64,000 nucleotides of DNA from Eutreptiella sp. 'Long Island Sound 2002'. Its lineage: Eukaryota > Protista > Euglenida. The position numbers were made by a program, and so were the translations under genes. The stretch covers positions 193,812,001 to 193,876,000 of the forward strand of contig OZ038378.1 of assembly GCA_964036045.1 (NCBI GenBank), written 5' to 3'. Below are positions 1 to 64,000 of this stretch, in pieces (position 1 is the first letter of the stretch; every line of letters begins with the position of its first letter). Below the pieces are notes generated by a model. It did no database searches and was not told where the DNA came from. It saw only the letters and a program-made list of their open reading frames with translations.

Positions 1-290
1 GCAGTTCTGTCCACACTGTTTGTGCGTCTGTGTATGTGTGTGTGTGTGTGTGTGCGTGTCAACATGATCAGTGTGTTCCTGTGTGTGTGTGTGTGTGTGT
101 GTTTATGGGTGCCATTGGCGAGGGAGATCCATATGCAGCGATGAGGAGCACGCATAGTAGGGTCACAGCACTGACACCACCTTATGGCCGAGGTTCCCCC
201 GTTGTGCGCCACGAGAGCCTCTGTGCTGTGCTATGATTACGCCACTTCAGAGCTCGCTCTCCTGTGCCTGGGCACAAAAAGCTGTCGTGG

Positions 291-366
291 TCATAAAGTG
301 CACTCTGCCTCCTCATCCAGCACCTTCTCGGGCACAGGGGCTGGGGGTACAATGGGGCAGAGTGAT
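291..366 (-). CDS. Possible terminal exon of the ARM gene (R|SLCPIVPPAPVPEKVLDEEAECTL*)
   Basis: Acceptor gcgcag| accepts phase 2 and closes the frame with TGA at 293-291. The polypyrimidine tract is weak, so this is tentative. Confidence 0.35.
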
Positions 367-3300
367 CTGCGCTCTGTGCTTAGGCACTGGGAGTGTACTT
401 GGCATGTGTGGCGCCCGGTTGACTATGCGGCCGCCTTTGGGACAAACTTGCAAAACACTGAATAAGATAATTGCTACAAAAAATTGAAAGAGGCATAGGG
501 TCACGCAACCCAAGTACGTCATTGCTAATATCGATATATATCTTGGGGGTCACCAATGAGGGGACAGAATCAAAATCAAAAGTGGCCACCGAATCCCCGC
601 TCTTGCTAAATGGCTACATAACCCCTGCCGTATTGGTGGTTCCCAATGTGGGAAGGGAATGAAAATGGCGACATGGGCGTTGTCTTCTCGGGGTCCCTGT
701 AGCTGGGCACAAGCACTATGGCTGCATAAGTGGCCAGTGTTGGCCGCTACAGAAATGCTCTCATGGGTGGTCCTTAAGGATGGTCCTTAATAAAAAGGAT
801 TCCTTAAGGACCCTCCTGCGCTTGGGCCTAAGACCATGAGTGGCTACTTGGGACACTTTGCAAGGATGGGCCTAAAGGGAAGGCTTGCGAGGCTTGGAGT
901 GGCCTATTGGCTTGTGACCACACACAACTAATCTACATAGCACTCCACCGCGTTGTACCAACAAAGAACACCATGGGAACGAGGAAAGAGGACAAAAGTA
1001 GGTGATTGCCACCTGCAGGGGCTTCGTGTCACGCAAGCTAAGAAGGGAAACAAGAATCGTGAGAGCCACTCCTAACACCCCCCCCCCCCCTCTCTCTCCC
1101 TCCCTCTCCCTCTACCTCTCAAGTCGGCAAAGCTGTCATGCCTTTGGCCCTAATATCTTGCATGTGCATTGCATTTCAGCATTCTCAATTAGGAGGGTAA
1201 TGGGTCATTGAATGGTTGGCACCCTTCCCATCCCCCTTTGCAATTACCGTGATCTTGCTAGTATCACTTCCATGCCACCAAAAGTTGATGAACTAGAGCT
1301 GCAATTATCGAGTAGATGTAGAGCTATCACCATTGCTAGAACCACTAGAGCCTCATGCAAGCCCTTGTGCTCCATGGCTACCATCTAATGGGTCAACCCT
1401 CCTTAATTGCCACTCCCAATAGGCTTTGTAGAATGATGTGTACTCCGTGCCACCAACCGTTTTGCCACTTTTAACAGCATCTGTGGCTTTGTCAACACAA
1501 CACATTTCGTGGCTCGTCCCTTTTTTGCTCATCCACTCGGTGTTGGGAGGTACTGTCGGATGGCAACGTGCCAAGTGGATCTTGATATTTTGAAACTGTA
1601 AGGTCGCATGGCGCCCGGAAATCGGAAATGGGCACATTTTCATGTCTATGTGTTGCCATGGTGGACAGCAGGCTTAGATGGGAATACAAATGGGCGTCTT
1701 ACGCAACCTTGTGATTAGGGCAAAGCAAATGGTCGACAAACATTGCCTCCTAGCTCAGACGGCAGGATTTCAATTGCCAACAACAACATGCTTATTGCGC
1801 TCGGAGAGGGGACGTTTAAGCGAACGATGAACGCCCAGCGTTGTTGAAGATCAGCATCGTCCATGCAACCCCTTGGGAGGGGGGCTCCCAACACACCTCA
1901 AAGCTGCCACGAAACCTGCAATATCAAGGGGGGGGGGCAGCAGAGCTGGGAGGAGCGGAAACCGCTGCACAACCCCTACGGTGACATTCATGTCTAGGAA
2001 GAAGGTTTTGGGCGCCTTTGGCGCCCCTGGCCAAGTCAGACCCTAGACCCAAGCCTAGCCTAGCCCTAAGACCTTTCGGAACTAACTGCGGCCACAGACT
2101 AGGGGCGGGGGGGATCGCGCCCGAGGATTCCTGGACTTTAGGGGTTGGGTGGCCCTCACAAAATTTGGACCCCTGGTGCACTCCAAAGGAATGTCCTTGG
2201 GACACCCTCACTCTGCTGCACATTGACGGCCTCTTCTGGGGTCTGATCTCACCTGGAGGTGCTGTGGATACAACGATACCTCTTTCTGCTGAGCTGTGTA
2301 AATCCTATGACCGTTGCTGCCATCCATGCCGTCGACAGCCACACTGTCCCCTTACAGACACGGGGGGGGGGGGTGCTACAAGAGGGAGCGGCAGCCGCTG
2401 TGCGCACGCGCCGCACAAAGCGGTCAGTACTTTCTGATCACCATGCCCTGAAATGTGCCGTGGAGGCTTGGTTGCTACGAATGTGACGGAAAGTGCGCCG
2501 GCCGTACGCACGCTGCTTGGCCCCCAGGAACCGCAGAGACTGGAAGGGTAGAGGTAGAGGTAGAGGTAGAGGAACTGGGCGATCACCCGGCTCCAGCGAA
2601 CTATTGTCGGTCCCTTCCGCGAGGACACCAAATGCCTAAGATACCCGAACGATTGTTACTAATGCCCCATTCGGGACTCAAACTCGGTACCTCCTGGTCG
2701 ACAGGGTGGCCCATGCATTGGGCTGGTCTCACTGTAGATCCTCACACGGTGAGGCATGGGCACTGCCTGGTCCATGCTCTCCCAAGCCAATGGCTGAGAG
2801 TCACAAGCCCCCTCTGGTAAGGGTCCCTTGCTCCCTCTTGGAGGACCGACCTGTCAGGGTGATCCACAGGCCATGGACCCCTCATGAGCATCCATGGGCT
2901 CCAGGCCATTCGGGACTCTGAGGGTCTCGTCAGCCGTCGTACGCCACCCCAGGCGTCCTGTGAGCCTAAGAATCGGCCACCAAATCCAAACCCAAATCCG
3001 CTTCTCCATATCCGCCTGCATGACCGCCGTGATGCAGTGCCAGTATTGTGCCCCTCCCATCCGAGTCAGATGGGCCTAGACAGGGGGCCTACACCACCAG
3101 GGCACACCACCCCCTGGGGAAGGTGCTATCTGCATGGGGCAGCCCTACCACTGCCAGACCAAGTGGAAGAAATAGGGGTTGCCGGTCATGGTCTCCAGGA
3201 GAGCCTAATTTCCGCAGGGCGGGGGGTGGGGGTCTCATGCACGCTCAGTTCGGTGTCCCCTGGGTACAAGTGGCCAGGAGCCCGGTGTCTTAGCTCACTG

Positions 3301-3735
3301 AACTGTGGCTGTGCATGAGTGGGACGTGCCCATGCCACAAGAGGACTTGTGGACCAGCAGGGCTGACCATCGGAGTGTCCTGAGTGGCCTGGAGCCTGTG
3401 GATGCTCAAGAGGCGTGTGTGGCCTGTGGCCCACCCTGACTGGTCAGTCCTCAGGGTCTGTCCATGGGCTTCACTGTCGCAAGAGGTCTTGTGGACTGGC
3501 AGGGTTTGACCCTCAGAGTCCCAAATGGAGGGCTCGTGAGGCACCTGGGGCCCGCCACTGCTGTAGCCACGGGCCACGGGCCACGTAGACGGGTGAAACG
3601 GGTGTACAGTGCAGTGTGCTGTACTCTCACAGCGGCTGTTAACAGGGGTGGTGTGCACAAGTAACCGCCGGGGTGGATGCGTTGCACAGAGGGACTGCTG
3701 AGCCATGTGACCCGGATATTGGAGGATGGGGCGAC

Positions 3736-3992
3736 CTGTTTGTGTCGTTCATGCTGAGAACACTCAGGGCCCAACAGGCGTAGAGCTGCACCCCAGGGCT
3801 CGTCGGGTGTTGCTCCGTTGCGCCGAGGATGACCTGGATGGCCCCAGCCTCGGCCAGTTTGACTCTGTTGTCCTCGTTGCCGGCAATGTTCCGGAGGGCG
3901 CAGCAGCCCTGCTCTTGGATGACCGCAAACCTCTTGTGCTGCTGCATTGCGCTCAGGATCACGGCCACGCCTCCACTGATGACTACTTTGAT
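3736..3992 (-). CDS. Armadillo-repeat protein, second exon
   Basis: Acceptor tctcag|ATC joins exon 1 in phase 0 (DDLK|IKVVISGGVAVILSAMQQH). Two more ARM repeats (IQEQGCCALRNIA, GAIQVILGATEQH...VQLYACWAL). Donor AACAG|gtcgcc at 3735, phase 2. Confidence 0.82.
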
Positions 3993-5536
3993 CTGAGACA
4001 CCAACGACGGTGCGATAACGCGCAGAGTGCGTGTTCAGGGGAGGGGCTGGGGTGTGTTGCACCGGGAGCCATCGGTGTGGGGGGGGGGGGGTGGGCGGGC
4101 GGGTCGCACGTCCAGCCCAAGGGGCGCCGTTTGGCCCCCCCTCCCTGCGCCCGCCTTCGGCCTGCTCCCTGGGGAAACGTGCCGCAGAAGGGGTGGAGGG
4201 GTCCGAGGAAGAGATGGGGGGACCTCCGCCCCCCCCCCCCCCCGATTCCTGTACTTCCTGGTCCGCCTGCTGATGCCCCCCTCTGCTGCCTGCAGCAAAA
4301 GGGCTGGAGCCCGGCGCGCCGCACGCGACGCGTGACGCACACGCCGCGGTGCGTGCAAAACCAGAGTGCGCGGCAGCCCCAAGAGCAAGCGCAGGCAGCC
4401 AGGCCTGAGGGTGACGGGCAGGGCGCCAGCGCCGACGGCGGCCGCTCTCCTACCGTCCAGACGTAAGGCATAGTACACGTGTGCTGATATCATACGGCCA
4501 CGCTAATCAAGACTGAATATAGGGACCGAGCTGGTGGGGGAGGGAACATCAGCTATGACTGGTGAGGGACATCAAGAATGATTCACACATTGATGGCTCT
4601 TGACACAGTGAAATCAGCTTGCAAGTGAACCCCATCACCACGAGGCCCACTTTCAAGGCTTTTTGGACTTCTGAGGGGCCAAAATGCCCCAAAATGGGCT
4701 CAAAATGGGCTCATTTCACCCGTTTGTGCACCCCAAATGGTCTAGGATGAGGTTTGGAAAAATGCGCTTTTGACCAATTTTTGACCCATTTTTGGTCCCA
4801 AATCAGCCCATTTTCAAGGCATTTGGGGATTTTCGAAGGACCAAAATGGGCCACCCCAAGCTCAAAACGGTCCAAAAACACTTGTTTTAGCATCGCACAT
4901 GGTCTAGGATCATTTTTGAGAAAAGTCATCTTTTTGCCCCTACTAGACCCTGTTGACCCATTTGGGCACCCATCTGTTTGGGCTTGAGCTTGTAGCTTGC
5001 TGCAGCCTAGTGGGCCTAGGTATTGGGGTCTATGCGTCCGTTTGAGCAATTCTGAGGGGTGGAAACCACAAAAAGTGGGGGGTTGCGGGTGGAGTAGGTG
5101 CCCTCGGAATCGCATTTTGAGCCATGTAGCCAAAGATATGGCCTATTCTTGGTTTGTGGCTGTCGGCATTTGGAGCTTCTAGGGGCCTTTTTGGGCCGTT
5201 TCCGGGACATATCATGGAGTTAGAGGGCCGCAAAGAGCTCGTTGACATGGGGAAGTCAAGCCGCACGTGCAATGTACCCACCGTTTTCCTTCGTTTGGCT
5301 GTTTTGAATGTGTTCCACGGCTTCTTTGGCCCAAAAATGGCTGTCTCTGGCCCTGAACTGCAGTTTTTGAAACTGGGGTCCGCCACTTGCGAATCCCGTT
5401 CCCGGCTGCCACCGTTGAGTTTCTTGCTCAAACTTTGTGTGATTGTACTTCACACCCATAGGTATCATCCACCAAAATTTCACACGAATTTGAAGCACCA
5501 CGACAGAGGTCTGATTTTTCCCCATTTCGCGCGTGC

Positions 5537-5537
<1 letters not shown>

Positions 5538-5575
<38 letters not shown>

Positions 5576-5577
5576 GC
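5538..5577. repeat. (GCTT)n microsatellite
   Basis: Read directly from the sequence. Confidence 0.85.
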
Positions 5578-6538
5578 TAAACTTGGTAGGTCCACCCTAG
5601 ACACTAAAAAGGGTTATAAAACCAAGACTGGTTCCACCAGCTTGGTGACCCTAAACCTAAACCCTGCTGCCTGCCCTTGCTGCCCCCCCCCCCCCCACCC
5701 TTCAGGTGTGGCCTGTGGCTGCCACCAATGCGCACGAAATTGCGCAAAGAATCCTGCGGGCGGGGGGGGGGGGAGGGCAAACCCTCCTGCAGCGTCCCGT
5801 CCCGATTCAAAACCCCAAGGCCATTAGGCTCCTCAACCGAAAACCCTCTGCGGGGGCGGGGGTCCGCTCTCCAGCCCACGCAGCTGGAAGAACACAAGGC
5901 CGAGGGGCGGTCCCCCCAGAGTTCGCGCAGGCGCAGGGGAAAGAAGGTACGCCAAAAGAGGGGATTTCTATGGCCAAAATGTACAAGAAGCCCTACAAAT
6001 TCGGAGTCCATGCAAGCTTCATTCAACCACAAATTTACAGGCACTTTTCTAGGTGGACACACATGCATGATTGGTGTCAAGATGCAATTGCTTACATTGA
6101 ATGTCACTAGGCTTTGCCAGCTTGCCCAGGTCTGAAAAAAAAAAAAGGTTGTTCCAACACGTCACACAGTGTGTGCGCGGTGCAAGTAATCCCCCCATGA
6201 GGGCCACCATACCACGCCCGTTGCAGTGCTGGGCCCTGCAGAACTGCCTGCACTGGCCATGGCAAAGCAGCAACCCGCGGGGCCGCCGAGGCCGCCGGAC
6301 GTGGCATCACTGCCGAGCGCACGGTTAACGGTACTCGAGAGAGCTCTCGGAATCAGGAATTAGAGCAGTCCAGTGCTACGATTGTCCCACAGCTCAGTGA
6401 GGTAGCAGACATGATACGTAGGCAGGGCAAGCTAAATCCGTGTTGGAACAAACTATGGGGAAAAGGTCATTCCTTGGTTCCTTGGTTACTCGATGCTCCC
6501 GTACTGCCCACACTCGGAGGCGGAGATGACGCCTACAT

Positions 6539-6691
6539 CCAGCCACTGTCTCCCTGACGGCAAGTGCCAACTTCAATGGCCCTTGTAACCGAAAGTAACC
6601 GCCCCCAACCGCTTTGGCAACTGCCTCCAACCGCCTATCTCACCGCTTCTGGGGCCACCTCTGAGGTCCCTTCCCTTCTAATGTATCCCTG
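6539..6691. mobile_element. Family-2 MITE, partial
   Basis: Core plus right TIR cccttctaatgtatccctg. Left TIR absent. Confidence 0.7.
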
Positions 6692-7196
6692 CGTGGGGGG
6701 ATGGGGGACCGGTGTGTGACAACATGCCCTGGGGAGTGTGGCGTGGTGTGGTACTGTGTGGTATTGCATGGTGGGGCGTGTTGTGGTGTGCCGTGGCATT
6801 GGTGCAGTGCACCGCGGTGCGGTACGGTGTGGTCGAGGGTATCTCCGGCTGTTGCAGTGGGGCTTGGGGGTGTTGACCCCCCGTTGAGGCGTAGCGTGTC
6901 AAAGGGACCCTGACCCTGCGCCGAGGTCTCCTCCTCCAAGGCCCTCCCATGGCCCGGTAGCAGTGCTGGCAGCGGGCACCGCCGGTGCCTCCCCCACTGC
7001 CACAAGGGAGGCTCCGAGGCTTGTGCAAGGAGCGTGCCCTGCCACAGTGCACGGACATTGGAGATGACGGGGGGGGGGGTTACAGGAAAAGAGGCTCAGG
7101 ACATCTCATTCCTCAATGGCAACCCTTTGGATTACGGCCCCACATGCAACACCGGCATGCCTGACCTCCAACCACCCTCACCACCGCCGGACCGAC

Positions 7197-7528
7197 CTTG
7201 AGGTCGTCACTGACAGTCAGAGCTTGCAGCGCTGCAATGCCCTGCTCCTGGACCCCTGCGGCTCCGTCATGCTGCTTCATGGCGTCCAGGATTGCGTGGA
7301 TCCCGCCGGCGTTCGCGACTTTGGTCTTAACCTCAGCATCGGCGGCGAAGCCTCGGAGGGCTGTGCAGCCGTGCTCTTGCGTGGCAGGCGAGGCCATGTG
7401 CTGTGCCATCTCCTTGACTACGTCCTCGATGGAGGCGCCCTCCACTGCAGTGGGGACTTGAGCAAATGCGGTGTCAGACATGTGGCGCAAAAGGGGTGTC
7501 TGATGGTTTGATGCCGCTTTGGCGAATG
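7197..7528 (-). CDS. Armadillo-repeat protein, first exon (likely ATG at 7481: MSDTAFAQVP...DDLK)
   Basis: Translation contains ARM-like repeats (QEHGCTALRGFA, GGIHAILDAMKQH, VQEQGIAALQAL). Polypyrimidine acceptor tctttttgtaacag ends at 7529. Donor AAG|gtcggt at 7196, phase 0. Confidence 0.8.
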
Positions 7529-9619
7529 CTGTTACAAAAAGACTGCAGAATTGAGAGCAGACGATCTTCTGTAGCCCCTGCAGAACCGGATGGGCCAGGC
7601 AGTCCTTAACACAAAACAAAAAAAGCGTCGGTGATGCATGCCTCACACCACAAACGCACACACACCGCCATTAGAGAAGGCACCCCAAGCACTACACACT
7701 GCAAAGCTTCAGAAACTCCATTACAGGGGGGTGGATAATTTCGTGCGGGGATTATTTTGCCAGGGAAAATTTGGAGGGGAAAATTTTGCCACCCTTGCAA
7801 ATCCCTTAGCTTACACTGCCTCACACACACAGATTTCGCCACGAGCAAATTTTGCCACCTTCCTTAAAGACAAAATTTACCCATGATTATCCCTACCACT
7901 CCTCGGATTGGTCGTCAAAATTCAGGAAATTGAGCAACTGGGCCGAAGTGGTGGGGCCATCCCTGCAACTCACTATATTTCAGTCTCCCATGCCCGCCTG
8001 ATTCAATATCGCTGACTGCAGTCTGCTCCCTTGCCACCCAGACAGGGGTAGCAATGCAACGGGGAAGAGGGCGCCATACACCAATGCAAGCGTCATAGCT
8101 ACTGAAGGAGAGGTAGCAATAAACATCTGATCCATGTTGTTCAATGAAGCAAACAAAGCACAATGCAATGCGAGATGCTCACTCTAACTCTGATTGTTGT
8201 TTTGAGGCAAACATAGCATAAACTCAGTCAGCCACTCCATATTGCCCCCCACAACCCTCTTGGAGCCTAGAACTGCAACAGGCGGTCCCTGATGCGTGAG
8301 CCTCACCACGGGTGGATCCGTTTGGTTTCCAATATCTGGGCGCTCACCTATAAAAGAGGTATGTTCCTGCAGCACTGAACTCGATGTTTTGTTCTTTGTG
8401 GTGGTTGGTGGTTCTTTGGGGTGTTCAGAGCTACACTCAGTTTGGAGCTACATTGAGGCCGGCCGAATCATGAGGTTTTTCCGGCTACTCAAGCCCCTCA
8501 AGCTGGGATCGACGCCACACACAATTCTCAAGTGCATCCACTTTAGCTCACTACTTGTTCCGCTTGGCCACATGGGATTGTGTGAGTATGAAGAGGACAT
8601 GTAAGTGTGGAAGAAGATGGATGAAGATGAGAATGTGGATGAAGAGGACAACTGTCTCGTGCGACACTTCTCGTTTTAATTCATCCCATTCGACGAACCA
8701 GAGTTGAGAGATAGACACCCCCTGTGGCGCGGAAGTCACACTGTGAGCCACCAAGGCAGACTTGATGGCGGTGCCGAAGAAGCCGGATACCCGAGGAAGA
8801 CCATGAAAAGTAACCTGAGAAGACTATTGTACACAATGGACATTGCACGCAGCAACATCCACCATTTTCAATTAGCTGGAATGTGCTGCATGAGGGGCTT
8901 CGCGGTGACTCAACTTCTCTGTTTGCCTTCATTTGCCTCAAATACAACGGAACACCCCAAGACACCAATGGGGAACACGCATGAGAGAGACGGACCTGGC
9001 AAAGACAAGATGGCAGTGTCATCAAACACAGGGCACCTTACGCTCAAGTGGCATCCCATTCCTACTGTATATTGTATTGTGAGTGGGTGTAGTGACAAGG
9101 GGCGCGATCCCAAAGACCCACCAAAGGAACCAACCCTCAAGCCGATGATACCCAAAAGGGTGTTCTATGGCGAGGGCGGCTCGGATGACATTTAGGGTCG
9201 TAACTAAAAATTCCGTTCCAGCCAGTTGGCCATCCAATTGCCATTTTGGCACTATTTGGGTATTTTGCGGAAAAGCCCCCAGCTTGACTCACAATTTCAA
9301 ATACCGTAGTCCGGGAGTGAAGCTAGAATGCGACCGTTACCCATCATAGTCGCGAGCGCCATCACCGTACGACGTAGACGGACTACTTACCACATCGATG
9401 TGGTTTCCCGCCCTCGTGTATGTATGGTTGGGTGTTTCACCATCTTCTAAAATCGCTTCTTGTTGTCTTTACCTCGCCCTTCTTGACCTGCTGTGACGGG
9501 GGGCGGGCGGGGTCAGCCCGGAAGCGGGGTGGGTCGGATCCCAACATATGGGTATTAAAATGATCAGCACAATGTCCCGAACACTAGGGGTGTAAAAATC
9601 TTTTTGCAAAAAACTTTTT

Positions 9620-10950
9620 GTACCCTACCAATGGGGCATCCAAAGCTGGATGGAAAGTGTTGGTGGTGGTGGTAACCGTTGTCTTCATGCTTTGCATGCA
9701 TATATGGATTGTCTATAGCACTTTGTGCATTTTGAGTCTCAACACATGGGGTGAAAAATAATTTGACCTCTCGATATAGGCTAAAAAAGACGGTAAGTTG
9801 GGACCTAGCATGGGTCTTGTCGCAGATGTCTCGTTCCCAGACCCCACCAACCCCTCCTTCTAGTGAAATACGTGATCCCCCTTGGGTGCAAGCCAATTTT
9901 CTCCATCCCATCGCGGCTGTAGGCATGGGCATCGGTGTTGTGGTCGCAGATCAAGTAGCTGCATGTGTTGTGTAGCGGTATGGTGATTCCTTGTTTTGAC
10001 CACCCGCTTGCTTGCATTGCTTGGACGCTGTTGGATCTCTAGCCTTGGAGGTGTAGATTTGCTTATGCGTGAATTTGGCAACATCAAATATTGGTGCTAG
10101 GCTTTGAGAAAGTGGCTTTGGTAGGGGGCCGTTGTGGGTATAGAGTTGTGGGCTACGAGTAGCAATTTTCACCTAGCTTTTGCTTTCTTGCCTTGCTTGG
10201 TCACTGGTGGACTTGTTCGCCCCCTATTTGTCCCTTGGTGACTCAATTGGACAACTGCCTTTAGCACTTGGTGACCATCAGTGGTCCCTTTTGTTTACAA
10301 GTGACAAGTTTGATATGCATGCACACCCACCCATGCCCTATCAATGAAGCCATTATGTCGCCTCCTTCATCACTGTTAGATTGCTGCTACTAGCGGCACA
10401 GGACTGTCGTCTCCTATGTAGACAGTGAGCCCAGTGTAGTCGATTCTCAATGTGGCACCACCACGATGGGTCGTCGTGGCCGTCAGAATCGTGTTGCAAG
10501 GTTCTTTCGTCCACTATGTTCCCATTCAAAACCCCGCGCATGTGGGCATGTGTGGCAATGTGGTCCGTTTATTCAGAGGAAAATCTACGGAAGGAAAAAC
10601 ACACGTACACAAACTGGGGAATCATTTTCCCCCTCCAAGCCCATTTTTCTGCCAAGGCCGAAATCTGTATGTATGGTCTTGTACCCTCAAATAAGCGCAC
10701 ACTCGTGCTGTAGTTGTGATCCAGCGGGCATGATGACCATGTGGTGCCTGCTTCAGTGGCTGTTGTGCACGTCCTTTCGCAAGAAATATGGACACTCTAG
10801 CTGCCTCGACACCATCGGTATCACAAATCGTCCACATCAGGAACATTGTGATGCGCACATCATGGAGGGTTAGCCGCATCTCAAGTGTGCAATCCACTTG
10901 CTTCAGCGCATAGTCTGTTCTGTCGAGTCTAGGACACAAGTTTCAGCAGT
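9620..10950 (-). pseudogene. Highly degraded LINE-like RT relic
   Basis: Frameshifted fragments YFLRKDVHN, IHTDFGLGRKMGLEGENDSP and LHPRGITYFTRRRGWWGLG resemble RT subdomains and the thumb, in the expected order. No intact YADD motif. Confidence 0.35.
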
Positions 10951-12087
10951 GGGTGAAATGCATCAAAACAGAAATATTTACAACCATTCATGTGTGGGAG
11001 ACGGAGCGACAGAAGCCCCCAAAACCCAGGGTTTTAGTGGGTCTATGTCCACCGACAGTCGCTCTACATATGGCCTGCAATGCCAGGCTGAGGGGATGAA
11101 ACAAATTGTGGAGTTTACCCACCAAAACCCGAGCCATTACCTTGACACACACACACACAGAGAGATGCACCCAGTGTCACACATACATACACACACACAC
11201 ATACACAACCAGGTATGCATCTTGCTGAAATGGCAAAGCAATGCTTCAAATGGGCTGCAAGCCAAACAGCGAGAATGGCGTGCCGACCAACTTAATGGAA
11301 GCACGTGCAGGCAAAGCTGCCTGCCGAGTATCTGCAAAAAACTGCAAACGGAGAGAAGCAAAGTTGACTTGCTTGGTAAACAGCAAAACCAAGAGATTTG
11401 GGGCGATACAAGAGGCAAAGAGGTGCAGACAGGAAGGCACATAATCAAAGGGTTATTACCAAGAATAACTAAAACGGGTGACAGGAAAGAACAGTGCTCA
11501 CAACGCCCTGGGACACAGCTGCACTCCGCCAGCCCCAAATCTTGAGAAACCGTCGATTGCAAAATGCCATTGATCACCTGGGGTCCTTCAACAGAGGACC
11601 CTTGTGTGCTATCCCGTGATCCACCGAGTTGCTGCCGCAGCTCACACACTGGCTGCGCACGGCCTCAAAGCCCATGCCACCCACTTTACGGAGCTCCACG
11701 CTTTGATCAGCGGCCCCCTCAGCTCATACCTGTGGGCACTGGTGAATACATCTGCAGAGCCGCAGGTAAGCACCGGACTCAGAGGTCTTATCTCTGTGTC
11801 AATGGGCTCACGCTGCCGTCACCCCGACGCGCCCCTTGAGCATGGACACCCGTGGCTGCACCCGCTTGTCCCACCCATGAAAATGCAGGCATCACACACA
11901 CACACACGCACGCACACACACACACACACACGTGCGCACGCATATCAAATCACTCGCACGAGAACTGTACATGTCGCATTCTGACAGAACACAAAATCCA
12001 TACCCTGCTCCCGCCACAGCCGTGTCCCAACGGCAAGAAGGTGGGCTCACTCAGGCACTCGGCATGGGACCTGTATGCATCAAGGAT

Positions 12088-12308
12088 GCATACAAGAACG
12101 GAATGATTTTTTTTGTGGTCCAGACCAAGGTGAGCTGGCGTACGCTGTTCATCATATGGTACTCGAGACAACGTCTCGGAATCAAGGTTCAGAGCTGTCT
12201 GGTGCTACGATGATCCCACAAATGACTGTGGTAGCGGATCTGACACGTAGTTAGGATTAGCTGAGTCTGAAACCAGGTTATGCAGTAGGAGCATACAAGA
12301 ACGGAATG
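12088..12308 (-). mobile_element. 185-bp retroposed insert (SINE or LINE 3' fragment) with 18-bp TSD and A-tail
   Basis: gcatacaagaacggaatg occurs at 12088-12105 and 12291-12308. T8 tract at 12107-12114. A diverged homologous segment lies at ~6331-6425. Confidence 0.65.
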
Positions 12309-12594
12309 TTTTGTCAAAGGTGCCCCCCCCACACGGTTTCAGCATAGAGAGATAGAGAGCGTGCCTGTGCCAAATTCCAGATGTCACACCACAGGGGCTG
12401 TTGTTGTATGGCACCCTTGCTGAGCCCTGAAGCACAACAGGTATAAACGCATTGGGTGGTGCAAATTTTCCGACCCTAAGGCCAAAATTTGGGTGCTGCT
12501 GGCGCCCAAATTGGCTGTTCCCTACAGCCACAAATTGGTGTGTGGGCGGGTTCCAGAGAGGGGGGGGGGGGGGCTGGGGTGTGCTGCTTGGTGC

Positions 12595-12790
12595 CCAATT
12601 TGTCTGTGAAGAAGATGATGCTTATGTCGCTGGGGATGGGCAGGCGGGCAATTTTGGTGGGGTGGTAGATGTAAACGGGGCTTCCCTGGGCGGTTCTGGT
12701 GGTGGTTTGCGTGGGCTGGAGCAACGGGGTTGCGTATACGCCTATCCTGTTGGTGATGATGGTGGGGGCTGGGGTCGGCCAGACACGTAA
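12595..12790 (-). pseudogene. Probable retroelement fragment running into an RNase H-like start
   Basis: RVWPTPAPTIITNR...SDISIIFFTDKLGTKQHT resembles the RNase H N-terminal FTD motif. Isolated fragment. Confidence 0.3.
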
Positions 12791-13454
12791 GCGCCACCCC
12801 CATGGCTGTGCTGCCCACATCCGGCTTGCAAATATGCAGCCATGACATAATTTTGTATGGAAGCATGACCTTGGAAATATTCCCTGGCCTGTTCTCCGCT
12901 CTCCTTGCCTGCACACACACACGATGTAACCGCAAACAAGAACAAAGCAAGAAAAGCGGTGGAAAGACTCCTCAGGGACAGCAGCGCTGTCATAGACGTC
13001 TTTCAGCTGTACGGGGAAATGAGGGCAGCGTAGCATGGCGGGGCAGCGTGCAATCCAGCAGGTTGGCCCGCGGCCCTGTGGAGCGAAGCAAATTACTGGC
13101 ACCACCCCTACAGCAGTTCTGCACCCCGGGCCCCGGTCAGCGCAAGTTATCTACAGGAGTTCCGTGTTCATGCCAACCAACAAAGCAAAGCAGGGAAAGG
13201 GAACTGAAGTCAGCCGTATTGGGTGCCACCCCCCAATCATACACACACAACCCCCCAATCACACACACACAGGCCCCGGTGGTGCTGGGCTGAAGGAAAG
13301 CTGCTGCAGCAGGGCAAAATCAGGGGACCAGGGGGCTGTGTATGCTTCGGGTCTGACGTGGGGTGGGATCTCCTGGTCTGTGTGCATATCCCAGACGGCG
13401 TGGGCTCGCAGCCAGCGGGCCAGTTTTGAACCACAAGGTGTCGCGGTGCTGCAT

Positions 13455-13484
13455 GCACACACACACACACACACACACCCGCAC

Positions 13485-13518
<34 letters not shown>
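13455..13518. repeat. (CA)n microsatellite; further (CA/TG)n tracts at ~30-102, 11143-11205, 11893-11932, 13964-13990 and 14343-14390
   Basis: Read directly from the sequence. Confidence 0.9.
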
Positions 13519-13520
<2 letters not shown>

Positions 13521-13961
13521 TGCAAGACAAACGGGCACAACTCCGGTTCCGAGTGTCAGAATCCTCGTCAGGTGCAGTGTCAAAACAAAGGCATGCTGAA
13601 ACATGGCAGTAGGCGCTTTTCTGAAGCACAGGTAAAAGGCAGAGAGATCTGCCTATCTGGATGCACCATTACCTCCATGCTGTGAAGGGTGGCCCCTGGC
13701 AGCATCGCTGACCAGAAGCCTGCACAGGAAACAGGACACAGCACAACGTCAAATTTGACTGTTGAACCGGATTATTTGGGAGAGTCAGGCCCTGCCCCTA
13801 CACAGTTGCTACATCAGACCCACCGACGCTTATGATGACGACCAGTCACTGTACGGAAGGGACGGAGGGGTTGGTAAACCGTATGCAGGCATGGGTCCCC
13901 AACCGTTGCACAACAAAGAAATGCAAAATGGAAAATGGAAAACTGCACCATCATTGGGGCA

Positions 13962-13993
<32 letters not shown>

Positions 13994-16900
13994 CGCTGCC
14001 AGAGTGTTTTGCATCAACAGCAGGAATCCTCGCACAGGGACTGCAGCACCACAAGGCTGTCGAAGTCATTGTTCCATTCCCCGCAGACTTCCCCGGCCAT
14101 GAGATGCGCTGGCAGTCTCCATGAGCTGCACATGCCGCCAGCCCAAAACGCATGACGCTCAAGCCACCTGCCCACCCTCGCAGCGACAAAACATCTGCAG
14201 GCCGGCATGTGCTACGGCAGGTGGTGAAGAACCTTTTCCGTGGCACAATTGGAGTGGGGTGTCCTGCTGTACTTTTGCAATGGACCGGTGCAGGGCCTGC
14301 GTCGGGACAACTCTACTGTCGGGACAACTCTACTGAAGCCTGACACACACACACACATGCACACACGCACACACACACACACAGAGACACAGTCTCAAGC
14401 CCAAGTGCGTGCCGGTGGTATATGTGTCGTGCCTGAGGATAGGGGAGTAGGGAGTCCTGAAAAGCAACAACCCGATCCACAAGAGTTCAATGTTCCGTGG
14501 ACTGCCACAGGCATACGGGAACAATGTGTCCAAACAAAGAGTGAGCTCTAAGTGCTGCACAACACGGAAATGAGGTTAGAACGATGACGATGAGATGCAG
14601 AACTTTGATCGTCCCGAATACAAAATAGATCCCGTCCGATGGGTGCCATCCCCTTTGAATGGGCTCGAAGGGCCCGAAAGAAAGAATAACGCAGCGCAAA
14701 GCAACGGGCGTACAAAGGCTGCTCGTTGACATCCAATACTCTGAGACATGTGCCCACAACCGTCAACGGGTCATTGGTTGGCCATTAACGCTCGGCAGTT
14801 GGCGGGTAATCATCGGCGGTTGGGGGTTAACTGTTTGCAGTTGGGGGTCAATCGGCAGTAACTGGCAGCCAACCAATAGCACAGGGGGGCGGGGGCAGGG
14901 GGGGGGGGGTTCGGTTGAGTTTCGGAGCCCAACCCGCGCGGCGTGGGCAGGGGGGTCAGAGTCAAATTTCCTTTCAGGCTTTGAGGGCATTTTGAATTCC
15001 CCGTTTCATGCTGGGCATTTTGAATATGCACGACTCAGGGAAGGGGGGGGGGATTCCCTTTACCATTCACCACAAATGGGGGATGCTGTGCCCCATCCAC
15101 AAAATGCCCAAACCATTTTCCGGGCGCCGCTGGAGCCCAAATCTATTGTTTCCCATGTTTCACCCGCGGTGTAGGACGGGGTCCCTGGGGGGTGGGGGGT
15201 CCCGGTCCGACATGTAAGCCGATCCCCCTCCCGCGGTGCCGGATAGCGGTGCGTGGCCAACCGCCGGCAAACGGTCTGGGCAGCCCGTGGCAAAGCGCAA
15301 GCCGTCCCGGAGGAAACGCCCAGCCCTTCGGTGTGTTGCGCGGGAGTGTTGCCTGCTCCCTGCCGCCCTTCCCACGCAAGCATTAGCCTGCTCCTGTGCA
15401 TGGGGCAGCACAGCATTAGCCGTGCAACAGCCCCCGCACTCCTCTGGGTCGCAGTGCTCTCCTGCATCCTACCGCCCAGGCAACCCCCCCCACCACCCCA
15501 AGGGCTGTCCCTAGTGCCCCCCTCCCCCCCATAAAAGAAACTGCCGGGCTCCGGTACACCGGGGCCTCGGCAGCGCACCGGCCGGTCAGCATCTGCTGTC
15601 GGTTACCCCGGCCAACCGGCATTGGGTGACCATCAGCCGTCGGGTAACTGCCAACCACCGTCGGTTAACCACAATCCCACCACCCAAGACCTCGGGCGGT
15701 CCCCAGCAGACCCAAAAAGAAGCATCTCACTCCCAAAGGACAATCCCCCCCTCACCCTCAACACCGGCGGTGGCACAGTAGGCGCGCCGTCGGCTCGCGG
15801 TCCCTTTCACAAGCAGCGGAGCATGGCTGGGCGGCAGACTGAATACTCGGTGACCGGGCGCCATGCCCCTCTGCCATGCAGTGCAGGGTCCCCAGCTCCT
15901 GAACTCCGCAGCAACCCCTGTGGCACGGCACCGCCCCTGTGCTCCACATCGCCCTGCTTCAACACAAACAGAAGTGGCGGCCTTTGCGGCTTGCGGCCGT
16001 GGCACCTGAGGGACTGATGGCTGGCTTCAGGCCCTATGGCCTGCAGACGCAGACCAATGTGACACATCAGTGAGAACTGGGTGCCCTGTGCCTCTTCCCA
16101 TGGAGCTCTAATCCCCCTGGCCCTCCTGAGAATGAGCCGGGGCGGATCTTGGAAACCTGGAGATAGAACCCGTGATCCCCATCATTGGTTAAGGGATTCA
16201 TGTAGAAGAAACGTTCTCTAGGACTTGGGGCTAGATCGATGCACATCGGCGGCTGCAGGCCAACCAATTCCTGCCCACGATGGTGCAAGCAAATCCAAAA
16301 CGGCGCTCCTGTGGGCCAATCAACACCACTACTTCTTTCATGACCCCTGGATGACATACGGGATGATAATGCCAGTGAGCCACTGTGGCACAACAGGCAC
16401 CCACTTCACATGACTGCCAGATTGCCGCCTCCGTTGTCCTGCCACTGACTTTGGTGTGACGGGGGCTGTCCTTACGGAGTCAGGCTTTTCCCTTGCCAAG
16501 CCCAACCCAAGGCAGGATTGAATGGTGCTCAAGGCCCCCGCTGGAAATGCACTGCCAGTGTATTGTCGAAGCAGAGGCCCGTGCAAGCGCACTGCAGTGC
16601 ACGTGCAACAGACGAAGAATAGGAATATCCCGGGCTGGTCATAGACACACACAAAGGACCGTCTAAACCCATACCTCAAGGGAGCGTCTGTGACCAGCAA
16701 TTGCCGTCAATCACCGGGACACCGCTGAAGGCTGTCCGGGCGGTCAGACAATGAGGACCCGCTGCCAGTCAATCACCCACGGCTGTCCACATGACGGCTG
16801 CTGCCAACCAGCAGCCGCATTCCGCGGGGCTGTCGATGTCGGGCAGAATTTCACAAAAGCGGGCGGAGTGGGGGGGGGGGGGGGGGCGTGTGTTTACAAA

Positions 16901-18031
16901 AGTGAGGGTACTGCGTTGTACCAACGCAGTTGTTGGTGAAGGCCCGTCTGGGGGGGAATGTGGCAGCAATTTTGTGGGTGAGAGTGGGATGTCTGTCCCA
17001 CTGCTCACGTCTGCAGCTACTGGCTGCCCCCATGGCGAGCCCTCCGGCTCCCCCACGCCCAAGTAAACCCTGCGGCCGGTGCCCTTGCTGTGGTGTGGGG
17101 GCCCGAATGGCGTTAGGCCATCGCGAACAGACCGGAGAAGAGGGTTTCGGAAGATGGAGTGGGCTCCGTTGCTCAATACACGGCGCCCGGGGGGGGGGGG
17201 GGCTCTGGTCGCCTCAAGTTGCCCAACTCCTCTCCTCCTCCAACCCCCTCCCCCTCTCTTCTCTGCACCCCGGTGCCCTGTTTGCCCTGCAGCACCCCTA
17301 GTGCGGTGCCCCTAGTTGGGTTGCCCCTGTAGGAGTAGCTTGGGGGGGTAGCTTGAGGTGCTGCGGAGCAAGTGAGGCACCCAGACAGGGTGCGTGCACA
17401 TTAGTAGATCCCTCCCTCCCTCCCTCCCTCCCCTCATCCCTCTTCAGTGCCCGTCAGCACCCAAGGGGGGGGGCTGGGTGCTTCAAGTTGCCCTGACGTT
17501 CTGTGGCAGTCCGGGGGGGGGGGGGCTGCTTAAAATTGCCAACCAGTCTGAGTCCGGTACACTCCAGCTCGGTGTGTGCGGGGGGGGGGGGGGGCTCGCA
17601 CACTTCAAGTTGCCCAATCAGTAGGCCGCCGGGAGGGGTCCCGGTGGCTGTTGTTGCCATTTGAAGGGAAAACTAAGGAAGCACTGCTGGCAGGGACATT
17701 GAGCAGCCACAGCTTCACGCCTTGGGTCCCAGGGAGCCGCCCCCCGCAACGCTCAAGCCATCCATCCATCCCTGGGGCCGTGCGGTGAGGGTGCCCTCCA
17801 CCACAAGTGCAATGGAAACATGCAACACAGGGCCACGGAACAGAAGGGGGGGTGGGGTGTTGAGTTACTGCAGCGAGCCTTGCTTGCCCTGGCAGCAGCG
17901 GGAGCCCCCGCTGGGACTCTGTGACTGGTCCAGCTCCGACTGGCGCCTGAGGGACTGGGGACCCTCCCACCCCCAAACCCCAAACCCCCTCCCTCATGCA
18001 GGCCCTAGCCCCCTTTGGAATGGGGTGGGCG

Positions 18032-18236
18032 CAGGGAAGTATTAGAAGGGGAGGCAGGGGGAGGGGGGGGGGGCCTGGAGCCCAAAAATTTGTGTTCCAA
18101 AATGACCCGAGAAGGTGTTCCTCGTTGTAAATGTTGTTGTTTCCCATGATGGCCACTTTGGTCTTTAGGGGGGGGGGGTCCAGGGGGAGGTACCCCCCCT
18201 CCTCCGACTGTGGAGGGCCATTCCAATACTTCCCTG
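18032..18236. mobile_element. hAT-type MITE, family 1
   Basis: TIR cagggaagtattagaa / ttccaatacttccctg. Exact 8-bp TSD ggtgggcg at 18024-18031 and 18237-18244. Confidence 0.85.
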
Positions 18237-19060
18237 GGTGGGCGTGTCTTCCGACACACAACGCCATTCAGCGGGGCCGTGGGGCCTACCCCCCACGTAC
18301 TCCCGAGGGTCAGGCCGAGGACCGCAGGGGGGCCCGGTGTGCAGCACGTTGAGGGTGGATACGCAGTGCAGCATGGCATCGGCGTTCATGCATGTCCTCA
18401 CCGGTGACCTGTCAGCAGGCGCCCAATCAGCGTTCTGTCGTTGGCAGAGAGGCACCTATGGTCTGTTATTGGCCCCCGATGAGCATGTGTCTGATGCGTG
18501 CTGCTGTGTGTGTGCCCAAGTCAGGCCGGCTGACGACGCCGCCACCCACCCTGGGCGCCCCCCGGGGTCAGAGGTGCAGCCTGTGAGGGGCAGACGCACC
18601 ACTGCCTCACCAAGTGTGCTCCCACCAGTTCCAAGCAAGCCGGGGCCTGTCGGCGGGACTGGTGTCTCAGAGCGGGCTGTCCTGCTCGCCACCCCTAAAG
18701 CCTCTCTGGCTGTCCAGCCAGCAATAATTAGGGGCCGTCCTGCCCCAAAACGTGGCCGTCGTGCCAACGTCTATGAGGGGCCGTCCTGCCCTGCCTCTCG
18801 GAGTGTGTGTGTGTACGGCCAGACGTCTTGCCGCTCGACATCATTTGATGGGCTTGCGGACAGTGGTTGCTGGCACGACCTGACCTGACCTGACCTGTGT
18901 GTGTGCCCTTACACTTCCATACCACAGCCTTGCACTCGGGGCTGGTGCAGTTGGAGGGGCTATTGTGGGGGGGAACCTGCCGTCGCAACGCGGGATGGCA
19001 CTACGGCCCCCATCCCGCCTGGTTCCATTCCAAACACCGTCCTGCACCAGGCCCCCCAAG

Positions 19061-19300
19061 CAGGGATGTATTAGAAGGGGGAGAGGGGGGGGGGTTGGCT
19101 GGGACACCCCTCCTCCTCGGGTCCCCCTATGGTCCCCGCCAAAGGCGGGCCAAAAACTGTTCAGCCTTAATCCTCTTGGCGCCGAAGCAAATTTTCGGCT
19201 GTCAGCCTCAAACATTGGAAGGGGTGGAGGGGGTGGAGAGGGGGGTCCAGGGGGGGTTACCCCCTCTCCTCCTGCGGTGTACGGCCGTTCTAATACATCA
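19061..19300. mobile_element. MITE with CAGGGATGTATTAGAA-type TIR and a different internal sequence
   Basis: cagggatgtattagaa ... ttctaatacatc. Right end is degraded. Confidence 0.65.
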
Positions 19301-19565
19301 CCCCCCCCCCCCCCAGGAGGTCTGTGCTTACCGCAAAACAAAACGAAAAATCTCGGCAATGTACGCCTCACACAACAAATGCGCACACCGCCACTGGAGA
19401 ATGCTACTACACGCAGTGAAAAATCGAAAACATCCAGTAATACATCCTTCTGAGGTGTGTCGCTGGTGAAGAGAGGGGACCTTCACCTGCAGCCGCCCAC
19501 AAACCCGCCCTTCCTCCAGAGAGGCCTGCAGGTGATCCCGGAGACACGCGCACAGCGCCGCCTCG

Positions 19566-19781
19566 TCAGTACGGGCCCATGGGAGCATGTACCCCGGCTG
19601 CCACTGTGGCGACGAGCCGGGGGTCATAGGCCGAGTGGTGCAGCTGCGGCGGCTTCGTCTGCGGGACCCCATTCGGCATCGGACCGGACATCGGGGCATC
19701 GGCGTAGACGCCGAGGCCCGGGGTGGCCCCGAAATCGGCGAAGCTGAGCTGCGAGGACACCCTCGATGACACGGACCATGT
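19566..19781 (-). CDS. Gene B terminal exon 11
   Basis: ctccccacag|ACA. Reads TWSVSSRVSSQLSFADFG...HAPMGPY*. 216 nt, GC3-rich, TGA at 19568-19566. Confidence 0.68.
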   Translation of the reverse strand, partial: TWSVSSRVSSQLSFADFGATPGLGVYADAPMSGPMPNGVPQTKPPQLHHSAYDPRLVATVAAGVHAPMGPY

Positions 19782-19964
19782 CTGTGGGGAGGGCAGGGAA
19801 CGCACTGAGCAGGAGGACACGCCCACGCGCGGCCAGACATCCACAAGAGTCCGTTTTGTTGAAGAAACACGTGTTGTTGTTGGACCCACAAGACACACGC
19901 ATTCCGTGCACGCGTCAATAGGGCACGGCTCCATGTCACGATGTCTGACGCAGACCCCAGTAGC

Positions 19965-20175
19965 CAGGGATGCATTGGAAGGGAGGGAGGTCCCGGCCCC
20001 CCCTCCAGGGCGCCCAGCCTCCGCCCAGCCACTGTCCCTGACGCCAAGGGCCAACTTCAATGGCATTTGTAACCGACAGTAACCGCCCCCAACCGCTTTG
20101 GCAACCTCCTCCAACCGCCTGTCCACCCGCTTGTAGGGCCACCTCTGAGGTCCCCTCCCTTCTAATGCATCCCTG
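19965..20175. mobile_element. hAT-type MITE, family 2 (most abundant repeat in the window)
   Basis: TIR cagggatgcattggaaggg / cccttctaatgcatccctg. Exact 8-bp TSD ccagtagc at 19957-19964 and 20176-20183. Confidence 0.88.
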
Positions 20176-21047
20176 CCAGTAGCACCAAGTAGCTGCAAGG
20201 CTATGCCTATCCACGAGGTGGGGGGGGCGGATCTGGCCGAACCACCCACCCACCCACCCAGAACCGAAAAACTGTTCCTCGGGGGAAAGAGCAAAAGTTT
20301 GACAGAGAGCCAAACACTAGAGGCCCATTTGAGGTACACAAACATTTTTTCGCCCTCGCCCCCCCCCCCCCGCCATCCCCCATGGGGCATGCCAAGCACT
20401 AAGGTCCGGTCTGGTCCCTTTCCGCGGCGCGCAGTCGAGAAATCACGCCACAATCTCTGCATCATGTGAGCGCTGTGCAGGGGGCCCCATTCCATCACAG
20501 GTCAGGAATGCAGGAGCCGCACATTGTCACTGTGCGTGGGGATGTTGTGACAGTATATGTCTATTGGGATACGAGAGGACGTTTGTTGCAGGCTGTAGCC
20601 TTGCTGAGAGTCGGCCACAACCCGTGCCAAAGACGCGAAATGACTGTTTCCACCAATAATGGCCTAGTGAATGGGCCGGTGCACAATCTGCTTAAGCAGG
20701 TGTTCACCCCGGGCGATTCGGAATGGGTGGAGGGAAGCAGTGCACCACACAATCATGAATGGGGGGGTTGTGTTGGGTGAGGCATTGTGCCGTCGTGGGG
20801 TCCAGTCCCCCCAGGGGCCGGCAGACTGCACGTTCATTGGCAGACCATGAAAGTTGGAGGGTGCCCCCCCATCCCAAATGCTGTGGGACGCGCAGCACAG
20901 GGCTCATGAGGTCACCGAGCACTTTGAGCGCTGGTTTTGCAGAGGGCGGGAAGAACTGAACGGCATGTGGCTCCCCCACTCCCCCACTCAGAAGACCAAA
21001 TGGCACGTCAAGCAACGAAGACAAAAGGGCAGAATTATCATTCACGC

Positions 21048-21262
21048 CAGGCCTTTGCTTAGTGATACTGGGGGGGGGGGGGGGTCAAATTGGCCCCCCG
21101 GGATTTTCGCTGACCCACCCACCCACCCACCCACATCAGAAAAAAAATGAAATTTATCAAAGGGGCCCGAACTTGGAGGTCGATTTTAGGTACACAAACT
21201 TCTTTTTGGCCTCTGACCCCCCCCCCCGGTATAGTATCAACCAGCCACTAAGCAAAGGCCTG
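21048..21262. mobile_element. hAT-type MITE, family 3
   Basis: Perfect 17-bp TIR caggcctttgcttagtg / cactaagcaaaggcctg. Exact 8-bp TSD attcacgc. Related internal fragments at ~20225-20370, 27770-27935, 30220-30350 and 50590-50700. Confidence 0.88.
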
Positions 21263-21455
21263 ATTCACGCCCCAACCGGGCACTGGTGCGTCATGCCTCG
21301 TGGTCAGGCGTGATGTGCTATGACAGTGGCGCCGCGTGGCCTCAGTTATGGCGGAGGAGGGAGGGCAATGTGCCATCGCTTCCAGTCCCACCCACAGCAC
21401 ATCCAACCACGACCCCCTGCCGCCCCCCCCCCCCCCACGCACACACGCGCAGCAC

Positions 21456-21832
21456 CTCGTCGGGCACACTATCCAAATCGTCGTTCGGCAGCATCCGCAC
21501 GGCGCGGGCAAAGCAGTCGAACCCCGGGTCAAACGGCGCGTGCGGCGAGGGCTGCCGGGGATCCTCCAGGGGATTCGCGCAGCGCACGCGCTGCGCGGGC
21601 TGCTCCTCCTCCAGCACCTGCCGGTCCGCGGTCGCTTGGAGCTGCTGCAGCAGCTGCTGCTGCCGCTCGACAAACGAGGGCGGCTGCTGCGGCTGCTCGG
21701 GAGGGGCGGGCTCGGCGCGGAGCAGCGCCGCGGGCCCTGGCAGACTGGACGGCATCCCGAGCAGCTGCGCCTGCGCGAGCGCGGGAACGGCTGCACGTAC
21801 TGCCCCGACCGCAACTCCGCACTGCCGGACTT
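21456..21832 (-). CDS. Gene B exon 10 (contains a -1 frameshift at G3 21783-21785)
   Basis: gtgtgcag|AAG. KSGSAELRSGQYVQPFP is followed, in a shifted frame, by ALAQAQLLGMP...QQQLLQQLQ...FARAVRMLPNDDLDSVPDE. Donor at 21455 or 21446, both phase 0. Confidence 0.72.
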
Positions 21833-22447
21833 CTGCACACGCTCTTACACTGCCCTTGCCCTCGCCCGCAGCCTCACCCTCACCCTCACAGTAACCGGCA
21901 GTGGGCGGAGCGCAGGGGGGTGGGGGGTTGCGGTCAGGGAGCGTCAAATCTAGTTGCGCAAAATTGCGGCAAATTGTGGGAAAATTGCGGCAATTGCGGC
22001 AAATTGCAGACCTCAACACCCCCCCCCCCCCTGCAGCCAACAGTGAGGGCAGTTGTCCTCCTCCGTGTGGGCCCGACACAAGGCAGGGAAACAGGGAAAG
22101 TCCGGGGGCTCCGGTGGCACAACCGACCAAGGGAAAGGAAAGGAAAGTAGAGAGGGAAAGATGGGCCAAGGAGGGAGAGGAAGGACACAGGGGGCGGAGA
22201 GGCCGATGGGCACCGAATGGGGCCAAGGGAAGGGCAGTAAGTCGCGATCGGCCAATTGGCGCCGCCGGCTGCAGACCAAAAACCGACCATGGCGTCATAC
22301 CAACCCCCCCCCCCCTGCGGAGGGTAACCGACGGCAAATTGACGGCAAACGTCCGAAATGCCCCGAACCAACAAACGACCGCGGACGGCCTTGAGGACCG
22401 GCCCTACCCCTCCCCTTCCCCCTCCCTCCCTCGCCCCCCCCCTTTAC

Positions 22448-22816
22448 CTGAGCTGTCGCCCCAAAATACCACGGCTGCTGCAGCACCGCCGCCGGGCCGC
22501 CCGGCTGGAGCCCCGCGGTCTGCGCGCCGGGGGCGGTGCCCTTCCCCCACGTCTGCGTCTCCTGCATCAGGTCCAGCAGCGCCTGCTGCTCCGCGGTGAT
22601 GGGGTTGGGCATGTGGGACGACGACGACGACGATGCCTCGGCGCCGTTCGGCCGGGCCTGGGGCTGCCGGGGCTGGGCCAGTGCTGCGGCGCGCGTTGGG
22701 GCTGCGGCGTGCGGGGGCCCCACCGGAGGCTGAGCCCAGACGTGCTGCGGGGCCGGGTCTGGGAACGGGGGCTGCACGGGGCCGCCGGCTGCCAAGGGCT
22801 GATACCCATTCGCCGC
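22448..22816 (-). CDS. Gene B exon 9
   Basis: ccctccgcag|GCG, 369 nt. Reads AANGYQPLAAGG...AEQQALLDLMQETQTW...YFGATAQ. Donor CAG|gtaaag. Confidence 0.75.
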
Positions 22817-23423
22817 CTGCGGAGGGCAGCGGGAGGGAAAGAGATGGGCATCGGGTCTCGGTAATCCGGGGGTAAGGGCTGTGCCGAACGAGAAACGAAT
22901 TGGGGCTCTTAGGGACAGCCCTTGGGGGGGGGGGGGGGGTACAACACCCCTTTCCAAGCGCAGGCCTGGGGCAGCACCGCAGCGAGGCCACAAAACAGAG
23001 GATGCCGCGGTGCCAGTGCCCGTGCCCCGCTCGACCCCCCCAGCGCCCCCTGGGCGGGAAGAAAATTGCTTTGCGGGGGGGGAGATGGCACGGAAGCCCA
23101 TTTCTCCAACCCCCCCCTCCCCTCCTTGGTCGCCGTGCCGGGAGGGGGGTGTGGGCTGGGGCTGCCCTACCTGCCGTGCCGGGGAGGGGTTGGGTCCAAC
23201 CCCAACATATACGGCTCAAAATGATCCCCACGTCGCGCTGATCATTCTGACTACACATATGTGGGGGGAAATTTTTTCGTGAAAAAATTTTTCCGGGCCA
23301 AAATTTGTGTTCCGGCGCCTTTGGTGGCAACATCCGTCCTTACACAAAACAAAGGGCCTGGCACGGAAGCCCATTTCTGGAACGCCCCCCCCCCCCTCCT
23401 TCGCCGGGCGCCCATGCCAACCC

Positions 23424-23468
23424 CCCCCCCCCCGCCCGCCCGCCCGCCCGCCCGCCCGCCCGCCCGCC

Positions 23469-23503
<35 letters not shown>

Positions 23504-23509
23504 CACACA

Positions 23510-23548
<39 letters not shown>
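23424..23548. repeat. Compound microsatellite (CCCG)n(CACG)n(CA)n next to the exon 8 donor
   Basis: Read directly from the sequence. Confidence 0.9.
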
Positions 23549-23549
<1 letters not shown>

Positions 23550-23551
23550 AC

Positions 23552-23722
23552 CTGCGGGGCTGCCCCAAGGCCCAGCGGCGGGGGGGGCGGCGCATGGCCG
23601 TGCAGGCTCTGCAGCCGCTGGATCTCCTCGTTGGCCTTCAGCAGCTGCTCCCGCAGGGCCGTCGTGTTCCGCTCGGTGCGCTCCAAGTGCCGCCGCAGCA
23701 GCTCGATCTGGGGGGTGCTGGA

Positions 23723-23756
<34 letters not shown>

Positions 23757-23834
23757 CGGGGGCACGGCGGCGCCGCGCTGGTGCTCCGCGAGCGCGCGCT
23801 GGTAGAAGGCGACGTCCGCCTTCAGCTGCTGCAC
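23552..23834 (-). CDS. Gene B exon 8 (coiled coil; contains a +1 frameshift at G5 23758-23762)
   Basis: ctgtgcag|GTG. VQQLKADVAFYQRALAEHQR is followed, in a shifted frame, by QIELLRRHLERTERNTTALREQLLKANEEIQRLQ. Exon is 283 nt (3n+1). Donor CAG|gtggtg. Confidence 0.75.
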
Positions 23835-24861
23835 CTGCACAGACCAGGGGCCGCCGATGGTGCTTGGCCTACGGCCGGGACCCCTGAGGGGGGGTGGGGT
23901 GACTGGACTGTCCTTAAGGGGGAAAAACGCAGCAGAAAAGGGTTCGTAGCGCCAACAGAAACGAACGCATCGGACAGTCATGCCTCAGCCCTCCGCATTG
24001 GCTTCCACTCCCCACATGATATGTTTGTCGTGTGCTGCTTGACTATGGCGGACATGTCACGCAAACACCAGCCCACGAAAAATTCACCTGCACGCTGGGC
24101 CTGCTTTCAGCAGTTCGAGTGAAACACAAAGTGCGCACTGCGCAACTGCAATAACAAACATGGTAAGCTGGGCCCCCACACAGGGAAAAAGGCTGCCAGC
24201 GCTCTGTCGGGAGTGCAGGGGGGGTGCAGGGCTGTCCTTACGGGGGAAAAAAACGTGACACCAACAGAAACGAACGCTCACGGGGACGCTCTCTGCTTCA
24301 TGGTCAACACATGGGCACGACACAAAGCCACAGAAGCGGTATTGAACAACGGTGGGCGGTTGGCGGTTGGTGGTCCATGGGGGCATCAGGGCTGTCTTAA
24401 CAAGCAAAACAAATGAGTTGAAGGGCAGCCCTGGGAAGGGGCGGTCCCGGCCCTACACGTAACCCCCCCCCGCCCCTTCCCTCGTGCTGCCCCCCTCCTT
24501 GTGCTCAACATGGGTTCATGGATCCCATGCTTCGGGGTGCCTCGTGCGGCGCTGGAGCGGGGGGGAGGGGGGCATGAAGTAGGCCACGGCAGAGGGACCT
24601 TCATCTGCCCCCCCAGAGACGCCGCCTTCGCATGGAGCACAATGCCAGCACCCGGAGGGCAAGCCTGCGCGGTAACTGTCAGTCACGCTCCAACCGCATC
24701 CTTCCAACTCCAACGGCGGCTGCAACGGTTTTGTAACCGCCGCCCCCCGCCCCCCAACCGGTTTCCCAACGGCCGCTAACCGGTTGTACAGGCTCTGCCC
24801 TGTGGCTACCCTCTCCTCTCCAAGCGCAGGCCAACCCTTCCGAAACAGCCCCGGGGGCGAC

Positions 24862-25072
24862 CTCATGTGCACTTGGCGAAGGCTGCGGTGCCGTCGTGGC
24901 GTTGATCAGGTCCATGGTGTACGCCGAGAGGACGCTGGTGGAGGGCGGAGGCCCCGAGGGGGCGGGGGGCGCGAACTGCCTGGGCTCCCCGGTGCTTAGC
25001 GGAGGGGAGATGGGCCCTTGCGGGGGCCCGGGCTGAGGCGGCTGGGCCGCCACTTGCGGGACGCTTCTGGCG
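24862..25072 (-). CDS. Gene B exon 7
   Basis: cattcctcag|C completes phase 2. Reads ARSVPQVAAQPPQPGPPQG...PSPSAHE. Donor GAG|gtcgcc, phase 0. Confidence 0.7.
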
Positions 25073-28000
25073 CTGAGGAATGACCAGAGGGTGAAGGAGC
25101 GGTGTGGGGGATGAGCCCCATATCAATGCAAAATGCCTGTGGCCTGTGCAGGCGGGGGGGGGGGGGGGCGGCCGGGGGTTGTTCGAGCCCCTTCTCCAGA
25201 CCCCCCCCCCTCACTCCCTCAGGGCTCCTGTGACAGGGACCCCTGACTGGCCGACGGGGGAGGTTGGGGGCCGGGGGGTCCTGAGGCACCCCAACACATG
25301 TGCCTCAAACCGATCCCCACAATGCGCTGGTCATTGAGGGGGAAAAAAAGTTTTGAAAAAAGTTGCTTCTGGGCCGCTTTGCAGCCCCGGTGGTGAGTCA
25401 TCACTCGTGTTTAGACCGGCCTCTTTGGACTGGCCTGTCACGCAAGCCCCTTTCCAGACCCCCCCCCCCAAGCGCACAACCCAATTTTCCACCTGCCCAG
25501 GCCCTACTGGAGAAAGGGGGCACACAAAAAATACAACAAACAAATGGTGAAAAAATAAACAAACAATCAAGAATAATGCCATGAATAATAACAATAACAA
25601 TGAACAACAAATACTGAAAAAATTGAATCAACAATCATCAATCTGACATAGATTTTGATGATAAACAATAATAAACAACCAATGATACGAATAAGAAAAT
25701 GAGACATAAGATTGGTTTGTGTCATGACACTTGGGATGGCAGACGGTGTTGACCATCGATAAGCCACGAGAAGATTTCGCCACGGACCTTAGTGGCAAAC
25801 ATTTCCCCCTGCCCCCCCACCCCCCACCACCATCCTGTATATGGCAGGTGCCGACACAAGGGCAGGTAGTGTGTGGCACAGTGTAGGAGGCTACAGAAGA
25901 AGCACTGTGGGAAAGGTTCCATAAAGGCTGGTCGGATACCTGTGTTACACCCGGTGTACTGGTGTCTAGTGCCGGGTCATTGTGTAATCTGATTTTGTTG
26001 GTGGAGGTCATTTATGGGGGGGAGGGGGGCAGGGCAGCACAGGGGGGGGAGCGTCTGCAGGACTTGCACCTGCACTGGTGCGGCCTGCAGATGGGGCTCA
26101 AGGCCACCGCAGCCCCCTACCCCCCCCCCCACACACAACAGACCACCAGCGTTGTGTGGTGTGTGGGAACTGGGCAATCATGTCTTCCCCCACCGGCGCT
26201 GGGGCAGGGGATGCATCACCAGAGGGAAACAAACCTCTGCTGATCCCCATTGGAAATGCCCTGAAGAGGCAGTTCCGGTACAAGGGGAACAGGGGGATTT
26301 GGAAGGATCAATGTCATTGGCGACGTTGTGTGTGTTTCGTCGGATGCCAAAATCGTGCCCACAAAGGTTTCCCCACAATTTCCACAATGCTCCCCCGGTC
26401 CGTAGGCAGGTACTGTTGCGGTTTTGTTGGCAGGCAGTCTGTTCGTCAAATCTGCTCTGGTCAGTCATCGTAAAAAACGCTGGTGAGGTTTGTTCAAAGG
26501 GAAATGAGGCCGCTGGTCTTGACACTGCTGTTCCTTGCAATAGTGCCTGTGCCATCCTTTCCCGGGACTATTTGACAAGGCCCCAAAATTCGGAGGCGCC
26601 TAAATTTTCCTGCCCAAAAATCTGCTGACCCCCCCATCCCCCCTCCCTGGCGACCCACGTGTGTCAGTGTGCGATCGAAAAACTTTCGATTCAGGAGGAT
26701 GGACATGGAGGGGGGGGGGGGGGAGGGTGCAGAGTTTTGCTTAACAACTGAGCATCTCCTGGGGGGTAACCCCCGCCCAAGTGATTGGGCCAAATTTTTC
26801 TCAGGGCCTCTGGCAAGTCAAAATTTTCTTCGGCGCCTTTGGCGCCTCTGACAACTCAGGGTCTCCTCTGGGGGGTGTTCCCCCCAAGAGCCCCCACTCC
26901 CCCCCCCCCTTAAGCAAAACTGGGGGCGTTCCACGCACCGCGCCCGTCCCTTTGACGCGTCACCGACACCCACACTGCGTCTAACGATTGCGGCGGTGAG
27001 TCGGCAAGCCCCTTCCAACCCCATGGCCCAGGCCAGCCCTGCAGCACAATCTCCCCCCGGGCAGAGCAAAAGGGTGAACTTGGGCAAGCGGGCAGGCAGA
27101 CCTGTGCTTGAAGGGGGTGATGCACCCCACCAGGGCTTTTTTTACCCACAGGGGGGGGGGGCAAAATGGGAAAGGAGGCACCCCCTGTTGGCAGGCAGGC
27201 AGGCACAGCACTTGTCCCAGCCGCACGCCGGGGGGCTGGGGGGTAGAACCCAAGAGGCACCCACCCACCCACCAACCACCAAAACCAACCGTGTGCGGCA
27301 TTTTTCACACGCTCTATGTGCTGCGGGGACTTCAAGTGTTCCCGCATGGCATTGGCATAGTCAGAAATGTGCATGCCACATTTACACAGAACTTTCATGT
27401 TGAGCTGTCACAGGCAGCAAAATGGCTGCAGAGCAAAATGGGAGCAGAAGCGCAACACTCAGGTAATCTACTGCTTGGACCGAAAGGCAGCCTACCTACT
27501 ATGGACCCACCACCCCCCGGAGGGGGGGTCCCATCTGAAGGAGGCACCCATAATTTTGAAACCCCCCCCCCCGGGGGGGGGGAGGGTGTGCGGGGCACTA
27601 AAACAAGGCCTACACCCCACCCCACCCCTGCCTTGGGGATGCCTGTCAGTTGCACCCCAACTGCTTCTGTCCGGCCCTTTATGGCCCTGCAACCTGCCCA
27701 CATGGCTACCACAACCACTTTCCATCCGCCAGTAACCCCCGTGGCAACCGCTGTTTAATATGCTATTGCTTAGGGACCCGGAGGGGGGGAGGGGGGGCTC
27801 ACCAGCCCCAGCCAACCCACCCACCCACCCACCCACATCAGAAAAAATTTCCTGGGCCAAAAAATGAAATTTACCTAAGGGGCCGGAAATTTGAGGACAA
27901 TTGATGTACACAATTTTTTTTTTGGCCTCTGACCCCTCTCTGGTTTCTCCTTCAGCAATAGACTGCTCTTGAGACCTCCCTTCGGCCATCAAGTGCAGCC

Positions 28001-28654
28001 CCAGGCAAACCCCAGCGCCTAAGAGAGAAGCCTGTCACGGGTGTCGGAAATCCCTAACCCCCAGAAACCAGCACCCTCCTCCAATGCAACAGAGAGAGAA
28101 CTTTCTTGGGACCCACAACTGAGTGAAACAGTCCAACTCTGGATACCAGCAAGTGGTATGCAGCAGCATTTCCATCTGATAAGGGAAGCGGGTACCTGCA
28201 CGGCGCTCGCTGGGAGGACGGCGACGGCAACGACCCTTTGGGCCATTTAACAGGGCCGAAGCAAGCCTCTCCGAAAACTGTGTGAATCAGGGGGGGTGCA
28301 GACGGGGACCTTGGAACTTGCATCCTTGGAATGTTTCCTGAGCCCCCCCCTTGGAGACCGGGGTGCTCCAGCGTTTGTGAATGGCATGCCTGCAGCTGTA
28401 AATGCTGCAGCCAAATCGTCGCGTGCGCGCCCCCTCCCCCCCCCCATTATTAATCGGCTTGCAAAGCGGTCCGAGGTGCGCGTCAACATGTTCTGTACTC
28501 CGTGACTGCCTGACTGCCTGACGCCCGCATCTGTCGTGCTGTCCACTGTGTGTAGGGGTCTGAACCCATGACCACGACGAACCACCCGAAGTATTGGCCA
28601 GAGCTATTCTTTTCTCAACATCGTCCTCTACTGAACTCTGCCAACACCCATCTG

Positions 28655-28925
28655 CAGGGGTCCTTTTAAAGCGGGGGGGGGGGGCGGGGTGTCCACCCCC
28701 CTCCATGAGTTTTTAGAGACGCCGAAGGCGCCGAGGAAATTTTTTGGTCTAAACTAATTTGCGCCAAAGGCGCCAGACAAAATTGTTGATCGGCCAAAGG
28801 CCGGGAGGAAAAGCTGGCCGAATCTTGTAATGGGGGAGGGGTCCAGGGGGATGGGTGGGTGGTGTGAGACTCCCGCTATGGGACCCCCCTCCCCCAGTGG
28901 TGCCAAATTGTTAAAAGGAGCCCTG
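28655..28925. mobile_element. hAT-type MITE, family 4
   Basis: TIR caggggtccttttaa / ttaaaaggagccctg. Flanks cccatctg and ctcatctg (7/8 match). Confidence 0.75.
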
Positions 28926-29713
28926 CTCATCTGATCCTGAGTCCTCTGTACAACGTGAGGTGCCAAGTGAGCATCAGCATTCTTTACGTTGCACTGTGCA
29001 ACTCTGCATCCCCCGGGGGGCGCTGGGGGAGCATCAGCAATTTAATGATTACCTGCACTGGCTGTAGCTTGATGTATTGCATTCGATTGTGTGTTCACTG
29101 GTTGGTGTTGTGACAACGCGGGCGGGGGCCGCAACGTACCATAACTCAAAAGGATCGCCACGTTACGCCGCGTCATTTTGATCGTTTTGGGAGAATTCTT
29201 GGGGTGAAAAATGGGGGCGCCGGGGGGCATACGGTCGGGGCAGAGGGTTGCCAGTTGGTACTTCCAGTTCCAGGCTCTTTGGGTGCGCTTTGTGGAGGTG
29301 TGCCTCTGGACTGTGGCTGTTGAGAGGGGGGGGGGGGGGCGGTGGGGCTTGAGACAACCCCAAAAGTTTTCCGGCCTCTTCAAAAGCAATTCCGTAGAAT
29401 GCGCCAGGATGAGCACTTTGCAACTGTGGACAGTGCTGCTGGGTCCAGTGCACCGGTCATCACCTGTGCACCATCACTTGTGAGCCTTGCACGCGCCATC
29501 TAGCCATTGCACCCTTCAGCACAAGCACGCAGGCAGCGTCCTCTTCTTGTGGCCCTGGTCGCCCGTTCACAACTGACTTTCCAAAAAGGATCCAACCGAC
29601 GGCGGCCGTGGACCAACCACCCATTCGGACGGGACCTTCTTGACCCAAACCCCCGCCCACTGCACCGCGTGCCCTGGCCCCTCGTTGTCCCCCACCGGCA
29701 CGCGCCCACACAC

Positions 29714-30102
29714 CCGGCGGCGTACTGCGGCGTCTGCACCTTCATCCCCCCGGGCGACTGCCCCAACTCTCCCCCGAGGAGCCGCTCCCCCGCCGCCGGC
29801 CACCCGGCGGCCGCCCCGTCCAGACTCAACCGCCGGCCGCCGGGCACGAGGTCCGGCCCCCCCGGTCGGCCCCAGTCCACGCTCAACGGCCGGCCGCCGT
29901 TCGGGTGGGGGCCGTCCGCAGGCCACGCGGGGTCGGGCCAGGCCTCCGGTCGGCCGCCGTGGGGGAGGTCGATGCTGCGGGGCCGGCGGTCGGGCCGCGG
30001 GCGCTGCGCGGGGTCCGTGTTGAGGGGGGAGGCCCCGGCCACGGGGCTGCCGAGCCGCGTGGGGGTCGAGTACCGGTACGGCGACCCCGTTCCGGCGTGC
30101 GC
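29714..30102 (-). CDS. Gene B exon 6
   Basis: gtccgcacag|GCG. Strongly GC3-biased frame AHAGTGSPYRYSTPTRLGSP...VQTPQYAA. Donor GG|gtgtgt, phase 2 (exact donor uncertain). Confidence 0.7.
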
Positions 30103-30399
30103 CTGTGCGGACGAAACAAGGGGGCAGCGCAGGAGAGACGTGTTGGTCGCGGGGCGCTCCCGATGGCAGAGGGGGTGGCCATGAGGCCATGGAATGGCGG
30201 CCTGGGCTCCTCCGCCAGACCCAACCACACGCCCACATCAGAAAATTTTTCCTCGGCAAAAAAATGGAAGTGATCAAAGGGGCCCGAAATTGGAGGTCGA
30301 TTGTAGGTGCACAATCCATTTTTTTTGGCCTCTAACATCCCCCCCCCCCCCCGGGTAAAGGTCACGGTCGCCACTAAGCGGTGGCCTGGTGGCCGCTCA

Positions 30400-30610
30400 G
30401 AGGCTGTGCAGGTGGGCGCGTGCCTCCGGGGTACGCACAGGTTTGGGTTTGCGGAAGGAAATGGTCTGCATCGCGTGAAGAGGGAGCGGGACCGTCGTCC
30501 CTCTCCGCACAAGCGCTGCTGCGGCCCCTCGGCGTCCCTCCAACGCTGGCGCCGGCGGTACTTATACCCCGAGGACAACTCAACGCGCGTTTTCGGGTCG
30601 GGTCAGAAAG
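30400..30610 (+). pseudogene. Possible LINE RT fragment in a gene B intron
   Basis: LSAQALLRPLGVPPTLAPAVL...QLNARFRVG resembles the RT segment 'L..LG.P.......Y..L...FR'. GC-rich, with no usable splice phase for gene B. Confidence 0.3.
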
Positions 30611-30832
30611 GCGCGGCCGGCGGACAAACAGCGCGGACAGAGCCCCCGGAAGATTGCCCCCGATACAAAGGAAGAGCTGGAACGGGGGAGACGGGGACTC
30701 GGGTGGGGCCCTAAGTGTTACGCCTTTACACCTGAGCACCCCTCCCCCAAAGAAGAAGAAACCGACGGCACAATGCCTGGAAACGCTGCGCACCACCGAT
30801 GGCCAACACTCGGTGACCGCAACCCCCTGAGC

Positions 30833-31050
30833 CAGGGATGCATTGAAAGGGGGGGAGGCATCCCCCCCCCCCCTCCTCCAGGGCGCCCAGCTTATACCCA
30901 GCCGCTGTCTCCCTGACGGCAAGCGCCAGCTTCCATGGCATTTGTAACTGACAGTAACCGCCCCCAACCGCCTTGGCAACCTCCTCCGACCCTCTATCGA
31001 CCCGCCTCTGGGGCCGGCTGTGAGGTCCCTTTCCTTCCACTGCGTCCCTG
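30833..31050. mobile_element. Family-2 MITE, older copy
   Basis: Both TIRs and the core (ccactgtctccctgacggc...aaccgcccccaaccgc) are recognisable. No clean TSD. Confidence 0.75.
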
Positions 31051-31241
31051 CCCCGCCCGGTGTCTTGCTGTTTTAAGTGGTCCCCAAAAGAAACCAACGC
31101 AACATCTGGGCACACGTAGGCCCAACACAGCGTCACGAGGTCCGTCGATGCATCTCACGGCCTCCCGGAGCTTCTGCTGCGCCCCAGCCCCGACCCGACG
31201 CTCTCCCTTGGGCCATCGACCTCAGTCCCATGGGCACAGAC

Positions 31242-31412
31242 CTGACCCAGCGCATATCCGTTGGGGCAGCGCAAGGGCGACTGCGTCACGGGCGGGTTCG
31301 CATCCATCAGCCGCCGCCGATACGGCGAATCAGAGGCAGACGGGTGGGCGGCGGGGGGCACGTAGGACGGCAGCCCGGAGTTCGGGAATGGCTGGGCATA
31401 CCCCTCCTGCAC
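31242..31412 (-). CDS. Gene B exon 5
   Basis: tctgcag|GTG. Reads VQEGYAQPFPNSGLPSYVPP...YALGQ. Donor CAG|gtctgt, phase 0. Confidence 0.65.
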
Positions 31413-33421
31413 CTGCAGACGGGCGGTGCGGTGTGGGGGCCCTTCCAGTGCAGGGCGCCTTTTGCAAAGCCACGGCAGTACGCGGAGGGGCGGGCCAGGG
31501 GGGGGGGGGGGCAGCAGCGACATGTTAATTCAAATGATTCAAAACTTCAAACAACTCAACAGAGAGGGCGGCACTGATGTGCGTATGGGGCGCTCTAGGC
31601 CTTGCGAGTGAAGGGTCATCGTTCCGACCGTTTGTAGAGGTCTGCATGCGTAGGGAGCTCTGACCTGGACCCCCCCCCTCCGCTCCCGAAAAGCACTTTC
31701 GGCCCATTTCTATTTTTTTTTGGGGGGGGGGGCGGGGGGTCACGTATCAATCCGACCCCCCCCCCTGTGCCGGTCAAATCCTTTGCGATTCCGGGCGTAG
31801 TGGGGGACTATCTGTCACTGCTGCATCACCTGCACACACAGTGGCGGTCGGTCGCACGGAGCGCCAAGCCCCCCGGAGAGTGGCATTGCACTGCATGCCA
31901 CGGCACGGCACTGGCTCACAGCTACAGGCTTGTACCCTTCCCCCCCCAGGGATGCATTGGAACCCCCCCCCCCCCCCCAAGGGCGCCCAGCCTATGCCCA
32001 GCCACTGTCTCCCTGACGGCAACTGCCAGTTTCAATGGCATTTGTAACCGACAGTAACTGCCCCCAACCGCTTTGGCAACCTCCTCCAACCACCTATCAA
32101 AGCGCCTGTGGGTGTTAGACCACAACCTCACAGGCCCACACGTCAGGGAAACCGCCACATGCGCCCCTTTGGGGGCCACTTCATGTACCATACCCCAAGG
32201 GCTTCAAGTGTGGTGTAACCCCTTGTAGCAGCCTTGTTTGTTCCAATACAAATATCCTGCAACGTGTTTTTGGTTGGGAGCCCCCGAGGCCCTCCCTCAA
32301 TTTCAACCCACAGGATGGGGGGGGGGGGGAGGGGGTGGGGGGGGGGAGGGGGGGTACGGGGTTCGAAAAACGTCAAAAATTGAACCCCCGCCTTTGTTGG
32401 GTCGAAAATGGCGACTTAGTTCGGTTCTTCTGGACTTTGAGCCAAAAAAATGGTTTTGGGTCCCAACTCCATGGGGTTTGGTGAGGCAGGGTCGGGCGAG
32501 CGCTGGTGCGGTTTGTGCAGTTGTCAGCCATTGTTGCGACCCCTGGCGTGTTTGGGAGTGCCGAGGCCGTACAGGGGCGCTGAGGTCGAGTCCCATTGCA
32601 CCACTTCACAATGTTCAGCTCTTCACCCCTCAAGAACGCCCCTTCCTCGAAACTCGGGGGGAAAATGTAATTCATTGAAGGGTCCGGAGATCTGAGGCTG
32701 ATCGTAGGTAAACAAACGTTTTTTGGGGGGCCAACCCCCCCCCCCCAGGGCGCCCAGCCTATGCCCAGCCACTGTCTCCCTGACGGCAACTGCCAGTTTC
32801 ACTGGCATTTGTAACCGATAGTAACCGCCCCCAACCGCTTTGGCAACCTCCTCCAACCACCTATCAAAGCGCCTGTGGGTGTTACCGGCGGGGACCTCAA
32901 TAAGCAATGGTCTGCCTTTAGGTCAGGGCCATGGTAACCTGTAGGATAGGGTTGAGGAAAGGCGCCCCATGAGGGCAGGGAAGCCCAAGGGGTGGGGGGA
33001 AATTGGCTTGTGCCCACGGGGGGTCACGGATGTCCATTTCCCAAACCCCCCCCTTCTGGCCCGCCGTGACGGGGCAATGACAATCGGTATACACAGCCCC
33101 GGTCCCCCCCCTACCCCCATCTGACGAGATTTAAATATCAGAGAGTGGATAGCATAGTAAAAAAAAAAAAGGCTGAGCAAAGCAGACAATGAACACCATA
33201 CATAGGTCCTGTCACAGGTGTCCATTTTCCAAACCCCCCCCCCCCTCCTTCAGGCGACAGCTGTGACCCCCCCCGGGCGCAAGCCAATTTTCCAGATCCC
33301 AAGGTTGAGTTGTAGGATTGAGGTCTTGCTTTCGGGCTGCCTCACATTTTCAGGGGGTGTGCGACGCACCTTCACCCTGGAGACTACCACGTGGGAGGAA
33401 GGGGACTGCAGTTCCACATAC

Positions 33422-33486
33422 TTGACCGTGATGGGCGTCCTGCATTCCGTACGAAGCGTCGTGCCATCTTTGTGCCCCCATATGAC
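33422..33486 (-). CDS. Gene B exon 4
   Basis: gtgcag|GT completes phase 1. Reads GHMGAQRWHDASYGMQDAHHGQ. Donor CAA|gtatgt, phase 0. Confidence 0.6.
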
Positions 33487-34524
33487 CTGCACCGACGGAG
33501 CAGGGTCGGCTGGGAAGGAGGGGGGAGGGACGGAATGGGCACCACAAAACGCCACACGCGTGCAGATGCAAGCAGCGGGGGGGGGGGGGGGATGCAAGCT
33601 GAGACTGCAAAAAATGCGATGTAAAAAAATACAAATAAATGCATCTGCATGCCCCCTCCCCCCCCTGTCAAAATGTGTGGCCAAGTGAGGCCAGCGTCAG
33701 CAAGCATGCCCGAAGCGCAGGCGACCCAAACATGGAACAACGAATGCACGCCACAACCCGAACCCAGACTCAAGCGGCAGAATGGCCCAGGCGATAATGC
33801 CCTGAACCCAGAATCCATAGCCCTGATCCCAGCCATGGAGGGAGGGACTCGAACAATGGGACACGAACCAGGCCGGTGGCCAAAACATCGCACTGAGAAC
33901 TCAGTACGCAATGAAGGCCATGGGGCAGGCGTGGCTTGAGCGACAGTGACGGTTCCACACCTGACAAATTGCGGCCCGCTGTCAAAATGGTGCATGTGAC
34001 ACAAATTTGTCCCTAAATTGCCACATTAAAAGCAAACTGAAGGCAAGATAGATTCAAAAAAAAAATTGGAAGAAAAAATGCAGAAGATGCAAAACAAAGA
34101 CCGCTTCCTTAGGATGCAAAGCACCAAAGAAAAGCGTCCCTTGCAGAGCCAAGCAGCACCTTCAAAAAGTAAATGACCAACTTCTACACGACCTAAGAGC
34201 CTAAGACCACGACAGGCATGGCCCAGCATCTTCTTTCCCACGACAACTGGCTCATCAACATTGCAGTATTCTGCAGCTACTGGAAGCCAATGGGGGACCA
34301 TGATTGGTGCCGCCCATGGAGTCGTCACCCCCCATTCCACGGAGCTCGACAATGCGGGGAATCCTCCAACACATGCCCGAAGGCCCCCGACCCCCCACAC
34401 CCGTGGGTACCAGTGGCTAACTCGAAAAGGCTGAATGTGGCTGACCCCCGATTTGGCAACCGCCAACAAACTCGGCACGGTCGGGCCGCTGGACGGCTTA
34501 CGGCTGGCGTACAACACGACACAC

Positions 34525-34658
34525 CTGACCCTTGCTGCTGCTGGGATGGGTGCTCTTGCATGGATTGCAGGTGATGCCGTGCGTCGGCCTTCGACTGGGT
34601 GCGCATCGGGGAGTACTCGGCGGGCACGGCTGGCGATCCGAAGTGGTCGACCTCCTCC
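34525..34658 (-). CDS. Gene B exon 3
   Basis: ttcacag|G completes phase 2. Reads EEVDHFGSPAVPAEYSPMR...QQQQGS. Donor G|gtgtgt, phase 1. Confidence 0.7.
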
Positions 34659-35930
34659 CTGTGAACCGCAAAAACAGTCCATGGCGCAACGCATTGACAC
34701 TGTCCGCAGGGCAGAGCCACAATGAACTGCAACCTGGCCATTGCCATTTTGTGCAACAACCACAATACCGTCTTGTGGTCCCCACTGCGGGGAGGAATCG
34801 AATGGGCCATATAACTTGGAGTGCCCAAGTGGGGGGGGAATCAAAAAGGCTGCATAACCCTTGCTGTCTCAGGGCGCCACAGCAGGGAGAAATCAAATGG
34901 GCCATATTACCCCTGCCGTCTCGGGGTCCCCAAGAGGGGAGGAATCACAAAGGTGACATAACCCCTTCCGTCTCCAAGCATCAATTCAGCAATTCCCAAC
35001 TGAAATGGGAGTGTGGGAAGAATGGACCAAAAACACCCAAGTGCAAAGCTGTTCCAAAAAGTGTTCCTTACCAAGCTTTTTTGTTATCTCTGGTCAACCC
35101 TAGTAAAAAAATTTATTTTTTTTACCATGCACCACAATGTAGTGCAAACATAAATTGTCATTTTTACTATCTACGCACCAAGATGTAGTAAAAAATTTTT
35201 TGCTCCGTCCCAAAACGTAGTAAAAACACAAATGTACTAAAACAAACATCTACCTAGTAAAGGTGCAACACAGCAAAAAAAAAAAATACATGAAAAATTA
35301 TATTCGCTCGGCCTTGCTGCAGACCCGAGACTTACCCACCCAAAAAAAAGCTTCGCCCAATTGCCCACTGCCGAAAGTGCACACCTTTTGGCTGCAACCT
35401 GCTCTTGACAAGCGCTACTGCGCAGCGAAAAATTGTTTGCTATGCGTTGAGTTGTGCATATCGGCCCTCGCCTCTCCTATTTCGCCTCTATGGCAACCCC
35501 CACCCCACCCCGCAACTGCCCCTGTGTCACAATCCCCTCATCAGATGTGGTGGAGCGCACCCTCCGATTTTGCATCCTCGGGGAATCACTGAAACTGAAG
35601 GCTGCCAGCACAAGCTGTGGAGGTGGGGGGGAAGCAGCACTCGTGGGCAGGGGGACAACCGTCCCAATCATTTGCCAACAAACATTTCCGCACCCACAAA
35701 CAAAGTGGACATTTTCGTTTCCAAAATTTGAACAATTGTATACATCTGGAACTACTAACCGGCACACTTACTTCGCCTCGATGGCATATCCCCCCGCCTG
35801 CAACTGAACTTTTCCACTACCCTGAGGTGTTTTGCGTATCAGGGGAAAGGAATCAAGCGACCTTATGCTCCGATCGGTGCAACACAGAGCAGTAGCATGG
35901 GACTCTGGGGCCTGCAGTGCAGCCGCACAC

Positions 35931-36163
35931 CTTTGAGGTGCTCTTGAAGGACTATCAGTACCGCGATCCTTCTTCTTGCCCGAAAACAACCGCCGCAGGA
36001 TGCCGTTGTTGGAGCCTCGGCGTTCCTTTAGGCGCTTGCCTCCTTCCACAGGAGCAGGGGAGTGGTTCAGCGCTGCAGCATTAGTCAACCCATCGAGGAC
36101 CTCCAGGGGCTGAATGGGCTGAGGAACATGGTGAATCGATATGGCAGAAACATTATGGACCGC
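35931..36163 (-). CDS. Gene B exon 2
   Basis: T-rich tract then gtgcacag|GCG. Reads AVHNVSAI...GILRRLFSGKKKDRG...APQ. Donor AG|gtgtgc, phase 2. Confidence 0.7.
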
Positions 36164-36556
36164 CTGTGCACATGGCGCTCCCCAATGTCAAAAGAAAAGA
36201 AAAGAAACCAAAAAAGTGGAGACCACACACCATACATTAGTGATGTCCGGGCGGTAAGCAACGGCAGTCAAGCAACAGCAGTGAGGGTAACCGAAGCCGG
36301 TTGGAAGGTAACGGACTGACCGGGCGGTCGGAGGTAACCGAGGGCGTCTGTGAAAAGTGCCACCAAATCTAGTGGATCAACAAAGCATAAAAGCTGTGTC
36401 TTCCTGGTGTTGATCTCCACTCTTTCTGCTCTCCAGCACTCAGAATGGCCCCAGTGGAGGCTTCGACCCCCCTCTGCTGTTTTGGCGGGTACTGTGCAGG
36501 AGAAGGGCCTACACAGTGGCCTGGGTTTGCAGGAAAGACAGGCAGTGCAGGTATAC

Positions 36557-36835
36557 CTGGACCGATTCATAGTGACTGGACTGCGCATCCACGTCTTCGA
36601 ATTGTCCACCAAACTGCGCACCGTTCATGTCTGCCTGGAACCCATGTCCATTCAACGCCAGACCGCTGTGAGGCATGGGAGGCTTCCCCAAGAACATCTG
36701 GTGGTCTTGGATGGCGAGGTCAGTGGGGGCTGGCATTGAGTTTGAATTGTCGTAGGCATAAGGGTTGTCATAGAATGGAGTACGCCACGGGGAGTCGCCA
36801 CGCAAGGGTGCTATGGTTTGGGGCGCATGGAACAT
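36557..36835 (-). CDS. Gene B exon 1: Pro/Gln/Ala-rich coiled-coil protein of unknown function (11 exons, ~908 aa)
   Basis: ATG directly after ttgcccttctctcagccacag. Reads MFHAPQTIAPLRGDSPW...HYESVQ. Donor CAG|gtatac, phase 0. Confidence 0.65.
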
Positions 36836-36856
36836 CTGTGGCTGAGAGAAGGGCAA
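36836..36856 (-). promoter_or_regulatory. Polypyrimidine tract + AG directly before the gene B ATG (possible spliced-leader trans-splice acceptor)
   Basis: ttgcccttctctcagccacag|ATG. No upstream coding exon was found. SL trans-splicing is general in euglenozoans (inference). Confidence 0.35.
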
Positions 36857-38234
36857 ACGAGCAACATCGTGCATGCCGGAAGGTACCAGCCTGTGCCCCC
36901 CCTAGACAGCGCAACAGTGTCCCCCACCCCTGGGGGTAACTGTCACCAAATGGCAGTGCCCACCCCCTCCAAAGGCTATGCACTAGGACCCGTGCCCACA
37001 CCGTGCCTCTGTATGCGTGCTTGTATTCTGCAGAGGCTCGTGCAGCTTGGCGATTCGCAGGAAATTTTTGGATGCTTCCCAGTTATTCCTGTGCGCTTGT
37101 GGCCCATTCCTGCTAATTCCTGGAGGCTGCTGGATGCTTGCCGTTCATTCTTGGCGGCCTCTGGGGGAAGAAGAGTCGGTAATGGCTGCCACCCAGCAAA
37201 TTGACAGCATGTGACAAGTAATGACAGCTGCCCCTTCATGGACACTTGCCATGTGTTTGCTGTTCATTCCGGGTGGTGGCTGGATGTTCACTAGTACATC
37301 CTGAAGGTCAGGTTGTGTGTTTACTCATGCTCCAAAGTACCAGCAGCTCAGTTGCCAACAATGCTCAGGGAGCAATTCATGATGGTTGCTGGATGCTGAC
37401 TGTCTATTCCAAGAGGCCTCTTGATGTTTGCCGTCATCTGGATGGTACTATTAATTCTGGAAGGCCATAATGGCTGTTTGCAATGCTCTTGAATACCAGC
37501 AACTCACGTGCAGAGAGCAATTCCCTCCTCTGGACAAACGATTTTCAACACCCTCTGTACAACAGTTTCTAGCGCCCTCCACTTTACAAACAAGACATAG
37601 CACCCTCCTGTGTACAAATGATGTATTGCACCCTAAACAACAAGGTGTGCCTGAAGACCCCAGACTTGGTCAGGGTCGCTTTCTTCGCGGCACGATCCCG
37701 CACCATGTGGCTCTGTGTGTAATGTTCAGTCTCGAGGCACCGGCTTGTCGGGAGCATGGTGGGTGGCTGGAGGGTTGAACCACCTTTCCCCCTCATGGTG
37801 GCTGGTATTGATTCAGTAAAAGATTGCCCCACTCTAAACTTCATGAGAAACTGCGTAAGAGCCACACAGAGCCACATTGAGGCACCCAGAGCCCCAGAGA
37901 GCCATGCAGCCCTGCATACAGAACCACACATAGCAACCCAGAACACACAGAGAGCTACCCTACTCCGCTTTGACACCCCCTCCCCCTGCGTGCCCCACTC
38001 GGGCGAGGTCCAAGGTCCACACCGGGGAACACTCTTCAGGGGTGCAGGTGCTGGAGAGTGAGCAAGTTCGAGTACATTGTGAGGGTGTGGCTCACCCGCC
38101 CTTCCACAGTCCCCTGGGCTACTGAGCATAGTTAACCATCCAAATGTCCAAGTGGCACACTAGAGGCTGTGGTGATCGCTTCACCCAGGTCTCCGCATTT
38201 CTTGGACACCTCAGATGCACCTCCCACCTCTCAC

Positions 38235-38325
38235 GCATGTCTCTCTCAGGACACACAACTCCTAGACGCATGTCTCTCGCAGGACACAAGACTCCAAGAT
38301 GCATGTCTCTTGCAGGACACATGTC
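38235..38325 (+). repeat. 33-bp tandem repeat x3
   Basis: gcatgtctct(c/t)(t/g)caggacac units start at 38235, 38268 and 38301. Confidence 0.85.
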
Positions 38326-41300
38326 TTTTTCCAATACCATCGCACCCCTGTTCTTCACTTCCAGCTATGCAGTCATGGAACTGGTCTGGTACTCAGATTT
38401 TTCTTAGGGAGTGTGACACAGACCCTGCCAGAGTGCAGGAACAAGATTCTCGGGCACAGCCGATGCAGGAGGGGAGAGCATATGCTCTGAACTCTACTGA
38501 GCGCATTGGGCACATAGTGTTTCCATGTTGTGTGGTTGTTTTTTGGACTACCAAGCCATGGGATATCCCCTGTTTTTGTTCGCTGCCATGCAGGCTGTTT
38601 GGAAACTGTGAAATTTTCATGACACCCGTGCGCACTGCCATCAATAGCCCATGTTTTGAGGTTTACATCCACTGTTGATGACTGCCCAACCATTGTTGGT
38701 TACCCCCAAGCTGTTGGGCTCTGTAAGGACGCGGGAGACAGTTTTTTCTTCTTTGCTGCTAAAGCAATGTAATTGGTTGGTACATCTGCACAGGAGGGTG
38801 CTATCTACCGTTTGTACACGGGAGGGTGCCATATATTGTTTGTACAATAGAACATACCCATGATTTACATGCTGAGAACACGCAGTTTCCTTGTGCCCCT
38901 GCGCCACCCCTGACCGCCCATGCATGCGAATCAAACCAAATCAATACCGGGCTCTTGCACCCTTCTGGTCTGGCAACAAAAACCAAAAGGTTGTGGACAG
39001 TTTGCAAAGCTGATGCTTTTGCCAATGCATTGGGTCAGGCAGTGGCGTAACGCATCCACTGGTGGGGTACACTACAGGCATGACACATGAGAGGCAAAAC
39101 TTCGACGCCTTCATCCTGCGCGACTTGTTACATTGTGCACTGGCATACCCCAGTACTATTGAGTGTGACCAGTTGCTGTCTCAACAAAAGTCCCCGGGCG
39201 CGGACAGCCTACAGGCGGGGACGAGAACACGTCAAGCCAGCTCCGGAGGCGAAAATGATGCCCAGCCGCATCACACAACACACTGGGGGGGGGCAAAACC
39301 TGACACAGATGAAGGCGGTCTTGGAGGTTCGAGGCCTTGCGGCTGTGCACATGACTGAAAGAAGTGACAGCCGCCGTAGATGTGGGCGTTGCGCGTGCTT
39401 GTGCAACGACAAACCCCATCATCCCAGAGCAAACGCCACTACACCCTCCGTTGGAAGAATCAAAGCAGCTGCCACTTGGGTCAAATTAAAATGCTGGATT
39501 AGGTACAGTCAGCAATTAGACCTGAGTGAGGCTTGGCTGGTACATCTGCTTTGCCACCTCACATAATGATGCAAGCGTGAAGATCAAGTGCCTGTCCGGC
39601 CGCATGATTGGGCATTGAGAGGCAAGCTTAGTGCTGGGCACTGCGAGATGTGCGGGCGGGCCCTGCAGCTTTCTGAGTAAAACGCACCCAGGGTATCGAA
39701 TTGAGCTGCTTGCAACGCACACGGCCCCCATGAGTGGCCATGAGTGCAACCTGAACGCCAGCCCGGGCCCGGGCCAGAGGCTAGGGCTGCACAGACCGAG
39801 GAATGATGTAGTGTATGAGGGCGCCCCCTAAGTTAAAAAACAGGGAGGAAAATGTGGGTGACCATACGCTCAGCCATATTCTTGCGGTAACCGACCGCGC
39901 CTGGGCGGCAGCCGACGGCGGTTGGAGGGCAACCGGCGGCGGTTGAGCAGTTGTTTCGGCGTATGCCGTGTGCGGAGGGGTGTGTGCCAACAGTGCACCA
40001 GCACCCCCACCCGCACCACCTGTGCTCTATTGGCGCGTGCCCACCCGCCCCCACGAATGAAAGGCTGGGCACGCACTGGCAGCGCAAAAGACAGATGCTC
40101 GTCAGTGGCCAATACAGGGCCATAGGTACCTTTCTGCTAAAAAGGAATCGGCGGATCAATGCCTGGTGGCAGGCCACTGGTGAGTACGCACAGGCTGGCC
40201 CGCTCTCGTCCCTCCGTTGCGCCAACAAAGGTTGGTGCCCTCCTGGCGCAAATGCTGCACGCCGGCAAACTTGAAAAGAAATCCTGTCTACAACATGCAG
40301 ACGGTGGCTACAACCAGCAAACCGCGTAAACGTGCAGTGTCTATAATGTACAATGCCTACAAACTACAGTCGTCCTGCGGGATGCCTTCTATCACCACTG
40401 CTGCACACTGACACTTCGTTGGCAAACTGGGGGTGGAGGCGCAAGCACCGAAAGATGGGGCATGGCGTCTCCCACGGAAGAAGCGGTTGCCCGTCTTTCA
40501 AAGGCCTGGGAGAGATCCAAAAAAACACCAAAGTCACTTCCAGAAGCCCACGCCGACAGTTGCAGCCGCGTCCGGTGGCATCTGCCACAGGGTTGCCCTC
40601 ACATCTGGCGGAGCCCGGCAAAGAAAAGCCGCTTAACACAGGGCGCAGGGGTCCCGGATCACCAAGTGTCCGGGGGGGGGGGGAGGAAGCCGACCACCGG
40701 GTGCACCACAACACAAACGCGTCAGCGCCGGTGGCCCTGTGCCAACGGACCGCAGACAAGCAGCAGTGCCAACATCACAGCAGCAGCGAATACCAAAGGA
40801 GCGCGGGCCCATGAACACCTGCCAACACCACAAAATCGGGGGAAACAAGGCACTGCATGCGCACTGTGTGCGTACTGCGTGGGCATGTGTTGATGGACCC
40901 CGTACCCAACCAATGACCAAGGCAAAAGCACCACAACACAATCCATCGTCGTCATGATCTTCCCCGACAGGCATCCTCGGCTGCTTATGAGCCGTGACAT
41001 TGCTTTACCGCCAGAGCAGCACGGGGCTTGAAACAGGGTCCCGGTGCTTCCGCTGGTACAAACACTCTGCTCTGCGTGCACCTTTGTTGCTGAAACCCAT
41101 GAATCCCATGACCTCTTGAGGCACAAAACTTGCACCAAACCACATCATCGTCGTCGTCTCCTGCGGAGGCATCCTCATCTGCCCATGACCCAATAACACT
41201 GCTTCATGCGGAGAGCGGAGTGACGAGTGAAATGGGGTCCCGGGACTTGCGGCACCGCGCGTGGGCACTGCATTTGCAAAGGAATCCCCGTGAGTGGCCA

Positions 41301-43526
41301 ATGGAGAAGAGACGGGCCTGCGAAGAAATCATGGGACATCGGACTGAGACCGCAGTTCAATGACATTTGCAGACAACTTCTGACGGAGAAAGGAGAGCCT
41401 CCGAATGTGGGCGCAGATGAACACCGGGGCCCATGCGGTGGGAGGACGGTATGACTGCGCGTGACGTGCATTATCAAAACAGAACAGGCCCGCCCAACGG
41501 CAGACATGATCCGACGAAGGCCCATGCAACTGAGCCCTGCGTGGAACGCGCCTCATTCCGACCGAGTTCAGCTCCCCAACGCACGGGTGTCACAAGTCCG
41601 GTCCAAACCGTGTACGCCACAGACCCTGACCGTGACCTTTGTGGGGGTGGGCACATCCGCCCGTGGCGGGTCCAGGCCACCAGCAGCGATGCATCTTCGG
41701 CAAGGCTGGAGACGCGAAAGGAACAAAACGGGGGGATGCTGCCGCGGGCATACCGCTGCACGCCATACCACGGCAGGCGGCAGGCGGTACAACACGAAAA
41801 GCACCTTTTGGGGGGAACAATTGCACAAATCGCCAGTGAGAGCCCGCAGGACCCTCGACACAGCTACCGATCCCCCAGGGGGGGCGTTTCTGCACAGCGC
41901 GCGCGCAGCGCCCAACAGCAAGTTAGCTCTCCCGTGACCACCCTGAAAACTACCCACCACCGGGGAAGCTACGTCCACAGGGCAAAAACAGCAGATTTAG
42001 ACAGCAATCTGGCATTATTTATGGGGGAAATAGTTTGTGTAAATCATTATCTGAGTTTGTGGACTGAGTAAGAATCTGAGCAGTCCTGTGTCTGGGAATA
42101 CAGTAGGACCTGCGGTCACCTTGGCCATCGGGGAAAATGGGTCCAAAATAGCCTACTTTTCGCACAGCGCGGGCACAGCGCACGGTGAGCCCCCTAAGGC
42201 CGTCCTTAGTGAACAAAAAGGGCGGGGGGCGGGGGGATGTCTCATTCTGAAAGGACAGGTCCGGTGCGGGGGCCGCATGTCGGTAGCATGGTTGAGGGAC
42301 TGGTGCAGGGCCGACCCACAGGCTGTTCTGAAGCCCAGCCCCGGGGGCTCTGTCATGACCGACCCCAGCGCCCCTCCGGTCCACACACAGGCACACAACC
42401 CACCCCAGCTCCCACGCAGCCCCCTCAACACTGCTGGTGGCAGTGGGGGTGGGGCGATGACCCTGTGCACCTGCATCGGTGCATGCTCATGCCGGAGTGT
42501 AGTGTGCATCAGGTGCACACAGCCACCCCCCGGTCGCCAAAGGGTGCGCTTGACGGGGAGGCGGGCTATTGCGGGGTTTCACGGGTGGTTTCAAAGGCGG
42601 CTCCCGGCGGTTGGCACAAGCGGTTGGGATGCAATGTCTGGTGGGTGCAGGCCAATTGAAGGGCCGTGGAGGGCGGTTGGCAGGGCTGACGGCCTCCCCA
42701 AAGAGGGAGGCCACAGCGAGTCTGCGTTCCTTCTGTTTCGACAATTGTAAATCGACCGGGAGCGTCTGGTCTGAGGTCACGAGACATAAAAAGACCGCAT
42801 TTCAGTGAAATCTGCGCAGGACTTTGCCTGAAAAAGCTGCTGCTGGGGAGCCTCCAAGCGTCCCCAACAAAAGTTCACGAACCCATTGTCACACCGGCAT
42901 CCCCGCGAAACACACCGGCCACTGGCGTCCGCCACGGCGACATGACAAGACGAAGCACGCTCCCACTTGAGCCATGCGTTGAACGCAGCTAAGCCCTACA
43001 GAGCTCCAGGTGTGAAATCAGTGGGTATTGCTGAGTGACACGCGCGACGGGGCTGAGGCTGATTCGGGCGTGCGCTCGAAGGGGAGGGGAGCCACAGCGC
43101 AGAGCAGCGAACGCCTGTAAACTCAGCTGGTGACAACTGAGAGAGCGGTTACAGGAGCGAGCGGTTACAAAGCGGTTGAAATTGCAGTTGGAGTTGGAAG
43201 GAAGCGGTTGGGGAGGGCCTAATACTTATTCCAGAGAGAACGGGGGGGGGTCCCCCTTCGGGTGCAGGCCTGGGCTCATTCCATTCCTAACCAGGGATAA
43301 GGTGAAGTGAGGTTGCCCCAGCGATCTCCGAACGCCACCCTTTACCCCTCGCAGGGTCCTTCCGGCGGGTGGGATCACTGATACCCAAGTGCCCTGGACA
43401 GCCATGTTTCCGGCTTCCAGGGTTTCGAACTGGGCACCTCCGGGCCAGGCGTCAAGTGCATGACGGCTGAACTACGCAACCTCTCCAGTGCCGGGCGTTG
43501 GTGGCGTATCTGCCAGAACACATGTC

Positions 43527-43835
43527 CTACCCCAGAAGGGGCGTCCCAGTCAGGGCTTCCTGGACAAGTGCCAGGAACAGGCCCAGCATCGCCGCTCGGC
43601 CATTCACCAGCTCCGAACGAGCATTCCATGTGCCGCCGGACCGCGACCGGGGGTCCACGTTGTACCGTTGCGCACCTCGTAGCTTTGGCATGAGGCTGGC
43701 CAGAGTCACCAGCCCGGCCACCACGGGAACAGCGATGGGGTTGCTGGCAATCTGCTGCACCATGGTCTGCCCTGTTTGGAGCTCGCTGGCCAGGCCCGCA
43801 ACGAATCCTAACTGCGCAGCGCGGCCGTTGATGGT
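43527..43835 (-). CDS. ELIP: ELIP/CBR-type LHC-like protein, terminal exon (three-helix unit)
   Basis: Two LHC chlorophyll-binding motifs: (E)TINGRAAQLGFVAGLASEL and WNARSELVNGRAAMLGLFLALVQEALTG. Acceptor ctcctgtcctctccacag, stop TAG. Confidence 0.9.
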   Translation of the reverse strand, partial: TINGRAAQLGFVAGLASELQTGQTMVQQIASNPIAVPVVAGLVTLASLMPKLRGAQRYNVDPRSRSGGTWNARSELVNGRAAMLGLFLALVQEALTGTPLLG

Positions 43836-45362
43836 CTGTGGAGAGGACAGGAGAAGGTTCGTGACAGGCCCTGGGGGGCTGCGGGGGGGGGGGGGGGGCA
43901 TGACAGACGGCAGGAGCAGGGGGGGGGGGGGGCATGACAGACATTGCGAGTGTGGCATGACGGGCTACGACAGGTGTGAACGCAAGAGGAACGCATCCCC
44001 TGTGGCACGCCCTCGGTAATGATCCCAGAATACAGGCGGAATAGTGCCTCGTACATACACACATTTTCTACACACCGTCTACCCCCCAAACATCATTTTT
44101 TCTCCTATTTTATTGCGACATTTTCCTTTTGGGGCCTCTTTTTTTCACAAATGGTGCACTTGTATTCCTCCCAACTGCCTCCCATGGATTCGTTAACCTG
44201 GAAGGGGAGGGCAAGCAGGCAGCGAGGAAGGGAGGGGACGGTTGCGGGGGGCTGGGAAGGGGAAGTGCAACCTAATCAAGGTGAGCTAAGCGAAGGGGTA
44301 GATGGGCCCTTTGGTAGACTCACCCCCTTGAACACCGCCACCTCCCAAGAACTACTGGATTGCACCCACTCAAAGGCACATCACTTCAAAGAGGAGGGGG
44401 AAGGAGAGGCGATGCAAATTGGTGGGTCAAATACGCACTGCACCAACGCACTGTCACGGCAAAGCACCTGCTGCATATCGGCTGTTCGACCTGTTGTCTG
44501 CGGGCACACAGCACGGCATCAAGGGAGTGTTGCAGGTGACCCAGCCACTCAACGCCCTTCAGTACGGGGCTTTGAAAAGGGGTAAAAGCTACAAGGTGAG
44601 CAAAGCAGGGCTGGGAAGGGGGGGCTGAAGGCTGGTTTGGCACCATGTGGCACAAATGGCATCCAGTGCCATGTTGCCATTTTGGCAATCGTGCTCCTTT
44701 GGCCTGTGCAAGTCGGGGGTGGCAAGAAAACTCACTGGTTGGGGTTGGGGTGTCCTCTACCGCTTGCGGGAGGGGGCTGAGGATCTAGTTCGCCTTACTA
44801 GGGGATCTCCCCCGGTTACGACGACCCCCATTAGCGTTACCTTTACAACCCTGCTTCCTCCTTTCTTCTTCCGCTTTCTTAGACTTTTCTAACTCATGGC
44901 ATTTAGATGGCATTCATCGAGCCCGTGCCTTGTGGAGGCCTCTGCCCATGCGTGCCCTGTGGGGCCCTGTCCGCAGTGATGGTATCCCCTATTTCTTAGC
45001 CCCTCAAAACCCTTGATGGGGCCAGATGCCCCATCAAAAACATCTCTGAATGATTGATTAATTCATGATTGTGTAAACCTCAGATGCTGGTATAGGACCA
45101 TGTGATAAACTGGAGAGGTCCAAATACATATACGTGTGACGTAGACCCCCACGTGGGCCGAACAAGATTTTGCGTGGGGTGCCACCCCCCCCTCCCTGTT
45201 TTGAGGGTTGGTAACACAACAAAAAGGTGTTCTGGAGGGCAGTTAGGGCCTTCCGGGAGGCTTAGTCCTTGGGTTGCCTGAAGCGGGATTCTTGTAGATG
45301 CACCCTTCCTATGTGGCCAGCAGCCTCCGCAGCACAACCCTTCCGCAGAGCAGGGGATGCAC

Positions 45363-45592
45363 CTCTGGCAAAATTCCGTTGAAGGCCATCAGGTCAGCCA
45401 CCGAAGGCTCTTCGCGGACGGATGCCATCTCCGGCATCTCCCCTGATGTGGTGGCCAGGGCGATATTCTGGGATCCCGCAGACAGTGGGCAAGCTAGGCC
45501 ATCGAGGCGATGGCCAACGGAAGAGGCCAGCATCAAAACGCCAGAAGCCACCGCGAGGACCAGAGGGTCATCCTTTTCGCTGGGGAGCTTGC
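45363..45592 (-). CDS. ELIP: ELIP gene middle exon (hydrophobic helix, linker-like NIALATTSGE, then LMAFNGILPE)
   Basis: tgtgcag|GC phase 1; donor GAG|gtgcat phase 0. Splicing yields MAFNGILPE|TINGRAA, matching the ELIP/CBR pattern F-x-G-x-x-P-E-x-I-N-G-R. Confidence 0.85.
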
Positions 45593-47535
45593 CTGCACAT
45601 TGATGCATGTGCGTGATCCGGCCTGCCCTGCCCCGGGACACTGGTAGGGCATCAGCATGCTCAGGGAGTAACCGACCGACTGCACACCCTCCCCATAATG
45701 CATCCCCGCCCAATATTTACCAGGGTGGTCCATAACTTAAAACAGGAAAAAAGAAAAAAGGAAAATGGGTGACCATACAGGCAGTCATATTCGGGCGGCA
45801 GCGGACGGCGGTTCGAGGACAACTGGCGGCGGTTGAGCGGTTGTTTTGGGTGCTCCCTAAGAGGGCTCCTTAGCCCAAAAGAAAAAAAGGAAAGACGGGC
45901 TGATAAAAGAGCGCCCTAGGATTCACACCCACCGTGGCTGGTGAAGCAATGTGCCAGAACTTATCCCCCCCAAAGCAAGCAAACAAAAACATAAGAAGGG
46001 CTTAGAAAGCGAGGGTGATCCCACTACGACAGCCCTGCATCGCCCAGGATCGCATTGTCACTCGCAAAACTCAGTAAATGTTGTTTGTTTCTCGGTGCCG
46101 GAAACCTGGCAGATGCACAGCTACAGCCACTGATTTATTATTACTGTATTTACTGTATTTAGACTGTATTTAGACTCCTATTGGGCAATTGGACGGAGGT
46201 TGTACCCAAGGGACAAGATTCCGGGAGGGGACGGGTCATTGATGCAGTGTCGAGCACACAAACACAATCAGCCAGCAACCTGCTGCACTGGCTGTGGAGT
46301 CCGCAGAATCCTGTAGCTGAATGGATCCCTCTTGAACGATGACATTTTTTTTATTTAGGCTCATCGCATTCTATTGGCCCTCGATGCACCACTCCTTCAG
46401 GGAAGAACCACGCAGACAACTACGAACCAACTCTGGACAAGGAGCCAGACCTGGAGCTAGCGTTTGGCCGTGCAAGTGGGGACAAGCGGCACTGGATTGC
46501 GGTGCAATGCAGCGCAGGCATACGCACCGCCACAACAACACCCAATATGGAGAAAAGACACATAAACATACATGTCCTTGTAGTGTGGGGAAGATGGCGA
46601 CAAGCGTAACTGAAGTTTGCATTACGCGGGGACAACCAGCAACCGTGACACCCTAATCAAGCTTTCCTAGGGTCGCCCTCCTCGCCATCGAGCCTTTCCT
46701 ATGGACCTGGGACGGCCGAAGACCAGTGCCCCCCGTCCAATATTTACGACTGGCATGGTCGGTCGCTGGTCGAAATAACGTCTTTGTTTTCTGGGACAAG
46801 CGCTCGCACCAAGTATGGCATGGGCTTGGGAGTGCTGGACATTGGAGCCGTGGCACAGCACCCTGCACTCCATTCAACACGATTTCATCCGGAATGGCGT
46901 CCGCAACCCTTCAACCAACAAGGACCTCTGCCCCTCCATCAGCGCTTTACAGCCCTCAGCGAATCCTGACCACCAAGTGCAAGAGGTCATGCGCAACTCT
47001 CCACAACCCTCCACATTCGTGTGGTGTGTGTGATGCGGTGCGCTGTGGCATGAGGTCTTTGGAATGCCGAGGGACCCGGTGGCCGTTGCTGTGGGGCGAT
47101 GCAACCGAAAGCACAAGTGTACCCGTCAGGCCCCACCACAGGAAGGTCCTTGACAGCTTTCCGTTACACTTCACCAAAAAAATGATGCCCGCGACAACAG
47201 TGGGCAGCCGTGCCGCACCAGGGCACCAACGGCAGTCAACCACCCACCGACAGTAATCGGCGGGCGGCCAATAGCACTTAGTATTCAATTGATATCCGTT
47301 GGCTATTCCGAGAATGGCAGTGACTGCCTAACCGACAACTTTCGCCAGAGAGCCCCCGTGCGGGTGGCTGACAAGTGCCGGTCTCTGGCGGTTTCACCGC
47401 TGGCGGCTGTCCAGAAACCGCCGGCCGGTTCAGAGCGCCGTCCCCAAGGACGGCCCTTAGCAAAAGATAGTGTGCACGCTCCCCCCCACCCCTCCCCCCC
47501 AACCTTAAACTTGGGCGCTCCGCCCCTTGCCCCCG

Positions 47536-47781
47536 GTCTAAAGTTGGCACTTGGGGGTCTAAACTTGGGGTCTAAAGTTGGCACCGGGGGATCTAAAGTT
47601 GGCACTTGGGGCTCCAAATTTGGGGTCTAAAGTTTGCACTTGGGGGTCTAAAGTTGGGGTCTAAAGTTTGCACTTGGGGGTCTAAAGTTGGGGTCTAAAG
47701 TTGGCACTTGGGGGTCTAAAGTTGGGGTCTAAAGTTGGCACTTGGGGGTCTAAAGTTGGGGTCTAAAGTTGGCACCGGGGG
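47536..47781 (+). repeat. Higher-order minisatellite: 21-bp (ctaaagttggcacttgggggt) + 13-bp (ctaaagttggggt) units, ~7 x 34 bp
   Basis: Read directly from the sequence. Lies in an ELIP intron. Confidence 0.92.
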
Positions 47782-48128
47782 CACTACAACAGCAATCGCG
47801 TCAACAGCATGCGGCAGTGTCTGCGATTGGCAGACCGCGTCTACTGGTGGCACACAGTGTCCACAGACTACAGACAGCCATCCCCATGTGCACGGGCAAA
47901 CGTTGTTGTCAAATCTTTTTTGTGAAGGGGACGTTCCTGAATACCGGCTCTTTGCGTCTACAGCACGCCGACGGTGTGTCTGGGTGTGATCATTGCCGTC
48001 CCCTCCAATGTGGGGGCCGCGAGGGCGACTTTGTGCCATACATGACAAAAACAGCAATAACATCTGGGGCTTGACCAACAGCCCTGCCCTGCCTCCCAGA
48101 CCATCCATCCCGAGGGACAAGTGAGTAC

Positions 48129-48354
48129 CTGCTGCAAGCTCTGAGGCGATCTGAGCCACAAACGCCGAGTCTTCGGCCGTGGCCCCATGCGCATCACTGC
48201 GCCCGGAGGATTGGTGGTCCAGCAGGGGTTGCCACTGCTGGCGGGGGGCAGTCCGGCGCAGCATCGCAGCCAGTCCCACCAAAGCCGTGATGCTTGAGGC
48301 CAACGCGGCCCACACCCAGGGCTGTCGCGTGTCCTGCAGCCAGTGTAGGCGGGG
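48129..48354 (-). CDS. ELIP: ELIP gene upstream exon (plastid-targeting hydrophobic stop-transfer segment); true first exon not located
   Basis: WVWAALASSITALVGLAAMLRR (hydrophobic then basic) resembles the euglenid class I stop-transfer segment. Donor GCAG|gtactc is phase 1, matching the next exon. 5' boundary is tentative (ccccag| at 48355). Confidence 0.65.
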
Positions 48355-48559
48355 CTGGGGATAGGGTTGGGGGATGGGCCCAGGGGCACCATGGGGACTT
48401 ACTTGGGGGCTGGGACGGCCGGCGGCAAAAAGAGAAAACCCCGGGAATCCTGGATTACCTGGTTTAAGCCCAACTGGGGGCGGGGTGCACTTGCAGGCCA
48501 CCGAGAGGGGAGGGAGGGCTTGGGGCTGTGGTGCTGGGGGGCTGGGCTGGGAGGCTTGG

Positions 48560-48780
48560 CAGAGATGCATTAGTAGGGAATGGACCTTGGAGGCTGCCCC
48601 AGAAGCGGTTAGACAGGCGGTTGGAGGAGATTGCCAAAGCGGTTGGGGGCAGTTGCTGTCAGAAACAAATGCCATTGAAGCCGGCACTTGGCGTCAGGGA
48701 GACAGTGGCTGGGCATAGGCTGGGGGGGGGGGGCACTGAGGGGGGGCGGGGGTACCTCCCCCCCTTCCAATGCATCCCTG
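48560..48780. mobile_element. Family-2 MITE in reverse orientation, upstream of the ELIP exons
   Basis: cagagatgcattagtaggg ... cccttccaatgcatccctg, flanked by the direct repeat ggcttgg (7 bp). Confidence 0.8.
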
Positions 48781-50899
48781 GGCTTGGGGCGGGACAGGGG
48801 TGCTGCGTGTGACAGGCGCAACCAAGCAGCATGTGTGTCCTCACGCACCAGAAGAGATTGCACGCAGATTAGCAACCCCAACACCCTCGACCCTGTGTCC
48901 CCATCAGCTTTGCCAGAATCTGCACCAAACTTCAGCCATGACCCAACTCCAACAATGTTCAGTACCGATGCCACAGGCACACATGCCCGGCATGCAACCA
49001 CAACACCACTACACAACATGTCCACCGCGCCCTAGTAGTGTGCAGATGCACAAGCACGCTGCAAGCTCTCTACACACCACACGCCCGCCACTCTCCACCA
49101 CCACGTCACGCCGGCCCCCTTGTACACTGACGCGGGTGTTTTGGTCTTACTGCACGCCAACAGACCCACGCCCCCACAGGCTCCACTCAAGAAATACCCC
49201 ACAATATACTGCTTTGCGTTTAAAACCTCCACTGCTGAACTCCACCACAGGGCTACTGCGGCCGCTCATCACCACTGACCCGCGCCACCCGACATGTGGC
49301 CAACCCCCACCGCTGCACGGCATCACCCACCAACCCTATCTGGCAATGCTTGAGATACGCCGGGGCTGGCACGCCGCATGAATGCGGGGCGTGGGGTGTG
49401 GCATGAGGAATGCGGGATGTGAACTTGGGATATGGGGGACGTACAAACTGAGTATTGGGAGGTGGGAGGTGGGGGGATGGGGACGTGGGATAGAGATCTA
49501 ACTCCTCCAGTGCGGCCCCGAAGACCGGGAATCCATGAGGGCCTGGACCCTAAGCCCTTGCCGGGACCTCCTCCCGGTGGAGGGTCGTTCCCAGCCGTGC
49601 GATCTTTCCGCTACGCTCATTCAGGAGAGCCTTGGGTTTTCAGTGGTAATTCACCGACAGCAATTGGCACTCAAGAGACAGCGCTTGCCAACGCCAACTG
49701 GCCCTAAACACCGGCAGCTGTCAGTCAATGGGGGTTTTGTTGAGGCTCGGGCGTACCGGATTGAGGTATGTGATTTCTCTTGATCATGAATACCACCGCC
49801 CTGCACTTTACTTTGTCCTTGTGCCATGTCGTGTACATGCCAGACAGGCACTGGGGCCCTGCCTCACTCCTGTCCCAAAGGTTTTATGGCGTTTGGGGGG
49901 AGGGGCATCCTCTCACGTACACCAAAAATAAACCTAAATGAAGGCAATGACAGGTTTGGTTCGTGCTGCATCGTGCCGCCCCCTTGTCACCGTGTTCCCA
50001 GCCCCACGTCACTTGTTACAACAACAGAACGAAGGTGTGGGGTGGCTACCTGGATGACTGCTGTATTGAGAGGCAACTTGGAGAGGCCGTGGCCCTGAGA
50101 AAACGGTTTGCGATGATCAGCCCTAACGACTGAGACGAATTGGAATGTGACCAGCGACGCACGACCAGCATCAGGCTCTCGGACGTGAGCATGCGACTGG
50201 CAGCAGGTTTCAGCAAGGCGCAGGTGATTTTGGGGAGCGCTCACTTTTCCCAATTCCAAAAGACTGCCAAAAGACGTACCTTGTGGCTGGTGGGCCCTCT
50301 GCCTCGTCTCATGCTGTTGGGAAGCGCCCTTGAAGAGCCCTCCCCTCCTCTCTTCTAGTCTCCCTCCCCTCCCTCCCTCCCTCCCTGCACTTTGTTGCCA
50401 ATGCAAGCAGGTTTTGCAAACTACGGGAGTCCCCCCCCCCCACACTTCACCTCACCTTGTGTTCCACCCCTGCTCTGCCCTTGCCCCCCTCCCTCCCTCC
50501 CTCTGTTTGGCGCTCTGTCCCTCAGCCCCCCCAGTCATGTGCTTAGCAACGGGGGGATGGCCTCTCTTGGGATCCACCCACCCTAGCCAAGACCCACCCA
50601 GCCACCCAAACCCAAAAAAAAATCCTGCAAGAGAAAAATGAAATTTTGAATAGAGAGCCGAAATGAGAGGGCCATCTTAGGTACACAAACTTTTTTTCAC
50701 CTTCAACCTTCAACCTTCAACTATTTTTTTCACCCCCCCCCCCTGCAGGGTAGACCCCATGTCAAGCAAATGACTGCTCCATCGGTCCGTCCGTTCGTCG
50801 CTACTCCCGTCACCTTTGCCCCAAGATGCCTCAATACAAAAACAAACGATGTTGGCAAACGAGACAAGGGGGTCAGACATAAGGAGGAATGATTGATCT

Positions 50900-53800
50900 A
50901 TGCACGGCATTCAGTGGTCCTCTCGTGCCTGGTATCGTTTTTCAGGTCACCACTTGTTGGCCCCTTCGGCTACTATCAACGGAAGCCCTCAGATGTGCAT
51001 ATGATGCACATTGAGTAAGCTTCATGGGGTGACAAATCAAGCACAAAATTTTTTCGGACTGGTTACAATTAGGGGCTTCATCAAATTCTGACCACCACTT
51101 TCCTTGGAAGGAGGTAGGGGTTGCTAAGCCGAGGTTCCAAGAATGGCGGACAGCCCAGTTCACTAAGGGGGGTCTCCCATAGAGGCATGCAACTGGCAAT
51201 AAGCAGCAAGAGGCAAGCAGCATGTGGCACACGACATGCAGGCAATGGCCAGCTATAGACAGTACATGGCAGCAGCTTGTAGGACACAGGCAGATAGCCG
51301 TGGCCCCTTGGTGCCCGTTGATAGGGGCTGAGTGGCAGACACACACACACCCCGCAGGCGGGGGTTAGAACCCACTGAGAAATTTGGATGGAGTGCCCGC
51401 ATGTAGCGGCCGTTGCAGCCTCCTTTGCCATAGAGTGACACAGTGTGTAGCGAGGTGCTCAGGCTGAGACGGCATTTGTCCCTGAGACGTAAAATACGGG
51501 CGCACCTTGACTCCCAACTGCCTCGTCCCCAAGCGGGATGAGGGCTTGCATCGCGGGGACTCCTCTGCTAGCAGGTTCGCCCCGCTATCCAAGAACGGCG
51601 GCCCTCTCGTGTAGTGGCAGCACCACCAAGTGCAGAGCATGCTCGGGACTGGCGGGTATGCACCATCGGCTCGAAATCCAGCACGAGCTCCGCAAATGTG
51701 ACATCACCCAGCGCCCACTGTAGCTCCCGCACCCATGTAAAGATATTGGCTGCTAGGCACTGGTCCCACTTCCATCCCCGGGGCAACCCGGCCATTAGCC
51801 GAAATCGCCTTCGATCTCTTGCTCTCAAGGTAGTGGCCCCACGAGCTCCCCCAACGGGTAGGAGCGACCCCTCCCCGGCCGGGGTGCATCCGGGAAGAGG
51901 AGACCCACCCCGGCCTCTTGTGGCCATCCCCTGCTCATGCTACACACGCATAGTGAGGATAGCTAGCTCCATGCCATACAGCCGATAGACAAAATTGTCT
52001 ACCACATTGACGCCGATGTCCTTCGTGACCTAGCCAAGCACCAGACAGGCACCCCCAAGACATGCTTGCCACTAGTCCACTGGCCCCAATCCTAGCCAAG
52101 CACCAGACAGGCACCCCCAAGACATGCTTGCCACTAGTCCACTGGCCCCAATGTCGGCAGGGCCACGGCTACCGCGAGAACCCACGGGGACGAAGTGTGG
52201 CGTGCCGCCGTTCATCGCAGGTGGTCCCATATAATGTGACTCTTCGTCTCTTGCCCCCGTCTTGGGCACTAACGGCCCACATGCGTTGCCCGCCCGCTCA
52301 AGATGCCGTCCACGTGGCCCTAGTCAGCAGCCCGCATAGCATGGAAAGCTCCGTCTCATCTCTGAACTCCACAAGCCCCGCGCGGCAAGCCTGCTTGTCA
52401 ATGAAGCCCGCCAAGCCCCCGAAGGTTTGGGGGTGCCGGGCCTCTAGTTGCAGTAGTAGTTTTGCCGGAGATTGTCCTAAATGCGGTGCCGCAGCAGGGC
52501 CCAGTCTTCGGTGACCATGTCCAGTGCTTCGTGTTGGCCCGAGACTGCCCACTGCCATGCCCTGTGCCCCATGCACAAGCCCTGTGTCACCCGTCCCAGT
52601 GCCCACACCGCCCGCAGCGCCCGACGAGGCACCTCCGGCACTCCCAAGTGGCTTGCAAGAGCACCTGTGTTGACCCCGGGATTCGCGCCACTTTGGCCAA
52701 CAAGCTTGTCATACTTCATCCTCATGACGGGCAACGTGTTGTAGCCCGGCGATAGGAGACAATACACTATCTCCTTGGCCCTCCGCAGCCTTGCGGGCCC
52801 CCTGATGGCCCGTACTATCTGTGTCTTTAGCCGTGCCAAGTCGATGTCAGGGGCATCAGCTAGCTCCACACCATGCAAGGCGATCGCCGGCGCCGGGGAC
52901 CCTGCCGCTGTTGACCTCCGGTGGAGAGTTGCAGCATGCGACCAAGCACACACACACATACTCCGCTCAATCTGCCTCTGAAGTAACGGCCTTGTCCCAC
53001 GTTCTGGCCGTACCCAGATGCCAACCCCCAACTGGCGGAACTCCTCCTCCATGCGTATTGGGGTGCCAAGAAGCGGAATTGGAGCTGCGTGCCCGTCCTC
53101 TAGCGTCCATGTGGTGGACTTGGCCTTAATGGGAGTTTGGGAGGCAAAAATCAACAGCCTCCGTGAGCACGTGGTCGTGACTGCTTGGAACCTACCGCCC
53201 CGGCGTGTGCGAGATGAAAACTACCTAGAGGATGTCGTCCTGGTGCCGCAAGGCCCAGGGTGGGCCGACATCGCCGCTAGCGGATACACAGATGACACGG
53301 AGCCAGTGGCGCCCGATGTTGATGCGTTGCCGCGGCTAGCGCCAGCCACTGAGTGATGGCTCTGGCTCACTAGGCAAGAAGTCCACGACCACGGACAACG
53401 GGCAACCTTGGAGGATGCCGTTGGTCGCCTTCCATCAGCCCCCAAGGTTGCTTGCTAGTTTGAACGTCCGCACTAGTTGGGCATACATGGCCTCCATCGC
53501 TCTTTGCACCCTAGGACAGGCCCCTAGTCATGCACAAACCTCGAACACAATGCCTAGTTGCATTATATCAAAACATTTCCGGTAATCAAGCCCAACATTG
53601 GAAACCATCCACCCCTTCAGGCACCCAAATTCCAGCAGCAGCTAGGTACATGCGGCCCCATCCGCAACGCCACGGGCGGGCCTGACGCCGGACGTCAAGG
53701 GGTGCTCCCACCTCTCCTGCCATTCCATCATCTCTTGTTGGCGCACCCCAGCCCACAGTCGGTAAACCACCGACAAAAACGCGCTGGGCAGAAACACAAC

Positions 53801-55800
53801 TAGCGGTGCAAGCTCATCCCCTTGCAGCCACCAGTAGATAGTGTCATGTTCCGTGGACCATGCTTCATCAAGACACAGTGCCTCTAGCTGCACAGCCGAT
53901 GCTGATTTTGCCGCCGAGGGACCATCAGCTCCTTCACACGGAGCCGCCCTGGCAGGCCACCTAGCAGTGCCCTTGATGGTTGCAACCCCCGGTCCGCAGG
54001 GATGCAGTATCTTGCATAGCCCGGACCCAAGTTTCGCAAGCGTTGTAGGCGGGTCTTTGCCGCATCGGACAGCCGTTGAAGTGCCCGCGGCCAGGGGCTA
54101 GGCTGCGCCAGCGTCTACACCACCTCACACTCCAACTCTCGGAGAGCCCCTTGAGCAAGGTGGACCCGCGCTTGAGGGCGCATGACTTGCGCCCCGGACA
54201 AGGTGTGCTGCTCTGGGACGGAGTCGTGCAAAGCGGATGAGCTTGGTGGTGCCCCCACCACGTCTCTCCTTCTAAGGGGCTAACGGTATCAAGCAGTCCA
54301 CATGGATGTCCTTCACCTCCAGCCAGGGTAGGCAGACTACTAGGAACCTCTTCCGCCACCAAGGACCATAAGCCCCATGCTGCATCCACATCCCCTGACT
54401 GCAGAAGGTGTTCTCACCGTGGTGTCAAAGGCCCAAGCATGCCCCCCACAAGTGCAGCAAGCTGATCGTCCTCAATGGGGGGCATCTTTAGTTGTAGCAG
54501 CTGTACCAAGCGATGCATGCGTTGGCTGGCCAGGGGCATGCACAACCCAAAACACCACAAGCTAGTGTCATGGTAAGCCGTCCCCTGGCAGCGCCTCGCC
54601 TATTTGGCAAGCAACACCGTACGGACATGAACCAGGCATTTGTCAATGTGTGACGGGCACGTGCCCGGCGAGCCCTCGTACTAGCAAAGGGCGCCGGCCG
54701 CCTCCGCCACTGCCAACTCTTGATTTAGGTCCACAAGCTGCCGCCTAGTACGAGCTAGGGCCAAGGGCCGGGGGATCCGCACCAAGTCCGAGGGGGGACA
54801 TTGCTGGCCCCCCCTCCCCGCACTTGAGGGGCATTGCCTAGCCCCGCATAGTGCTCCACCACTTCGCCTAATAGCACCTGCGACGAGCACAATGAGCATG
54901 TGTGCAGTGGGCCGCACGGGGGGGCGACGCAACATTGCGTGCTCCTAGTACCGGCCAAATAGCGAAGGAGCGCCCCCAACCACGGGGCTGCCCCCGTTGG
55001 CGACTCCATCCACTATTGGGCACACTGGCTGTTGGGCATTGGACTACTCCCGCACCTTCCTCGCGCGCATGTCTCTCGATAGCCTGCCGGATGGTGGATC
55101 CATGGAGGTTGATCCAACCAACAGCATGTTTGATATCCTCTGCAGCCCATGCCGGCCGCACCGCCACGAGAGGGTGCGGCGTGAACCGAACCTCATCCGC
55201 CATGTTGCGGGGATTCAGGCAAAAGCACCTAGGCCTATGTGGCATATGCTTGTGGCCGTTGCCCTGACCCTCACCGATACAGTGGAGAGAGTGGCCCCCG
55301 CCCACCCTGGGTGCCGCATTGGCACCAACTACCTACCAGCTTGCCGGTTTCTCCTGCTGCCAGTCAAGCGCAGCGTGTTGCAAGTCGTGTGTTTGGCAGT
55401 CTTGCCTTGTTGCCGGTTGTAGCACCACCTGGTCCTCGAATTGGGGCAAGGGCTCGTCGCCGAACCTTCCCCGTTGGCTGCCCCACCATGGGCGTCCTCG
55501 GGGCGGCCAACTCCTCCTTCGGGTCGTTGATGATCTTCAAGAGCTCAATGTTCTATCTCTCCAACAAGTCGTGGTCCGTTGGTCCTCTGAGACCGGTGCG
55601 GCAATGTGGCAGCCGGCGTGGCGCCTCCTTTGCGGCCTCCGCTGCGTGCCGACTACTGCTGGGGCTGCACCCGCGGGTCTCCATGCGCATAGAGCGCCGC
55701 CAGGACCCCCAATTCCCGCGGCGCCTTTAGGAGGGGCTGCAGGGCGTCATCGGAGGTTGTTTGAGGGTAGGCCCTGCCTACCCTCAAACAGAGGGCGTGG
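50900..55800 (-). mobile_element. Decayed APE-type non-LTR retrotransposon (APE, RT, CCHC-like knuckle) with stops and frameshifts
   Basis: Minus-strand motifs: SHIDKCLV (APE-like, ~54620-54650), LSVVYRLWAG (~53740-53770), GLDYRKCFD (~53565-53590), WKATNGILQGCPLSVV (~53385-53435), FRQLGVGI (~53020-53045), GARDEESHIIWD knuckle-like (~52225-52260), VTFAELVLDFE (~51670-51705). GYTDDT lies on the plus strand (see findings). Ends are approximate. Confidence 0.88.
52029..52152. repeat. Perfect 62-bp tandem duplication inside the LINE
   Basis: cctagccaagcaccagacaggcacccccaagacatgcttgccactagtccactggccccaat x2. Confidence 0.92.
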
Positions 55801-57129
55801 CCATCAATGCGTCGCATTCAGAGTGGGCGTGCTTTGCTTTCAGCCGAACGTAATGCCACCGCCGCCGCAAGCAATTAAATGAGAACACAAGCAGGCACAA
55901 AAGAAAGCACCTTCAAAGGTTACGGAAACAACGGTAGGTGTTGTTTAGACAAGGGATTTGTCTAAACACTGGGATAGGGTGCCAATACAGAGAAGGAATC
56001 CACTCCGATTTCAACTGGGGGGGGGGGGCTGTCTTGTGGAAAACAGCTTCAAATGCTGAGAAGAAGTGCTGCACCCGGAGGGGCGCAGGACAGCCTTACA
56101 CTGATTCTGCGTGTACGGGGTGTGGGCTGGGGGGCCGCGGTCTTTCTATAGCCTTCGATGGCGTCCTTCATCGTTTATGCTAGCATCTCATGGCGGGGAG
56201 TTCAGTTCAGTTCCGGACCCCACCCCTGTGGTGTGAGCAGCTGGGGTTCGGAGAGGGGGGGGGATTCCGACTCTGGGGGTGTTTCTGAATTCCCTGTTTC
56301 ATGCGGAGCATTTTGAACACATACAAATATGGGGGGTGAAATCCCCCTTCACCTCCACCATCCACCACACCTTCATCACATTCATCAGGTCCATCGCTCC
56401 ACAGGCCTCAGCCACAACCGAGCTGGGTGTTTAGATGCCTGGCGCCTGTTGCCCTGTGCACACCTGTTGTTCCCCATTGGCGTACGTTGGGGGGGGGGGT
56501 CTGAAGAGGGGCTGGCCCCCTCCACACATCACTGCTTTGGGTGTAGGAATTCCACCAGACCACAGTCTACATCTACCCCAAAACCCATGCATCCAATGAC
56601 GCACACCTCAGGGGCTGCATTGTCGTGTGCAACATAAACAGCCTGCTGACGCTCGAGTGCCCCTGTCAGCTTGCCTGCACACAAACACGCACACCAGACT
56701 GCAACACGACGGATTCGGAAACAGAATCGCTGCAGAACCCACACCCCCAAAGCCTCCACACACATGTAAAAGAGGACAGATCAGCCAAGCCATCCTGCCA
56801 GTTGTCCAACACACATGACAGCCAGAAATCATCGCGAGGCACAGCCGCCGCCTTGCTGCAATCCACACCGCCCTGTGCCACAGCATGCAGACAGGGCATT
56901 CCAGAGTCCGGTGGTGCGTGTGTTGGCTGCACCACCACAGGCATCTGCAGTCATCACCGTCCTGACATTCTGTGTCTTGGGACCCATGTCTTTGGGGATC
57001 ACAAGAAGCGGACCCACTGGGGCGGCAGTTGGACCCGCTCCAGAAATGGCCGAAGAGGCGGGGGGTCCAGAGGAGGGTGGCGGGGGCTCCAGAGGAGGGG
57101 GATGCCAAAAAAAAACTTCAGACCTGCCA

Positions 57130-60100
57130 CACTCTGAAATTTGTTTCTGCAACCATTATGGACACTCAGGGCACGATGTACTCACGTTGCTTTCTGTGCA
57201 CCAATCGTCACGTTGGGATATCTGGTGTTCCGCTGTTGGTTTTGGTGGACCCTGGCGTCAATGCTTAATTTGGGCCAAGACACAGGGTCATTCGGCAGAT
57301 CCGTAGCGTGGAGAGCTGGGCCAACACGCTTTTACTGGTTTGAAAGGACAAAGAACGTGATGCGCCACGGAGGTGTGTTCGGATTGTCGATAGATCCCCA
57401 TATAGTTGGGTGTTGTAGCCACGTTGAAAGCGTCCCGGTTTGCACTCCTATGTGTGACGAATCAGAGCAGTTTGCCAAAAGTGCATAAGGTGTCATACTT
57501 GCTCCACTAGCAGCACCCTTTGTCAGGGTGCACCCAGAAAGCTCACAATGGAATGAATAATTCAAATGCGAGTGAAAATACGGGGGCAAGAAACGACCCC
57601 TTCGGCTTCAATTTTCATCGGAGTACGAATCAAACATACAATACCGGCATCGTCGACATGTACTTTGGTCAAGTCGACGTCAGCTGGCAACTACGGGCGG
57701 AGGGGTTGATCAACACTGTCTGGCCCCACCTTTGGTGCAGCGGGAAAACACCGCGGCGTCCAGCCCTCCGTCCAGCTTTGTTTTTTTTGTTTGTGCACAA
57801 AACCATGCAGGAGCCATCCACAGAGGCAAGCAGGCGAGCACGCATACACGCAAGGCTGCAGGCACGTGTGCAGGCATGTAGGCGTGCAGGCGTGCGTCTG
57901 TGAGGGACTGCACTGAGGCACCAATGCAGGCATACAGGCAGGCCTGCATCCGCGCAGCCGCTCACGCACATCAACATGTGATGTGCAAGCGCATACGGCA
58001 TGCAACACACGGCGGGCGGGCAGACATGCCCACTCTTTGGCACGTCCTGTTTATGAAGGGACCAGGTTCGCCCGTTGGGGTGTGGGCCCGTGGCACGTGC
58101 TGTTGCTGATGCCGCAGCCCGCAGTCTGCGAATCGGGGCTAGCACAGGGTGTGTGGCGAAGAGTTTGGCTTTCGACGTCCGGGAAGGGGACGTGGGGGGA
58201 CACCTGCATGCAAGCCACTTCTCGCAGCACCAACACGGGAACCCGCCGGTACACCAGTCTTCATTGTGGGCGGATTGGTGGCCATTGCCTGTGAATGCAA
58301 ATGGGGTTGGCCACCTCGGGCCCCCGCACAAAGCAACCGAATCAGCCCCCAACCGACCTCCACGCGCACCCCGCAAGGGTCCCAAACGCCGCGGCCGTGG
58401 TTGGCAAAACGGACCTTGACGCACCCAAACAGAAGGCCCGTGCTCCCTTGTGGATCGGCCCTCACCCACTGTCCTCCCTCACTTCCACGACCCCACCATC
58501 GTTTGGGGCGGGGTATCACTGCGTCTGGGACCTTAACACGCTGCGCTCTGGGTGGAAGGTGGCAAGGGGGTCGGTTTCAAGGTGAAGCATTGGGTTCTTG
58601 GGGTTGATACAAAGCCACGGGCGGCTTTGTTCGTCACAGCGCTCGTGGCTCTGGGTCTGCTTTAGACATTACCGAATGTTTGCGCGCTTCGATTCAAATC
58701 ACCCGCGGGTTCTCTTATGTGCCATAAATAAACAATACAAGGAGCTGTTGTGGCCCTTGGATTCCACGGATTGTACGAAAATCTCGAAGGCTGATGGCCT
58801 GGTATAGGTAATTTCTGCCACTAAGCTGTGGCTTGGGTGGGGTGTTGTAGCCTCATCATAGTGTACGGAGAGACTCGAACTAGGTTCATTCCGACCGTGG
58901 AAAGGCATCGGGTGTGTGATGATTCTGATTTCTTAGATAGTGTTCGTGACATGGCTTCAATGTCGACACTAGGAGTGCACTACACCTCACATGAGTAAGT
59001 GACTGAGCAGTGGCGGTTTTTCGGCAAGTCTCGGGTGCTCATGTCCTTCGTGTTCCATTTTGTGCGTCAGGAGTAGCCGGGCAGCCATTCCGCCTCCTCA
59101 TTGAGAGGATTCCATTCATCACTGTGGTTTGTTTCCGGGATTTTATGACCTTTGTTTGCCGATCATACTGGGGGTTTGGGGACGGTCGTCTGTCCTCCGA
59201 ACTAGAGCCAACGGGCTTTTTTGGGTTTTCATGGTTCGGGTTCTCTTTGGGCTGGGAAATCGTAGCATTTGAGTAGACCCCCCTTAGACAGGGGGGACAC
59301 CGTGGTGCGGGCGAGGCCCAGCCAGGCCGCCGACAACCCCACTTCCCTTGCATGTCATACTTCAGGATTGACTCATGGCACATGTCTTCGGAGCCATCGC
59401 ACACACCCAAGGGAGGGGCCAAAATGCTCCCCCCCCCCCCCATGGGTGGGCTGTGGAGTGCATTACCTCTAGTTTGCATTTGTCCGTTTTTTCATGAGGT
59501 CTCAACCCCCCCCCCCCTAGGTGTGGTGACAGAACTTTCAGGGTGTGGGTGTGGGCTATGGGTTGAGGCTATGATTGTGTGAGTGGAAAGGCTGCTGGCA
59601 TTTTTTGTTGGCAGTTGCACTCCTCGCAGATGAGCAAAAATTGATTCCGCTTCCATATGTCACAGCAAAATTTTAGTTCGCAGTTTGTAGTTGGCAAAAG
59701 AGTGCACTGAAACATCAAGCACAAATTCGCGTGCACGGACATACGTGGACGGCTTGTGGCTTTGGGTTGGAGTCGTACACGACGACCGCGACACATAGCA
59801 TCGCAACCACGGCACCCACGGATGCCCATGGCGGTTTTGAAAGGATGTGCAAGGGACAACGGCAACCTATGCGGTATGGAGACGCCTCTGGACCAATGAT
59901 CAACCAAGGGGACGGCACAAAAGGGGGGAGGGGGTTCGGTGAAGGTCCGATCCACGATCTGCGGCGATCCATTGGAGGGTTATGGCAAGGGTGCAATCTA
60001 CGATCCATAAATCAAAAATTCACTTTTTTTTTCCAATGTATCCAATACAAGCATTTAATTGTGTTGTCGCTGTGACGGCGAGTTGGAAAATTTTTCTGCA

Positions 60101-63100
60101 ACGCAATGTCATCCACGATGACATTTTCATTGTCGAGGTGCTTTTGAAAAACAAGTTCGGCAAGGATGAAGCAAAAAATAATGCACAACACATTATTGCA
60201 AATCATTGATCCACCCATGTTTTCAAGAAAAAACAGCACACCGGTGCTGCGGTGTGGCATGGAACGACAACAACGTACTGTGTTGATTTAGATAATCGAA
60301 GTTGAGAGGAAACAAGATGGGTCAATCACCGGGTGCGCTTTTTATCTTCCAAAGTAATTTATTGTCCAAATTGTCCATTCCGGTGGCCGAAACGGGGTTT
60401 TGAGCTCGTTTTGAGTGGCGGGCGGGGTTGCGGCCGTGTCCGATACGCGATCGGGGGAGGAGGGGAGTTTTAGGAGGGGATCCAATCCACGATTTGGGGT
60501 AGGCTTAGCCCCCCAAACACTTCAACGGCAACTTCGCGTGAAAACTCTCAGATGCTCAAAACGATGCCCCTCCAAAGGGGACTAGGTGAGGCGATCCGTC
60601 GCGGATCATGGTGGTGGAACCCCCCCCCCCCCGGTCCGGATCATGGATCGGACATGGAGGTGGAAACCCCCCCCCCTTCCTACCCTCCGAAATGGATCAA
60701 ACCCCAAAAAACCTCCAAAAAGCCGCGCCGCGCCGCACATGATGCCAATAGCCCCAACCTCACCAAGTCTTACACCAACGGGCACACAACAAAGCTTCTT
60801 CTAAGGTCATGAGGCAAGTTCTTCAATTGCAACCAAGTAACAACATCAAGTACGTGAGAAAGTTGTTGTTGGACAAAAGTTCTTGATGTAACAAATTCAA
60901 AACGTTTGCAATTATTGCTTGGCGACAATGTTGTTGATCTATAATAGAGTTCTACCCCCCCCCCCCCCATGCCTGTAGAACCACCAGCCGAAGCCATTTA
61001 TAAGACCCACCTCCTTTTTCGGCCCTCCCCGGCAAAGATAGGCAAAGATAGCTAAAAGACCCACTTTCAAAAGACCCTTTATAAGACCCACCCAAGAAAA
61101 TTTTGCGCAGCACAGGGAAATGAAGGAAAAGTGACCTCAACCTTGTCGCGAACCCCTGCAACCCTGCAGCCCTGCAACCATTGAGCACCCGTAGGTCCTC
61201 GACAAGCTACGAGCCACATCCATCGTCATCTGCCTAGTATCCGTCGCACGTTTGCATGTGTGGGCATTTTCCGGATCAGCAAAGTATAAGACCCACTCCC
61301 AGAACACCACTATATAAGACCCACTCGCCCGGGCTCCGGGACAAAAAATTATAAGACCCGGGTCTACGGGGGTGTTCCTACGGGGGTGGGTTGAACAACC
61401 CCTCCCCCCCCCCCACTTGGCTGGCCACGGCTGGCCAAAAATGGAGGGGGGGGAAATTTGGCCAAAATCAAGGAAAATGAAGAAAAAACGGCCAAACTTG
61501 GGGTCCCTAGGGGTGCAAGCCACCCCCTTTTGACTTGCGGCTATGTATGCTACTGCATTTGGGGCAACTAGGTTGTGTGGCCTCTTTTTAAGTGCGAAAT
61601 GACCCCCCTCCCTCCCATGCTCAATATCACGTGCAGCTGAAGACACACAATGTGGCATAGACATAATGCAAAGTCATCTCCATACACCGAGCCCTCGTCA
61701 TCAGCAGTGACCTCCTGACATGACAAACGTAGGTGCATGGTGAGGAAATTGTACCAATACCTGCAGCACAGTCATCATCATGTAATCTTAAGAGGCAAAA
61801 TGCAAAAATGCAAGGCCCAACACAATATGGTGGCTAGACGGTTGGGTGGCTGGGTGACAAGGTGGCTGGTTGGGTGGCTGGGTGGTTGGGTAGCTGGGTG
61901 GCTGGGCGGCTGGGCGGCTAGACCCCCCCCCCACTGACCGGAACACGCCCTACAGGCACGGGGGGGGGGGTAACTTCTTGATCCAAAAATCACAATGAGG
62001 AAAGGCATTAATGAAGAACAAAGTTCTGTGGTCAACAAATTTATGCAACAAACTTAATTCTTGATCCAAAAAAGATGCTACAAAGAACAAAGCAGTTCAT
62101 TCGGGGAAAAAAAAGGAGACAAGGCCAATGTTGTTCACATAGAGGGCGCCCTGGACGCGGGGGGGACGCGGGGAGGGCATGAAATTGGCCGTTTTCAAGG
62201 GACCTAGACATGCAACTATTTTTGGGGTTTTGGCATGGCTTATGCCCTCCTAGGCCCTCCTATCCTTCAATACAACAGAAAACAACACAGGATGGCCCTT
62301 TGGATCGCAACCATCCACTGGAATCCTATGCCACAACATGTACACGGCGTTGCAACTCACATGTACACATGTCCTTCAGCAACGACAAATAGCCACAAAA
62401 ACAAAAGCTTTAGCATTCCGAGCGAAAGGCATGACGACAAAAAATAGTTCAGGTCCCATCCGGAGACATAGTGTGGCGCGCAAAAAGAAAGAAATAAATG
62501 ATCCTAGAATGCATGTTGTTAAAAAAAAGGTTAGAAGCCCAATCGGGGATGTAGTCTTCTTGCAAAATATTTGCCCAATCAATGTGCACCAAGCAATGAC
62601 GAAGGAACAAAAAGTGGCCATATTGTTCAAAAAAAATCTGTGGGGCAACAAAACTTGAACCATCTCTTGGGGCTCTTCCCTATGGGTTGTAATCAAGACA
62701 AATATCATCGTTTTCACGGTACGCGGGGGATGATGCGGGGGGGACGCGGGGAGGGCGCCCTCATAATTGTAACAATGTACACCACCAATTAGCAAACATA
62801 TGCACAGCAAACGAGCTAGGGCTCGGTAACAATGGTAGCGGGCTTGCGATCATAGTGGAGCACAGAAGAGAATGGGAGAACGAAACACCTTCGGTATGGA
62901 ATTCTCCGAAAGTTGGATTTTCCGTCGTGCCACGGAGTGACGCCATTTCTACCGTGTAGGCCATGGCTAAACAAACCGTCTTGGTCAAAGAAATGAAATG
63001 TACCAATCCTTATAACAATCGATGTGATACAAGCACAAAGCTTTGGGTCTACGAAAAGTGGCCCAGCCGCTCGTGTCATGGCTTTGCATTGTGTTATGTT

Positions 63101-63300
63101 TATGGCACTTTTGCTCGTGCGTTTGGTGTGAATCCTCAAGATAGAGCGAAAGGGGTCTCGGTTACGGATCACACGGAAACACTTACCGGACAAGCTGGCA
63201 ACGGATACGGAGATGATGAAGCACAATTGAACACCGATAAAACCAGCAAAGTGGTCTAAGACATTTGAATTTTGTGAAGGAAAGGATTTTGACAAAGGAA
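57130..63300 (+). mobile_element. Degraded DNA-transposon-like region, possibly MULE/SWIM, interrupted by smaller repeats
   Basis: AT-richer pseudo-coding blocks with many stops: CNHYGHSGHD (~57150), INTVWPHLWC (~57710), WPGIGNFCH (~58800), LRGFHSSL (~59100), SWIM-like decayed segment (~61640-61770). Similarities are weak and judged by eye. Confidence 0.3.
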
Positions 63301-64000
63301 AAAGTGAAAAAGCCAAAAAAAGTCGTTGGCACAGTTACCTATGGCTTGTGCGGGTTGACTAGAGTTGCTAACTTGGGCCCCACCCCTAGCCGCCCCCCCT
63401 CGGCCGCCTTATGTGTCCGCAACAACTTCTTTTTGTTTTGAAAAGCAGTAAAATGGTTGGTCAAATGGCCATAGCAGCCTCACCTATGGCTCTAGCAATG
63501 TCCCAAATGTCCCTCCTAACAAGAAAACACGTCAAAGGCAAGGAAATGACACAGAAGTGAGGCACATCCTTCATTTGAAAGACCACCAAGGCCAAACATG
63601 CCGTGTGAAATTGAAATGTTGTGGTGTTAAAAAACCACCATTTGGGGGATCTAGTGTCTTCTCTTAAATCTTCTTCTTCAATAACCTTGTGTTGCTTTTT
63701 CTCCTCCTTTTCCTATTGTTTTTTTTCCAGATCAAGTGAGTAGTGGAGAAGCCATTGCTTGTCACTAGTGCACCCAACCTCAATGCATTTGACGACAACT
63801 CCTTCCCATGCCCAACGCCTTAGCAACCCTTATCTCACTCCTTTTCCAAAAAGCGTACTTAGCACACCCTTTTCCATATTGATAGCATCCTTGTTCAAAG
63901 GATAACCCAAAAGACTTGGCTCTGTTGGGGATCCAATGGGGTCCTATACCACTTTCTTTGGTGTTCCCCATGCCATGACATATTTTTCACGCCTTTTGTA

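Follow-up and report, generated by a model that had tools for sequence, protein, structure and literature searches.

The window (the whole stretch of 64,000 nucleotides that was analysed) carries on its minus strand an ELIP gene of eight exons from a euglenid other than Euglena gracilis, which runs from position 62980 to position 43451 and whose transcript is trans-spliced to a spliced leader. The encoded precursor comprises 379 amino acids and is exactly matched by P0001, the product of a 1235-nt JGI metatranscriptome contig. For whole-protein comparisons, we used P0001, since this database protein is identical to the exact spliced product. The precursor consists of a C-terminal ELIP domain and a long N-terminal extension, which includes the remnant of a second ELIP unit (referred to here as the relic). 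The individual features are as follows:

62889..62980, minus strand: exon 1, with the spliced-leader acceptor ccaag/acgg, the 5' UTR and the ATG at 62964-62962 (blastn of transcript L001)
59745..59866, minus strand: exon 2, with the putative signal peptide, residues 38-56 at 59831-59775 (L001 blastn and hydropathy)
58204..58288, minus strand: exon 3, transit-peptide-like region (transcript alignment, GT-AG intron ends)
56607..56674, minus strand: exon 4, transit-peptide-like region (transcript alignment)
50050..50094, minus strand: exon 5, transit-peptide-like region (joined to exon 6 in an RNA contig of run X2)
48129..48333, minus strand: exon 6, with the putative stop-transfer anchor (residues 139-157, 48315-48259), an unconserved spacer and the start of the relic
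48129..48171, minus strand: relic part 1, residues 187-201, DSAFVAQIASELAAG, remnant of helix 1 (second half)
45363..45592, minus strand: exon 7, with the remainder of the relic, a spacer, the linker motif and the ELIP N-terminal region up to ILPE
45498..45592, minus strand: relic part 2, residues 201-232, loop with an invariant DP and helix-2 remnant
45438..45464, minus strand: linker/processing motif IALATTSGE, residues 244-252, a nonamer of the type found in RbcS and LHC polyprotein linkers
43451..43835, minus strand: exon 8, ELIP from TINGR to the stop codon TAG at 43529-43527, then 3' UTR
45368-45363 and 43835-43779, minus strand: ELIP helix 1 (exons 7 and 8)
43739-43680, minus strand: ELIP helix 2 (exon 8)
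43613-43545, minus strand: ELIP helix 3 (exon 8)

Structure and expression of the ELIP gene

Transcript L001 starts with TTCG. Its three initial bases, TTC, have no counterpart in the genome, consistent with the tail of a euglenid spliced leader. Directly upstream of exon 1, the genome carries a pyrimidine tract followed by AG. The splice junctions ELAAG/KLPSE and ILPE/TINGR, which the original prediction had proposed, both belong to GT-AG introns and are present in the JGI metatranscriptome contig; contigs from two further metatranscriptome runs carry both of them as well. The RNA contig data include a joint at 43835/45363 (exon 8 to exon 7) and a contig end at 45596, where a 9-nt overhang corresponds to the end of exon 6. 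Two details of the predicted gene model had to be revised. An exon had been thought to start at 48354 and the transcript places this start at 48333. Moreover, the relic had been located right behind the protein start, and five upstream exons reaching to 62980 had been missed. These exons add 132 residues to the precursor, including the signal-peptide-like segment.

The intact ELIP domain covers residues 263-379 and matches the Pfam profile PF00504 (Chloroa_b-bind) with 37.5-41 bits at a gathering cut-off of 22.3. A pattern search located the ExxNGR sites at residues 276 (PETINGR) and 352 (ELVNGR), with a hydrophobic helix (residues 310-329) between them. In the AlphaFold2 model, this part of the protein forms three long helices, and when the model was compared with the PDB by Foldseek, the best matches were LHC chains, although these matches were weak and generic and involved the ELIP part only. 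The 117 C-terminal residues show the features of three-helix ELIPs from green algae and plants, namely two ExxNGR helices with a middle helix and the LAS-x-x-P element, and they share 40-48% identity with algal ELIPs. Ordinary ELIPs carry a transit peptide of 30-60 residues. Unlike these proteins, the precursor described here has an N-terminal extension of 262 residues with the relic of a second ELIP unit.

The first part of this extension resembles the tripartite class I/IB plastid presequences of euglenids (signal peptide, transit region and stop-transfer anchor) in that two hydrophobic segments (residues 38-56 and 139-157) are separated by a transit-like stretch of about 80 residues. For class I presequences, the hydrophobic domain of the signal peptide has been reported at positions 9-60 and the second hydrophobic domain at 97-130 (10.1101/573709); our first segment lies inside the former range and our second one somewhat beyond the latter. 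The sequence of euglenid transit regions has been reported not to be conserved (10.1101/573709). A derivation of these first two segments from ELIP helices was considered and rejected (z ~0). Class IB presequences have a third hydrophobic domain (PMC2920757; 10.1101/573709) and such a segment is also present here (residues 210-228). It is no lumen-transfer signal, however, but falls into the helix-2 remnant of the relic and derives from helix 2 of the cargo. Moreover, its sequence is conserved across orthologues, which is not normally the case for presequences.

Origin and conservation of the relic

The original prediction assumed a degenerate ELIP duplicate upstream of the intact domain and this assumption was confirmed by BLASTP, by shuffle tests and by profile-profile comparison. 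When residues 160-262 of P0001 were aligned with residues 263-379, BLASTP returned 14 identities in 37 positions (E 8e-5, single comparison). The Smith-Waterman score was 58, compared with means of 27-29 for shuffled sequences (global shuffles and shuffles within windows of 6 or 10 residues), and it was reached by only 1-3 of 5000 shuffles. The same likeness recurs in the orthologues of Eutreptiella and E. gracilis, with z-values of 4.7-8.8 (three species, four ELIP domains) and at most 1 in 1000 shuffles equally good. Other hydrophobic parts of the N-terminus served as controls and gave z ~0 against ELIP. When we compared the three relics by hhalign with 40 non-euglenid ELIPs, a probability of 82% was obtained over 60 columns (E 1.1e-5), and alignment of the relic with the green-alga-type ELIP P0012 was gapless over 40 residues (Smith-Waterman 68-82). 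AlphaFold2 predicts helices at residues 185-199 and 210-227, both with a pLDDT of about 90. According to these sequence comparisons, residues 187-232 are a real, old partial copy of ELIP that covers helix 1 (second half), loop and helix 2.

It might be argued that the likeness is accidental or that it just mirrors the alanine- and leucine-rich composition of a membrane segment in a targeting sequence. Such an explanation would account for the failure of the general Pfam LHC profile, since Chloroa_b-bind gave no match to the segment alone at E-values up to 10 (P0001:130-262 and exon translations, among which only the intact ELIP was hit), and for the protein-atlas feature search with residues 183-253, which returned nothing usable. 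It would also agree with the shortness of the single pairwise alignment (37-42 columns). However, window shuffles that keep the local composition almost never attain the observed score, and the remaining hydrophobic segments of the same proteins do not share the likeness. Moreover, the match is collinear, it is found in three species and it holds against unrelated ELIPs in the profile-profile test. On these comparisons, the absence of homology is largely refuted and we consider it highly improbable.

The relic is incomplete at both ends. The ExxNGR motif is absent from all three orthologous relics. It had been suggested that the stretch SDAHGAT represents a decayed version of this motif, but two of three orthologue pairs scored no better than shuffles (z -0.8 and -0.7) and the third pair overlapped by only 9 residues. 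This part of the prediction was not supported and the motif is simply missing. The predicted lack of helix 3, on the other hand, was borne out. Only 11-16 residues separate the relic end from the linker motif.

To judge selection, we compared the amino-acid conservation of each segment with that of shuffled sequences. Among the three orthologues (this gene, Eutreptiella and E. gracilis), the relic core is 43-49% identical (z 7.8-9.2), and the ELIP domain reaches 54-59%. In contrast, the pre-sequence, the second hydrophobic segment, the spacer and the transit-like pieces did not exceed z-values of 2.3. The conservation test proposed with the original prediction thus found the relic kept and its flanks no better than shuffles. 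This pattern indicates that the relic is under purifying selection, and its presence in these species shows that it is older than the split between Eutreptiella and Euglena. Protein searches by words, for which P0001 and a four-sequence alignment served as queries, added no orthologues to the set from the exhaustive search, and a metagenome locus scan yielded only three loci, which were distant and ELIP- or HLIP-like. In the literature searched, we found no description of the relic.

The linker motif and related precursors

The stretch NIALATTSGE had been classified as a polyprotein-type linker and this classification proved correct. The consensus, h-A-h-x-x-x-[S/T]-G-x, was taken from this genome's own arrays of RbcS units and LHC units, in which the nonamer also occurs. 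The RbcS linkers read WAMAGTTGEKD and TWAVTGEKE (nonamer WAMAGTTGE) and the LHC linker reads SPVAMFAASGR (nonamer VAMFAASGR). The RbcS linker of E. longa, NMAAMTGEKD, is similar, with an A-to-G spacing that is two residues shorter (PMC4938576). The motif is present ahead of every euglenid ELIP that was found, once per precursor and 30-37 residues before PExINGR; among other homologues it was detected in 3 of 145 and among shuffles in 1%. When the orthologues were compared, no conserved linker or cleavage motif was found N-terminal of the relic.

Like the RbcS and LHCI/LHCII polyproteins of euglenids, the ELIP precursor combines in one open reading frame an N-terminal ER/plastid targeting extension with repeated modules of the LHC superfamily, and it carries the short h-A-h-x-x-x-[S/T]-G-x motif ahead of the mature unit. 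In the RbcS polyprotein of E. longa, a highly divergent unit is followed by a linker and then by a canonical unit (PMC4938576). Unlike the euglenid polyproteins, our precursor has only one intact unit. The second one is cut down to about 46 residues without pigment motifs and lacks a linker on its N-terminal side. The gene structure differs as well, in that large introns interrupt this ELIP gene while RbcS and LHC are encoded in the same genome by arrays with long open frames.

Three other precursors are informative in this respect. The E. gracilis protein EG_transcript_20211 (P0007) has been recorded in the plastid proteome as ELIP-like, with a spliced leader and a signal peptide (10.1101/573709, supplement file 2). 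Because of the spliced leader, its N-terminus is complete. The predictor of that study assigned no presequence class to it (10.1101/573709). In P0007, the relic starts 9 residues after the signal peptide and is the sole sequence between signal peptide and linker (IAIWATTGE); its helix-2 remnant is not hydrophobic enough to pass the hydropathy threshold we used. In a fourth euglenid ELIP (P0153), the linker motif stands at the end of a canonical class I presequence. We also considered this presequence as a further-decayed relic, but the similarity was not significant (z ~1.7). The third protein, P0157, originates from a JGI metatranscriptome and consists of 728 residues with three intact ELIP units. 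Like the precursor studied here, it contains tandem ELIP units in one open reading frame with preceding motifs such as LAMLGLSGE. Unlike it, every unit is intact and a relic of this type was undetectable. Helix 3 of P0157 reads NSR, as in Eutreptiella. No description of this protein was found in the literature searched.

Possible fates of the relic

The original prediction offered two fates for the degenerate unit, release as a peptide or recycling into the targeting region, and our data provide points for each of them. According to the reading we favour, the ancestor would have been a tandem ELIP precursor comparable to the LHC and RbcS precursors of euglenids, the first unit of which lost its pigment-binding parts. 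The relic would now form the final section of the N-terminal extension, and a putative cut at the linker motif would remove it once the precursor is in the plastid. Its amphipathic helix and its membrane helix may serve delivery, acting as transit sequence and as stop-transfer-like anchor for a very hydrophobic cargo; it would bind no pigment and would not remain in the thylakoid as a protein of its own. We hold with about even confidence that the relic is such a cargo-derived, putatively cleaved targeting/anchor module of the ELIP precursor. This interpretation is consistent with the E. gracilis protein, in which nothing but the relic lies between signal peptide and linker, with the lack of a conserved linker motif on the N-terminal side of the relic and with P0153, where the same motif ends an ordinary class I presequence. 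However, the conservation of the relic comes close to that of the mature ELIP and calls for a role more specific than targeting in general. Here and in Eutreptiella, a complete set of signal peptide, transit region and second hydrophobic segment lies upstream, and the relic looks superfluous for class I targeting in these proteins. In E. gracilis, the subthreshold hydropathy of the helix-2 remnant and the missing class assignment also speak against this reading, and the inferred ancestral two-unit precursor is supported by one database protein, P0157, with its three intact units and similar linkers.

Some of these observations argue for the release of the relic. If the precursor were cut at the linker and also ahead of the relic, a stable LHC-like peptide without pigment motifs would be freed, which would have its own function in the thylakoid. 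It would consist of a short amphipathic helix and a membrane helix and might act, for instance, as partner or regulator of ELIP. The conservation of the relic core between flanks that behave like shuffles is in line with this scenario, as are the complete class I-like presequence upstream of it (here and in Eutreptiella), the polyprotein-type linker after the relic and the confident modelling of both relic helices. Precedents are the three-unit ELIP polyprotein P0157 and the order of divergent unit, linker and canonical unit in E. longa RbcS (PMC4938576). On the other hand, the N-terminal side of the relic has no conserved processing motif, and in E. gracilis the relic follows the signal peptide too closely to leave room for a distinct transit peptide. 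Furthermore, none of the known pigment ligands is left in the relic, half of helix 1 is missing from it, and P0153 has no recognisable relic. We consider release rather unlikely, and only tentatively suggest that the relic may be a new LHC-like protein of one and a half helices, which acts in the thylakoid and pairs, for example, with ELIP or with one-helix proteins.

LHC-like proteins with a changed helix count exist, such as PsbS and the two-helix SEPs. Along these lines, the motif might remain uncut and the mature protein would then be an extended ELIP with additional N-terminal helices and an altered helix count. The conservation of both relic and motif and the confident modelling of the relic helices as part of the ELIP chain would fit this alternative. 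However, the motif corresponds to genuine linkers that are excised from other precursors encoded in this genome, it also ends the ordinary presequence of P0153, and a retained relic would leave E. gracilis without any transit peptide. We regard an uncut precursor as improbable.

For the long multi-part targeting extensions of secondary-plastid algae, exon recruitment and random sequence are the sources usually proposed. Our data suggest that part of such an extension can be traced to the membrane helices of the cargo itself, via tandem duplication of the polyprotein type, and they add the ELIPs to the families with a processing motif of this type. The relic would be a dated and testable case of a decayed polyprotein unit that was reused and that has been kept since before the divergence of Eutreptiella and Euglena. 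With release of the relic, the LHC-like proteins would gain a member that had not been recognised before, and in euglenids a decayed polyprotein unit would have become a new factor for photoprotection or assembly.

Structure and transcription of the ELIP gene

The ELIP gene is located on the minus strand of the window, and its exact spliced product (P0001, 379 residues) was found when the exon-6 translation was used for a word search. All whole-protein steps were carried out on this stored natural sequence and exons were never joined by hand. When the corresponding JGI metatranscriptome contig (L001, 1235 nt) was aligned with the window by blastn, we obtained eight exons, and every intron was of the GT-AG type.

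Exons of the ELIP gene (window positions; blastn of L001)
62980-62889, minus strand, exon 1
59866-59745, minus strand, exon 2
58288-58204, minus strand, exon 3
56674-56607, minus strand, exon 4
50094-50050, minus strand, exon 5
48333-48129, minus strand, exon 6
45592-45363, minus strand, exon 7
43835-43451, minus strand, exon 8

In two additional RNA runs, taken from other studies, contigs likewise join 43835 to 45363, exon 5 to exon 6, and exon 6 to exon 7 (the last seen as a 9-nt overhang), and they leave the introns uncovered. Thus, both splice junctions of the original prediction, which L001 carries as well, were correct; its exon start at 48354 was placed 21 nt too far (true start 48333) and five upstream exons had been missed. 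Among the three translated open stretches on which it was based, only the last one (43835-43527) matched Pfam Chloroa_b-bind. The 5′-end of L001 reads TTCG, its first three bases are absent from the genome, and the genome carries a pyrimidine tract plus AG where the match begins. This start would fit spliced-leader trans-splicing and a complete 5′-end. Public calls on a 2.5-Mb ENA contig (P0002, P0004, P0006) split exons 6, 7, and 8 into three separate ORFs running into the introns and, therefore, the deposited annotation misses the spliced gene.

Transcripts of the organism were detected at 95-100% identity in estuary metatranscriptomes of four studies (runs X1-X4), so that this euglenid with its large genome is a species of the estuarine environment. 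In 'organism A' runs (library kind not on record), cover was continuous across the ELIP introns, as for DNA. In the non-RNA 'organism A' runs X5 and X6, a 34-nt tandem unit of intron 6 (GGGGTCTAAAGTTGGCACTTGG...; 47535-47775, 5.5 copies, 96% identity) reached hundreds to thousands of times the depth of its flanks, so that it is highly repeated across the genome. A G-rich stretch of intron 5 (48533-48700) showed extreme contig depth in the same runs and a depth of 400-560 in two metatranscriptome runs, which indicates a dispersed repeat appearing in RNA libraries.

Homology and conservation of the degenerate ELIP unit

Hydropathy analysis of P0001 revealed hydrophobic segments at residues 38-56, 139-157, 210-228, 310-329, and 352-378. 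The first two, separated by an 82-residue Ala/Gly/Pro/Ser/Thr-rich stretch, look like the signal peptide and the stop-transfer anchor of a putative class I euglenid presequence, although the second lies slightly past the reported range (residues 9-60 and 97-130; 10.1101/573709). The last two, together with PETINGR (276) and ELVNGR (352), constitute the intact three-helix ELIP. The third is part of the degenerate ELIP copy (the relic, residues 187-232) of the original prediction. The nearest relatives of the product are P0005 of Eutreptiella gymnastica and P0007 of Euglena gracilis (EG_transcript_20211). P0007 is only 53-61% identical to it and, when searched against this genome, hits the window gene best. 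Hence, the organism is a euglenid other than E. gracilis, and the window gene is a single-copy orthologue.

BLASTP of residues 160-262 against 263-379 of P0001 gave 14 identities in 37 positions (E 8e-5). In Smith-Waterman alignment, the two segments scored 58, compared with 27-29 for shuffles, whether global or confined to windows of 6 or 10 residues so as to keep the hydrophobic blocks in place. This score was reached by only 1-3 of 5000 shuffles, so that the shuffle test suggested with the original prediction proved significant. When the relic segments of Eutreptiella and E. gracilis were compared with all four euglenid ELIP domains, z values of 4.7-8.8 were obtained (at most 1 of 1000 shuffles as good), and the Eutreptiella segment aligned gaplessly over 46 residues; N-terminal control parts, in which the first and second hydrophobic segments lie, gave z values of about 0. 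A profile of the three relics aligned with that of 40 non-euglenid ELIPs over 60 columns, which begin at GFVA of helix 1 and end at LAS-x-x-P behind helix 2 (probability 82%, E 1.1e-5). The best single match was a green-alga-type ELIP (P0012; Smith-Waterman 68-82, gapless over 40 residues). The broad LHC model of Pfam (Chloroa_b-bind), also suggested for the isolated segment, gave no match. Taken together, the shuffles, the profile comparison, and the P0012 match indicate that the predicted copy is genuine, and a chance likeness is very improbable. We conclude from these alignments that the relic is a true remnant of an ELIP unit, comprising only the second half of helix 1, the loop, and helix 2. 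Helix 3 is missing, as predicted. In contrast, the proposed equivalence of SDAHGAT with the ExxNGR motif found no support, because the stretch before the relic was no better than shuffles in two of three orthologue pairs and the third was a 9-residue overlap.

To compare conservation, each segment was aligned singly between this organism, Eutreptiella, and Euglena.

Conservation of precursor segments (identity; z against shuffles)
Leading region: 29-50%; 0.1-1.9
Second hydrophobic segment: 26-32%; -0.1 to 1.4
Stretch before relic: 17-56%; -0.8 to 2.3
Relic core: 43-49%; 7.8-9.2
Spacer after relic: 17-33%; -0.4 to 0.6
Linker: 27-45%; 2.6-4.5
ELIP domain: 54-59%; 22.5-31.4

Since the old relic is conserved like the mature protein whereas its flanks are not, these data indicate that it is under purifying selection.

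Linker motif and polyproteins of this genome

A nonamer (residues 244-252 of P0001) separates the relic from the intact ELIP.

Linker motif in euglenid ELIP precursors
P0001 (this organism): IALATTSGE
P0005 (Eutreptiella): IAMMTLSGG
P0007 (E. gracilis): IAIWATTGE
P0153 (fourth euglenid ELIP): LALLAVSGE

It occurs once in each of these four precursors, 30-37 residues ahead of PExINGR. The pattern was written after the sequences had been seen and its frequencies (3 of 145 non-euglenid homologues, at unrelated positions; about 1% of P0001 shuffles) are descriptive. The predicted polyprotein-type linker is supported, as the RbcS (...WAMAGTTGEKD or ...TWAVTGEKE) and LHCII (...SPVAMFAASGR...) linkers of this genome are of the same type; NMAAMTGEKD has been published for E. 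longa RbcS (PMC4938576). Since in P0153 an ordinary class I presequence ends with this motif, the latter would mark that 'a mature unit starts here' and alone does not prove a second released unit.

The RbcS and LHC polyprotein arrays of this genome are intron-free, in agreement with a euglenid. The RbcS arrays (G000:C11:15694405-15700407 and G000:C14:2150426-2159031; L016-L025) run as uninterrupted open frames over 1693 and 1642 residues, and their linkers alternate between two types. Well over a hundred RbcS fragments, many of them 81-residue open frames covering profile positions 49-97 only, are scattered over all chromosomes and look like dispersed partial retrocopies. The LHCII polyprotein (G000:C9:43682042-43695781; L028-L035) is a 4424-residue open frame in which a unit recurs roughly every 730 nt, and it greatly exceeds in length the LHC polyproteins of E. 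gracilis, for which up to five units have been described. A second ELIP-like gene (L007; G000:C21:2886930-2890073, ORFs 1474-1710 and 471-752, minus strand) has exons matching the C-terminal domain of P0035 (680 residues; its cluster includes a Euglena mutabilis member). P0035 has a signal-peptide-like start, continues with about 450 coiled-coil-like residues, and ends in a membrane helix followed by a domain of three ELIP-like helices, the third of which has NGQ in place of NGR.

Fate and origin of the degenerate unit

In the plastid proteome of E. gracilis, P0007 is listed as ELIP-like, with spliced leader and signal peptide (10.1101/573709, supplement). Its relic starts 9 residues past the signal-peptide segment and thus the relic itself would be whatever acts as transit region. 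No conserved processing motif was found N-terminal of the relic in the euglenid ELIP precursors compared, and the relic is devoid of everything an LHC-type helix pair needs for pigment binding. Because of these features, we see about an even chance that the relic serves as a cargo-derived delivery or anchor module within a cleaved extension. However, conservation is unusual for euglenid transit regions (10.1101/573709) but is seen in the relic, and in this organism and in Eutreptiella the relic comes after a complete class I-like set. Both observations pull toward another fate. Release as a separate peptide is possible but rather doubtful, since the P0007 layout, the missing processing motif, and the lost pigment-binding parts all speak against it; retention as a domain appears improbable. 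A small part of the probability is assigned to no particular reading. The AlphaFold2 model of residues 130-379 (both relic helices at pLDDT of about 90; 44-sequence alignment, relic covered by only three rows) cannot decide among these readings.

LHC-superfamily proteins of euglenids are routinely encoded as tandem units and, for this reason, a two-unit ELIP ancestor would be the simplest source of the relic. What seems to be a so far undescribed ELIP polyprotein (P0157/P0015, 728 residues) is present in JGI metatranscriptomes. Its three tandem ELIP units are all intact and have VAMLAVGG- and LAMLGLSGE-type motifs ahead of them; like the protein of Eutreptiella gymnastica, it shows NSR in helix 3. 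The ELIP precursor also parallels the E. longa RbcS polyprotein, in which a canonical unit comes after a strongly divergent one and a linker (PMC4938576). In the literature searched on Euglena and ELIP, we found no description of the relic-linker-ELIP architecture, and P0007 appears there in a single proteome-table line only. Within this literature, what is new is that the polyprotein and presequence design known from euglenids is found in an ELIP, together with a relic unit under selection.
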